Origin: Escherichia coli O157:H7
GTDB taxonomy: Bacteria > Pseudomonadota > Gammaproteobacteria > Enterobacterales > Enterobacteriaceae
Direction: 5' to 3' (one strand)
Assembly (NCBI RefSeq): GCF_013167455.1
Contig: NZ_CP038328.1
DNA length: 64,000 bases
Shown: piece by piece, positions 1 to 64,000 of the stretch
Layout of the letters: each line of letters starts with the position of its first letter
Numbering within the stretch: the first letter of the stretch is position 1
Program-made: the position numbers and the translations under genes
The notes under the pieces: model-generated
Told to the model about the DNA's origin: nothing
Databases searched by the model: none
Seen by the model: the letters and a program-made list of their open reading frames with translations, nothing else

Positions 1-1
1 A

Positions 2-1147
2 CTCGATGCCAGCGACTGTGAAGTATTAATGTCAGGTATTGCCGACGGTATTAACTCGGAAAATGCATTCTTATCCGTAAATGGGGGAGAGCCAGCACCG
101 CTGGCTCACCACAGCTACGAAGGTGCATTGAAGGCAATTGCATTTGAACTGGAAAAACGGAATTTAAATGACAGCGTGGCCTTAATTGGCCACCGCATCG
201 CTCACGGCGGCAGTATTTTTACCGAGTCCGCCATTATTACCGATGAAGTCATTGATAATATCCGTCGCGTTTCTCCACTGGCACCCCTGCATAATTACGC
301 CAATTTAAGTGGTATTGAATCGGCGCAGCAATTATTTCCGGGCGTAACTCAGGTGGCGGTATTTGATACCAGTTTCCACCAGACGATGGCTCCGGAAGCT
401 TATTTATACGGCCTGCCGTGGAAATATTATGAAGAGTTAGGTGTACGCCGTTATGGTTTCCACGGCACGTCGCACCGCTATGTTTCCCTGCGCGCACATT
501 CTTTGCTGAATCTGGCGGAAGATGACTCCGGCCTGGTTGTGGCGCATCTTGGCAATGGCGCGTCAATCTGCGCAGTTCGCAACGGTCAGAGTGTTGACAC
601 CTCAATGGGAATGACGCCGCTGGAAGGCTTGATGATGGGTACCCGCAGTGGCGATGTCGACTTTGGTGCGATGTCCTGGGTCGCCAGCCAAACCAACCAG
701 AGCCTGGGTGACCTGGAACGCGTAGTGAATAAAGAGTCGGGATTATTAGGTATTTCCGGTCTTTCTTCGGATTTACGTGTTCTGGAAAAAGCCTGGCATG
801 AAGGTCACGAACGCGCGCAGCTGGCAATTAAAACCTTTGTTCACCGAATTGCCCGTCATATTGCCGGACACGCAGCTTCATTACGTCGCCTGGATGGAAT
901 TATATTCACCGGCGGAATAGGAGAGAATTCAAGTTTAATTCGTCGTCTGGTCATGGAACATTTGGCTGTATTAGGCGTAGAGATTGATACAGAAATGAAT
1001 AATCGATCTAACTCTTTTGGCGAGCGAATTGTTTCCAGTGAAAATGCGCGTGTCATTTGCGCCGTAATTCCGACCAACGAAGAAAAAATGATTGCTTTGG
1101 ATGCCATTCATTTAGGCAAAGTTAACGCACCCGCAGAATTTGCATAA
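2..1147 (+). CDS. tdcD: Propionate/acetate kinase TdcD (5' truncated by window edge)
   Basis: Frame continues open upstream of the ORF-track start at 29 back to position 2 ([16 protein letters not shown]...); acetate-kinase-like sequence; position immediately upstream of tdcE as in the K-12 tdc operon. Confidence 0.88.
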
Positions 1148-1180
1148 TTTAGTTGAAGTATTGTAGAGAGATTATTTTTC

Positions 1181-3475
1181 ATGAAGGTAGATATTGATAC
1201 CAGCGATAAGCTGTACGCCGACGCATGGCTTGGCTTTAAAGGTACGGACTGGAAAAACGAAATTAATGTCCGCGATTTTATTCAACATAACTATACACCG
1301 TATGAAGGCGATGAATCTTTCCTCGCTGAAGCGACGCCAGCCACCACGGAATTGTGGGAAAAGGTGATGGAAGGCATTCGTATTGAAAACGCAACCCACG
1401 CGCCGGTTGATTTCGATACCAATATTGCCACCACAATTACCGCTCATGATGCGGGATATATTAACCAGCCGCTGGAAAAAATTGTTGGCCTGCAAACGGA
1501 TGCGCCGTTGAAACGTGCGTTACACCCGTTCGGTGGCATTAATATGATTAAAAGTTCATTCCACGCCTATGGTCGTGAAATGGACAGTGAATTTGAATAT
1601 CTGTTTACCGATCTGCGTAAAACCCATAACCAGGGCGTATTTGATGTTTACTCACCGGATATGCTGCGCTGCCGTAAATCTGGCGTGCTGACCGGTTTAC
1701 CAGATGGCTATGGCCGTGGGCGCATTATCGGTGACTATCGCCGCGTAGCGCTGTATGGCATCAGTTATCTGGTGCGTGAACGCGAACTGCAATTTGCCGA
1801 TCTCCAGTCTCGTCTGGAAAAAGGCGAGGATCTGGAAGCCACCATCCGTCTGCGTGAGGAGCTGGCAGAGCATCGTCATGCGCTGTTGCAGATTCAGGAA
1901 ATGGCGGCGAAATATGGCTTTGATATCTCTCGCCCGGCGCAGAATGCGCAGGAAGCGGTGCAGTGGCTCTACTTCGCTTATCTGGCGGCAGTGAAATCAC
2001 AGAACGGCGGCGCGATGTCGCTGGGCCGCACGGCATCGTTCCTGGATATCTACATTGAGCGCGACTTTAAAGCTGGCGTACTCAATGAGCAGCAGGCACA
2101 GGAACTGATCGATCACTTCATCATGAAGATCCGTATGGTGCGCTTCTTGCGTACGCCGGAATTTGATTCGCTGTTCTCCGGCGACCCAATCTGGGCGACG
2201 GAAGTGATCGGCGGGATGGGGCTGGACGGTCGTACGCTGGTGACCAAAAACTCCTTCCGCTATTTGCACACCCTGCACACTATGGGGCCTGCACCGGAAC
2301 CTAACCTGACCATTCTTTGGTCGGAAGAATTACCGATTGCCTTCAAAAAATATGCCGCGCAGGTGTCGATCGTCACCTCTTCCTTGCAGTATGAAAACGA
2401 CGATCTGATGCGTACTGACTTCAACAGCGACGATTACGCGATTGCCTGCTGCGTCAGCCCAATGGTGATTGGTAAGCAAATGCAGTTCTTTGGTGCACGC
2501 GCTAACCTGGCGAAAACACTGCTGTACGCAATTAACGGCGGGGTGGACGAGAAGCTGAAGATTCAGGTCGGGCCGAAAACGGCACCGTTGATGGACGATG
2601 TGCTGGATTACGACAAAGTGATGGACAGCCTCGATCACTTCATGGACTGGCTGGCGGTGCAGTACATCAGCGCGCTGAATATCATTCACTACATGCACGA
2701 CAAGTACAGCTACGAAGCTTCGCTGATGGCGCTGCACGATCGTGATGTCTATCGCACCATGGCGTGCGGCATCGCGGGCCTGTCGGTGGCAACGGACTCC
2801 CTGTCTGCGATCAAATATGCCCGCGTGAAACCAATCCGTGACAAAAACGGCCTGGCGGTGGACTTTGAAATCGACGGTGAATATCCGCAGTACGGCAACA
2901 ACGACGAGCGCGTAGACAGCATTGCCTGCGACCTGGTTGAACGTTTTATGAAGAAAATTAAAGCGCTGCCAACCTATCGCAACGCCGTCCCTACCCAGTC
3001 GATTCTGACTATCACTTCTAACGTGGTGTACGGCCAGAAAACCGGTAACACGCCGGACGGTCGTCGCGCCGGAACACCGTTCGCGCCGGGCGCTAACCCG
3101 ATGCATGGTCGTGACCGCAAAGGTGCCGTGGCCTCATTGACGTCGGTGGCGAAACTGCCGTTCACCTACGCCAAAGATGGGATCTCGTACACCTTCTCAA
3201 TCGTCCCTGCGGCGCTGGGCAAAGAAGATCCAGTACGTAAAACCAACCTTGTCGGCCTGCTGGATGGGTATTTCCACCACGAAGCGGATGTCGAAGGCGG
3301 TCAACACCTCAACGTCAACGTAATGAATCGGGAAATGCTGCTGGATGCCATCGAGCACCCGGAAAAATATCCTAACCTGACAATCCGTGTCTCTGGCTAC
3401 GCCGTGCGCTTCAACGCACTGACCCGTGAACAGCAGCAGGATGTTATTTCACGTACCTTTACCCAGGCGCTCTGA
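1181..3475 (+). CDS. tdcE: 2-ketobutyrate/pyruvate formate-lyase, glycyl radical enzyme
   Basis: 764 aa ORF; C-terminal glycyl radical motif RVSGYAVRF and active-site Cys-Cys (IACCVSPM) visible in the translation; length equals K-12 TdcE. Confidence 0.93.
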
Positions 3476-3488
3476 CGCCGGAGGATGT

Positions 3489-3878
3489 ATGAAAAAGATT
3501 ATCGAAACGCAACGTGCCCCAGGCGCAATCGGCCCTTATGTTCAAGGCGTTGATTTAGGCAGCATGGTCTTCACCTCCGGTCAAATTCCGGTTTGCCCAC
3601 AGACCGGTGAGATCCCGGCTGATGTGCAAGATCAGGCGCGTTTAAGCCTCGAAAACGTCAAAGCGATCGTGGTTGCTGCCGGGCTGAGCGTGGGCGATAT
3701 CATCAAGATGACCGTGTTCATCACCGATCTGAATGATTTTGCCACCATCAACGAAGTCTATAAGCAATTCTTCGATGAGCATCAGGCGACCTACCCGACC
3801 CGGAGCTGTGTACAGGTCGCGCGTTTGCCGAAAGATGTGAAGCTGGAAATTGAAGCTATCGCAGTACGTAGTGCGTAA
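3489..3878 (+). CDS. tdcF: RidA/YjgF-family enamine/imine deaminase
   Basis: ORF track starts at 3426; trimmed to the ATG at 3489 (MKKIIETQRAPGAIGPY...) giving 129 aa with GGAGG RBS directly upstream. Confidence 0.9.
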   Translation: MKKIIETQRAPGAIGPYVQGVDLGSMVFTSGQIPVCPQTGEIPADVQDQARLSLENVKAIVVAAGLSVGDIIKMTVFITDLNDFATINEVYKQFFDEHQATYPTRSCVQVARLPKDVKLEIEAIAVRSA

Positions 3879-3949
3879 AGCCTCGTGAGCGGGACGGTCG
3901 TAAGGTCGTTCCGCTCCACTTCACTGAACGGCAATCCGAGGGTGTGGAT

Positions 3950-5314
3950 ATGATTAGTGCATTCGATATTTTCAAAATTGGGATTGGTCCCTCCAGTTCG
4001 CATACCGTGGGGCCAATGAATGCCGGAAAAAGTTTTATTGATCGGCTGGAAAGTAGCGGCTTATTAACCGCGACGAGCCATATTGTGGTCGATCTGTACG
4101 GGTCGTTGTCACTGACGGGCAAAGGCCATGCCACGGATGTCGCCATCATCATGGGACTGGCAGGAAACAGTCCGCAGGATGTTGTCATTGATGAGATCCC
4201 TGCATTTATAGAGTTAGTAACGCGCAGCGGGCGGCTGCCAGTGGCATCTGGTGCGCATATTGTTGATTTTCCTGTAGCAAAGAACATTATCTTCCATCCC
4301 GAAATGTTGCCTCGCCATGAGAACGGAATGCGGATCACTGCCTGGAAGGCACAGGAAGAGCTATTAAGTAAAACCTATTACTCTGTCGGCGGCGGGTTTA
4401 TTGTCGAAGAAGAACACTTCGGCCTGTCGCACGATGTCGAAACACCCGTACCTTACGATTTCCACTCAGCAGGTGAACTGCTGAAAATGTGTGATTACAA
4501 CGGCCTGTCTATTTCTGGCCTGATGATGCACAACGAGCTAGCGCTGCGCAGTAAAGCGGAAATTGACGCCGGTTTTGCCCGTATCTGGCAAGTGATGCAT
4601 GACGGTATTGAACGCGGGATGAACACTGAAGGCGTGCTGCCTGGTCCGCTCAATGTGCCGCGCCGTGCCGTAGCGCTGCGTCGTCAGCTGGTTTCCAGCG
4701 ATAACATCTCTAACGATCCGATGAATGTCATCGACTGGATCAACATGTACGCGCTGGCGGTTAGTGAAGAAAACGCAGCTGGCGGGCGCGTGGTAACGGC
4801 ACCGACTAACGGTGCGTGCGGCATTATTCCGGCAGTGCTGGCTTATTACGATAAGTTCCGTCGTCCGGTAAACGAGCGGTCAATTGCCCGCTATTTTCTT
4901 GCAGCCGGGGCTATTGGCGCGCTGTATAAAATGAACGCCTCCATCTCTGGCGCGGAGGTCGGCTGTCAGGGGGAGATTGGCGTGGCCTGTTCAATGGCGG
5001 CGGCAGGGTTAACTGAACTACTGGGCGGCAGTCCGGCGCAGGTATGCAATGCGGCGGAAATCGCGATGGAGCATAACCTTGGACTGACCTGCGAGCCGGT
5101 TGCCGGACAGGTACAAATCCCGTGCATTGAACGTAATGCCATTAATGCCGTGAAAGCAGTAAACGCCGCGCGGATGGCGATGCGCCGCACCTCGGCACCG
5201 CGTGTTTCACTCGATAAAGTGATCGAGACGATGTATGAAACCGGCAAAGATATGAACGATAAATACCGCGAAACATCACGCGGCGGACTGGCCATTAAAG
5301 TGGTCTGCGGCTGA
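3950..5314 (+). CDS. tdcG: L-serine dehydratase (Fe-S), TdcG
   Basis: ORF track starts at a GTG (3944); ATG at 3950 gives [23 protein letters not shown], 454 aa as in K-12; RBS GAGGGTG upstream. Confidence 0.9.
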
Positions 5315-5338
5315 CATTGCTGTCAGCTTTCATCCTTG

Positions 5339-5365
5339 GGTGCACAAATGTGCACCTTTTTTTTG
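5339..5365 (+). terminator. Rho-independent terminator after tdcG
   Basis: GGTGCACA-AA-TGTGCACC hairpin followed by T8 run. Confidence 0.65.
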
Positions 5366-5588
5366 TGATCTGCCGCAAATAGAGAGTGAATATTCTCTTG
5401 CGATTAATTTAGTAGAAAATTCTTATCCATCTCCGTTATTTCAAAGTCTTGATTGTGAAGATTTTCTCTGACCTCGCGCGTATCATTTCTTTATTCTAAT
5501 AACTCGCCTGCAAAAACGTAGACCGCATATCGCCTTGATGCGGCTCGGAAAAAAATAATAAGCCCTACAAAATATTGAGCGAGAAATT

Positions 5589-6920
5589 ATGGAAATTGCA
5601 TCGAATAAAGGCGTCATTGCAGACGCTTCGACCCCGGCGGGTCGTGCTGGAATGAGTGAGAGCGAGTGGCGAGAAGCGATCAAATTCGACAGTACTGACA
5701 CCGGCTGGGTGATTATGAGTATCGGGATGGCGATTGGCGCGGGGATTGTTTTTCTCCCGGTGCAGGTCGGTTTGATGGGATTGTGGGTATTTTTGCTCTC
5801 ATCGGTGATTGGTTACCCGGCAATGTATCTGTTTCAGCGGTTGTTTATTAATACGCTGGCAGAATCACCAGAATGTAAAGATTACCCGAGCGTCATTAGC
5901 GGTTATTTAGGTAAAAACTGGGGCATCCTGTTAGGTGCACTCTATTTCGTAATGCTGGTGATTTGGATGTTCGTCTATTCCACCGCCATCACCAACGATA
6001 GTGCTTCCTACCTGCATACCTTCGGCGTGACGGAAGGGTTGCTGTCAGACAGTCCCTTTTATGGTCTGGTACTGATTTGCATTCTGGTGGCGATCTCTTC
6101 ACGCGGCGAGAAATTGTTATTCAAAATTTCGACTGGCATGGTGCTGACCAAGCTGCTGGTGGTCGCGGCGCTGGGCGTGTCGATGGTGGGAATGTGGCAT
6201 CTGTATAACGTCGGTTCGCTACCGCCGCTGGGGCTGCTGGTGAAAAACGCTATTATTACGCTGCCGTTTACCCTGACGTCGATTCTGTTTATCCAGACGT
6301 TAAGCCCGATGGTGATCTCTTATCGCTCGCGGGAAAAATCGATTGAAGTAGCGCGGCATAAAGCATTGCGGGCAATGAATATCGCGTTTGGCATTTTGTT
6401 TATCATCGTCTTTTTCTACGCCGTGTCGTTCACGCTGGCGATGGGACATGACGAAGCGGTAAAAGCCTACGAGCAGAATATTTCCGCGCTGGCGATTGCC
6501 GCACAGTTTATTAGCGGTGACGGCGCAGCGTGGGTGAAAGTGGTCAGCGTCATTCTCAATATCTTTGCTGTCATGACTGCATTCTTTGGCGTCTATTTAG
6601 GTTTTCGCGAAGCAACGCAAGGGATCGTAATGAACATCCTGCGTCGCAAGATGCCTGCCGAGAAGATTAACGAAAATCTTGTTCAGCGCGGCATCATGAT
6701 TTTCGCCATTTTGCTGGCCTGGAGCGCCATCGTACTGAACGCACCGGTGTTGAGCTTCACCTCTATCTGTAGCCCGATTTTCGGCTTGGTAGGGTGCCTG
6801 ATCCCGGCGTGGCTGGTTTACAAAGTACCGGCATTGCACAAATACAAAGGGATGTCTCTGTACCTGATTATCGTCACTGGTTTGTTGCTTTGTGTTTCTC
6901 CGTTCCTGGCATTTTCTTGA
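5589..6920 (+). CDS. yhaO: Amino-acid (serine/cysteine) inner-membrane transporter YhaO (alias CyuP/DlsT)
   Basis: 443 aa, multi-pass hydrophobic protein; matches K-12 length and position upstream of yhaM. Confidence 0.85.
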   Translation: MEIASNKGVIADASTPAGRAGMSESEWREAIKFDSTDTGWVIMSIGMAIGAGIVFLPVQVGLMGLWVFLLSSVIGYPAMYLFQRLFINTLAESPECKDYPSVISGYLGKNWGILLGALYFVMLVIWMFVYSTAITNDSASYLHTFGVTEGLLSDSPFYGLVLICILVAISSRGEKLLFKISTGMVLTKLLVVAALGVSMVGMWHLYNVGSLPPLGLLVKNAIITLPFTLTSILFIQTLSPMVISYRSREKSIEVARHKALRAMNIAFGILFIIVFFYAVSFTLAMGHDEAVKAYEQNISALAIAAQFISGDGAAWVKVVSVILNIFAVMTAFFGVYLGFREATQGIVMNILRRKMPAEKINENLVQRGIMIFAILLAWSAIVLNAPVLSFTSICSPIFGLVGCLIPAWLVYKVPALHKYKGMSLYLIIVTGLLLCVSPFLAFS

Positions 6921-6947
6921 TTTACCTGAAATTTTAAGGTTTTTAAT

Positions 6948-8258
6948 ATGTTTGATTCGACTTTAAATCCGTTATGGCAGCGTTACATCCTCGCCGTTCA
7001 GGAGGAAGTAAAACCGGCGCTGGGATGTACTGAACCGATTTCACTGGCGCTGGCGGCGGCGGTTGCTGCGGCAGAACTGGAAGGTCCGGTTGAACGTGTA
7101 GAAGCCTGGGTTTCGCCAAATCTGATGAAGAACGGTCTGGGCGTCACCGTTCCCGGCACGGGAATGGTGGGGCTGCCGATTGCGGCGGCGCTGGGGGCGT
7201 TAGGTGGAAATGCCAACGCCGGGCTGGAAGTGCTGAAAGACGCAACTGCGCAGGCAATTGCCGATGCCAAAGCACTGCTGGCGGCGGGGAAAGTCTCCGT
7301 TAAGATCCAGGAACCTTGCAATGAAATCCTCTTCTCACGCGCCAAAGTCTGGAACGGTGAGAAGTGGGCGTGTGTCACTATCGTCGGCGGGCATACCAAC
7401 ATTGTGCATATTGAGACGCACGATGGTGTGGTGTTTACCCAGCAGGCGTGTGTGGCAGAGGGCGAGCAAGAGTCTCCGCTATCGGTGCTTTCCAGAACGA
7501 CGCTGGCTGAGATCCTGAAGTTCGTCAATGAAGTCCCGTTTGCGGCGATCCGCTTTATTCTCGATTCCGCGAAGCTAAATTGTGCGTTATCGCAGGAAGG
7601 TTTGAGCGGTAAGTGGGGGCTGCATATTGGCGCGACGCTGGAAAAACAGTGCGAGCGCGGTTTGCTGGCGAAAGATCTCTCTTCATCCATTGTGATTCGT
7701 ACCAGCGCGGCATCCGATGCGCGTATGGGCGGCGCCACGCTTCCGGCAATGAGTAACTCCGGCTCGGGTAACCAGGGGATCACCGCAACAATGCCCGTGG
7801 TGGTGGTAGCAGAACACTTCGGAGCGGATGATGAACGGCTGGCGCGTGCGCTGATGCTTTCTCATTTGAGCGCAATTTACATCCATAACCAGTTACCGCG
7901 TTTGTCTGCGCTGTGTGCCGCAACGACCGCAGCAATGGGGGCCGCCGCCGGGATGGCATGGCTGGTGGATGGGCGTTATGAAACCATCTCGATGGCGATC
8001 AGCAGTATGATCGGCGATGTCAGCGGCATGATTTGCGATGGTGCGTCGAACAGCTGCGCGATGAAGGTTTCGACCAGTGCTTCGGCTGCGTGGAAAGCGG
8101 TGTTAATGGCGCTGGATGATACCGCCGTGACCGGCAATGAAGGGATCGTGGCGCATGATGTTGAGCAGTCGATTGCCAACCTGTGTGCGTTAGCAAGCCA
8201 TTCGATGCAGCAAACGGATCGGCAGATTATCGAGATTATGGCGAGCAAGGCCAGATAA
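6948..8258 (+). CDS. yhaM: L-cysteine desulfidase YhaM (alias CyuA)
   Basis: 436 aa; conserved cysteines ([11 protein letters not shown]); gene order yhaO-yhaM. Confidence 0.85.
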
Positions 8259-8279
8259 ACGCCAGGTTTTGGGTATCGT

Positions 8280-8384
8280 GCCGGATGCGATGCTGGCGCA
8301 TCTTATCCGGCCTACGGGTTGTTTAATTCGTTAATGTTGTTGGATTTTGTAGGCCGGATAAGGCGTTTTCGCCGCATCCGGCAA
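8280..8384. repeat. REP/BIME palindromic elements (two inverted REP units)
   Basis: GCCGGATGCG...CTTATCCGGCCTAC and GTAGGCCGGATAAGGCG...GCATCCGGCAA consensus REP sequences. Confidence 0.75.
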
Positions 8385-8391
8385 CCTGTCT

Positions 8392-8559
8392 TTACGCGGT
8401 AGCTTCATCCTCGGCTAAACGCGTTTCAGCATCCGCGACGATGGCTTCCAGCTCGCTCAACATCTCTTCATAGCCAAAATTTTTGGCGGTGCGAGCAGGT
8501 TCTTTCGCCACCACGGGCTTCACTGGCTGGCGCTTTTTGGCCGATTTTTTACTCATCAT
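8392..8559 (-). CDS. yhaL: Small protein YhaL (about 54 aa; not in ORF track because under 60 aa)
   Basis: Minus-strand ORF MMSKKSAKKRQPVKPVVAKEPARTAKNFGYEEMLSELEAIVADAETRLAEDEATA; AGGGAG RBS directly upstream of three consecutive ATG codons (8554-8562); exact start ambiguous. Confidence 0.65.
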   Translation of the reverse strand: MMSKKSAKKRQPVKPVVAKEPARTAKNFGYEEMLSELEAIVADAETRLAEDEATA

Positions 8560-8578
8560 CATCTCCCTGTAAAAACAA

Positions 8579-9280
8579 CTAGACAGGCAAATCTATCAGC
8601 AAAGCGCGCAGTGGGGAATCGGCAACCAGCGTAATGTTAGCCTCGTCACGAATAAACGCCCCATCACCGCAGGTCAGCGCCGCTTTCTCTTCATGATGCG
8701 TAAGCGCATGAAATTTCCCGTGAATCGATTGCAAATACGTGCGTGGCCCATGCAACTGGAAATTCGCACTTTCGCCTTTGTCGAGCACGATATGGTGCAG
8801 CCACACTTGCTGGCGTAATTGCAGGCTTCCCATCGCACCCTCTGGCGAGGCGATTAAATGCTGCTTGCCCATATTAAGCGCCAGTTTTTGAATCAGCGGA
8901 TTCTCTCGCTGCGGGCAGGCGTCCAGCCAAAGCTGCATTCGTGTTAACGGTTTGTCTTTGCTGAGATTGTGTTCGCTGTAGCTGACACCCGGCTGGGTAG
9001 AGAGCAGCAACGCCTCACCGGCGCTGGCCTGAACATGATTGCCTTCGCTGTCGCGATACTCTGCTTCTCCATCCAGAATCACATTTAAAATATCGACTTT
9101 GGGATAGGTTCGCGGCTGAAAGGCGGCACCTGGGGCCAGCACTTCCTGGTTAAGCACACGCAGGGAGGCATAGCCTAACAATTTCGGGTCGAAGTAGTGT
9201 CCAAAGGAAAAAGTATACCGGGCCTGCAACCATCCGTAGTCTGCTTGTCCACACTGCCTGGCAGTTCGGGTAGTAATCAT
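8579..9280 (-). CDS. yhaK: Pirin-like (cupin) protein YhaK
   Basis: 233 aa; divergent from LysR regulator yhaJ. Confidence 0.88.
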   Translation of the reverse strand: MITTRTARQCGQADYGWLQARYTFSFGHYFDPKLLGYASLRVLNQEVLAPGAAFQPRTYPKVDILNVILDGEAEYRDSEGNHVQASAGEALLLSTQPGVSYSEHNLSKDKPLTRMQLWLDACPQRENPLIQKLALNMGKQHLIASPEGAMGSLQLRQQVWLHHIVLDKGESANFQLHGPRTYLQSIHGKFHALTHHEEKAALTCGDGAFIRDEANITLVADSPLRALLIDLPV

Positions 9281-9384
9281 AATTCTTGACCTCTCTTTAC
9301 TTCCTTTTATGGTAAGGGGCTGGACGCTACATTGTTAGCCAGATATTCTGCCCGGTATGTTCAAATTTCCTGAATGAGAACGAA

Positions 9385-10281
9385 ATGGCCAAAGAAAGGG
9401 CATTAACGCTGGAAGCACTACGGGTTATGGATGCGATCGATCGCCGGGGCAGTTTTGCGGCGGCAGCGGATGAGCTGGGACGCGTGCCTTCCGCACTTAG
9501 CTACACCATGCAAAAACTGGAAGAAGAGCTGGATGTGGTGCTGTTTGACCGCTCGGGCCATCGCACCAAATTCACCAATGTCGGGAGGATGTTGTTGGAG
9601 CGAGGGCGCGTTTTGCTGGAAGCCGCAGATAAACTGACTACTGATGCGGAAGCTCTCGCGCGCGGTTGGGAAACGCATCTCACCATTGTGACCGAAGCGC
9701 TGGTACCGACACCTGCCTTTTTCCCGTTAATCGACAAACTGGCGGCAAAAGCCAATACCCAACTGGCAATCATCACAGAAGTGCTGGCGGGGGCGTGGGA
9801 ACGGCTGGAGCAGGGGCGGGCGGATATTGTTATCGCGCCGGATATGCATTTTCGTTCCTCGTCGGAGATCAACTCGCGCAAGCTCTATACGTTAATGAAC
9901 GTCTACGTTGCCGCGCCTGATCACCCGATTCATCAGGAGCCGGAACCGTTATCTGAAGTGACGCGTGTGAAATATCGTGGAATTGCGGTGGCGGATACCG
10001 CTCGTGAGCGCCCGGTGTTGACTGTACAGCTGCTGGACAAACAGCCGCGCTTAACGGTGAGCACGATTGAAGATAAACGTCAGGCATTACTGGCGGGGCT
10101 TGGCGTGGCGACGATGCCGTATCCGATGGTCGAAAAAGATATTGCGGAAGGGCGGTTGCGTGTCGTCAGCCCGGAATCGACCAGCGAGATCGATATTATT
10201 ATGGCCTGGCGTCGTGACAGTATGGGGGAAGCGAAATCCTGGTGTCTGCGGGAAATTCCCAAACTTTTTAACGGAAAATAA
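9385..10281 (+). CDS. yhaJ: LysR-family transcriptional regulator YhaJ
   Basis: 298 aa; N-terminal HTH (LRVMDAIDRRGSFAAAADELGRVPSALSYTMQKLE) typical of LysR family. Confidence 0.9.
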   Translation: MAKERALTLEALRVMDAIDRRGSFAAAADELGRVPSALSYTMQKLEEELDVVLFDRSGHRTKFTNVGRMLLERGRVLLEAADKLTTDAEALARGWETHLTIVTEALVPTPAFFPLIDKLAAKANTQLAIITEVLAGAWERLEQGRADIVIAPDMHFRSSSEINSRKLYTLMNVYVAAPDHPIHQEPEPLSEVTRVKYRGIAVADTARERPVLTVQLLDKQPRLTVSTIEDKRQALLAGLGVATMPYPMVEKDIAEGRLRVVSPESTSEIDIIMAWRRDSMGEAKSWCLREIPKLFNGK

Positions 10282-10297
10282 TATTTATTATTGTTAA

Positions 10298-10321
10298 TAA
10301 AAAGGGGCGAAATATCGCCCC
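10298..10321 (-). terminator. Rho-independent terminator of yhaI
   Basis: GGGGCGA-AATA-TCGCCCC hairpin with T-run on the minus strand; lies between convergent yhaJ and yhaI. Confidence 0.55.
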
Positions 10322-10331
10322 AATTCTAAGA

Positions 10332-10688
10332 TTAATTTGAACCAAACTTCGGATCGTTTCCGTAACGATTGCTGCCAGAAGTACCTTCTGTGCAGAAAAA
10401 AACCAGAAGCACGAGCCAGCCAATAAACGGAACAAAAAAGAGCAAGGCCCAGGCACCTGAACGGTCGGTATCGTGTAAGCGACGGATAGCAAGCGCAAGG
10501 ACGGGAAGGAAGGTTGCCAGCAAATAAAGCATAGACAGATATGGAAGCTCCAGACCTAAAATCAATTGAATGACATTGATAATAGCGCCGACGATGGCGT
10601 TAATCAGAGTAAACATCCAGTACTCTTTACGACGTGCGCGACCAGAGAAACCAACATAATTTTTTAATACGGATAAATACCACTGCAT
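10332..10688 (-). CDS. yhaI: DUF805 inner-membrane protein YhaI
   Basis: 118 aa; shares YLxVLKNYVGFxGRARRKEYWMF and RRLHDTDRS motifs with adjacent yhaH. Confidence 0.85.
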   Translation of the reverse strand: MQWYLSVLKNYVGFSGRARRKEYWMFTLINAIVGAIINVIQLILGLELPYLSMLYLLATFLPVLALAIRRLHDTDRSGAWALLFFVPFIGWLVLLVFFCTEGTSGSNRYGNDPKFGSN

Positions 10689-10882
10689 AAAAACATCCCT
10701 TTAATTAAAAGTGACGAAAGTCTATTCCGGGTATTGTGTAAATGCTATTCGTATCTTTCTTTTTCGGATGTTATAAAGGTTTTGATATTTAAGATAAATA
10801 CATGGTTATTTTTATAGGTAATTTATATAACGACATTGAAATATTTTAAATAAACATTAGTAAATTATTCATTCATCAACAT

Positions 10883-10914
10883 GATGATAAAAGCCGGATG
10901 AGTCAGACATCCGG
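10883..10914 (-). terminator. Rho-independent terminator of yhaH
   Basis: CCGGATG-N7-CATCCGG hairpin followed by CTTTTATCAT on the minus strand, 15 nt downstream of the yhaH stop. Confidence 0.5.
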
Positions 10915-10928
10915 CGAGCAGATTTGTT

Positions 10929-11294
10929 TTAAGGTTCCAGTTTTGGATCAGGTCCAAAGCGGTTTTCGCCTGGCGTACCCGCCTGGCAGTTAAAGACGAT
11001 GATAATAAGCCAGCCGATAAACGGGATTAAGAATAGCAGTGCCCACCACGCCGAGCGGTCGGTGTCGTGCAGGCGGCGGAACTGAACTGCCCACCACGGT
11101 AAAAACACCAGAATACCGTAGATTGTCGTCAGGATGCCTTCGCCACCAGCGCGTTGCCAGCCTAACATTTTATCCAGCAGCCCCAGCACGAACGTAAAGA
11201 TGATGTTGACCAGAATAAACATCCAGTACTCTTTGCGCCGCGCACGACCCCGGAAACCGACATAATTTTTTAGTACTTTCAGATACCAGTCCAT
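10929..11294 (-). CDS. yhaH: DUF805 inner-membrane protein YhaH
   Basis: ORF track starts at a TTG (11315); ATG at 11294 gives MDWYLKVLKNYVGF..., 121 aa as in K-12. Confidence 0.85.
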   Translation of the reverse strand: MDWYLKVLKNYVGFRGRARRKEYWMFILVNIIFTFVLGLLDKMLGWQRAGGEGILTTIYGILVFLPWWAVQFRRLHDTDRSAWWALLFLIPFIGWLIIIVFNCQAGTPGENRFGPDPKLEP

Positions 11295-11435
11295 TTTTGC
11301 CTCAATTTTGCTCAATCACTTGTTTTTAAAGCAGCAAATTAAGAATAGACGTGAATGAAATGGCAGTAAATATTCGTTCAAGGAATTAATAAAGTGCTGT
11401 GAAGGCGCGCTAAGACTGATGACAAGCGCAAAATT

Positions 11436-11533
11436 GCCAGATGCGCTACGCTTATCTGGCCCGCGCGGTCATTGCAACATATTGAATATAAAAGTTTTGT
11501 AGGTTTGATAAGGCGTTCATGCCGCATCCGACA
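11436..11533. repeat. REP palindromic elements
   Basis: GCCAGATGCGCTACGCTTATCTGGC and GTAGGTTTGATAAGGCGTTCATGCCGCATCCGACA REP-type palindromes. Confidence 0.65.
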
Positions 11534-11585
11534 TGAACAACATGCACTTAGCTAATTATCAGAGGCACCTCGTAAGGTGCTTTTT

Positions 11586-12572
11586 TTAACCTAAGCGAAC
11601 ATCTCGTCCATGCGGTTCATCGAGATCCTGCCACGGACCAATTGAAATAATCCGCGTAGGGTTGATGGTCTTATGACTGCGGAAGTAATGATTACGGATA
11701 TGATCGAAATTGACTGTTTCGGCAATTCCCGGCATCTGGTAGATATCACGCAGGAAGCCATACAGATTAAGGTAATCGCTGATGCGGTGCTTATCACACT
11801 TGAAGTGGGTCACATACACTGGATCAAAACGGACCAGCGTGGTCCACAGGCGAATATCGGCTTCGGTTAGCTGGTTGCCGGTCAGGTAACGATGCTGACC
11901 TAAAATCTGTTCCAGTCGCGCCAGCGATTCAAACACTTTCTCCACCGCTTCGTCGTAGGCTTGCTGGCTGGTGGCAAAACCAGCTTTATACACGCCGTTG
12001 TTAACGGTGTCATAAATCCAGCCGTTAAGTTCGTCAATTTTCGTTTGCAGGGCTGGTGGGTAGTAATCACCCGCTTTCGCGCCCAGCGCATCAAACGCGG
12101 TATTAAACATGCGGATGATTTCTGCTGATTCGTTGCTGACGATGGTGTGGTTCTTTTTGTCCCACAGCACGGGAACAGTAACTCGTCCGCTGTAGTGTGG
12201 ATCGGCGTGGAGATAAAGCTGATACAAAAATTCATGTTGATAGAGCGTGTCTCCGGTTGCTCCCGGAAAACTGTCATCAAAGGTCCAGCCGTTTTCCAGC
12301 ATCAGCGGGTTCACTACGGAAACGGAAATAAACGGTTCCAGTCCTTTGAGTTTGCGCATGATCAGCGTGCGGTGCGCCCACGGGCAGGCGAGTGAAACAT
12401 AGAGATGATAACGATCTTTCTCTGCGATAAAACCGCCTGTGCCAGTGGGGCCAGGAGCGCCATCGGCAGTGAGCCAGTTACGAAATGCGGAAGCTGAACG
12501 TTGAAATTTACCGCCGGTAGATTTGGTATCGTACCAGGTGTCATGCCAGACGCCGTCAATCAGTTGACCCAT
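11586..12572 (-). CDS. yqjG: Glutathionyl-hydroquinone reductase (Xi-class GST) YqjG
   Basis: ATG at 12572 (MGQLIDGVWHDTWYD...) with GGAGGA RBS; CPWAHR active-site motif present; 328 aa. Confidence 0.9.
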   Translation of the reverse strand: MGQLIDGVWHDTWYDTKSTGGKFQRSASAFRNWLTADGAPGPTGTGGFIAEKDRYHLYVSLACPWAHRTLIMRKLKGLEPFISVSVVNPLMLENGWTFDDSFPGATGDTLYQHEFLYQLYLHADPHYSGRVTVPVLWDKKNHTIVSNESAEIIRMFNTAFDALGAKAGDYYPPALQTKIDELNGWIYDTVNNGVYKAGFATSQQAYDEAVEKVFESLARLEQILGQHRYLTGNQLTEADIRLWTTLVRFDPVYVTHFKCDKHRISDYLNLYGFLRDIYQMPGIAETVNFDHIRNHYFRSHKTINPTRIISIGPWQDLDEPHGRDVRLG

Positions 12573-12591
12573 TGTTCTCTCCTCCAATAGC

Positions 12592-12620
12592 AAAAACGAG
12601 GAGCTTCCTCCTCGTTTTTT
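12592..12620. terminator. Bidirectional hairpin terminator downstream of yqjF
   Basis: AAAAACGAGGAG-CTTC-CTCCTCGTTTTTT perfectly symmetric hairpin flanked by A and T runs. Confidence 0.6.
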
Positions 12621-12641
12621 ATCGTTAAGTATAGCGCGTGC

Positions 12642-13037
12642 TTACCACTTTTTATTCAGCAGGCGGTCGATGCTATACGCGCCCGGACCGGTAATTGCCA
12701 GCAGCAGGAATCCGCCAGAAATTGTCAGGTTTTTCATGAACATCAGCGAGTTGACGCCTTCAGCAAAGTTGCTGTGAAATAAAAATGCCGTCAGCAGCGT
12801 AAAGCCCGCAGTAAACAGGGCTGTGGTGCGAGTCAGGAAACCGAACAGGATTGCCAGACCACCACCAAACTCAAGCAGAATCACCAGCGGCAGCATAAAA
12901 CCCGGGACGCCCATCGCTTCCATATATTGTTGGGTACCCGCGTAACCAGTAATTTTTCCCCAGCCTGCGGTAATAAACAGAATCGGCATTAAAATGCGCG
13001 CTACCAGTACACCAACATCTTCTAATTTTTTCATCAT
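12642..13037 (-). CDS. yqjF: DoxX-family inner-membrane protein YqjF
   Basis: Trimmed from the 160 aa ORF to the MMKKLEDVGVLV... start with GGAGAG RBS; about 130 aa. Confidence 0.85.
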   Translation of the reverse strand: MMKKLEDVGVLVARILMPILFITAGWGKITGYAGTQQYMEAMGVPGFMLPLVILLEFGGGLAILFGFLTRTTALFTAGFTLLTAFLFHSNFAEGVNSLMFMKNLTISGGFLLLAITGPGAYSIDRLLNKKW

Positions 13038-13219
13038 ACTCTCCACTGCGCCACTCAGGCTGCTGATTGTTTTTTTGTGCAAGGGCGCGGTATTAGCGTC
13101 GTTGCTGTCGATGGAGAGAATCATAAACGTGGTGAATGATGATTGTTAGCAAGGAAAACTGTCAAAAATCTTCAAAAAATTTGATGGGTAAGGCCGGAAT
13201 GGCTCCGGCCAGAGGGAAG

Positions 13220-13519
13220 TTAACCGCGAAGCTGTTGCTGCTTGAGGGTCGTTTTAACCAGACGCCAGGCGCTCCATACGCCAAAACCGCGTCTGGCCCA
13301 GCGGACCAGCATATTAGGATGGCGAATCGTCCAGATCGCCATCACGCTACTGCCAACCAGCGCCCAGGAGCGCAGACTTAGCAGCATATTCCAGCGACGA
13401 TCGTAAGCGCCTGTTGCCTCCAGCCATTCACGACGACTGGCAGAAAGATCCAGCCGTTGTTGCTGGATCTGGCTAAGCAGTTGCGCCTTACGTCGTTCAC
13501 GTTCGACTTTACTGCTCAC
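13220..13519 (-). CDS. yqjK: Small membrane protein YqjK (GTG start, overlaps yqjE 3' end)
   Basis: 99 aa from GTG at 13519 preceded by GAGGAGGA RBS; the 133 aa ORF-track version is an over-extension running into yqjE. Confidence 0.7.
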   Translation of the reverse strand: MSSKVERERRKAQLLSQIQQQRLDLSASRREWLEATGAYDRRWNMLLSLRSWALVGSSVMAIWTIRHPNMLVRWARRGFGVWSAWRLVKTTLKQQQLRG

Positions 13520-13913
13520 GGGACTCCTCCTCGAGCAGCTGCCGATCGTTTGCCAGCTCATGGCGTGTATGGCGCAGCAAGGTGGATTTACGCGATTTAC
13601 GTAACGTCCAGATACCGCCAATCAGTGCCAGTAGCAGCAACACCACGGTGGTGGCAATCATCGCATTCAGGCGATATTGCGGATCAACCGCCCAAATAAT
13701 TAGCACCATCAGGCTCATAAGACCAAATGCAGCGAAAAGCATCGTCAGGCCCAGCATCAGTAAAAGTTGAAAGAGATTAGCTTTTTCCTCTTCCAGCTCA
13801 ACCACCGCCAGCCGCAGACGTGTTTCCACCATTTCAACCATGATGGAAACAATTCGCTGCCCGATGCCCAGAACGCTTTTACCGGGCCCTTGCGCGTGAT
13901 GAGTGTCCGCCAT
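13509..13913 (-). CDS. yqjE: Inner-membrane protein YqjE
   Basis: ATG at 13913 (MADTHHAQGPGKS...), 134 aa; hydrophobic core; immediately follows yqjD. Confidence 0.8.
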   Translation of the reverse strand: MADTHHAQGPGKSVLGIGQRIVSIMVEMVETRLRLAVVELEEEKANLFQLLLMLGLTMLFAAFGLMSLMVLIIWAVDPQYRLNAMIATTVVLLLLALIGGIWTLRKSRKSTLLRHTRHELANDRQLLEEESREQ

Positions 13914-13915
13914 AA

Positions 13916-14221
13916 TTAACGACGCGACAGCAGAACGCCGAGCACTACACCGATTGCAGCGCCAATGCCCACGCCCGTCCATGGATTTTCACGCACATAC
14001 TCATCGGCACGCGCCGCCGCGACACGGGTTTGTTTGGCGATGGCATCACCGGTTTCACCCAGGCGATAACGGCTCTGTTTCAGTGCCTGCTCCGCTTTGC
14101 TACGAATCTTACTCAACTCTTCTTTCGACTTCTCGCCAGATGAGCTAAGCACCTCTTCCAGCGTATCGGAAAGGGATTTCAACTCAGCACGCAGATGTTC
14201 CGTAGTGTGTTCTTTCGACAT
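13916..14221 (-). CDS. yqjD: Ribosome-associated membrane-anchored protein YqjD (ElaB/YgaM/YqjD family)
   Basis: 101 aa, charged helical N-terminus with C-terminal TM segment (GVGIGAAIGVVLGVLLSRR). Confidence 0.85.
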   Translation of the reverse strand: MSKEHTTEHLRAELKSLSDTLEEVLSSSGEKSKEELSKIRSKAEQALKQSRYRLGETGDAIAKQTRVAAARADEYVRENPWTGVGIGAAIGVVLGVLLSRR

Positions 14222-14258
14222 AGTTTTCTCCAGGTGAGTAAGTAGTGACTATTGTGAG

Positions 14259-14627
14259 TTAGTAGTCGCGCGCTTCCAGCTTTTTCAGCTCTTCCTGCGC
14301 TTCTGCCAGTTTCCGTTCGCGTTTGGCAATCTTATCGGCATCGCCTTTTTGCTTCGCCTCGGCTAAATCTTGCTGGCGTTCCGCCACCTCATCTTTCTGC
14401 TTTGCGATTTTCTTCTGATGATCGGCACGCAGCTGGCTATCTGAACAGTTGGCCCGGACTTCACTCAGGGCTTTATTCAGACCGTCAATACGATTCTGGT
14501 TTTGGTGTTTTTCGGCATAGCTGATCTCCTTAAGGATATTTTGCTCCTTTTCCTGACACAGGGTAGTGGCATAACTACCGGCACTAAGAGCAAAAAGAGA
14601 AACAGCTAAAGCGATGCGGTATTTCAT
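14259..14627 (-). CDS. yqjC: Periplasmic DUF1090 protein YqjC
   Basis: ATG at 14627 (MKYRIALAVSLFALSAGSYA signal peptide), Lys/Glu-rich coiled-coil-like mature region; 122 aa. Confidence 0.8.
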   Translation of the reverse strand: MKYRIALAVSLFALSAGSYATTLCQEKEQNILKEISYAEKHQNQNRIDGLNKALSEVRANCSDSQLRADHQKKIAKQKDEVAERQQDLAEAKQKGDADKIAKRERKLAEAQEELKKLEARDY

Positions 14628-14773
14628 TCTTGAACCTTCCATTGTGATTCGGACCTATTACAAAGGAACGATTGTCCAGACAACGAAGCGGTAGTGTTAA
14701 CCACCGCCTCATTAATCATAGACAGTTACGGTGAAATCACCAAAGTGAGTGATCTGTTTCGGACAACAGGAAG

Positions 14774-15157
14774 TTATCCGAAGCGATGAGAGTTATCCCG
14801 TAGCCGGGTCAGCCACTGCATAGCCTGACTGTTATTGTCCTGCTGCGCAATGATGTAGCCTTGGGGCAATGTTCTGTCGAGGACCGCTTTTGCAGCGGCG
14901 CTCTGGTCGCTGGAGTCAAAGGTAATTAACAGAGTGTCGTTTTTGGGGGTGATACTTTTGAAAGGAATGCCATGAGCGTCAAGGTGATGCCAGATTGAAA
15001 AACCGTCTGGCATCGTTGTGCCTTGATGAACGGCACGAATCGCCAGCGTAGACTCTTGCTGGCGAACCGCGGACCAGGCCAGCAACAGCGTGCCGACCAG
15101 AAGTAAAACAGCGCCGGACCAGGCTAGCTGGCGAAGCGACATGCGAGGTATTTGCAT
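14774..15157 (-). CDS. mzrA: Modulator of EnvZ/OmpR, MzrA
   Basis: 127 aa with N-terminal TM anchor; immediately downstream of yqjA, start codon adjacent to yqjA stop. Confidence 0.85.
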
Positions 15158-15160
15158 CCC

Positions 15161-15823
15161 TTACCCCCGATTTCCATATTTCTTTTTCCATAATACGACC
15201 AGAGAACCTGCCAGGCCAAACACCAGCAGCACCACCGGGAGCAGCATCAGGCATGACATCAGCTGGTCCTCGTACTTTAAAAATACCGGCGTTTTGCCGA
15301 GCATGTAACCCAGAGTTGTCAGGATCAATACCCACAGCAGACCGCTCATCCAGTTGAAAAACTGAAAGCGCGCGTTATTCAGCCCTGATAACCCGGCAAT
15401 CGTCGGCAGCAGTGTTCTGACAAACGCAATAAAGCGACCAATTAACAGCGCCGATAAACCGTGTTTATGAAAAAGATGGTGTGCGCGTTGATGATAATGC
15501 GCGGGTAAATGAGATAGCCAGTTTTGTACGGTGCGGGTATTGCCCAGCCATCGCCCCTGAATATAGCTGACCCAGCAGCCGAGGCTGGCGGCAACGGTCA
15601 GCAGCAGAATCGTTTGCGGATAGCCCATCGCGCCTTTCGCAATCAACACGCCGACCAATACCAGTAAACTGTCGCCCGGTAAAAAGGCCGCCGGAAGCAA
15701 GCCGTTTTCAAGGAACAAAATTACAAACAAGACAAAATACAACATGCCAATCATCGATGGATTGGCCAGGGTTTCAAAATCCTGCGCCCACAGGGCTTGC
15801 AGCAATTGGGTCAAAAGTTCCAT
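15161..15823 (-). CDS. yqjA: DedA-family inner-membrane protein YqjA
   Basis: 220 aa, polytopic membrane protein, DedA-type sequence. Confidence 0.9.
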
Positions 15824-16167
15824 TCATTATTCCTGGTGAATCGGTTAACGCCACGCTGGTTTTAAAAGATGCACTACCGCAATGTTATTGCTGTTTTGGT
15901 ATGTTCTGCGGGTTTGATACATCAACACAGCCTGAACTATTCCCTGTTAAATCGTGAGATAAGAAAGCATTCAAAAACATAAATTCAAATTGAATCTAAT
16001 TGTAACAAAGGTCAACGTTGTTCGTTATCAAAATTACATGTCCGTGGAGTCTGATTTTGCTGAATGCAGGGGAGGGTGGCGAGAGGATTTACACAGGCTG
16101 ACACTTTATACTTTTCGCTTACCGACGAGACAAACAGGCGCGTCGCAGCGCCTGTCGGACAGGTATT

Positions 16168-16944
16168 TCATTTACTGCCACTGGTGGCCGTATCGAGATG
16201 CACTACCGGGTTTTCGGCGAACAGATAGCGGTCGGCATTGAACTCGAAGTCGTCGCTGGTTTCGTTGAATAACATGATCTTGGTGTTTTCCAGGTGCTGC
16301 CACATTGCCAGCTTAGCAGCATGAGGATCTTTGCGAATCAGCGCCTTGAGGATTTGATCGTGGTCATCACACCAGTTATCGACGGTACGGGAATCAATGT
16401 GTTCGTGCAGTTTTTTCCAGTACGGGTTATGGCTACGCTGGGTCCACATTTTTTCAACGATAGCCGCCAGGGCGGAGTTCTGCGTCGCCAGGGCTACCTG
16501 AATATGGAACTGCAAATCCCACTCGGAATCACGGAAGCATTGTTCGCCGCGCGCCTGCTCCTGGATGGCCATCAATTTCATGATGTCCTGTTTCGTTACC
16601 TGAGTTGCTGCGAACTCGGCAATATTACTTTCGATGAGTTGGCGAGCCTGGAGTAACTCAAACGGACCGTAATTGGCGAATTCCATATTATTGTCCGCAG
16701 CCTGCTGATGGCGCGGCTGGTTGGAAACCACGTGAATACCTGAACCTTTACGCACTTCGACATAGCCTTCAACTTCCAGCATGATGATGGCTTCACGAAC
16801 TACCGTACGGCTGACGTTCTTTTCATCGGCAATAAAGCGCTCAGCAGGCAGTTTATCACCCACCAGATAGACGCCCTGTTCGATGCGCTCTTTCAGGTCA
16901 GCGGCAAGTTGTTGATACAAACGGCGTGGTTCAGTGATTTCCAT
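16168..16944 (-). CDS. exuR: Hexuronate regulon repressor ExuR (GntR/FadR family)
   Basis: ATG at 16944 ([21 protein letters not shown]...), 258 aa; GntR HTH at N-terminus. Confidence 0.9.
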
Positions 16945-17016
16945 ATGCGCTCCAGGCATGATACGGCAGACTATATTTGTTATACCACTTTTGCGAGTTT
17001 AGCTCTACTCGCAGTG

Positions 17017-17046
17017 ATGAAAAAGCCGCCTGAGAAGGCGGCTTTG
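17017..17046 (-). terminator. Rho-independent terminator of exuT
   Basis: AAAGCCGCC-TGAGAA-GGCGGCTTT hairpin with T-run on the minus strand just after the exuT stop. Confidence 0.6.
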
Positions 17047-17073
17047 AAGCGAAACTAAAACTTACACGAAGCG

Positions 17074-18372
17074 TTAATGTTGCGGTGCGGGATCGTTATG
17101 TGTTTCCTGCGCCACCTCAATCGCCGGTTTGTTCTGCAATACGGTCCAGATAACCAGCGCACCCAGCAGGTCAAATACTGCCAGAACTGCGAACAGCGGG
17201 CTGAAGCCGATGGTGTCAGCCAGTGCACCGACAACCAGCGCAAACAGCGTACTTGCCAGCCATGCGGACATCCCGGTTAAACCGTTCGCCGTTGCCACTT
17301 CGTTACGACCAAACACGTCGGAAGAGAGCGTAATCAGCGCGCCAGACAGTGCCTGGTGGGCAAAACCACCGATACACAGCAGCATAATTGCGACATACGG
17401 GTTGGTGAACAGGCCGATCATACCCGGGCCAATCATCAGCACTGCACCCAGCGTTACGACCATCTTACGGGAAACGATCAGGTTCACACCAAACCAACGC
17501 TGGAACAGCGGCGGCAGGTAACCACCGAGGATACAACCGAGGTCAGCAAACAGCATCGGCATCCAGGCGAACATCGCGATCTCTTTCAGGTTAAAGCCGT
17601 AAACTTTAAACATGAACAGCGGGATCCACGCGTTAAAAGTACCCCAGGCCGGTTCTGCCAGGAAACGCGGCAGCGCGATACCCCAGAACTGACGGTTACG
17701 CAGGATCTGACCAACGGACATTTTCTTCGCCGTACTCACCTGGTGCTGGGCTTCCTGACCATTAATAATATAGTCGCGTTCTTCATCGGTCAGATGCTTC
17801 TGGTCGCGCGGATGTTTATAGAAAATCAGCCATGCCATCGCCCAGATAAAGCTCAATGCACCGGAGATGATAAATGCCATCTGCCAGCTGTGCATCACGA
17901 TTGCCCATACCACCAGCGGCGGCGCAATCATCGCACCAATCGAAGAACCTACGTTAAAATAGCCTACTGCGATGGAACGCTCTTTCGCCGGGAACCATTC
18001 GGAGCTGGCTTTCAGACCCGCCGGGATCATCGCTGCTTCCGCGGCACCGACCGCACCACGAGCAACAGCCAGGCCACCCCAGCTACCTGCCAGCGCGGTT
18101 GCACCACAGAACACGGCCCACAGCACAGCAAACATTGCATAACCGATTTTCGTACCCAGCACATCCAGTACATAACCTGCTACCGGTTGCATGACCGTAT
18201 AAGCAGCAGAATAGGCTGCGATGATATAGGAATACTGTTGGGTGGAGATGTTTAACTCTTCCATCAGAGTTGGCGCAGCTGCCGCCACAGTGTTACGCGT
18301 CAGGTAACCAAGCACGGTGCCGAGCGTCACCAGTGCGATCATATACCAACGTAACCCTTTAATTTTACGCAT
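17074..18372 (-). CDS. exuT: Hexuronate (glucuronate/galacturonate) MFS transporter ExuT
   Basis: Trimmed from the 472 aa ORF to the ATG at 18372 (MRKIKGLRWYMIALVTLG...) with GAGG RBS; 432 aa, 12-TM MFS pattern. Confidence 0.85.
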   Translation of the reverse strand: MRKIKGLRWYMIALVTLGTVLGYLTRNTVAAAAPTLMEELNISTQQYSYIIAAYSAAYTVMQPVAGYVLDVLGTKIGYAMFAVLWAVFCGATALAGSWGGLAVARGAVGAAEAAMIPAGLKASSEWFPAKERSIAVGYFNVGSSIGAMIAPPLVVWAIVMHSWQMAFIISGALSFIWAMAWLIFYKHPRDQKHLTDEERDYIINGQEAQHQVSTAKKMSVGQILRNRQFWGIALPRFLAEPAWGTFNAWIPLFMFKVYGFNLKEIAMFAWMPMLFADLGCILGGYLPPLFQRWFGVNLIVSRKMVVTLGAVLMIGPGMIGLFTNPYVAIMLLCIGGFAHQALSGALITLSSDVFGRNEVATANGLTGMSAWLASTLFALVVGALADTIGFSPLFAVLAVFDLLGALVIWTVLQNKPAIEVAQETHNDPAPQH

Positions 18373-18752
18373 GTAAAACCTCATCGTTTTGTTATATCCG
18401 CAGGAAGCGCGGCCATCATCCCGCCAGAGGCTGAAGATGTTAGTTACGACCGGGTAACCGAAAAAAAACCGGCACGCCCCGAACGTTGCCATGAAAGTTT
18501 CGTGCTAATTCGGCTTCCGTACCGGTTAACCCGATTCATCTAACAAATGAATGAATCGGCAATTTGCATTCCGTCGACTTATGATTTGCGACGGCAGAAA
18601 GATAACTTGTCATACAACTTTAAAAGGTGAGAGCCATCACAAATGTGCGAATATTTGTAGGGACATTACCTGACGACAGCGAGGCCAGTACTGGCGCGGC
18701 CTGCAGAGAGATTTACCACTTTGAGAGTAATTTTTTTAACTACGTTTATTGA

Positions 18753-20267
<1,515 letters not shown>

Positions 20268-20281
20268 GGTCTGGGGTTGAT

Positions 20282-21769
20282 ATGCAATACATCAAGATCC
20301 ATGCGCTGGATAACGTCGCGGTCGCTTTAGCGGATTTGGCTGAAGGCACAGAAGTCAGTGTCGATAACCAAACTGTTAGGCTGCGCCAGGATGTTGCTCG
20401 TGGACATAAATTTGCGTTAACGAATATCGCAAAAGGGGCCAACGTCATCAAATATGGCCTGCCGATTGGTTATGCATTGGCGGATATTGCGGCGGGGGAA
20501 CACGTTCACGCCCACAATACGCGCACGAATCTGAGCGATCTGGATCAGTATCGCTATCAACCTGATTTTCAGGATCTGCCTGCGCAAGCGGCAGATCGTG
20601 AAGTGCAGATCTATCGTCGCGCTAACGGCGATGTCGGGGTGCGTAACGAGCTGTGGATCCTGCCAACCGTGGGCTGTGTCAACGGCATCGCGCGGCAGAT
20701 CCAGAACCGTTTTCTGAAAGAGACCAACAACGCTGAAGGTACCGACGGCGTGTTCCTCTTCAGCCACACCTACGGCTGCTCACAGCTGGGCGACGATCAC
20801 ATTAATACCCGCACCATGCTGCAAAACATGGTGCGCCACCCGAACGCAGGCGCAGTGCTGGTGATTGGTCTGGGCTGTGAAAACAACCAGGTTGCCGCAT
20901 TCCGTGAAACGCTGGGCGATATCGATCCTGAACGCGTTCATTTCATGATCTGCCAACAGCAGGATGATGAGATCGAAGCCGGAATCGAGCATTTGCATCA
21001 GCTGTATAACGTGATGCGCAACGATAAACGCGAGCCAGGCAAACTCAGCGAACTGAAGTTTGGTCTGGAGTGCGGTGGTTCTGACGGTCTTTCTGGTATT
21101 ACTGCTAACCCGATGCTGGGGCGTTTCTCTGACTACGTGATTGCTAACGGCGGTACTACCGTACTGACCGAAGTGCCGGAGATGTTTGGCGCAGAGCAGT
21201 TGCTGATGGACCATTGCCGCGACGAAGCAACGTTTGAAAAACTGGTCACCATGGTCAACGACTTCAAACAGTACTTTATTGCCCATGACCAGCCGATCTA
21301 TGAAAACCCATCGCCGGGGAACAAAGCGGGCGGTATCACCACGCTGGAAGATAAATCCCTTGGCTGTACCCAGAAAGCGGGTTCCAGCGTCGTGGTTGAC
21401 GTGCTGCGTTACGGCGAGCGTCTGAAAACGCCGGGGCTGAACTTGTTAAGTGCGCCGGGTAACGATGCCGTAGCGACCAGCGCCCTGGCGGGTGCGGGCT
21501 GCCATATGGTGCTGTTCAGTACTGGTCGTGGCACGCCATACGGCGGCTTTGTACCGACGGTGAAAATCGCTACCAACAGTGAACTGGCGGCGAAGAAAAA
21601 ACACTGGATCGACTTTGACGCGGGTCAGCTGATCCACGGTAAAGCGATGCCGCAGTTGCTGGAAGAATTTATCGATACCATCGTTGAGTTTGCCAACGGT
21701 AAACAAACCTGCAACGAGCGTAACGACTTCCGCGAACTGGCGATCTTCAAAAGCGGCGTAACGCTATAA
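20282..21769 (+). CDS. uxaA: Altronate dehydratase UxaA
   Basis: 495 aa; follows uxaC by 14 nt (operon). Confidence 0.92.
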   Translation: MQYIKIHALDNVAVALADLAEGTEVSVDNQTVRLRQDVARGHKFALTNIAKGANVIKYGLPIGYALADIAAGEHVHAHNTRTNLSDLDQYRYQPDFQDLPAQAADREVQIYRRANGDVGVRNELWILPTVGCVNGIARQIQNRFLKETNNAEGTDGVFLFSHTYGCSQLGDDHINTRTMLQNMVRHPNAGAVLVIGLGCENNQVAAFRETLGDIDPERVHFMICQQQDDEIEAGIEHLHQLYNVMRNDKREPGKLSELKFGLECGGSDGLSGITANPMLGRFSDYVIANGGTTVLTEVPEMFGAEQLLMDHCRDEATFEKLVTMVNDFKQYFIAHDQPIYENPSPGNKAGGITTLEDKSLGCTQKAGSSVVVDVLRYGERLKTPGLNLLSAPGNDAVATSALAGAGCHMVLFSTGRGTPYGGFVPTVKIATNSELAAKKKHWIDFDAGQLIHGKAMPQLLEEFIDTIVEFANGKQTCNERNDFRELAIFKSGVTL

Positions 21770-21793
21770 AGTCGAAATGAGTTGTTAATAAAA

Positions 21794-21830
21794 AACGGCG
21801 TTTCATAATGTGAAGCGCCGTTTGCTTTTC
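21794..21830 (+). terminator. Rho-independent terminator after uxaA
   Basis: AACGGCGTTTCA-TAATG-TGAAGCGCCGTT hairpin followed by TGCTTTTCC. Confidence 0.6.
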
Positions 21831-21851
21831 CATACCTGATAAGGATTTATC

Positions 21852-22403
21852 ATGACCGCGTATTGGCTGGCCCAGGGCGTGGGTGTCATCGCCTTTCTGA
21901 TTGGTATCACAACATTTTTCAATCGTGACGAACGTCGCTTCAAAAAGCAGCTTTCGGTCTATAGCGCCGTTATTGGCGTACATTTTTTTCTTCTGGGCAC
22001 CTATCCCGCTGGTGCCAGTGCCATCCTTAATGCCATTCGTACATTGATTACCTTACGCACGCGCAGCTTATGGGTAATGGCGATTTTTATTGTGCTGACT
22101 GGCGGAATTGGCCTCGCGAAGTTCCATCATCCTATCGAACTATTGCCGGTTATCGGTACGATTGTCAGTACCTGGGCGCTGTTCCGCTGTAAAGGGCTCA
22201 CCATGCGCTGCGTGATGTGGTTTTCAACGTGTTGCTGGGTGATTCACAACTTCTGGGCGGGGTCGATAGGCGGCACGATGATTGAGGGTAGTTTTCTGCT
22301 TATGAATGGCCTGAATATCATTCGTTTCTGGCGGATGCAGAAAAGGGGAATTGATCCGTTTAAAGTAGAGAAAACCCCTCCCGCCATAGACGAAAGGGGT
22401 TAA
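21852..22403 (+). CDS. ygjV: Inner-membrane protein YgjV
   Basis: 183 aa, hydrophobic multi-pass; convergent with sstT. Confidence 0.85.
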   Translation: MTAYWLAQGVGVIAFLIGITTFFNRDERRFKKQLSVYSAVIGVHFFLLGTYPAGASAILNAIRTLITLRTRSLWVMAIFIVLTGGIGLAKFHHPIELLPVIGTIVSTWALFRCKGLTMRCVMWFSTCCWVIHNFWAGSIGGTMIEGSFLLMNGLNIIRFWRMQKRGIDPFKVEKTPPAIDERG

Positions 22404-22407
22404 ACAA

Positions 22408-23652
22408 TTAATTACGCAGGGCGCTATTTGCCAGACGATCGTCTTCCGCCTGGCAAGCTGCCGCAGTGAACAGCACGTCAGTTGAAGAGTTCAGAGCGGT
22501 TTCGCAAGAGTCCTGCAATACGCCGATAATAAAGCCGACGGCAACCACCTGCATGGCGATATCGTTCGAAATACCGAACATATTACAGGCCAGTGGGATC
22601 AGCAGCAAAGAACCCCCCGCCACGCCGGATGCGCCACAGGCACACAGAGAAGCCACTACGCTCAACAGCAGCGCTGTGGGCAGATCGACCGGAATACCCA
22701 GCGTATTAACCGCAGCCAGCGTCAACACGGTAATGGTGATTGCTGCGCCCGCCATATTGATGGTGGCTCCCAGCGGAATAGAAACGGAATAGGTATCGCG
22801 ATCCAGATTCAGCTTTTCACACAGTGCCATATTCACCGGAATGTTCGCCGCAGAGCTGCGGGTGAAGAAGGCATACACGCCGCTTTCGCGCAGGCACAGC
22901 AGCACCAGCGGGAACGGGTTACGACGAATTTTCCACCACACCAGCAATGGGTTAACCACCAGCGCCACCAGTAACATACAGCCAACCAGCACGACCAGCA
23001 GTTGCGCGTAGCCCCACAGTGTGGAGAAACCGGTGGTTGCCAGGGTAGAAGAAACCAGACCAAAAATACCAATCGGTGCGAAGCGAATGACCAGTTTCAC
23101 CATAAAGGTGACGGCATTCGACATATCGTTGACCAGGTTTTTGGTGGTCTCGTTACCGTGACGCAGTGCGAAACCGAGGCCAATTGCCCACACCAGGATC
23201 CCGATGTAGTTACCTTTCAGCAGCGCGTCGATGGGGTTGGAAACCATGCTCATTACCAGCCCGCGCATCACTTCTACAATGCCTGACGGTGGCGAAATAT
23301 CACCCGCGCTACTGGATAAGTGCAGGGTAGAAGGGAAGGCGAAGCTGAAAACGACTGCGGCCAGAGCAGCAGAGAAGGTACCCAGCAGATAGAGGAACAA
23401 AATAGGGCGGATATTGGTTTTCTGCCCGTGCTGGTGGTTAGCAATAGATGCCATCACCAGCATCAACACCAGGATGGGGGCAACGGCTTTCAGTGCGCCG
23501 ACGAACAAAGTACCTAACAGACCAACAGCTTCCGCCGCGGGTTTTGAGATCCATGCCAGAAGAATCCCCAGAACAAGGCCGACCAGGATTTGTTTTACCA
23601 GGCTGCCATGAGCCAGACGCCGGAATAGCCCCGGTGAACGTTGCGTAGTCAT
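22408..23652 (-). CDS. sstT: Serine/threonine:Na+ symporter SstT
   Basis: 414 aa, DAACS-family transporter sequence. Confidence 0.92.
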
Positions 23653-23892
23653 TTTTCGATCCTTTCATTGTGTTGTCGCACATCCCTGGTGCGTTCTGTC
23701 GACGCATCTTTCAGGATGTAACAAAGTGTTTGCAAGGTCGAGTATAAGGAAAGTTACAGCTTCGGGAAGCGAAAAATGCTGGATTTTAAAGAGAGGTCAT
23801 ATTTTGCAACTTAATGGTTACATTTATTTGACATAAAAATAAAGCCAACGTGCGGCTTCCAGACTGAGGACTACGTCAAAAAAGGACTCGGT

Positions 23893-23998
23893 CAGTCCCC
23901 TCGCCCCGTTTGGGGAGAGGGTTAGGGTGAGGGGAACAGGCCAGCATCGGTGCGAAAAATTACCCTCACCCCGACCCTCTCCCTGGAAGGGAGAGGGA
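23893..23998. repeat. GC-rich multi-hairpin intergenic repeat (boxC-like)
   Basis: Nested inverted repeats CCCCTCGCCCC/GGGGAGAGGG, GGGTGAGGG...CCCTCACCC and CCCTCTCCC-TGGAA-GGGAGAGGG between the sstT promoter and the alx stop. Confidence 0.5.
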
Positions 23999-24050
23999 GA
24001 AAACGGTGCTCATGTTGATGACAGGGTACACGGCTTAGGCAGATTAAAAA

Positions 24051-25016
24051 TCATCCAACCCGCTGCTTATCATGCCGATAATTCACCCAGGCGTTGATAA
24101 TAAACGTCATCACCAGGATGCCAAACACCACGCCCAGCGAGACGGCGATTGGAATATGGTAGAAGTCGACAATCAGCATCTTGATACCGATAAACACCAG
24201 AATCACCGCCAGGCCATATTTGAGCATCGAGAAACGCTCTGCTACGCCCGCCAGCAGGAAATACATCGCACGCAGGCCGAGGATCGCAAACAGGTTTGAG
24301 GTCAGCACAATGAACGGGTCAGTGGTCACGGCGAAGATAGCCGGAATGCTATCCACGGCAAAAATCACGTCGCTCAATTCCACCAGAATCAGTACCAGCA
24401 TCAGCGGTGTGGCGTACAGCAATCCATTCTTACGCACAAAGAAATGCTCGTTGTCGATGGTGTCGGTCATGCGCAAATGACCGCGTAGCCAGCGCACCAG
24501 CGGCTTGTCGCCAATGCCTGATTCATCTTCATGGGCGAGCGCCATCTTCACGCCGGTAAACAGCAGGAAGGCACCGAAGATATACAGGATCCAGTCGAAC
24601 TGCGAAATCAGCCAGCTGCCAGTGAAGATCATGATGGTACGCAGAACAATCGCCCCGAGCACGCCATACACCAGCACGCGGCGTTGTAATGCCGCCGGAA
24701 CGGAGAAATAGCTGAACAACATCAGCCAGACAAAGACGTTATCGACCGCCAGCGACTTCTCAATCAGATAACCCGTGAGGAAGGCCAGCGCCTGTGGATC
24801 GGCAACGGCGCGACCTTCGGTTTGTACCAGATACCACCAGAAAGCAGCGTTAAACAGTAACGACAGCGTCACCCAGACCAGCGACCAGGCCGCAGCCTGT
24901 TTCATGGTCATGGCATGTGCCCCACGACGTCCCTGCAACAACAGGTCGATAGCCAGCATAATGGCGACAACAACAGCGAATCCGCCCCATAGCAACGGCG
25001 TGCCGACAGTATTCAT
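24051..25016 (-). CDS. alx: TerC-family membrane protein Alx
   Basis: 321 aa polytopic membrane protein. Confidence 0.9.
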
Positions 25017-25270
25017 AGAAGTTCCTTACACATAAAAAAAACGGCCAACGTCGGAAGACGTCAGCCGCTGCTTTTTATGCATAGACCTCGCCTTCCGGCA
25101 AGGTCTCACTTACAACAAAAAAGGAATACGTCTGCGTATTCCTTTCGGGTTGCCCGGTGACCGGATGTGGTTTTTCACACATCGTAATGACGATCGACCG
25201 GCAATGAAGTTACTCCCCTTTGCAGGTAACAAAGTATGACAGACCATTCAGTCAGTCAATGGTCTGTTAC
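25017..25270 (-). promoter_or_regulatory. alx 5' leader: yybP-ykoY-type (Mn2+/alkaline-pH responsive) riboswitch-like element
   Basis: Minus-strand leader contains the hallmark AAAGGGGAGUAAC motif plus two hairpin/U-run structures (GAAAGGAAUACG-CAGA-CGUAUUCCUUUUUU and GACGUCUUCCGACGUUGGCCGUUUUUUUU) upstream of the alx ATG. Confidence 0.6.
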
Positions 25271-25299
25271 ATACCTTTTACACTGTTTTACTTTGGCAA

Positions 25300-26286
25300 T
25301 TATAGTTTTACGCTATCTGCCGGAAAAATCACCCCAGTCTGGCGGCGGATCTCGGTCAGCAGTTTGGCTGTGATGCGACTGACCGCCAGCCCTGGATGAT
25401 CCACCAGATGCTCATCCACCAGGGTAGCGAACAGCTCTGCTTCGTAGAGCATGGTATTAATATGCTGCGGCTGGGTGAGATCCTGCATCTGGCTGCCACG
25501 CGGCACGAAGCACACTTTCTGGCATTCAGACAGTTTTTCAATCACCAGCGATCCCGCTTCGCCCTGAATCTCGCTTGCCAGGACAGAATCGCTGACCTTT
25601 GAGTGCTGCAAGGTGACGCTGAAATCACCGTAATCCATCACCACCACGCCGTGGGCATCTACACCACTTGCCAGTAAACTGGCGGTTGCCTGCACGCTTT
25701 TCGGCTCACCAAATAACGCTACCGCCGACGCCAGGCAGTAAAAGCCGATATCCATAATTGAACCGTTAGAGAATGCCGGATTAAAGGTGTTGGGATTCTC
25801 ACCGTCCAGGTAACGTTGATACCGCGAGGAATACTGGCAATAGTTGAAAAAAACTTTCCGCAGTTTGCCGACTTTCGGCAGCGCCTGGCGTAACAGATGA
25901 AAGTTAGGCAGGCTGGCCGTTTTAAATGCCTCAAACAGCACCACCTGATTTTCACGCGCGCAGGCAATGGCTGCATCCACTTCCGCCAGATTCGACGCCA
26001 GTGGTTTCTCACAAATCACATGAATTTTGTGGCTCAGGAAAAGTTGCGTCTGGGAAAAATGCAGGGCGTTCGGGCTGGCAATATACACCGCGTCGATAGC
26101 GTCACTTTCCGCCATTGCTTCCAGCGAAGTAAACAGATGCTCGACAGAAAACTCATTGGCGAAGTGCTGGGCCTGTTCAAGGCTGCGGGAATAAACGGCG
26201 GTTAACTTATATTTACCGCTTTCATGTGCGGCCTCCACGAACTGGTGAGTTATCCAGTTCGTACCAATCACGGCGAAACGTATCAT
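25300..26286 (-). CDS. ygjR: Gfo/Idh/MocA-family NAD(P)-dependent oxidoreductase YgjR
   Basis: ATG at 26286 (MIRFAVIGTNWITHQF... Rossmann N-terminus); 328 aa. Confidence 0.85.
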   Translation of the reverse strand: MIRFAVIGTNWITHQFVEAAHESGKYKLTAVYSRSLEQAQHFANEFSVEHLFTSLEAMAESDAIDAVYIASPNALHFSQTQLFLSHKIHVICEKPLASNLAEVDAAIACARENQVVLFEAFKTASLPNFHLLRQALPKVGKLRKVFFNYCQYSSRYQRYLDGENPNTFNPAFSNGSIMDIGFYCLASAVALFGEPKSVQATASLLASGVDAHGVVVMDYGDFSVTLQHSKVSDSVLASEIQGEAGSLVIEKLSECQKVCFVPRGSQMQDLTQPQHINTMLYEAELFATLVDEHLVDHPGLAVSRITAKLLTEIRRQTGVIFPADSVKL

Positions 26287-26364
26287 AACGCGTGGATACT
26301 CCATAAAGGGATTCTGTCGTCAATGTAGCACGCCTTTTTCATCTTCGACGTGCGCGGATACGCA

Positions 26365-27057
26365 TTATTTCTGCGCCGGACAACCATGCTCACTAAACGG
26401 ACCAATAATGACCGACGGCCCGAGATATTTTGGCTGACGATTGAAGATTTTCGCGTCAATCACCGCGCTGACTCTGGCGAGTTTCTCTCGCAGACGGACA
26501 ATCTTTCCGCGTCCTTTTTCCAGGTCTGGTGCGTTAAACCCGATAGCATCGATGCCGTATTGTTTTGCCAGCCAGATGGCGCGTTGGTTATGAAATTCCT
26601 GCGAGATAATGGTGATATGGTTCTCCCCAAACACTTTATTGGCACGCACCACTGAATCAAGCGTTGAGAATCCGGCATAGTCACAGAAGATCACTTTTGC
26701 CGGTACGCCCTTTGCGATCAAAGCCTGCTGCATGCCTGACGCTTCATCGTAATTTTTACGTCCGTTATCGCCACTGACCAGCAGCCATTTCACTTTTCCG
26801 GCGTGGTACAACTCTGCTGCGGTATCAATACGTCGGGTAAAGTAGCGATTACCCGGCCTGGCCCCCAGCAATAAGCCCACGTTACGCGCCGGAACGACGT
26901 TGACGTCGCTCCAGGTCAGCTGTTTGCTGGCGTTGACCATTACGCGATCGGCGATAAAAATGGTCGCTCCTGCCACAAGTAACAGTAAGCAGGCAATCTT
27001 TAGAGTCCGGCGAGAAAAACAAATACGGAGAAGAAGGCGGGCAAATGCGCGCAGCAT
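26365..27057 (-). CDS. ygjQ: DUF218 (SanA/YdcF-like) protein YgjQ
   Basis: 230 aa with N-terminal TM anchor. Confidence 0.85.
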
Positions 27058-27133
27058 GGTCGTTATCCTTAACGAAAGGGGGGAGGTCGATTTTAGGCGC
27101 TAAAGAAAGAAAAGATAACGCCTGACATCATTT

Positions 27134-27637
27134 TCAGATTTTGTCCTGCCCAAGCGACAACTGGGTTAGCCACAGTCGGGTGTCGAACTCAAGCTGGTGG
27201 TACTGGGGTTCCATATGACAGCACAACTGGTAAAACGCTTTGTTATGCTCTTTCTCCTTCAGGTGCGCCAGCTCGTGCACCACGATCATGCGCAAAAACG
27301 GTTCCGGCGCGTTGCGAAACACGGTAGCGACGCGGATCTCTGCTTTTGCTTTCAGCTTGCCGCCCTGCACACGAGAAACAGCGGTATGTAACCCGAGCGC
27401 GTTTTTTAGCACATGGATCTTATTGTCATACATCACTTTATTGATCGGCGGGGCATTACGCAGAAACTGATTTTTCAGATCCTGAGTATATTGCCAGAGG
27501 GCTTTATCGGTGGCGTAGTCGTGTGTTCCCGGATAGCGTTTTGCCAGCACATCGCCCAGACGCTGTTCGTTAATCAGTGTTCGCACCTGGGAAAGTAGCT
27601 GCTCGGGATAACCCTGAAGATAAGTAAGATTGCTCAT
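27134..27637 (-). CDS. ygjP: HEXXH metal-dependent hydrolase YgjP (DUF45 family)
   Basis: ATG at 27637 ([13 protein letters not shown]...); [11 protein letters not shown] zinc-binding motif; 167 aa. Confidence 0.85.
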
Positions 27638-27721
27638 AACCGCCCACGAAAAAGAGAAAAAGGGTATACTCACGCACCCTTTTCAGGGGCAATGTCGAAA
27701 TTTTATCATTCAGGAGGGCCG

Positions 27722-28858
27722 ATGAGCCACTTAGACAACGGTTTCCGTTCACTGACACTACAACGTTTTCCGGCGACGGATGACGTTAACCCGCTACAGG
27801 CGTGGGAAGCGGCGGATGAATATTTGCTGCAACAGTTGGACGACACAGAAATCCGCGGCCCGGTGTTGATCCTGAATGATGCCTTTGGTGCGTTAAGCTG
27901 CGCGCTGGCGGAACATAAGCCGTACAGCATTGGCGACTCATACATCAGTGAACTGGCGACGCGCGAGAATTTACGCCTCAACGGGATTGATGAGTCGAGC
28001 GTGAAGTTTCTCGACAGCACCGCCGACTACCCGCAACAGCCGGGTGTGGTGCTGATCAAAGTGCCGAAAACACTGGCATTGCTGGAACAGCAACTGCGTG
28101 CGCTGCGCAAAGTGGTCACGCCACAAACACGTATTATTGCCGGTGCCAAAGCCCGTGACATCCACACTTCCACGCTGGAACTATTCGAAAAAGTGCTCGG
28201 CCCGACCACCACCACGCTGGCATGGAAGAAAGCGCGCCTGATTAACTGCACTTTCAATGAACCACCGCTGGCCGATGCGCCGCAGACCGTTAGCTGGAAG
28301 CTGGAAGGTACTGACTGGACTATCCACAACCATGCGAATGTCTTCTCCCGCACCGGGCTGGATATCGGCGCGCGCTTCTTTATGCAACATCTGCCAGAGA
28401 ATCTCGAAGGGGAGATTGTCGATCTCGGTTGCGGTAATGGCGTTATTGGTCTGACGCTGCTTGATAAAAACCCGCAGGCGAAAGTGGTGTTTGTCGATGA
28501 ATCGCCGATGGCGGTTGCTTCCAGCCGTTTGAACGTTGAAACCAACATGCCAGAGGCGTTGGATCGCTGCGAATTTATGATCAACAACGCGCTCTCCGGC
28601 GTGGAGCCTTTCCGCTTTAATGCTGTGCTCTGCAACCCGCCGTTTCATCAGCAACATGCGCTGACCGATAACGTCGCCTGGGAGATGTTCCACCACGCCC
28701 GCCGCTGCCTGAAAATCAACGGCGAGCTGTATATCGTTGCCAACCGTCACCTGGATTACTTCCATAAACTGAAGAAAATTTTCGGCAACTGCACCACCAT
28801 CGCCACGAATAATAAATTTGTGGTGCTGAAAGCAGTGAAGCTGGGGCGTCGTCGGTAA
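27722..28858 (+). CDS. rlmG: 23S rRNA m2G1835 methyltransferase RlmG
   Basis: ATG at 27722 ([16 protein letters not shown]...) with GGAGGG RBS; SAM-binding DLGCGNGV motif; 378 aa. Confidence 0.9.
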
Positions 28859-28873
28859 GATTGACAGCTACCT

Positions 28874-28964
28874 GCCAGATAAGGCGTAAACGCCTTATCT
28901 GGCATACGTTTAGCACATTACCCCCAGGTCGGATAAGATGCGGCAAGCGTCGCATCCGGCAATG
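28874..28964. repeat. REP/BIME palindromic elements
   Basis: GCCAGATAAGGCGTAAACGCCTTATCTGGC perfect palindrome and GGTCGGATAAGATGCGGCAAGCGTCGCATCCGGCAATG REP. Confidence 0.7.
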
Positions 28965-29077
28965 TCTGCCCAGTTCTGGAATCGCGCTCCATAAAACAAA
29001 AAATCCCTGTCACCATCCTCTACATTCTCTTGTTTAGCGTTGTTTAACGTTTATTCTTCCGTCACACAGATAAATTC

Positions 29078-29131
29078 ATCCGTTGCCAATCTGTCAACGG
29101 ATGTTATCATATTGCCAATTTGTCAACGGAC
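29078..29131 (+). promoter_or_regulatory. higBA promoter with two operator-like repeats
   Basis: CCGTTGCCAATCTGTCAACGG (29080-29100) and TTGCCAATTTGTCAACGGA (29112-29130), two near-identical copies 32 bp apart, directly upstream of higB. Confidence 0.5.
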
Positions 29132-29141
29132 GTGATGAAGA

Positions 29142-29456
29142 ATGCACCTGATAACTCAAAAAGCATTGAAAGATGCTGCGGAAAAATACCCGCAACATAA
29201 AACGGAGTTGGTGGCTCTAGGGAACACGATTGCTAAGGGATATTTCAAAAAACCTGAGTCATTAAAAGCAGTATTCCCATCTCTGGATAACTTCAAATAT
29301 CTGGATAAGCATTATGTTTTCAATGTTGGGGGCAATGAATTACGTGTTGTAGCAATGGTCTTTTTTGAATCGCAAAAGTGCTACATACGTGAAGTTATGA
29401 CGCATAAAGAATACGATTTTTTTACCGCTGTTCATCGTACTAAGGGGAAAAAATGA
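29142..29456 (+). CDS. higB: Type II toxin HigB (ribosome-dependent mRNA interferase, RelE superfamily)
   Basis: 104 aa; 4-nt overlap with the downstream antitoxin gene; matches K-12 ygjN/higB position between rlmG and fadH. Confidence 0.85.
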   Translation: MHLITQKALKDAAEKYPQHKTELVALGNTIAKGYFKKPESLKAVFPSLDNFKYLDKHYVFNVGGNELRVVAMVFFESQKCYIREVMTHKEYDFFTAVHRTKGKK

Positions 29457-29869
29457 TTGCGATTGCCGACATCTTGCATGCAGGAGAAAAGCTAACTGCT
29501 GTGGCACCTTTTCTGGCGGGTATTCAGAACGAGGAACAATACATCCAGGCGCTGGAACTGGTAGATCATCTGCTGCTCAACGATCCTGAAAACCCCTTAC
29601 TGGATCTGGTGTGTGCCAAAATAACCGCGTGGGAAGAATCAGCGCCCGAATTTGCGGAATTTAATGCCATGGCTCAAGCCATGCCTGGCGGTATAGCCGT
29701 GATTCGTACCCTTATGGATCAATATGGTTTAACCCTTTCCGATCTGCCGGAAATTGGCAGTAAATCTATGGTGTCACGCGTTTTGAGCGGGAAGAGGAAA
29801 TTAACGCTGGAACACGCTAAAAAATTGGCAACGCGATTCGGCATTTCTCCCGCCTTGTTTATTGATTAA
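29453..29869 (+). CDS. higA: Antitoxin HigA (XRE-family HTH)
   Basis: 138 aa; C-terminal HTH (MVSRVLSGKRKLTLEHAKKLATRFGISPALF). Confidence 0.85.
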   Translation: MIAIADILHAGEKLTAVAPFLAGIQNEEQYIQALELVDHLLLNDPENPLLDLVCAKITAWEESAPEFAEFNAMAQAMPGGIAVIRTLMDQYGLTLSDLPEIGSKSMVSRVLSGKRKLTLEHAKKLATRFGISPALFID

Positions 29870-29875
29870 CGCGAC

Positions 29876-29900
29876 GTGCCGGATGCGTTGCATCCGGCAC
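29876..29900. terminator. Palindromic hairpin between convergent higA and fadH
   Basis: GTGCCGGATGC-GTT-GCATCCGGCAC perfect inverted repeat; no strong U-run. Confidence 0.4.
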
Positions 29901-29913
29901 TTCAATGCACGAT

Positions 29914-31959
<2,046 letters not shown>

Positions 31960-32062
31960 TTATGTGGTCGGATGAGTTCTAATTTAGCCGTCGCCGGAGA
32001 AAAGGGAAAAGGGGAGTGCGGGGTTTGTGATGGGATTCAAAAAGAATACGCCCGGTGGTAAC

Positions 32063-32452
<390 letters not shown>

Positions 32453-32457
32453 GCAAA

Positions 32458-36028
<3,571 letters not shown>

Positions 36029-36029
36029 T

Positions 36030-42782
<6,753 letters not shown>

Positions 42783-42823
42783 AAAGATCGGATGGCGACG
42801 TCGTATTGCCATCCGATTTGATA

Positions 42824-44338
<1,515 letters not shown>

Positions 44339-44544
44339 TTAACATCTGTTGTTATTTTGCACGGTTTTTGTCGGGTATGGATTTGATAATTGCTGCGCAA
44401 ATGCACGCTTTCAGGGCATTAACTGCCTGATTTTTGGGCAAGATAATTAACGTTTTCGTATAGTAACAGAGTGAAAGTATTTTAAATCAACGAATTAGAT
44501 TTGTGCTTTAATCGCAAATTGCGATCTAAATCAAATTAATCGGT

Positions 44545-44571
44545 TAAAGATAACCGCAGCGGGGCCGACAT
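44545..44571 (+). promoter_or_regulatory. Sigma-28 (FliA) class-3 flagellar promoter for aer
   Basis: TAAAGATA-N11-GCCGACAT matches the consensus TAAAGTTT-N11-GCCGATAA, about 50 nt upstream of the aer ATG. Confidence 0.55.
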
Positions 44572-44620
44572 AAACTCTGACAAGAAGTTAACAACCATAT
44601 AACCTGCACAGGACGCGAAC

Positions 44621-46141
44621 ATGTCTTCTCATCCGTATGTCACCCAGCAAAATACCCCGCTGGCGGACGATACCACTCTGATGTCCACTACCGATCTGCA
44701 AAGCTATATCACTCATGCTAATGACACTTTTGTGCAGGTGAGCGGCTTTACCTTGCAAGAGTTACAAGGGCAGCCGCACAACATGGTGCGTCACCCGGAT
44801 ATGCCAAAAGCGGCGTTTGCGGATATGTGGTTCACCCTGAAAAAAGGGGAGCCCTGGAGCGGCATCGTGAAAAATCGCCGCAAAAATGGTGACCATTATT
44901 GGGTGCGGGCCAATGCGGTACCGATGGTGCGCGAGGGAAAAATCAGTGGCTATATGTCGATTCGTACCCGGGCGACGGATGAAGAGATCGCGGCGGTGGA
45001 GCCGCTGTACAAAGCGCTGAACGCCGGACGTACCGGTAAGCGTATTCATAAAGGCCTGGTGGTGCGTAAAGGCTGGCTGGGTAAACTGCCTTCATTACCG
45101 CTTCGCTGGCGGGCGCGTGGAGTGATGACCCTGATGTTTATCTTGCTGGCGGCCATGCTTTGGTTTGTTGCTGCCCCGGTGGTGACGTATATCCTCTGTG
45201 CGTTAGTGGTATTGTTGGCAAGCGCCTGTTTTGAATGGCAGATTGTCCGCCCGATAGAAAATGTCGCCCGTCAGGCACTGAAGGTGGCGACCGGAGAGCG
45301 TAATAGTGTTGAGCATCTGAATCGCAGCGATGAGCTGGGGCTGACATTACGCGCGGTAGGGCAGCTTGGCCTGATGTGCCGTTGGTTAATTAACGATGTC
45401 TCAAGCCAGGTGTCCAGTGTCAGAAACGGCAGTGAGACGCTGGCGAAAGGCACCGATGAACTGAACGAACATACCCAGCAGACAGTTGATAACGTTCAGC
45501 AAACGGTGGCGACCATGAACCAAATGGCGGCGTCGGTGAAACAGAACTCTGCCACGGCGTCGGCTGCCGATAAACTGTCAATCACCGCCAGTAATGCGGC
45601 AGTGCAGGGCGGGGAGGCGATGACCACGGTGATCAAGACAATGGACGATATCGCCGACAGTACCCAGCGCATTGGCACCATTACTTCGCTGATTAACGAT
45701 ATTGCGTTTCAGACCAATATTCTGGCCCTGAATGCGGCGGTGGAAGCGGCGCGTGCCGGCGAACAGGGCAAAGGTTTTGCGGTGGTGGCGGGGGAAGTGC
45801 GTCATTTAGCCAGCCGCAGCGCCAATGCTGCCAACGATATTCGCAAGCTGATTGATGCCAGTGCTGATAAGGTGCAATCCGGTTCGCAGCAGGTACACGC
45901 CGCCGGACGTACGATGGAAGATATTGTGGCACAGGTGAAAAACGTCACCCAGTTGATTGCCCAGATTAGCCATTCAACGCTGGAACAGGCCGATGGTCTT
46001 TCCAGCCTGACCCGTGCAGTGGATGAGCTTAACCTCATCACCCAGAAAAATGCCGAGCTGGTGGAAGAGAGTGCGCAGGTGTCGGCGATGGTGAAACACC
46101 GCGCCAGCCGACTGGAAGACGCGGTGACGGTGCTGCATTAA
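44621..46141 (+). CDS. aer: Aerotaxis receptor Aer (PAS-FAD, HAMP, MCP signalling domain)
   Basis: 506 aa; highly conserved MCP motif [32 protein letters not shown]. Confidence 0.92.
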
Positions 46142-46174
46142 TCGGTATGCCGGATCCGGTATTTGATACACGAT

Positions 46175-46266
46175 GCCTGATGCGATGCTGGCGCATCTTA
46201 TCAGGCCTACGGGGTGTGTAGCGGGTGTAGGCCGGATAAGGTGCGTCAAGCGTCGCATCCGGCAAT
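46175..46266. repeat. REP/BIME palindromic elements
   Basis: Two inverted REP units between convergent aer and yqjI. Confidence 0.7.
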
Positions 46267-46294
46267 TGCACCGCGCCACTGGCGGATGCGGCGA

Positions 46295-46918
46295 TTAATC
46301 CAGTTGCGTAATATCAAAAGCGGCGCGGTCGATCACCGCAATGATCTTTTTTATTTGTGCATCAGTGATATCACTCTGGTTGACGCGTAAATTCAGCACC
46401 GCTTTAAAATTATCTAGCGCCCGCTTCATTTGCGGGTTCTGGCGCAGCGCAGCGCCAACGCAACGCGCTTTGATGCGTTCTTCAATCATCTCCACCTGTT
46501 CGCGGTTTTCTTCCAGCCACTGCGCGCCTTGTTCGGTCAGCGCAATCTGCTTCTTACCACCTTCCTCTTCGCGGATGGTAATCAGCGACTGCTCCTGCAG
46601 AAAATCCAGCGTCGGGTAGATGACGCCCGGGCTTGGGGTGTAATTCCCTTGGGTTAGATTCTCAATCGCTTTAATCAATTCGTAACCGTGGCTGTCATCG
46701 CGCGAGAGAATATCCAGAATCACCAGACGCAATTCACCGTGACCAAAGAAACGTTGCCGACGACCGCCGCCGCGACCGTGGCGACCACCGCAACATTGAC
46801 CGTGTTCATGCTGGTGACCGTGTCCGCAGTGCTCGTGTTCTGACTTCTCACCTTTGCAGCAGCCCTCATGGCGTGGCTGGCCTTCATGTTTACAACACCC
46901 TTCGTGATGATGGCTCAT
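46295..46918 (-). CDS. yqjI: PadR-family metal-responsive regulator YqjI
   Basis: 207 aa; His/Cys-rich N-terminus (MSHHHEGCCKHEGQPRHEGCCKGE...HEHCGHGHQHEH). Confidence 0.88.
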   Translation of the reverse strand: MSHHHEGCCKHEGQPRHEGCCKGEKSEHEHCGHGHQHEHGQCCGGRHGRGGGRRQRFFGHGELRLVILDILSRDDSHGYELIKAIENLTQGNYTPSPGVIYPTLDFLQEQSLITIREEEGGKKQIALTEQGAQWLEENREQVEMIEERIKARCVGAALRQNPQMKRALDNFKAVLNLRVNQSDITDAQIKKIIAVIDRAAFDITQLD

Positions 46919-46938
46919 ATCAGCCTCCTTTTGCTTAA

Positions 46939-46952
46939 TTAGATATATCTAA
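46939..46952. promoter_or_regulatory. Perfect 14-bp palindrome TTAGATATATCTAA, candidate YqjI operator (site 1)
   Basis: Palindrome about 20 nt upstream of the yqjI start; a second copy occurs at 47169-47180. Confidence 0.45.
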
Positions 46953-47018
46953 TTTATATCTGATGTGAGCACTCTTGCAAGAATAAAAATGATTTTTAAA
47001 TGTGGACTCATCTCACAC

Positions 47019-47053
47019 GTAGGCCGGATAAGGCGTTCACGCCGCATCCGGCG
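47019..47053. repeat. REP element in the yqjI-yqjH divergent region
   Basis: GTAGGCCGGATAAGGCGTTCACGCCGCATCCGGCG. Confidence 0.7.
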
Positions 47054-47132
47054 TTGAGTAATGATGCCTGAGAAGAGGCGGTTCGTCTTGTCAGACTATA
47101 GACATATCAGTTCTACAAATCGCTTGCATTTA

Positions 47133-47157
47133 TCATGATTAACAATCATTATCATTT
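47133..47157. promoter_or_regulatory. Fur-box-like sequence upstream of yqjH
   Basis: ...AACAATCATTATCATT matches the 3' half of the Fur consensus GATAATGATAATCATTATC. Confidence 0.45.
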
Positions 47158-47168
47158 GCGAAAATTAT

Positions 47169-47180
47169 TTAGATATATCT
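47169..47180. promoter_or_regulatory. Second TTAGATATATCT palindrome, candidate YqjI operator (site 2)
   Basis: Same motif as 46939-46952, 25 nt upstream of the yqjH ATG. Confidence 0.45.
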
Positions 47181-47205
47181 GATTACCATCACGAAGGCGA
47201 TAACA

Positions 47206-47970
47206 ATGAATAACTCCCCCCGCTACCCGCAGCGCGTTCGCAATGATCTGCGCTTCCGTGAATTGACTGTGCTACGCGTTGAGCGTATCAGCGCCGGTTT
47301 TCAGCGCATTGTCCTTGGCGGCGAGGCGCTGGACGGTTTTACATCGCGCGGCTTTGACGATCACAGCAAACTCTTCTTTCCTCAACCTGACGCTCACTTT
47401 GTGCCGCCAACGGTAACGGAAGAGGGCATCGTCTGGCCGGAAGGACCACGCCCACCGTCGCGTGACTATACGCCGCTGTATGACGAACTACGCCATGAAC
47501 TGGCGATCGATTTCTTTATTCACGACGGTGGGGTCGCCAGCGGCTGGGCGATGCAGGCGCAACCGGGCGATAAACTTACGGTGGCAGGTCCGCGCGGTTC
47601 GCTGGTGGTGCCGGAAGATTACGCGTATCAGCTGTATGTCTGCGATGAATCCGGAATGCCCGCATTGCGCCGCCGCCTGGAAACGTTGAGCAAACTTGCC
47701 GTTAAACCGCAAGTTAGTGCGCTGGTTAGCGTGCGGGATAACGCCTGTCAGGATTATCTCGCGCACCTTGATGGTTTTAATATCGAATGGCTGGCACATG
47801 ATGAGCAGGCGGTAGATGCGCGTCTGGCGCAGATGCAAATCCCTGCCGATGATTACTTCATCTGGATAACCGGCGAAGGTAAAGTCGTTAAGAATTTAAG
47901 CCGCCGCTTTGAAGCGGAACAGTATGACCCACAGCGGGTACGTGCAGCGGCCTACTGGCACGCAAAGTAA
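47206..47970 (+). CDS. yqjH: NADPH-dependent ferric-siderophore reductase YqjH (NfeF)
   Basis: 254 aa; FAD-binding (RDYTP) siderophore-interacting protein family. Confidence 0.9.
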   Translation: MNNSPRYPQRVRNDLRFRELTVLRVERISAGFQRIVLGGEALDGFTSRGFDDHSKLFFPQPDAHFVPPTVTEEGIVWPEGPRPPSRDYTPLYDELRHELAIDFFIHDGGVASGWAMQAQPGDKLTVAGPRGSLVVPEDYAYQLYVCDESGMPALRRRLETLSKLAVKPQVSALVSVRDNACQDYLAHLDGFNIEWLAHDEQAVDARLAQMQIPADDYFIWITGEGKVVKNLSRRFEAEQYDPQRVRAAAYWHAK

Positions 47971-47987
47971 CTGATATATAAAAAGAA

Positions 47988-48020
47988 AAAGGCTGACGAT
48001 TTCTCGTCAGCCTTTGCTAT
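47988..48020. terminator. Bidirectional terminator shared by yqjH (+) and ileX (-)
   Basis: AAAGGCTGACGA-TTTC-TCGTCAGCCTTT hairpin with T-runs on both strands. Confidence 0.65.
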
Positions 48021-48024
48021 ATCT

Positions 48025-48099
48025 GGTGGCCCCTGCTGGACTTGAACCAGCGACCAAGCGATTATGAGTCGCCTGCTCTAACCACTGAGCTAAGGGGCC
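48025..48099 (-). tRNA. ileX: tRNA-Ile2 (anticodon CAU, lysidine-modified; K-12 ileX)
   Basis: Minus-strand sequence GGCCCCTTAGCTCAGTGGTTAGAGCAGGCGACTCATAATCGCTTGGTCGCTGGTTCAAGTCCAGCAGGGGCCACCA folds as a cloverleaf; encoded CCA end; anticodon loop CTCATAA. Confidence 0.9.
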
Positions 48100-48223
48100 A
48101 TGGTAGCGGATTATAAAGTAACTCCGTGTCGCAATCCAGCCATTACCGCGCGCCTGCTGTTTTTATAAACAATGTATTTTCAATCCGTTATACTTTTCCT
48201 GGTGATGTTAGAAAGGAGTAAAT

Positions 48224-48730
48224 ATGGTTGAGGATATTTTGGCTCCAGGGTTACGGGTCGTGTTTTGCGGTATCAACCCTGGGCTTTCATCCGCCGGGAC
48301 TGGTTTTCCCTTTGCTCATCCGGCAAATCGCTTCTGGAAGGTGATATATCAGGCCGGGTTTACCGACCATCAGTTGAAGCCGCAGGAGGCACAGCATCTG
48401 CTGGATTATCGTTGTGGCGTCACCAAACTGGTAGACAGGCCAACGGTGCAAGCCAATGAAATTTCAAAGCAAGAGCTACACGCAGGTGGGCGTAAGCTGA
48501 TTGAAAAAATTGAAGATTATCAGCCGCAAGCGTTGGCGATTCTGGGCAAACAAGCATATGAACAGGGATTCAGCCAGCGTGGTGCACAGTGGGGGAAACA
48601 AACGCTCAGCATTGGTTCGACGCAGATTTGGGTGCTGCCAAATCCCAGCGGTTTAAGTCGCGTTTCACTGGAGAAACTGGTTGAAGCGTATCGCGAGCTG
48701 GACCAGGCGCTGGTGGTGCGTGGGCGATAA
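48224..48730 (+). CDS. mug: G/U mismatch-specific DNA glycosylase Mug
   Basis: 168 aa; GINPGL motif. Confidence 0.92.
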
Positions 48731-48758
48731 AAAACGCCACCGAAAAGGTGGCGTTTGT
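48731..48758. terminator. Hairpin terminator between convergent mug and rpoD
   Basis: AAACGCCACC-GAAAA-GGTGGCGTTT. Confidence 0.55.
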
Positions 48759-48771
48759 GCAAAGGGACAGG

Positions 48772-48804
48772 TGCCGGGTGCGGCGTAACGCCTGATCCGG
48801 CCTA
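48772..48804. repeat. REP element downstream of rpoD
   Basis: GCCGGGTGCGGCGTAACGCCTGATCCGGCCTAC. Confidence 0.6.
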
Positions 48805-48808
48805 CCGA

Positions 48809-50650
<1,842 letters not shown>

Positions 50651-50844
50651 AAGACGGTATCCACACTTATTTCATGAGGTTGGTGTTGGGCGATTGACCC
50701 GATGTCCTTCAGCCGTTAACGCTGAAATCCAACGGTTGTTTACCGCCAACGATAATTACGAGGGCGTACTTATATATTTGCCGCTGCCTCTCAGTGCGGC
50801 TGTCGGGGGCTTCCCGATCGCTCTTCGGCACTTAAGCCGTTAAA

Positions 50845-52590
50845 TCACTTTTTCGCCAGCTCCTGGTTTAATGTCCAGAGCTCCAGGCGTTCTTCGTTGC
50901 TTAAACCATGCGTGCGCTCACGAGCGATTAACTCTTCCTGGCGCAGTTCAAGCAGCGAATCAAACATATGGTTGAGTGAGTCGGTGAAGGTTTGCTCAGC
51001 AATATTCTTATCTGCTATATCGTCCCACATCGACAGTTTTTCAAGGGTGGCAGCATTATTTGTACCACGATAGTGCTCTAAAAGTTGCCCGGTGGTCAGA
51101 CCTGGCTGGGAGAGACAAGTGTTGACCAGTTCTCTGAATAAGCCAAGTCCAGGGAGCTTATTTTCATCCAGATTCTCAAGCGGCGGGACCAACGTCGCTA
51201 ATTCTGGATTTTGCACCAGCAACCCTATAAGTATACGCATGGTCGTGCGTTTTAGCTGCGGAACAGGGCGAGAAACGCCGCTCTCTGCCGCTTTTGGCAT
51301 TAATCGTTCAAGCTGGCTGTCATCAAGTATGCCTAATTTGTTGCCTAATTCCTGACGAAGATATATTCGCAGCGTTTCGCCCGGCACTTGCGATATCAAT
51401 GGCAGTGCCAGCGTACTCAAACGTGCGCGCCCGTCAGGGGTACTCAGATCAACTTGCGGCATCAGGCTGTTAAACAGAAATGCGGAAAGCGGCATCGCCT
51501 GCTCCATCCGCGCTTCAAACGCTTCTTTACCTTCTTTTCGTACCAGCGTGTCAGGGTCTTCGCCATCAGGCAAAAACATAAAGCGTAGCTGACGGCCGTC
51601 TGTCATGTAAGGCAGCGCCGTTTCCAGCGCTCGCCATGCGGCATCACGGCCTGCACGGTCGCCGTCATAACAGCAAATGACATTGTTGGTCGCGCGGAAC
51701 AACAGTTGTATGTGATCGGCGGTGGTTGACGTACCTAACGACGCAACGGCGTAATTAATGCCGTATTGCGCCAGCGCCACCACGTCCATATAGCCTTCGA
51801 CCACAAGCAGACGATTGGGTTCAGCGTTATCCTGCTGCGCTTCATAAAGACCGTAAAGCTGGCGGCCTTTATGGAAAATGTCTGTTTCCGGCGAGTTCAG
51901 GTATTTGGGGGTATCGTTGCCCAGCACACGCCCGCCAAAACCAATCACCCGACCGCGTTTATCGCGAATGGGGAACATCACCCGCTCGCGGAAACGATCG
52001 TAACTGCGTCCCTGATCGTTAGTGACCAACATCCCCGCATCAATCAATGACTGGCGATTTTCTGGATTGCCGCCAAACCGCTTCAGGACGTTGTCCCAGC
52101 CGGGAGGCGCAAAACCAATCGCAAAGCGAGCGATAACCTCGTGGCTTAATCCGCGTTTTTCCAGATACTGGCGCGCAGACGTGGCAACAGGTTGTTGTAA
52201 AGATTGTTGGTAAAACGTATTCAGACCGTCCATCAACTGATAAAGCGTTTGCCGCTGATGGCGCTCGATCTGGCTGGGGCCGCTACCTGCTTCAAATGGC
52301 ACTTCAAGATTGTGCATTGCCGCCAGCTCTTCGACCGTTTCGACGAACTCAAGCTTGTCGTAGTTCATCAGGAAGTCGATCGCGTTGCCGTGCGCGCCAC
52401 ATCCAAAGCAGTGGTAAAACTGTTTCTCACCGTTAACGGTGAAGGACGGGGTTTTCTCGTTGTGGAATGGACAACACGCGTGGAAATTCTTGCCCTGCTT
52501 TTTCAGCTTCACACGGGCATCGATCAGATCGACGATGTCAGTGCGTGCCAGCAGATCATTAATGAATACGCGTGGGATTCGTCCAGCCAT
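50845..52590 (-). CDS. dnaG: DNA primase DnaG
   Basis: 581 aa; zinc-ribbon CPFHNEKTPSF and TOPRIM motifs. Confidence 0.95.
   Translation of the reverse strand: MAGRIPRVFINDLLARTDIVDLIDARVKLKKQGKNFHACCPFHNEKTPSFTVNGEKQFYHCFGCGAHGNAIDFLMNYDKLEFVETVEELAAMHNLEVPFEAGSGPSQIERHQRQTLYQLMDGLNTFYQQSLQQPVATSARQYLEKRGLSHEVIARFAIGFAPPGWDNVLKRFGGNPENRQSLIDAGMLVTNDQGRSYDRFRERVMFPIRDKRGRVIGFGGRVLGNDTPKYLNSPETDIFHKGRQLYGLYEAQQDNAEPNRLLVVEGYMDVVALAQYGINYAVASLGTSTTADHIQLLFRATNNVICCYDGDRAGRDAAWRALETALPYMTDGRQLRFMFLPDGEDPDTLVRKEGKEAFEARMEQAMPLSAFLFNSLMPQVDLSTPDGRARLSTLALPLISQVPGETLRIYLRQELGNKLGILDDSQLERLMPKAAESGVSRPVPQLKRTTMRILIGLLVQNPELATLVPPLENLDENKLPGLGLFRELVNTCLSQPGLTTGQLLEHYRGTNNAATLEKLSMWDDIADKNIAEQTFTDSLNHMFDSLLELRQEELIARERTHGLSNEERLELWTLNQELAKK
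51005..51048 (-). promoter_or_regulatory. Candidate sigma-32 heat-shock promoter (Phs) for rpoD embedded in the dnaG 3' coding region
   Basis: Minus-strand CCACCCTTGAAAAACTGTCGATGTGGGACGATATAGCAGATAAG contains the CTTGAAA -35 element; recalled from the literature, not computed. Confidence 0.45.
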
Positions 52591-52700
52591 AGGCCCCGAT
52601 TTTTAGCAATTCATAAACGAAAATAAGCCGCGCATTCCTTTCGGAAGCACGGCCTTACAACTACAACTCGGTCTGATCGGAGAGCAACGCTCTCGGGGAA

Positions 52701-52955
<255 letters not shown>

Positions 52956-53153
52956 TCAACGCCAGCTTATTTCAAAATGGTGCGGAATTTTACTGCAATT
53001 GCTGCTGCTTTGTAAAGCACCGCGGCCTTTTTTGAAAGGGACTTTTATAAGGGTGAGGAGTATACACGAGGCTTTCTCCAGGGGCGAACAAAGTTTTACA
53101 TCAACCCGCATTGGTCCTACACTGCGCGGTAATAAAGCGAGGTAAAACAAGTC

Positions 53154-54167
53154 ATGCGTGTACTGGGTATTGAAACTTCCTGCGATGAAACCGGCATCGC
53201 CATTTACGACGATGAAAAAGGTTTGTTAGCCAACCAATTGTATAGTCAGGTGAAATTGCACGCTGACTACGGGGGCGTTGTGCCTGAACTGGCCTCCCGC
53301 GATCATGTGCGTAAAACCGTACCGTTGATCCAGGCGGCGCTAAAGGAGTCTGGTTTAACGGCAAAAGACATTGATGCTGTGGCCTATACCGCAGGCCCTG
53401 GATTAGTCGGCGCACTGCTGGTTGGCGCGACCGTGGGGCGTTCTCTGGCGTTTGCCTGGAACGTTCCGGCGATCCCTGTACACCATATGGAAGGGCATCT
53501 GTTAGCGCCGATGCTGGAAGATAACCCGCCGGAATTTCCGTTTGTTGCGCTGCTGGTTTCCGGCGGTCATACGCAGTTAATCAGCGTGACTGGCATTGGT
53601 CAGTACGAGCTGCTCGGCGAGTCTATCGATGATGCCGCCGGTGAAGCGTTTGATAAAACCGCGAAGCTGCTGGGGCTGGATTATCCTGGCGGACCGTTAC
53701 TGTCGAAAATGGCGGCGCAGGGTACTGCCGGGCGCTTTGTTTTCCCGCGTCCGATGACCGACCGTCCGGGGCTGGATTTCAGCTTCTCCGGCCTGAAAAC
53801 CTTCGCGGCAAATACCATTCGTGACAACGGCACCGACGACCAGACGCGTGCTGACATCGCCCGCGCCTTTGAAGATGCGGTGGTCGATACGTTGATGATT
53901 AAGTGTAAGCGTGCGCTGGATCAGACGGGCTTTAAGCGACTGGTCATGGCGGGCGGCGTGAGTGCTAACCGCACGTTACGGGCGAAGCTGGCTGAAATGA
54001 TGAAAAAACGCCGCGGCGAAGTGTTCTACGCGCGTCCGGAATTTTGTACTGATAACGGCGCGATGATCGCCTATGCCGGAATGGTGCGGTTTAAAGCAGG
54101 CGCGACGGCGGATCTCGGCGTTAGCGTGCGTCCGCGCTGGCCGCTGGCGGAGTTACCGGCTGCGTAA
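53154..54167 (+). CDS. tsaD: tRNA N6-threonylcarbamoyladenosine synthase TsaD
   Basis: 337 aa; [20 protein letters not shown]... Kae1/TsaD family. Confidence 0.95.
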
Positions 54168-54175
54168 AACTATCG

Positions 54176-54201
54176 GGTGCCGGAGAGTTACTTCCGGCAC
54201 C
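54176..54201. terminator. Hairpin between convergent tsaD and ttdT
   Basis: GGTGCCGGA-N8-CCGGCACC inverted repeat; weak U-tract. Confidence 0.4.
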
Positions 54202-54209
54202 GTCCTTAC

Positions 54210-55673
54210 TTAAAGCAACACCACGGGCATCCACAGTAAGCCGGTAATCACCAGCAATACGAGGAATATCAGCCCAAAAATCGCCCCCAGTCGCCAGTAA
54301 TCCGCCGTTGGCAGATAACCACTGCCGTAGTAAATCGGACTGGGGCCGGTGGCGTATGGTGTAAGAATGCTCCCCAGACCAATTGCCGCACCAACCATCA
54401 GGCAGAACACCGGCAGCGGGATTTCCGGCATCGCCAGCGCAGCGGCAATCATCATCGGTGCGAGAGCGGAGGTATACGCCGTGGCGCTGGCAAAAAAGTA
54501 GCGCAGTAGATAAAACACCACAATCAACGCCACCATCACCATCGTTGGCGAATAACCGCTTAAGCTGCCTGCTAACAGTTTGCCAAACCAGCTAATAAAA
54601 CCGGTGTTGTTGAGTCCGGTCGCGAGGGTGATAAGCGAGGCCAGCCAGAAGAAAACGTTCCACGCCGCTTTATTACTGACAATATCGTCCCAACTGATAA
54701 TGCGCAGAAGCAGCATCAGCGCCACCACGCTGTAACCGACCATCGCGGCATCGATATAATCACCGCCGAAAATCCACAGCACCAGCGCGCCTACCATCAG
54801 CCCCAGCATCCGTTTTTCACGCGAACAGAGCGGGCCCATTGCCTGCAGTTCCGTCTCTGCCCAGCGCGGCACCTGATCGCCTGACTTCAGTACAGGCGGG
54901 TACAGCACGTAAGCCAGCCAGGGAACCAGCAGGACCAGTAAAATACTGAGCGGCAACATCCCGAGGAACCAGTCGCCCCAACTCAGCGTGGCGTGAGATG
55001 CGCTTTTCATCAGTCCAATTAACAGCAAGTTAGGAGCCATCGCCGTCAGGAAAATGGCGCTGGTCACGCAATCGGCAACAATCCCCATCCACATGATGTA
55101 CGAGCCAATACTGCGCGAACTGCTGTCGTTTGGTTGTGATTGATAGAGCGGCGGCAGGTTACGGATGATGGGATAGATAATCCCCGCACCACGCGCCGAG
55201 TTGGACGGTGTGACAGGTGCCAGGATCAGCTCGGAGAACATCACCGCATAGCCAAGAAACAGCGTGCGATGCCCCATCTTTTTCACCAGAATCAGCGCGA
55301 TACGTCGCCCCAGCCCGGTTTTTTCATAGCCTGTGCCAAACATAAAGGCGGCGAAAATCAGCCAGATAACCGAATTAGAAAAACCGGAAACGGCCCACGA
55401 GAGGGATTTTGCAGTGAATTTAAAGCCTGGCTGAGCGAGCTGCTCCGGGCTGAACAGCAGCCAGGGAGAGAGTATGGCGATGATGGAGATACCCACCATC
55501 GCCACCACGGCACCCGGCACGGGTTCGAGGATCAGTCCAACGATTACGCCAGTAAAAACGGCAAAGTAGAGCCAGGTATGACTCTCCAGCCCTGCGGGAA
55601 CCGGAATTAGAGCAATAATGGCGATGACCGCCAGCGGCGCAAGGTATCGCCACCATTCAGTGGAAGGTTTCAT
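54210..55673 (-). CDS. ttdT: L-tartrate/succinate antiporter TtdT
   Basis: 487 aa DASS-family transporter. Confidence 0.9.
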   Translation of the reverse strand: MKPSTEWWRYLAPLAVIAIIALIPVPAGLESHTWLYFAVFTGVIVGLILEPVPGAVVAMVGISIIAILSPWLLFSPEQLAQPGFKFTAKSLSWAVSGFSNSVIWLIFAAFMFGTGYEKTGLGRRIALILVKKMGHRTLFLGYAVMFSELILAPVTPSNSARGAGIIYPIIRNLPPLYQSQPNDSSSRSIGSYIMWMGIVADCVTSAIFLTAMAPNLLLIGLMKSASHATLSWGDWFLGMLPLSILLVLLVPWLAYVLYPPVLKSGDQVPRWAETELQAMGPLCSREKRMLGLMVGALVLWIFGGDYIDAAMVGYSVVALMLLLRIISWDDIVSNKAAWNVFFWLASLITLATGLNNTGFISWFGKLLAGSLSGYSPTMVMVALIVVFYLLRYFFASATAYTSALAPMMIAAALAMPEIPLPVFCLMVGAAIGLGSILTPYATGPSPIYYGSGYLPTADYWRLGAIFGLIFLVLLVITGLLWMPVVLL

Positions 55674-55721
55674 CGTGTTATGCCTGCGAAAAAGGAGAGG
55701 GGGCGAGCCTCTCCGGGAGGG

Positions 55722-56327
55722 TTATTTGATGTAATGGACGTGCTCGCAGATCTCTTCCACGATGGGATCGCGGCGTTCGGCGAACAGCTTTTTGTTTTCG
55801 GCTATCAGGTTGTTGCCGTGGGTATCAATAGAGACAATCAGCGGGCCGAACTCTTTGACCCGGCAGACCCACAGTGACTCCGGCATCCCGAGTTCTGTCC
55901 AGTGCACTTCTTCAATCTCTTCCACCTGGGTTGCCGCCAGCACCGCGCAGCCTGCCGGGAAAATTACATGTAGCGCCTTGAATTTCTGACAGCCTTCTTC
56001 GGTCAGCGGCCCCATTCCGCCTTTGCCGACCACCAGTTTCACGCCGGTCTGCTCGATAAATTCACGTTCAAAACTTTCCATACGCATACTGGTTGTCGGA
56101 CCGACGGAGACCATCTCCCATTTGTCGCCGTTTTTGCGCACGATGGGGCCAGCGTGGAAAATCGCTTTGCCGTTGAGATCGTAAGGGAGCGGACGTTTCA
56201 GTTCGATCAATCGGCGGTGACAAACGTCACGGCAGGTCACCAGCGTACCGGTCAGATAGATCACATCGCCGACGTGAATATCTTGCAGATCTTCAGCTTT
56301 GATCGGGGTTGTCAGGATCTTTTTCAT
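55722..56327 (-). CDS. ttdB: L(+)-tartrate dehydratase beta subunit TtdB
   Basis: 201 aa; 4-nt overlap with the ttdA stop. Confidence 0.92.
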
Positions 56328-57235
56328 AACGCGCTCCGGGTGTGAGACAGATTTTCAAAGGTGAGATCGGCATGAACCAGCAGTGTGCCGCGACGATGCG
56401 CCCAGCAACCGGTAGAAACAGCAACGCCGATGGTTGACGGATGGCGGGCGGCAGATTCGATATGCACGCCCATCACTGAACTGTTGCCAGTCAGCCCTTG
56501 TGGACCAATCCCCAGACGGTTGAGTCCTTCTTCCAGGCGTAGCTCCAGCTCTGCCGCTTTTGGATTGGGGTGGCGGCTGCCAATCGGGCGCAAAATGGCT
56601 TTACGCGAGAGTACGGCGGCGGTTTCCACCGAGGTGGCGATGCCCACGCCCACCAGTACCGGTGGACAGGCGTTTACTGCGAGGGTGGAGATATTTTCGA
56701 AGACGAATTTCACCACGCCTTCGTAGCCTTCTGACGGCATTAACACTTTCGAGCGGCCTGGTAGCGTGCAGCCGCCGCCTGCCATGTAAACTTCGATTTC
56801 CGCATCGTCACCGTCGGGGACGATATCCCAGGTGACCCACGGTACGCCGCTACCGGTATTTTTGCCGGTGTTTACTTCGTCAAAAATTTCTACCGCATTG
56901 TGACGCAGCGGCGCTTTGATGGTCGCCTCTTCCACGGCTTGTTTGAGTATGCTTTGCAGCTCGCCAAGCAGTGGGAAGCGGGAACCGACTTTAACGAAGA
57001 ACATAATCTCCCCGGTGTCCTGACAGGCAGGACGATTCAGGTCAATCGCTTTTTGCATGTTGTCGAACATCGTATGGTAGATAATTTTCCCCATCGACGA
57101 CGTTTCGGCATCCTTTAGCTGTTTTAGTTTATCCACCACGTCATCAGGCATTCGGGTAGAAATCATGGCGGTAAAGTTAGCGACAATCTCCGTCAACTTA
57201 TTCACTGCCTGTTGCTTATTACTTTCGCTCATCAT
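56324..57235 (-). CDS. ttdA: L(+)-tartrate dehydratase alpha subunit TtdA (Fe-S hydro-lyase)
   Basis: Trimmed from the 321 aa ORF to the ATG at 57235 ([17 protein letters not shown]...) with GGAG RBS; 303 aa. Confidence 0.9.
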
Positions 57236-57441
57236 GGCAACTCCAGTTTTTGTATTTGTCTGGAAAAATTCACCGCCACAAACTACCACTAAAAATGTGG
57301 TTTTATATTTTTTGCCACCGTGAATATGTAATTAACAGTTCGTGAATCAACGCGAAAATAAGAATGAATATTGCGCCAGAGCAGGGAATGGCAATGTTTT
57401 GCGAAATACACTGCGCTTATCACAACTGCGGATAATTAACG

Positions 57442-58374
57442 ATGCTGAATAGCTGGCCTTTAGCCAAAGACTTGCAGGTACTGGTAGAAATCGTCCACAG
57501 CGGGAGTTTTAGTGCTGCAGCGGCGACGCTTGGGCAAACGCCTGCATTTGTCACCAAGCGGATCCAAATCCTTGAAAATACGCTGGCAACAACGCTGCTG
57601 AACCGCTCCGCTCGCGGCGTGGCGCTGACTGAAAGTGGCCAACGTTGTTACGAACATGCGCTGGAAATCCTCACCCAATATCAGCGACTGGTCGATGACG
57701 TCACGCAAATCAAAACGCGCCCGGAGGGGATGATTCGTATTGGTTGCAGTTTTGGTTTTGGGCGCAGCCATATTGCGCCAGCCATTACCGAACTTATGCG
57801 CAATTATCCTGAGTTACAGGTGTATTTTGAATTGTTCGATCGGCAAATTGATTTAGTGCAGGATAATATTGATCTGGATATTCGTATTAATGACGAAATT
57901 CCTGATTATTATATTGCGCATCTGTTAACGAAAAATAAAAGAATATTATGCGCAGCACCTGAGTATCTGCAAAAATATCCGCAGCCACAATCCCTACAGG
58001 AATTAAGTCGTCATGACTGTCTGGTGACCAAAGAGCGCGATATGACCCACGGAATATGGGAGTTGGGGAACGGTCAGGAGAAAAAATCGGTGAAGGTTAG
58101 CGGGCATCTTTCCTCCAATAGCGGCGAGATTGTGCTGCAATGGGCGCTGGAGGGCAAAGGGATTATGCTGCGTTCCGAGTGGGATGTGTTGCCGTTTCTG
58201 GAGAGTGGCAAACTGGTGCAAGTATTGCCGGAGTATGCACAAAGCGCCAATATCTGGGCTGTTTACCGGGAGCCGCTCTATCGCAGCATGAAATTACGTG
58301 TCTGCGTGGAATTTCTGGCGGCATGGTGCCAGCAACGGCTGGGCAAACCCGATGAAGGCTATCAGGTCATGTAG
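57442..58374 (+). CDS. ttdR: LysR-family activator of the ttd operon, TtdR
   Basis: 310 aa; divergent from ttdA. Confidence 0.9.
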
Positions 58375-58386
58375 ATCCACCAGAAA

Positions 58387-59004
58387 TCACTCGGGATCCT
58401 TTTCGCGCTTTCTTTTGAATTTCGTCCAGATTTTTGTCTCCTGACGACGCCACAGACGCTGGATGTTGTCATGATGACGCAGCAGGATCAGGCAAGAGAG
58501 CATCGAAACCGGGAAGGTGAATTGTGGCTTAAACCACCAGACATAAAACGGAGCAATCAGTGCACTGACAATCGCTCCCAGCGACGAGTATCCGCTCAAT
58601 AGCACGGTCAGTAACCAGGTTCCCGCCATTACTCCGGTGAGATCCCAGCCAATGGGGGCGATGGCACCAAAAGCGGTAGCAACGCCTTTTCCTCCTTTAA
58701 ATCCGAAGAAAACGGGCCAGATGTGTCCAAGACAGGCGGCGATGGCAATTAAGCCTAGCCAGAAGGGGCTGACACCTAATTCATACGCGCCCCAGACGGG
58801 CAACATTCCTTTCAGAACGTCGAAAATCAGTACTGCTACGGCTGCTCCTTTGCCACCTATACGTAACACGTTAGTTGCGCCAGGATTACCGGAGCCGCTG
58901 GTTCGCGGATCGGGCAGCCCACACAGGCGGCAAACCAGAATGGCACTGGAAATGGAGCCGCAGAGGTACGCGATGAGGATCATTCCAGGCGCGATTGCAC
59001 TCAT
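58387..59004 (-). CDS. plsY: Glycerol-3-phosphate acyltransferase PlsY
   Basis: Trimmed from the 248 aa ORF to the ATG at 59004 ([24 protein letters not shown]...); 205 aa. Confidence 0.9.
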
Positions 59005-59109
59005 AAGCTGTTCCGTTTTGAAAATTCGTGTTAAACGATGAATCTGTGGATAATACGCACATTTCGCCGGAAGTGGTATCCGGGTTAGCCAAAAAGCGAG
59101 CAGGTCGTG

Positions 59110-59478
59110 ATGGATATTGTATTTATAGAGCAACTTTCGGTAATCACCACTATTGGTGTTTACGACTGGGAACAGACCATCGAACAGAAATTAGTGTTCG
59201 ATATCGAAATGGCGTGGGATAACCGTAAAGCGGCAAAAAGCGATAATGTGGCGGATTGCCTCAGCTACGCTGACATTGCAGAAACGGTGGTCAGCCACGT
59301 CGAGGGGGCACGTTTTGCGCTGGTGGAGCGCGTGGCGGAAGAGGTGGCAGAGCTGCTGTTAGCACGCTTCAACTCGCCGTGGGTGCGTATCAAACTCAGC
59401 AAGCCAGGCGCAGTGGCGCGGGCGGCGAATGTTGGCGTAATCATTGAGCGTGGCAATAATCTGAAAGAAAATAATTAA
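59110..59478 (+). CDS. folB: Dihydroneopterin aldolase FolB
   Basis: ATG at 59110 ([22 protein letters not shown]...); 122 aa. Confidence 0.9.
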
Positions 59479-59568
59479 TTTTACAGCTGTTAAACCAAAC
59501 GGTTATAACCTGGTCATACTGCAGTAGTTCGGACAAGCGTTACATTTTTATAATTTAGGGGTTTATTG

Positions 59569-60390
59569 ATGAGCGATATGCACTCGCTGCTGATAGCGGC
59601 AATATTGGGTGTGGTCGAAGGATTGACAGAATTTCTGCCGGTATCCAGCACGGGCCATATGATTATTGTCGGTCACTTGTTGGGGTTTGAGGGCGACACG
59701 GCGAAAACCTTTGAAGTTGTGATCCAGTTAGGATCAATTCTGGCGGTAGTAGTGATGTTCTGGCGGCGTCTGTTTGGCCTGATTGGCATCCACTTTGGCC
59801 GCCCGTTGCAGCACGAAGGAGAAAGCAAAGGTCGTTTAACGCTGATCCACATTTTGCTGGGGATGATTCCGGCGGTGGTACTGGGGCTGTTGTTCCACGA
59901 CACGATTAAGTCATTGTTTAACCCGATAAATGTGATGTATGCGCTGGTCGTTGGCGGTTTGTTGCTGATTGCCGCCGAATGCCTGAAGCCGAAAGAGCCG
60001 CGTGCGCCGGGTCTTGATGATATGACCTATCGTCAGGCGTTTATGATTGGTTGTTTCCAGTGTCTGGCGCTGTGGCCGGGTTTCTCCCGTTCCGGGGCGA
60101 CCATTTCAGGTGGGATGCTGATGGGGGTGAGCCGTTACGCTGCTTCCGAGTTTTCGTTCCTGCTGGCGGTGCCGATGATGATGGGCGCAACGGCGCTCGA
60201 TCTCTACAAAAGCTGGGGCTTCCTGACAAGCGGCGATATCCCGATGTTTGCCGTTGGGTTTATCACCGCTTTTGTGGTGGCGCTGATAGCGATTAAAACC
60301 TTCCTGCAATTGATTAAGCGCATTTCGTTTATCCCGTTCGCCATTTATCGCTTTATTGTGGCGGCTGCGGTGTATGTCGTGTTCTTTTAA
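59569..60390 (+). CDS. uppP: Undecaprenyl-diphosphatase UppP (BacA)
   Basis: ATG at 59569 ([30 protein letters not shown]...); 273 aa. Confidence 0.92.
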
Positions 60391-60431
60391 TTGAGGAATA
60401 GTGTCGGATGCCTGGCGTTGTCCACGATTGC

Positions 60432-60558
60432 GTAGGCCGAATAAGGCGTTCACGCCGCGTCCGGCAATCAACGCTTGATGCGACGCTTGCGCGTCTTATC
60501 AGGCCTACAACTGTCGTTGACATGTAGCCGGATAAGGCGTTTACGCCGCATCCGGCAA
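60432..60558. repeat. BIME: three REP palindromes in alternating orientation
   Basis: GTAGGCCGAATAAGGCG...; TGATGCGACGCTTGCGCGTCTTATCAGGCCTAC; GTAGCCGGATAAGGCGTTTACGCCGCATCCGGCAA. Confidence 0.75.
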
Positions 60559-60570
60559 AATGCCCAATAC

Positions 60571-61809
60571 TCACTCAGGCTTTGGGCAACGTTGTTCCTT
60601 CCAGCTGGCTACCGCCGCAATCCGCCGTCGGGTCAGCTCCTCGCGAATCTCCACACCTTTAAATCCCGCTTCAACGACGGCTTTTGTCGGCACTGACTGC
60701 GCCACTTCCCAGGCTTCGCGCAACCAGCGGCCTTGCGGGTAGTCCGCTGATTCAAAACCGGTTCTGCCGCGCACGTCAGCCTCGCTGGTCAGCGCCAGTT
60801 GCTCGACACGCTGCGGTTTACGCCAGGCATCGATGGAATCAAATAATTTGACGATGGTTTTTGGGTTCAGCATTGGGAAGGTGTGGATGAGATCGTGAAA
60901 CTCAGCCACCAGTCTGGCTAAATCGCGAATTTCATTTGGCACGCGCAGACGCTGGCATAGTTGTTCCACTAACTTAACACCCGCCGGGCCATGACCATGA
61001 TGACGCGGCCAGAGTTCTGGCGGCGTCAGTCCTTTACCGAGATCGTGGCATAAAGTTGTGAAACGGACATCGACCTGCGGACTCAGCATCGCCGCCATTG
61101 AGAGCGTCATTAAGGTATGAATACCCGTGTCGATTTCCGGATGCCACCTGGCAGGGGCCGGAACACCAAACAGGGCGTCAATTTCCGGGAATAAAACGCG
61201 CAGTGCGCCGCAATCGCGCAGTACCTGGAAGAACACCTGTGGATTGCGGGTGGTGAGGGCGTTTTCTGTCTCTTTCCATACCCGTTCAGGCGTCAGGTGT
61301 TCCAGTTCACCCGCATGGGTCATCTCGCGCATCAGCGTCAGAGTTTCATCGGCAATACGAAAACCGAGGTGGGCATAACGCGCAGCAAAACGCGCCACGC
61401 GCAGTACGCGTAACGGATCTTCGCCAAAAGCGGGGGAAACATGGCGCAACAGACGATTTTGCAGATCGCCCAGACCGTTGTACGGGTCGATAATCTCGCC
61501 GTTATCGTCCTGGGCCAGCGCATTAATGGTCAGATCGCGACGCTTAAGATCATCTTCCAGCGTGACATCCGGTGCGGCATAGCAGGTAAAACCGGTGTAA
61601 CCGGAGCCGGATTTCCGTTCGGTACGTGCCAGCGCATACTCTTCATGCGTTTGCGGATGCAGAAACACAGGAAAATCGCGGCCTACCTGCTGGTAGCCCG
61701 CGTCGAGCATCTCCTGTGGCGTACTGCCGACCACTACCCAATCTCTGTCTTTGACCGGTAGCCCTAACAATGCATCCCGAACAGCACCACCGACCAGATA
61801 AATCTTCAC
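60571..61809 (-). CDS. cca: tRNA nucleotidyltransferase (CCA-adding enzyme) with HD phosphohydrolase domain
   Basis: 412 aa; [16 protein letters not shown]... Confidence 0.93.
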
Positions 61810-61872
61810 GCCATCATCCCTTCGTCAAATACACAATTCCTAATAATAAGACAGTGCAACGAAGAAGGCGAT

Positions 61873-62493
61873 TTAGTTCATCCAGCGATCTTTGCGTTTG
61901 CGGCTTGGGATCAGGTGCGGCAGTACCAGACCGAGCAGCAAGCCAAGCCCCAGCACGCCGCCGCCATACATAAACCATTGCATGATGATGGTGCGCTGTT
62001 TGTCATCCAGCTGCACGCTGGCGGCATCGACCTTTTTCTGCGCGACAATCAGCTCGTTTTTCAGTTTCTGATTTTCTTCTTTTAACCCGTTGATCACGCT
62101 GTCGCTCTGCGCCACTTTTTGCTGCATTTCTGCGGTGCGCTGATTCCAGGTGTTATCGATATTGGTGAGTTTATCGGTCAGGGTTTTGACCTGATTTTCC
62201 AGATCTGGCACACGGGAGCGCAGGCTTGGCTCAGTGCTAAGTTGTTTCAACGGGATCCAGGCGGTACGGCCAGAGCTGTCTTTCACCTGGGCATAATTGG
62301 TGTTGGCGTCAGTTTGTAATAAGGTCACTTCCTCGCCGGCGTTAACCGTGCCCACGAGGCGATAATGATCTCCCGGACCGCTACGGACCCAGGTATTCAG
62401 TTCGTCAGAAACATAGCGCGTTTCTTCAGCGTGTGAGACGGCAGTCGCGCTAAGTGCGAGTAAAGTTAATCCGATCAGGCGTAATTTTGGCAT
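61873..62493 (-). CDS. ygiM: SH3-domain membrane protein YgiM
   Basis: 206 aa; signal peptide, coiled-coil region and C-terminal TM segment. Confidence 0.85.
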   Translation of the reverse strand: MPKLRLIGLTLLALSATAVSHAEETRYVSDELNTWVRSGPGDHYRLVGTVNAGEEVTLLQTDANTNYAQVKDSSGRTAWIPLKQLSTEPSLRSRVPDLENQVKTLTDKLTNIDNTWNQRTAEMQQKVAQSDSVINGLKEENQKLKNELIVAQKKVDAASVQLDDKQRTIIMQWFMYGGGVLGLGLLLGLVLPHLIPSRKRKDRWMN

Positions 62494-62734
62494 CAGGCTG
62501 TCGTTATTGTCATGGAAAGTGGAACGATAGTAGTGGCATCAGTGTCGCTACGCAAAGCATTCGACATCAATCGGAATCCTCTGTGTCAGGTCTTGCCACT
62601 GCTTCAAACTTTTACGCCCGTCAAATTGCCCGTTGCATGGCAATTTGGCGCAAAATACTATCTACTGACAAAAAAGATCGCATTAAGTTCGCCGTTCATC
62701 GTCACTTATGTGACATAACCGATAAGTAAAGGCC

Positions 62735-64000
62735 ATGGCTCAGGAAATCGAATTAAAGTTTATTGTTAATCACAGCGCCGTTGAGGCGTTGCGTGACCAT
62801 CTCAATACGCTGGGCGGCGAGCACCATGACCCCGTGCAGTTACTGAATATTTACTACGAAACGCCGGATAACTGGCTGCGTGGGCACGATATGGGCTTAC
62901 GTATTCGTGGCGAAAACGGTCGCTATGAGATGACCATGAAAGTTGCAGGAAGAGTGACAGGCGGCTTACACCAGCGCCCGGAATATAACGTGGCGTTGAG
63001 CGAACCGACGCTCGACCTGGCGCAGTTACCGACGGAAGTCTGGCCGAACGGCGAATTGCCCGCCGATCTCGCTTCCCGCGTACAACCGCTGTTCAGCACC
63101 GATTTTTATCGCGAAAAATGGCTGGTGGCGGTCGATGGCAGCCGAATTGAAATCGCTCTCGATCAGGGTGAGGTGAAAGCGGGGGAATTTGCTGAACCTA
63201 TCTGTGAGCTGGAACTGGAGCTGCTTAGCGGCGACACGCGCGCGGTGCTGAAACTGGCGAACCAACTGGTATCGCAAACCGGATTACGCCAGGGCAGCCT
63301 GAGCAAAGCGGCGCGTGGCTATCATCTGGCGCAGGGCAATCCGGCGCGTGAAATCAAACCGACCACCATTTTGCATGTTGCGGCAAAAGCCGATGTGGAA
63401 CAGGGGCTGGAAGCGGCGCTCGAGCTGGCGTTAGCGCAATGGCAGTATCATGAAGAACTGTGGGTACGCGGCAACGATGCGGCGAAAGAACAGGTGCTGG
63501 CAGCCATTAGCTTGGTCCGTCATACGCTGATGCTGTTCGGTGGTATTGTGCCGCGTAAAGCGAGCACTCACTTACGTGATTTGCTGACCCAATGCGAAGC
63601 GACCATTGCTTCTGCGGTTTCTGCCGTGACGGCGGTCTACTCTACCGAAACGGCAATGGCGAAGCTGGCGTTGACCGAATGGTTGGTAAGCAAAGCATGG
63701 CAGCCATTTTTAGATGCCAAAGCGCAGGGCAAAATCAGCGACTCCTTCAAACGCTTTGCCGATATCCATCTTTCCCGCCATGCCGCTGAACTGAAAAGCG
63801 TTTTCTGCCAGCCGTTAGGCGATCGCTACCGTGACCAGTTGCCACGCCTGACGCGTGATATTGACTCAATACTGTTGCTGGCGGGTTACTATGATCCTGT
63901 CGTCGCGCAAGCCTGGCTGGAGAACTGGCAGGGGCTGCATCACGCTATTGCGACCGGGCAACGCATCGAAATTGAACATTTCCGTAATGAGGCAAACAAT
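62735..64000 (+). CDS. ygiF: CYTH-domain inorganic triphosphatase YgiF (3' truncated by window edge)
   Basis: ATG at 62735 (MAQEIELKFIVNHSAVEALRDHL...); open frame continues to the window end; absent from the ORF track because no stop codon lies in the window. Confidence 0.85.
   Translation, partial: MAQEIELKFIVNHSAVEALRDHLNTLGGEHHDPVQLLNIYYETPDNWLRGHDMGLRIRGENGRYEMTMKVAGRVTGGLHQRPEYNVALSEPTLDLAQLPTEVWPNGELPADLASRVQPLFSTDFYREKWLVAVDGSRIEIALDQGEVKAGEFAEPICELELELLSGDTRAVLKLANQLVSQTGLRQGSLSKAARGYHLAQGNPAREIKPTTILHVAAKADVEQGLEAALELALAQWQYHEELWVRGNDAAKEQVLAAISLVRHTLMLFGGIVPRKASTHLRDLLTQCEATIASAVSAVTAVYSTETAMAKLALTEWLVSKAWQPFLDAKAQGKISDSFKRFADIHLSRHAAELKSVFCQPLGDRYRDQLPRLTRDIDSILLLAGYYDPVVAQAWLENWQGLHHAIATGQRIEIEHFRNEANN

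Follow-up and report, generated by a model that had tools for sequence, protein, structure and literature searches.

The window analysed here, a stretch of 64,000 nt to which all positions refer, carries between rlmG and fadH a toxin-antitoxin (TA) gene pair that is almost certainly the chromosomal type II operon higBA (ygjN-ygjM) of Escherichia coli, in a genome of the O157:H7 type. Both this identification and the reading of two promoter repeats as operators had already been established experimentally, and the module is a known and ordinary one: ygjNM/higBA has been characterized genetically, biochemically, and structurally since 2010. Orphan higA genes and, according to the secondary source cited below, horizontal transfer of E. 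coli TA modules have been published as well. The additions of the present analysis, from which gene identity, operator anatomy and conservation, and allele structures and frequencies derive, are comparative, i.e., a conserved operator pair, allele frequencies in 5,426 genomes, and the explanation of a downstream palindrome as a collapsed REP duplicate. They are of use for studies of the decay of chromosomal TA modules and leave the understanding of the locus unchanged. The correct recognition of a textbook TA operon together with its operators from the sequence alone provides a calibration point. The genes and the upstream region are organized as follows:

rlmG, 27722-28858, plus strand: upstream neighbor, stop codon at 28856-28858.
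Non-coding leader, 28962-29076, plus strand: homologous in the chromosomal copies of four genera, missing from the plasmid copies.
Operator O1, 29077-29103, unstranded: palindrome CATCCGTTGCCA-atc-TGTCAACGGATG with the core TTGCCAATCTGTCAA at 29083-29097; overlaps the -35 hexamer.
-35 hexamer TTGCCA, 29083-29088, plus strand: left half of repeat 1.
-10 hexamer TATCAT, 29105-29110, plus strand: 16-nt spacer, TG upstream, 10 of 12 consensus matches.
Operator O2, 29112-29130, unstranded: TTGCCAATTTGTCAACGGA with the core at 29112-29126; located 3' of the -10 box and 5' of the start codon.
higB (ygjN), 29142-29456, plus strand: 104 aa, 38% GC; RelE-like ribosome-dependent mRNA interferase toxin (function according to PMC2814082).
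higA (ygjM), 29453-29869, plus strand: 138 aa; antitoxin and repressor, helix-turn-helix (HTH) at residues 84-135.
fadH, 29914-31932, minus strand: downstream neighbor, convergent to higA.

Only two open reading frames are present between rlmG and fadH; both are on the plus strand, and both encode TA proteins. The queried region was 100% identical to O157:H7 chromosomes, and the RefSeq annotation of thousands of genomes places higB and higA at this locus, with rlmG and fadH as neighbors. HigB matched the Pfam family HigB_toxin (PF09907) with an E-value of 3.6e-22 and 78.9 bits (cut-off 27), and HigA matched HTH_3 (PF01381, 1.4e-7) at residues 84-135, i.e., in its C-terminal part. Both proteins could be aligned end to end with solved structures, HigB with 5IFG_A (residues 1-104, 5.9e-68) and HigA with 5IFG_B (residues 1-138, 3.9e-85). 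Further full-length matches were obtained with the E. coli chains 6KML, 6KMQ, 6IRP, and 6JQ4 and with the chains 5YCL_A/B, the molecule names of which are the same as those of E. coli HigB and HigA. The Pfam and structure matches bear out the naming of the module as higBA in an earlier note that had been made from the sequence, and the ORF coordinates and the HTH_3 match agree with its description of a toxin-first pair of 104 and 138 aa that overlaps by 4 nt (ATGA) and has the HTH at the C-terminus of HigA. The following features of a HigBA-type type II TA system were found: a coupled operon with the toxin gene first, a toxin of the HigB/RelE fold, and an antitoxin with an XRE-type HTH. The autoregulated promoter is represented at the sequence level by two dyad-symmetric sites, while binding and repression have been described in PMC2814082 and, in summary form, in PMC8138530. 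The GC contents of higB (38%) and higA (48%) are lower than the 54-57% of the flanks.

The module is bordered by palindromic elements on both sides:

Upstream REP 1, 28873-28904, unstranded: perfect palindrome with 15-bp arms just 3' of the rlmG stop codon.
Upstream REP 2, 28928-28961, unstranded: hairpin that forms a REP pair with REP 1 and ends in GCATCCGGCA (28952-28961).
Downstream palindrome, 29876-29900, unstranded: between the convergent genes higA and fadH, with perfect 11-bp arms (GTGCCGGATGC at 29876-29886 and GCATCCGGCAC at 29890-29900) and a 3-nt loop.

REPs are native extragenic elements, and the two upstream hairpins have the properties of REP/BIME elements, i.e., GC-rich, imperfect palindromes of about 35 nt that are extragenic and multi-copy and lie at 3'-ends of genes. 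A related REP consensus occurs in 7 copies in the window versus 0 expected, and the motif GCATCCGGCA, which is half of a REP, in 9 copies versus 0.31 expected. The upstream pair folds with -46.6 kcal/mol (z = -6), and the downstream palindrome folds into a stable hairpin of the REP type with about -22 to -23.2 kcal/mol. An Rfam search over the locus (E <= 1) yielded only sub-threshold matches to the REP-derived naRNA4 and one chance CRISPR-DR match. GCATCCGGCA forms a 10-bp direct repeat around the module, with the left copy at 28952-28961 and the right copy at 29890-29899, exactly 938 bp apart.

The origin of the downstream palindrome became apparent from a comparison with E. whittamii, which has a complete REP pair on each side of higBA. 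In an anchored split alignment, the 61 nt between the stop codons of higA and fadH in the window corresponded to the 115 nt of E. whittamii minus an internal segment of 54 nt, with 54 of the 61 positions identical; the breakpoint falls at 29884-29887, where there is a GCG microhomology. Therefore, the palindrome joins the head of REP 1 to the tail of REP 2; it represents a second copy of the native REP pair that has collapsed, and no cassette terminus. A function as an intrinsic terminator was considered and rejected, as the scan revealed no terminator-like site and the stem is not followed by a T-run on either strand. Stabilization of the 3'-end by the hairpin, which is no canonical terminator, could be possible.

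The species E. coli harbors three alleles of this locus. They were counted with sub-queries against 5,426 complete E. coli genomes, and the numbers of orphan and empty alleles were obtained by subtraction:

higA present: 4,376 of 5,426 genomes (about 81%).
Promoter and 5' part of higB present: 2,847 of 5,426 genomes (about 52%), mostly intact modules.
Orphan higA: about 1,530 of 5,426 genomes (about 28%), by subtraction.
Empty site: about 1,046 of 5,426 genomes (about 19%), by subtraction.
Orphan-higA deletion, 29054-29378: 325 bp; lost are higB codons 1-79 together with the promoter and the two operators.
Segment missing from the empty site, 28962-29899: 938 bp, bounded by the 10-bp direct repeat GCATCCGGCA.

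At the empty site, the upstream REP pair is still complete, including its unique linker, and is joined directly to CTTCAATGCAC beside fadH; the breakpoint lies inside GCATCCGGCA. The junction of the orphan allele, ACGTTTA|TGCTACATACG with a microhomology of 1 nt, was identical in 4 strains from different parts of the tree. As one and the same breakpoint occurs in several backgrounds, recombination carries the alleles between backgrounds.

In the orphan allele, higA remains an intact ORF of 138 aa, although the start of higB, the promoter, and both operators are gone. Orphan alleles from CFT073 and NRG857c, located between fadH and rlmG, have been described before (PMC7232551). Pairwise comparison of orphan alleles, a tiny sample of n = 4, gave 26 synonymous versus 3 non-synonymous differences and a pN/pS of about 0.04; the value for intact higA alleles was 0.10. 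This apparent purifying selection on orphan higA is a lead and no result, as recombination with intact alleles could import diversity. A consensus scan for an internal or new promoter revealed no sigma-70-like site upstream of orphan higA, and in K-12 no start site was found upstream of higA (PMC2814082). Orphan higA may have a role of its own, e.g., it may neutralize incoming plasmid-borne HigB (anti-addiction) or act as a transcription factor. The duplicated native REP pair, in turn, may offer a built-in means of excising the module precisely and acquiring it again by recombination, and thereby sustain a long-lived three-allele polymorphism. We regard toxin-independent work of orphan higA, together with this related reading of the REP pairs, as a tentative proposal that is more probably wrong than right.

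To place the module in a wider context, orthologues were searched for by an RlmG scan of species genomes, which resulted in 80 loci. At the rlmG-fadH site, HigB and HigA of E. whittamii were 98% and 96% identical to the proteins of the window, and three more distant orthologues were present at the same site:

Pseudocitrobacter faecalis (L053), rlmG-fadH site: HigB 69% and HigA 83% identity.
"Citrobacter sp. 18056" (L069), rlmG-fadH site: HigB 64% and HigA 72% identity.
Enterobacteriaceae isolate RIT691 (L071), rlmG-fadH site: HigB 69% and HigA 72% identity.

In about 70 other enterobacterial species, rlmG and fadH are directly convergent, 0-130 bp apart, without higBA. The comparison with relatives lacking the module that the earlier note had suggested thus yields empty sites both in these species and in about 19% of the complete E. 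coli genomes. Its cassette proposal stands in so far as the module is an accessory element that many genomes lack and that is of a type also borne by plasmids; the argument from the bracketing REPs does not. Neither the REP pair nor the palindrome marks an end of an inserted mobile cassette, as the empty site keeps the former and the latter is a collapsed copy of it. A mobile cassette of the transposon or integron type was also rejected, because the locus is without a recombinase and the flanks are native REPs: neither a transposase nor an integrase gene was found at the locus, and the direct repeat belongs to the REP and is no target duplication.

The divergence of the genes was compared with that of their neighbors. 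Between genera, third-position identity was 0.35-0.48 for higBA versus 0.50-0.61 for the flanks, and recent inter-genus transfer was rejected because no comparison showed a higher similarity for higBA than for the flanks. For E. whittamii, the values were 0.86-0.89 versus 0.81-0.85, i.e., in step. The presence at the same site of diverged orthologues, with a divergence at least as large as that of the flanking core genes, argues that the module is old there and was not inserted recently. The shared leader and the divergence pattern favor one old arrival followed by many losses. The GC3 of higBA was 0.36-0.55 in all lineages without a shift towards the host value, which would fit poorly with a very long residence. 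In neighbor-joining trees of rlmG (22 sequences) and fadH (20 sequences), intact, orphan, and empty alleles were interspersed. As recombination moves the alleles, polyphyletic empty sites prove nothing about repeated deletion.

The alternative that higBA was inserted fairly recently, with the REP pair and the palindrome marking its ends and the empty sites of E. coli being ancestral, is unlikely, yet it is the best of the competing explanations. It would account for the roughly one-fifth of E. coli genomes with an empty site and for the lack of the module from most other Enterobacteriaceae, for the atypically low GC content, for homologous modules on plasmids, and for an empty site that lacks precisely the 938-bp segment delimited by the 10-bp direct repeat. 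Escherichia sp. MOD1-EC7003 carries the REP pair downstream of higA, on the fadH side only, an arrangement shared with the empty site. In addition, E. coli TA modules have been proposed to enter intergenic regions by horizontal transfer (Ramisetty and Santhosh 2016, as cited in PMC5120126). Against a recent insertion, the same REP pair with its unique linker in the empty site is native, the palindrome is a decayed copy of that pair, and neither transposase nor integrase accompanies the module. Moreover, three other genera have orthologues at this very site that share a leader of about 115 nt and are diverged no less than the flanks, higBA of E. whittamii diverges in step with its surroundings, and the empty alleles are polyphyletic on the trees of both flanking genes. 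Taken together, an old resident that is being lost is favored over a recent insertion with ancestral empty sites, and neither is proven. Precise loss of the module by recombination between the spacer direct repeats can occur, and its product is indistinguishable from a site that was never occupied. The most plausible order of events would be that an accessory module of a plasmid-borne type, composed of operators and two low-GC genes, entered the rlmG-fadH spacer long ago, that a copy of the native REP pair came to lie on either side of it, of which the downstream copy collapsed to the 25-nt palindrome in E. coli, and that it is now decaying across the species into intact, higA-only, and empty alleles.

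A further alternative is that the module serves mainly in anti-phage defense by abortive infection, instead of in stress response or addiction, with a phage trigger and the same two-operator regulation. We consider this role improbable, more so than a recent insertion. HigB matched the PADLOC models of PD-Lambda-2_A (2.2e-15), and HigA matched the N-terminal part of the PD-Lambda-2_B profile (2.8e-14); in addition, presence/absence polymorphism is typical of defense genes, and other small AT-rich gene pairs are found at the same site in other species. However, the HigA match covers only positions 7-118 of the 402 positions of the profile, a third gene is missing, and phage-encoded HigB homologues are only 34-41% identical.

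The promoter region upstream of higB contains two repeats of 19 nt, TTGCCAATCTGTCAACGGA at 29083-29101 and TTGCCAATTTGTCAACGGA at 29112-29130. They were the only 2 matches with up to 3 mismatches in the 64-kb window versus 0.03 expected by chance. The core of each repeat is TTGCC-N5-G(G/T)CAA, and repeat 1 is embedded in the palindrome at 29077-29103, which has 12-nt arms (92%). O1 is usually a perfect dyad, and O2 usually has a GTCAA half-site. In the window and in most sampled strains the O1 half-site is TGTCAA, and in K-12 it is the perfect TGGCAA (TTGCCAATCTGGCAA). The only sigma-70-like site on the plus strand of the region is the TTGCCA/TATCAT pair on and between the repeats. As the -10 box is located between them, repeat 2 spans the expected start-site region. 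A sigma-54-like reading of the leader block TTCTGGAA..GCA, made by eye, was rejected, because E. coli has only a poor -12 element and the L069 orthologue is without the TGG.

The existence of two near-identical promoter repeats had been recognized in the earlier note, and only their spacing has to be corrected. The 32 bp given there resulted from starting repeat 1 three bases too early (CCG, 29080) and counting to the TTG at 29112; in register, the distance from start to start is 29 bp. This spacing equals about 2.8 helical turns, and therefore the two sites lie on different faces of the DNA; cooperative binding of HigA to O1 and O2 would not be implied by it. The half-sites are 10 bp, one helical turn, apart, which would fit one HigA dimer per operator.

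In an upstream alignment of E. coli, E. whittamii, Pseudocitrobacter, Citrobacter sp. 18056, and RIT691, the O1 core was invariant, and the best-conserved non-coding columns were the O1 core and most of O2. Homologues on the Erwinia plasmid pJE01 and on a plasmid of Atlantibacter hermannii, with about 70% nucleotide identity over both genes, share nothing with the chromosomal copies upstream of O1. Nevertheless, O1 at -59/-60 from the ATG, O2 at -30, and a -10 box between them are common to these plasmid copies as well. The operator pair is common to chromosomal and plasmid copies, and the minimal mobile unit thus consists of the operators and the two genes. The operator-like nature that had been ascribed to the repeats agrees both with these fixed positions around the -35 and -10 boxes across genera and plasmids and with published HigA repression and, as summarized in a review, HigA binding. 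That the repeats arose by chance or by slippage duplication of the -35 region and have no regulatory role can be dismissed: binding is not provable from sequence by itself and two orthologues (L069 and L071) have a degenerate O2, but the chance expectation is 0.03, dyad symmetry, position, and a spacing of 29-30 bp are kept across genera and plasmids despite diverged surroundings, and HigA has been described to repress the promoter (PMC2814082) and to bind the operators (summarized in PMC8138530).

The functional properties of the module, namely toxicity, mRNA cleavage, the mapped start site, autorepression, Lon dependence, and operator binding, are all taken from the literature. Christensen-Dalsgaard et al. 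renamed ygjNM to higBA and reported that HigB blocks translation through cleavage of translated mRNA, that one start site maps upstream of higB in K-12, that the promoter is repressed by the higBA locus and by HigA alone, and that induction of higBA by chloramphenicol requires Lon; the inverted repeats were already drawn as putative binding sites in their Fig. 1 (PMC2814082). Operator binding by HigA in the nanomolar range was reported by Jadhav 2020, as cited in the review PMC8138530. Therefore, judging from that review, the mobility shift assay of HigA on the two repeats that the earlier note had proposed has in substance already been performed. According to the same review, the active site of HigB is left uncovered when the toxin is inhibited by HigA of E. 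coli and Shigella (PMC8138530).

These data are compatible with the following mechanism. One sigma-70 promoter gives rise to a bicistronic, translationally coupled higB-higA transcript. HigB acts as a RelE-like toxin that cuts translated mRNA on the ribosome, and HigA, a folded dimeric antitoxin, forms a HigB-(HigA)2-HigB complex and represses the promoter. With O1 over the -35 hexamer and O2 over the start-site region, occupancy of the operators should block RNA polymerase, presumably by steric occlusion. Upon inhibition of translation, HigA is degraded by Lon, the promoter is derepressed, and HigB is freed.

The closest known system is HigB-HigA of K-12 (b3083-b3082; 5IFG, 6KML), which has the same rlmG-fadH locus, the same promoter, and the same O2. 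As read from an alignment, higB differs by only two nucleotides, both synonymous, so that the HigB proteins are identical, whereas HigA of the window differs from K-12 HigA at two residues (H9 instead of Q, I31 instead of T). For the K-12 toxin, growth inhibition through ribosome-dependent cleavage of mRNA and neutralization by the antitoxin have been demonstrated experimentally (PMC2814082). Further differences are the O1 half-site, TGTCAA versus TGGCAA in K-12, of which the T form is commoner in the strains sampled, and upstream REP 1, which is a different sequence variant.

HigBA of Proteus vulgaris Rts1, HigBA of P. aeruginosa, and GraTA of P. putida are likewise toxin-first with a RelE-like ribosome-dependent toxin, and they also have an HTH autorepressor antitoxin and two promoter operators. 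In contrast, the antitoxins of these systems have an N-terminal HTH and belong to TIGR02607, whereas the HTH of the window HigA is C-terminal and its score with TIGR02607 antidote_HigA was 19 bits, below the cut-off of 47.7. HigA of the window is therefore of a structural class different from that of Rts1/Proteus-type HigA. This is in agreement with reports that the HTH of K-12 HigA is located at the C-terminus, which sets it apart from the Proteus and Pseudomonas types (PMC6987408), and that the E. coli HigBA type is structurally divergent (PMC8138530).

In PD-Lambda-2, a HigB-like toxin forms the A component, and component B resembles HigA at its N-terminus. The module of the window has an antitoxin of 138 aa compared with a B profile of 402 positions; a B component of about 400 aa and a third gene are missing, and the next gene is the convergent fadH. 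Therefore, higBA is a relative of PD-Lambda-2 and no member of it.

With respect to its alleles, the locus resembles decaying chromosomal TA loci such as ccdO157 of E. coli, where a single intergenic site is likewise polymorphic across the species, being occupied by an intact module, by one with an inactivated toxin, or by none (Mine et al. 2009, as listed among the references of PMC7167474). The difference is that higB was lost here through one 325-bp deletion that also took the promoter, and that the remaining antitoxin ORF appears to be under purifying selection.

A non-coding leader lies upstream of operator repeat O1 in the higBA promoter region.

Window 28962-29076, non-coding leader of about 115 nt, upstream of O1

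The leader is homologous in the chromosomal higBA copies of four genera and is missing from the plasmid copies. The right half-site of O1 turned out to be polymorphic at window position 29094. In K-12, O1 is a perfect dyad (TTGCCAATCTGGCAA), and the TGTCAA form was found in the O157 window and in E. whittamii, as well as in four more of the E. coli strains sampled. Where O1 carries TGTCAA, the two operator repeats, O1 and O2, are thereby almost identical. The polymorphism at 29094 might alter the strength of repression.

In about 28% of the E. coli genomes, higA (window 29453-29869; loci L092-L095) is an orphan. Its reading frame is intact, with a pN/pS of about 0.04, although the promoter, the operators, and the toxin gene are gone. 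A search for a promoter-like site upstream of the orphan higA found none. The IS3-family transposase annotated inside the matched region of O157 strain ERL06-2497 (database match H1, NZ_CP032797.1) and the frameshift in higB of strain EC19 (locus L099, 2584-2897) are additional decay routes at the higBA locus.

In another allele, a DUF1266 gene stands in place of the upstream REP pair, the promoter with its operators, and higB.

L007 5333-6130, DUF1266 gene (Pfam, 1.7e-24) next to higA, Escherichia sp. MOD1-EC7003
L006 1834-2276, DUF1266 gene, E. albertii

Only 19 nt separate the end of the DUF1266 gene from the downstream intact higA, and the allele occurs in 2 of the 5,426 E. coli genomes. 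The E. albertii gene is apparently broken by an insertion sequence (IS10, identified by eye). DUF1266 could be a new partner of HigA or a mere neighbour.

Palindromic elements flank higBA in other lineages as well, and a REP array lies between fadH and ygjK in the window.

L053 5150-5180 and 6105-6135, palindromic element flanking higBA, Pseudocitrobacter faecalis
L071 5150-5190 and 6145-6175, palindromic element flanking higBA, isolate RIT691
Window 32112-32445, minus strand, tandem BIME array of four REP copies between fadH and ygjK

The element in Pseudocitrobacter and RIT691 (CCCTCTCCC...GGGAGAGGG) is present on either side of higBA and differs from that in E. coli; both higBA spacers seem to be occupied by a REP type particular to each lineage. 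The period of the array is exactly 100 bp, and the array gives rise to the family of spurious, overlapping ORFs of 74-86 aa in the six-frame list.

Some database entries are odd: CACSKA010000008.1 (L070) holds an enterobacterial rlmG-fadH locus under the assembly title Chryseobacterium sp. 18061. Two "plasmids" in PLSDB, H91 and H99, measure 4.8-4.9 Mb and are evidently chromosomes of E. coli.

One retrieved locus carries another insert at the rlmG-fadH site.

L057 5138-6717, insert of 1.58 kb with 36% GC, Enterobacter sp. kpr-6

Its genes, encoding DUF3289 (286 aa) and DUF943 (175 aa) proteins, overlap by 4 nt, and neither matched the PADLOC models. The pair differs from higBA, and the presence of a different AT-rich gene pair at the same site suggests that small gene pairs of this AT-rich kind land repeatedly at the rlmG-fadH junction.

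Follow-up and report, generated by a model that had tools for sequence, protein, structure and literature searches.

Class 3 promoters of the flagellar regulon depend on the release of FliA (sigma-28) after completion of the hook-basal body, with the export of FlgM freeing the sigma factor, and a promoter of this kind was reportedly predicted for aer by Park and colleagues in 2001. The promoters of fliC, tar, motA, flgM, tsr and yhjH share with that of aer their dependence on FliA, the two recognition octamers and the 11-nt spacer, but they score 16-29 bits on position-weight matrices (PWMs) built from FliA sites, against 12-14 bits for aer. CRP, which is active only when glucose is absent, also acts at the CRP-dependent sigma-70 promoters assigned to Class I and to Class II, where it is centred at -61.5 and -41.5, respectively, and makes the same contact between its AR1 surface and the C-terminal domain of the polymerase alpha subunit (alpha-CTD) as it does at aer. 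The CRP site of aer lies at -49.5, between these two classes, a position from which sigma-70 promoters are activated very weakly.

A counterpart of aer is E. coli trg, likewise a chemoreceptor gene that does not belong to the flagellar clusters and whose sub-optimal sigma-28 promoter is combined with CRP at -49.5. It is directly activated by CRP and is the sole other sigma-28 promoter of the aer design, whereas CRP binds a tsr fragment tightly and no effect on tsr expression was detected (PMC2859248). All three genes (aer, trg and tsr) map outside flagellar regions I-III (Zhao et al. 2007). In K-12, the best CRP-like site upstream of trg was found to be centred at -49.5 from the predicted start, matching 13 of 22 consensus positions as opposed to 17 of 22 for aer. 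The two promoters differ in which element is weak: trg combines a poor -35 (TAAGTAAT) with a good -10 (GCCGATGA), and aer a good TAAAG with a -10 that carries C for T.

The aer promoter of K-12 has been dissected by Hollands et al. 2009 (PMC2859248; Mol Microbiol 75:1098), who write it as TAAAGATA-n11-GCCGACAT, just as it is read here. Primer extension revealed a single start 6 bp past the -10 octamer; the mapping used a plasmid-borne fragment yielding a product of 'approximately 148 nt', and the +1 position may be wrong by about one base. An aer::lacZ fusion produced 223 Miller units in CRP+ FliA+ cells, 53 in CRP- FliA+ cells and 12 in CRP+ FliA- cells. The CGA-to-GCT triple mutant of the -10 element (aer206) dropped to 12 units, the FliA-minus level, and single changes in the -35 element at -32, -30 and -28 left 23-50 units, compared to 223. 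In vitro, the promoter is transcribed by E-sigma28 and not by E-sigma70, and it is likewise E-sigma28, not E-sigma70, that opens aer DNA from -10 to +4, as detected with KMnO4 (PMC2859248).

Genome-scale data point in the same direction. Fitzgerald, Bonocora and Wade (PLoS Genet 2014, 10:e1004649, PMC4183435) list the identical 28-mer (TAAAGATAACCGCAGCGGGGCCGACATA) as a FliA ChIP-seq site with a FAT score of 21, that is, 21-fold above threshold, and report a significant, approximately 19-fold drop in aer RNA, from 225 in the wild type to 12 in a fliA deletion. Microarray analyses placed aer among the genes that go down in a fliA mutant and up upon FliA overexpression (Zhao et al. 2007), and FliA dependence of the Salmonella aer gene is mentioned, by way of a citation, in Hollands et al. 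2009 (PMC2859248). All of this is already known: publications between 2001 and 2014 cover the aer promoter, the dependence on FliA and the unusual co-activation by CRP. The present analysis adds that motif statistics fail to reveal the site and that its -49.5 layout is conserved across genera.

The window analysed here is a 64-kb stretch of E. coli O157:H7 DNA that spans tdcD to ygiF and is reverse-complemented relative to the way K-12 is usually shown; its aer region is 100% identical to that of strain PV15-279. Direct reading of the window places the sigma-28 motif at 44545-44571 on the plus strand (TAAAGATAACCGCAGCGGGGCCGACAT, composed of TAAAGATA, an 11-nt spacer and GCCGACAT). It is intergenic, lies on the sense strand and ends 49 nt before the aer start codon at 44621. 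The elements that make up the promoter are the following:

44517-44538, plus strand: CRP site AATTGCGATCTAAATCAAATTA, with half-sites TGCGA and TCAAA (44520-44524 and 44531-44535), centred at -49.5 and matching 17 of 22 positions of the CRP consensus
44545-44552, plus strand: sigma-28 -35 octamer TAAAGATA, from -32 to -25, read directly
44553-44563, plus strand: spacer ACCGCAGCGGG, 11 nt between the octamers, read directly
44564-44571, plus strand: sigma-28 -10 octamer GCCGACAT, with its CGA core at -11 to -9 (44566-44568)
44577, plus strand: predicted transcript start (+1), a C, carried over from the K-12 mapping by virtue of 100% identity
44577-44620, plus strand: 5' untranslated leader of 44 nt, read directly from the inferred start
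44621-46141, plus strand: aer coding sequence, 506 aa, an open reading frame with PAS and MCP signalling domains, named after RefSeq

The assignment of +1 to position 44577 follows from four concordant numberings in Hollands et al. 2009 (PMC2859248): the 6 bp from octamer to start, a CGA that spans -11 to -9, a TAAAG whose T is at -32 and the CRP centre at -49.5. With this start, the centre of the CRP site (44527.5) falls at -49.5, the value given in that study. The published start is thus the sixth nucleotide past GCCGACAT, outside the 7-10 nt that the earlier note had anticipated; it is that range which was mis-set, and dependence on sigma-28 is not refuted by the difference. The two checks that the same note proposed, a weight-matrix scan and the mapping of the 5' end in wild type and fliA mutant, are both, in effect, already in the literature. 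Within the -10 octamer, a C (44569) occupies the position at which most FliA sites carry T, and the leader contains a Shine-Dalgarno sequence (AGGA, 44610-44613) 7 nt before the ATG. We also observed that the -35 element sits within a 16-nt palindrome (CGGTTAAAGATAACCG, 44541-44556; 6-bp arms and a 4-nt loop), which was picked up as a minus-strand match by the terminator scan, is absent from Enterobacter and Pluralibacter, and is probably coincidental.

The window and K-12 MG1655 are identical base for base over 44510-44640. The K-12 aer promoter is therefore the same element, with identical CRP site, -35, spacer, -10, start, leader and start codon, and the differences reside in the O157:H7 strain background and in three SNPs further upstream (44491, 44506 and 44509), all of them outside the CRP site and the core promoter; intergenic differences from MG1655 are confined to this more distal DNA. 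Because the DNA is identical, the K-12 results were carried over to the O157:H7 window, and we infer that its aer promoter works as it does in K-12.

The identity of the downstream gene as aer, put forward in the earlier note, is borne out by the RefSeq annotation at 100% identity ('aerotaxis sensor receptor Aer' in PV15-279) and by the domains of its product, which has PAS at its N terminus and a methyl-accepting chemotaxis signalling domain at its C terminus. Its divergent neighbour is ygjG/patA, encoding putrescine aminotransferase, from which it is separated by an intergenic region of 417 bp. The claim that aer lies far from the flagellar clusters also holds: none of the 61 annotated features of the 64-kb window is a flagellar gene, and the map position of aer, 69 min, is remote from flagellar regions I-III (Zhao et al. 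2007). Its placement in the class 3 FliA regulon agrees with the 223 versus 12 Miller units, the 225 versus 12 RNA values and the exclusive transcription by E-sigma28 described above.

The segment comprising positions 44517-44577 is, almost certainly, the FliA/CRP promoter of aer, a single promoter that has been experimentally characterised in K-12. According to this interpretation, RNA polymerase carrying FliA would recognise TAAAGATA as its -35 and GCCGACAT as its -10 element, melt the DNA from about -10 to +4 and initiate at 44577; the resulting aer mRNA would be monocistronic and have a leader of 44 nt. Bound at 44517-44538, cAMP-CRP would recruit the polymerase through contacts of its AR1 surface with the alpha C-terminal domains. 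Because both elements match the consensus weakly, chiefly as a result of the C in the -10 octamer, efficient initiation would call for cAMP-CRP, and aer could operate as an AND gate of flagellar completion and carbon limitation.

The CRP site, which the earlier note overlooked, stands out in the window. It is the sole sequence in the 64 kb to match at least 16 of the 22 consensus positions, with 0.00 such matches expected in shuffled sequence. Loss of CRP lowers the activity of the aer promoter about four-fold, from 223 to 53 units, displacing the site by 5 bp in either direction (+/-5 bp) abolishes activation, and FeBABE footprinting locates alpha-CTDs on both sides of CRP, an arrangement in which the placement of sigma-28 domain 4 must differ from that of sigma-70 domain 4 (PMC2859248). 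At high polymerase concentration in vitro, CRP becomes dispensable (PMC2859248); CRP is a booster of the aer promoter and not an absolute requirement. This last result, together with the 53 units that persist without CRP and with the finding that CRP does not directly regulate the six other sigma-28 promoters of the classical set (PMC2859248), is what can be said for regarding aer as a plain class 3 promoter that uses FliA only, with the CRP-like sequence serving patA or nothing. We consider this very improbable, since the four-fold drop took place even though FliA was supplied from a plasmid and activation did not survive the +/-5 bp shifts (PMC2859248), the gap between the CRP half-site and TAAAG is kept exactly at 9 nt in three genera (see below), and over 300 bp separate the CRP site from the beginning of patA.

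The sigma-28 motif itself is far less conspicuous. Using TAAAGTTT-N11-GCCGATAA as the consensus for FliA sites, the aer site presents 4 mismatches, two in each octamer (12 of 16 positions matched). In the -35, A replaces T at positions 6 and 8; in the -10, C replaces T at position 6 and T replaces A at position 8. Both cores, TAAAG and GCCGA, are matched in full (10/10). The location of the motif and its 11-nt spacer were described correctly in the earlier note, but the distance of three positions from consensus was an undercount, and the label 'near-consensus' overstated the match. No site with three or fewer mismatches was detected in the 64-kb window, and the 7 sites with four or fewer compare with 5.2 +/- 2.4 expected from dinucleotide shuffles. 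The exact core, TAAAG-N14-GCCGA, is a little more out of the ordinary (2 in the window versus 0.16 expected).

PWMs trained on the sites that Fitzgerald et al. 2014 (PMC4183435) tabulate from FliA ChIP-seq (their Table 2), with the aer site excluded (leave-one-out), convey the same impression. Trained on the other 51 sites, the matrix assigned 12.3 bits to the aer site, which ranked 11 in the window and 45 among the 52 published sites. When trained on the 24 strong sites it yielded 13.8 bits and rank 1 in the window, with a narrow margin of about 1.3 bits over coding-sequence noise. The low score arises chiefly from the replacement by C of the T in GCCGAT: at this sixth position of the -10 octamer (GCCGACAT in aer), T is present in 41 of the 51 other published sites and C in none. 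Judged by sequence alone, the sigma-28 motif is indistinguishable from chance in the window.

Two further sequences of this type were noted in the window. At 15431-15458 on the plus strand, AAAGCGACCAATTAACAGCGCCGATAAA is identical to a weak intragenic FliA ChIP-seq site, '(yqjA)', with a FAT score of 2 (Fitzgerald et al. 2014), and runs antisense to yqjA within that gene. The all-sites PWM, for which this sequence had itself been one of the training sites, gives it 14.5 bits, more than the functional aer promoter. The exact TAAAG-N14-GCCGA core occurs once more in the window, as TAAAGATCCAGGTGGTAACGCCGAGGA (36845-36871, plus strand), inside ygjI and again antisense; this copy is missing from the 52 FliA ChIP-seq sites of K-12 and probably represents a look-alike without function.

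The unremarkable statistics are one of two points in favour of a chance motif, with aer being read by sigma-70 polymerase from elsewhere in the 417-bp aer-patA region; the other is the presence upstream, on the plus strand, of two sigma-70-like hexamer pairs (44419-44447 and 44435-44464). Nevertheless, two such matches are what shuffles lead one to expect (2.4, for a scan of 44150-46400 in which the counts for sigma-70 sites and terminators did not exceed those of shuffles), and no credible alternative promoter for aer emerged. Primer extension gave a single product, neither a transcript nor an open complex was obtained with E-sigma70 and mutations in the sigma-28 -10 and -35 elements kill activity (PMC2859248), and aer RNA is some 19-fold lower upon fliA deletion (PMC4183435); a chance match is accordingly even less probable than a promoter served by FliA only. 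Equally improbable is the proposal that aer is a direct, class 2 target of FlhDC bearing an incidental FliA motif, for although Pruss et al. 2003, as cited by Fitzgerald et al. (PMC4183435), found aer to be induced by FlhDC, Fitzgerald et al. conclude that this effect is indirect, was mistaken for a direct one and that the gene 'is actually transcribed by FliA' (PMC4183435), and FliA-minus cells display background activity despite the presence of FlhDC (PMC2859248).

What makes the aer site persuasive as a FliA/CRP promoter is its context, namely its position, the neighbouring CRP site, the layout shared across genera and the experiments performed on identical DNA. A FliA scan strict enough to guard against false positives would miss this promoter, which is betrayed by its position, the adjoining CRP site and its conservation in other genera. 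The case also illustrates that a real alternative-sigma promoter can be recovered by careful reading of raw sequence.

Conservation of the promoter within E. coli is extensive. The 64-nt module running from the CRP site to the start was matched in 5354 of 5426 complete E. coli genomes, exactly in 3533 of them and with 95-99% identity in 1820 of the 5354, and the functional elements and the leader are invariant in five aligned E. coli strains. In all three of the one-mismatch genomes that were sampled, the difference is a C-to-T change at 44541, which leaves all functional elements untouched because it falls in the linker of 6 nt that joins the CRP site to the -35 octamer. A more drastic rearrangement was observed in E. 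coli 20Ec-P-124 (NZ_AP017610.1), a pig isolate from Japan, which carries an insertion of approximately 1.07 kb with an ISApl1-family (IS30-like) transposase gene. The insertion lies 2-3 bp upstream of the -35 TAAAG (around 44542-44544) and separates the CRP site from the core promoter. Based on the published results with +/-5 bp shifts, it should abolish activation by CRP, unless the insertion sequence transcribes outward.

To extend the comparison beyond the species, one genome per species was scanned for Aer-like loci with a degenerate nucleotide pattern representing the PAS motif of Aer, which returned at least 120 loci across the Proteobacteria. The matches listed include 10 Enterobacterales, with Salmonella, Citrobacter and other Escherichia absent from them. 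All 10 sampled Enterobacterales aer orthologues present TAAAG-N14/15-GCCGA, ending 42-95 nt before the start codon, and the octamer spacer measures 11 nt in 6 of the 10 and 12 nt in the remaining 4 (Pantoea/Mixta). Among 106 usable loci with Aer-like genes, FliA motifs of at least 12 bits were detected upstream in 6 cases on the sense and 2 on the antisense strand, and those of at least 16 bits in 3 and 0 cases, respectively. The enrichment outside the Enterobacterales is weak, and conservation is claimed for the Enterobacterales alone.

The entire module can be aligned between E. coli, Enterobacter sp. MGH24 and Pluralibacter. The invariant portions across the three genera are TGCGATCT..ATCAA, TAAAG and GCCGA, while the spacer sequence and the flanks are divergent. 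Relative to its predicted start, each of the two non-Escherichia promoters has the CRP centre at exactly -49.5, and the 9-nt gap from CRP half-site to TAAAG is kept in all three genera. The -10 elements read GCCGAAAA in Enterobacter and GCCGAAAT in Pluralibacter, with A where E. coli has C. Among the sampled genera, a C at position 6 of the -10 is thus confined to E. coli, and a base other than T is common to the three genera that possess the CRP site. No CRP site at -49.5 was identified in the sampled Yersinia, Erwinia and Pantoea, where the sigma-28 core is nonetheless kept. In Yersinia thracica, an aer-like gene is preceded, 59 nt upstream of its start, by a near-consensus promoter of 24.6 bits (TAAAGTTTTCTCTACGACTGCCGATGAC, that is, TAAAGTTT...GCCGATGA), and no CRP-like site at -49.5 was found for this gene. 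The contrast with Yersinia suggests that CRP dependence and a weak -10 may go together.

These comparisons raise the possibility that the -49.5 layout represents a selected, deliberately weakened sigma-28 promoter in Escherichia, Enterobacter and Pluralibacter, a proposal that we advance tentatively and to which we assign slightly less than even chances. If correct, the synthesis of Aer would require flagellar completion (FliA) and carbon limitation (cAMP-CRP) together, and substitution of T for C at 44569 (C44569 -> T, giving GCCGATAT) would be predicted to raise aer expression and to reduce its CRP dependence considerably. The proposal builds on the Hollands et al. model and is no substitute for it.

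The regions flanking aer presented additional features. The open reading frame of ygjG/patA, on the minus strand, reaches position 44314 (496 aa), whereas the RefSeq start is located at 44203 (459 aa). A sigma-54-like -24/-12 motif (TGGCGC-N5-CTGCA, minus strand, 44265 to 44250), matching 9 of 11 consensus positions and preserving the GG and GC, lies within the extension of the patA frame (44204-44314), about 50 nt upstream of the annotated patA start. The literature search did not locate a primary paper mapping the patA/ygjG promoter, and the sigma-54-like site is reported here as a sequence observation; as a putative promoter, it would fit both the shorter patA annotation and nitrogen-regulated expression.

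On the other side of aer, a scan of 44150-46400 found no simple T-tract terminator in the 153-nt gap between the convergent aer and nfeR (yqjI) genes. The gap contains an inverted pair of REP-like palindromes (46174-46266; GCCTGATGCGATGCTGGCGCATCTTATCAGGCCTAC ... GTAGGCCGGATAAGG...GCATCCGGCA), for which a fold of -85.6 kcal/mol is predicted as RNA, with a z-score of -7.1. Being BIME-like, the pair may serve to mark the 3' end of the aer mRNA or to stabilise it.

Follow-up and report, generated by a model that had tools for sequence, protein, structure and literature searches.

A promoter within a gene: an element in dnaG that matches the rpoD heat-shock promoter of Escherichia coli, and its conservation across Enterobacterales

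The gene for the housekeeping sigma factor of Escherichia coli, rpoD, is known to be served by a heat-shock promoter, PHS, that lies inside the upstream gene dnaG (Taylor et al. 1984; Cowing et al. 1985), and its presence there has long been textbook knowledge and is no finding of the present work. Later papers that cite Taylor 1984 place the promoter inside dnaG and directly upstream of rpoD: PMC2824700 describes a heat-inducible promoter directly upstream of the E. coli sigma-factor ORF and within the dnaG coding sequence, and PMC13374519 counts four rpoD-controlling promoters inside dnaG, with reference to Taylor 1984, Dartigalongue 2001 and Wade 2006. According to PMC3415461, recognition of the promoters of rpoD is by sigma-70, sigma-32 or sigma-24.

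Several other systems resemble this arrangement to a varying degree. The canonical sigma-32 promoters of E. coli, namely those of dnaK (P1 and P2), groES, htpG, grpE, ibpA, hslV, lon, clpB, clpP, htpX, rlmE-ftsH and fxsA, share the two-block organisation CTTGAAA-N12-16-CCCCATNT and are found immediately ahead of the gene that they serve, in the 250-nt stretches searched, whereas the rpoD site is located within a coding sequence and is followed by a leader of ~360 nt. In Pseudomonas aeruginosa, which belongs to a different bacterial order, rpoD likewise possesses a sigma-32 heat-shock promoter together with a constitutive promoter (Fujita et al. 1993; Aramaki and Fujita 1999), and use of the former by RpoD at 42 °C has been reported (reviewed in PMC13104619). 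In Gram-positive operons, exemplified by sigA of B. subtilis and by the sigB-dependent sigA promoter of S. epidermidis (PMC2824700), a stress-sigma promoter also lets the housekeeping sigma factor be expressed independently of the genes that precede it in the operon, but these internal promoters use sigma-B or sigma-H and have unrelated sequences, and the resemblance to the rpoD PHS is functional only.

The element considered here lies in a window of 64,000 nucleotides, by which we mean the whole stretch of DNA that was analysed. Its DNA is chromosomal and belongs to E. coli: the 801 bases around the element occur with 100% identity in many RefSeq chromosomes of this species, and the same region is matched in 5,425 of the 5,426 complete E. 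coli genomes. The K-12 MG1655 sequence is identical throughout the element, and the 66 bases around the site are the same in 5,294 of the 5,425 E. coli genomes; the single variant that was looked at differs 3′ of the −10 block. An earlier note, made from the letters of the window, had pointed to a sequence with CTTGAAA on the minus strand between positions 50845 and 51100, and the corresponding 33-mer, CCCTTGAAAAACTGTCGATGTGGGACGATATAG, is indeed present there as one exact copy in the window (51015..51047, minus strand, 0 mismatches); it is absent from 100 shuffles, which is trivial at a length of 33 nt. The 33-mer covers dnaG codons 515-526 (T-L-E-K-L-S-M-W-D-D-I-A) and, counted back from the final base of the dnaG stop codon, occupies nt 171-203; its assignment in the note to the last 200 nt of dnaG was right to within 3 nt. 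The ATG of rpoD, at 50650, follows 365-397 nt downstream on the same (sense) strand, the distance being 395 nt when measured from where the −35 element begins, and the intergenic region between dnaG and rpoD measures 194 nt. The features of the locus are collected in Table 1.

Table 1. Genes of the operon and parts of the dnaG-internal element, in window coordinates.
Feature	Position	Strand	Basis or content
rpsU (S21)	52701..52916	-	ORF; NCBIfam TIGR00030; RefSeq annotation
dnaG (DNA primase), promoter host	50845..52590	-	581-codon ORF; NCBIfam TIGR01391, 504.7 bits; RefSeq annotation
rpoD (sigma-70), gene served by the promoter	48809..50650	-	613-codon ORF; NCBIfam NF004208, 940.5 bits; RefSeq annotation
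−35 element CTTGAAA	51039..51045	-	codons Leu516 (CTT), Glu517 (GAA) and first base of Lys518
14-nt spacer AACTGTCGATGTGG	51025..51038	-	between the −35 and −10 blocks
−10 element GACGATAT	51017..51024	-	Asp523, Asp524 and first two bases of Ile525
Predicted transcription start	51009..51011	-	inferred; about 6-8 nt 3′ of the −10 block
Predicted PHS leader, ~360 nt	50651..51008	-	last ~160 nt of dnaG coding sequence, stop codon and 194-nt intergenic region

We consider the element, with a probability of roughly 93%, to be PHS, the promoter through which sigma-32 (RpoH) directs heat-shock transcription of rpoD in the rpsU-dnaG-rpoD operon, situated inside the 3′ part of dnaG. Organism, gene pair, dnaG-internal location and sigma class are all the same as those of the published promoter, meaning that the comparison is with the element itself, and no difference between the two is detectable, the identity at the level of single letters being probable. 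That the 33-mer equals the published PHS is supported by its location, by the midpoint of a sigma-32 ChIP region and in part by the PHS sequence printed in Cowing et al. 1985, which reportedly contains the CCCTTGAAAA...GACGATATAG string of this 33-mer.

The 33-mer parses as CTTGAAA, 14 nt and GACGATAT, with a full match in the −35 block, a typical spacer and a weak −10. The −35 block agrees with the sigma-32 −35 consensus at 7 of 7 positions and is thereby a perfect −35 element; it is a heptamer and not the hexamer that it had been called. The spacer of 14 bp in E. coli falls inside the sigma-32 range of about 11-16 bp (typically 13-15). The −10 block agrees with the consensus CCCCATNT at only four of the seven specified positions, the matching ones following the pattern xAC-xAy-AT; the consensus used here was taken from PMC6699477. 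When placed beside the canonical sigma-32 promoters, the rpoD −10 is among the weakest matches, and it most resembles the site TACGATGT of htpX from the same scan.

A sigma-32 matrix scan, suggested in the earlier note as a check, singled out the same site. For training, the best CTTGAAA-N12-16-CCCCATNT site was taken from the upstream region (250 nt) of each of 12 canonical K-12 heat-shock genes, all of these sites matching 11-14 of the 14 consensus positions, and the matrix was composed of two blocks and a spacer term built on 13 E. coli heat-shock sites, with rpoD excluded. The candidate upstream of rpoD scored 16.8 bits, the highest value among the 127,930 positions of the two window strands, and this is within the range of 6.0-22.6 bits that the training promoters attained when left out one at a time, htpX being the lowest of these at 6.0 bits. 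Markov-1 random sequences of 64 kb, on the other hand, contain a mean of 0.95 sites that score at least as high as the candidate, and since such a sequence thus yields about one equal match, the matrix score is not significant across the window and was rejected as proof by itself. The score gains its significance through the location of the site upstream of rpoD: rescaling of the random-sequence rate, as opposed to a separate computation, gives an expectation of ~0.004 such sites for the sense strand over the ~500 nt that precede rpoD. The region also holds weak matches of terminator-like and sigma-70-like type, which are no more frequent than in the background.

The decisive evidence for the element is the conservation of synonymous sites across species. 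Enterobacterales loci, 120 in number, were gathered by a degenerate DNA pattern on the N-terminus of rpoD, which makes the choice of loci independent of dnaG, and 104 species (the window included) could be aligned codon by codon over the final 150 codons of dnaG; a comparison of the whole dnaG gene comprised 77 species and 406 degenerate conserved codon columns. The species are related and the counts are therefore not independent events, with the saturated neighbouring synonymous sites serving as an internal control. In these 104 species, CTTGAAA is the longest run with at least 95% nucleotide conservation within the 450 nt at the end of dnaG; the heptamer reads CTTGAAA in 102 of them, and ATTGAAA and GTTGAAA once each. 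Only three of the 71 conserved degenerate columns in the last 150 codons have zero codon entropy, and these are Leu516 (CTT in 102/102), Glu517 (GAA in 104/104) and residue 523 (AAC in 80/80), the third base of codon 523 being C in all 104 species (xAC). The remaining leucine columns among the 71 show codon entropies of 1.3-2.35 bits, including Leu519, which is located just three codons further on. When the 406 columns of the whole gene are considered in the 77 species, the same three codons are again the only ones with zero entropy, all of them fall within the two promoter blocks, and of all 8-codon segments of dnaG the one with the strongest synonymous constraint starts at codon 516, at the first base of the −35 element.

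The spacer is 14 nt long in 103 of the 104 species, and its sequence drifts at synonymous sites except for the non-degenerate Trp522 (TGG). The −10 block occurs in the clade variants AACCATAT, AACCACAT, AACGATAT and GACGATAT, in all of which xAC-xAy-AT is kept, and the AACCATAT of other families is closer to the consensus CCCCATNT than is the GACGATAT of Enterobacteriaceae. In every one of the 104 species no position in the up-to-1 kb upstream of rpoD scores better with the sigma-32 matrix than the aligned site (13.7-23.1 bits), at a distance of 350-643 nt between the first −35 base and the rpoD ATG. The view of the earlier note that this is the internal Phs of the operon is supported by the matrix rank, the top matches in 104 of 104 species, the ChIP midpoint discussed below and the placement in the literature, and the proposed overlap of a regulatory signal with coding sequence is borne out by both blocks lying within dnaG codons, with zero synonymous variation at codons 516, 517 and 523. 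A second stretch of synonymous constraint in dnaG was observed at ~51258..51226.

Published genome-wide data were related to the window by converting a window position w to NC_000913.3 as 3,263,697 − w, a conversion that was checked and that puts the predicted start in K-12 at about 3,212,686-3,212,688. The older K-12 numbering used in part of these data presumably differs from NC_000913.3 by an offset of 1,978, a value consistent with the neighbouring region SigD_1280, which it places on the rpsU promoters. In this older numbering, the sigma-32 ChIP-chip region SigH_312 extends over 3,210,327-3,211,076 (Cho et al. 2014, PMC3923258, Table S2). With this offset, its midpoint converts to window position ~51017, where the −10 block ends on its 3′ side, in a region that is 750 bp wide and not specific to sigma-32, given that the same consolidated region has entries for sigma-70, E, F, N and S (PMC3923258). 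The RNA polymerase region RNAP_1490, which spans the stretch of the predicted leader, has occupancies of 1.65, 1.61 and 1.47 in exponential growth versus 2.67, 3.03 and 2.85 after heat shock (PMC3923258, Table S3), and the rise is paralleled at the dnaK promoter, where occupancy goes from 0 to about 3.2 on heat shock (PMC3923258). Sigma-32 binding and heat-raised RNA polymerase occupancy over the region are documented by published data; the exact start nucleotide and the contact of sigma-32 with precisely these two blocks are inferred. A search of the Cappable-seq supplement (PMC4782308) in both K-12 numberings gave no start coordinates in the vicinity of the site. The Salmonella RpoH ChIP-exo tables (PMC11548764), searched by gene name, have no entry called dnaG, and an in-vitro genomic SELEX study has dnaG under RpoS only and not under RpoH. 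Full-text literature searches for the promoter string and its sub-strings returned only unrelated papers and one on the helicase-binding domain of DnaG (PMC3632105).

An alternative reading of the site would be that of a mainly sigma-70 promoter, with TTGAAA as the −35 and a −10 formed either by GATATA, at a spacer of 17 nt, or by TATAGC, at one of 19 nt, for which sigma-32 would be secondary or irrelevant. TTGAAA agrees with TTGACA at five of six positions, but a sigma-70 consensus scanner made no call at the site, GATATA lacks the key final T and most other families read CACATG or CATATG in its place, and the C that precedes TTGAAA, which is typical of sigma-32, is retained in 102 of the 104 species. 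The site is overlapped by a sigma-70 ChIP region, the centre of which, however, is about 190 bp upstream, and the signal there is weak (~0.45 versus ~3.4 at the rpsU promoters; PMC3923258), and the occupancy of RNA polymerase increases on heat shock. Wade 2006, which concerns the overlap of sigma factors, is also among the sources that PMC13374519 names for promoters inside dnaG, and the P. aeruginosa rpoD PHS is itself transcribed by RpoD at 42 °C as well (PMC13104619). By analogy with this reported case, some use of the dnaG-internal site by sigma-70 is conceivable; as the principal function, a sigma-70 promoter is nonetheless unlikely, and the reading was largely rejected on account of the poor −10, whose conservation does not follow the sigma-70 pattern, and of the weak sigma-70 ChIP signal.

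The synonymous conservation could also reflect a constraint on the dnaG mRNA at the level of RNA or translation, such as a structure, an RNase E site or codon context, in which case the sigma-32 match would be coincidental. Selective RNase E cleavage of dnaG mRNA is known, as cited in PMC2824700, and the second constrained stretch mentioned above makes other embedded signals plausible. The constraint at the present site, in contrast, sits exactly on the −35 and the −10 and leaves a free 14-nt spacer of fixed length between them, and two short constrained blocks around a spacer of this kind are the signature of a promoter and not of an RNA helix. An Rfam search of the site and leader gave no known RNA family, and both the sigma-32 ChIP region and the rise of RNA polymerase upon heat shock centre at the site; we regard an RNA-level explanation as very improbable. 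Still less credence is due to a chance consensus match devoid of function. The frequency of about one equal matrix score per random 64-kb sequence speaks for it, but the synonymous positions are invariant in 104 species in which the C-terminal domain of DnaG has only 47-98% identity with that of E. coli, and the ChIP evidence and the literature likewise speak against it. The conservation pattern effectively excludes both RNA-level constraint and pure chance.

The sigma-32 promoter would be expected to function as follows. On heat shock sigma-32 accumulates, and the RNA polymerase carrying it would recognise CTTGAAA (51045..51039) and GACGATAT (51024..51017), 14 bp apart, and start transcription at ~51010, giving rise to a monocistronic rpoD mRNA with the ~360-nt leader. 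The synthesis of sigma-70 would then increase without more S21 or primase being made, uncoupled from the upstream genes of the operon. Since the promoter bases also encode DnaG residues 516-518 and 523-525, they would serve two purposes, and selection appears to have purged synonymous changes from both blocks across Enterobacterales. The locus is a classic example of coding sequence that also carries a regulatory signal, which would allow for resupply of sigma-70 during and after heat shock independently of S21 and primase. Confirmation of the rpoD PHS, which shows that a real embedded promoter could be recognised from raw sequence, settles no open question, and what is modestly new is the order-wide quantification of the synonymous constraint, together with the suggested limits that the promoter sets on DnaG residues 518 and 523-525. 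In a comparison of ~100 Enterobacterales species, synonymous constraint in dnaG is nowhere stronger than in the two promoter blocks, and this provides a clean, reusable signature for promoters hidden in genes.

The amino-acid sequence of DnaG itself may bear traces of the promoter. Residue 518 is either Lys (AAA or AAG) or Thr (ACN), and its first base is always A, by which CTTGAAA is preserved. Residues 523-525 differ by clade and are Asp-Asp-Ile, Asn-Asp-Ile or Asn-His-Met, while the nucleotides hold to xAC-xAy-AT in each case. The Ile525 codon is always ATA, a rare codon in E. coli. It is possible, if doubtful, that the needs of the rpoD heat-shock promoter limit which amino acids can occur in this part of the C-terminal domain of DnaG, the helicase-binding domain according to PMC3632105, and that the promoter thereby shapes the protein too. 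If so, the weaker −10 of Enterobacteriaceae, GACGATAT as opposed to AACCATAT elsewhere, could represent a trade-off between protein and promoter that tunes the heat induction of rpoD in each clade.

Across Enterobacterales, the second-ranked stretch of synonymous constraint in dnaG covers DnaG residues 445–456. The Leu446 codon is CTA in 74 of the 102 sequences and the Ile453 codon is ATA in 83 of 91, with ATA likewise kept at Ile455; both CTA and ATA are rare codons in E. coli. The stretch contains a −10-like TATACT on the minus strand, and no good −35 element to pair with it was found within the stretch. The sigma-70 ChIP region SigD_1281 is centred at window position ~51205 (Cho 2014, PMC3923258), and the constrained stretch may be considered a candidate for one of the reported internal sigma-70 promoters of rpoD within dnaG.

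In the same ChIP-chip study, six sigma factors (sigma-70, E, F, H, N and S) have binding entries in one consolidated region, within which the sigma-E and sigma-S midpoints map to window positions ~51104 and ~51174, respectively (Cho 2014, PMC3923258). Such an overlap fits the several promoters reported inside dnaG; it could also be a product of the low resolution of ChIP-chip. Sigma-70-like sites in the region, of which one lies next to the rpoD heat-shock promoter PHS, are at the shuffle background, with 2 found versus 1.7 expected.

Features in and around dnaG and rpoD and further sigma-32 matrix hits in the window
Feature	Position	Strand	Sequence	Remark
Constrained dnaG stretch	51226..51258	−	CAGCTAAAACGCACAACCATGCGTATACTTATAGGG	consensus
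Six-sigma consolidated region	~50620..51600			dnaG 3′ end and rpoD 5′ end; older K-12 3,210,164-3,211,152
Sigma-70-like site	51055..51082	−	TTTAGA-16-AATAAT	9/12 positions; directly upstream of PHS
Sigma-32 matrix hit	29297..29328	−	ATTGAAA-13-CCAGATAT	15.8 bits
Sigma-32 matrix hit	36987..37021	+	GTTGAAG-16-CCCCAACA	15.3 bits
Sigma-32 matrix hit	55249..55279	+	CAAGAAA-12-CCCCATCT	14.4 bits
Sub-threshold Rfam match, naRNA4 (RF02564)	48728..48802	−		directly downstream of rpoD stop codon

The −10 block of PHS (window 51017..51024 and the orthologous positions in the Enterobacterales loci L011–L130) varies with clade. The sequences nearest to E. coli, such as those of Salmonella, Kosakonia, Trabulsiella and similar genera, carry GAC GAT ATA, and Photorhabdus, Xenorhabdus and Morganella have AAC GAT ATA, while the AAC CAY ATG of Yersinia, Serratia, Erwinia, Pantoea and Pectobacterium is nearer to the sigma-32 consensus. 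In the same comparison, every isoleucine at DnaG residue 525 is encoded by ATA with no exception. Within E. coli, 131 of 5,425 genomes differ by 1–3 bases in the 66 nt around PHS. In the one variant examined, that of strain N96 (L131), an AAG to AGG change at window position ~51006 replaces DnaG Lys528 with Arg; the change falls a few nucleotides beyond the predicted start, at a distance of ~10 nt from the −10 block on its downstream side, and touches neither promoter block.

Seven loci (L097, L018, L033, L036, L040, L052 and L061), in which the ORF that ends ahead of rpoD has fewer than 150 codons, were excluded from the conservation analysis. The alignment of one of these, L097 from Enterobacter sp. 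EA-1, stops directly after the −35 codons. Frameshifting or misassembly may account for the short ORFs, as may a genuine disruption of the 3′ end of dnaG.

The three further hits of the sigma-32 matrix scan are the next-best in the window after PHS, and scores of their magnitude are expected by chance. Finally, the naRNA4 match (E = 0.008) reaches 31.4 bits, short of the gathering score of 59.5, and the sequence downstream of rpoD may represent a repeat or a terminator.
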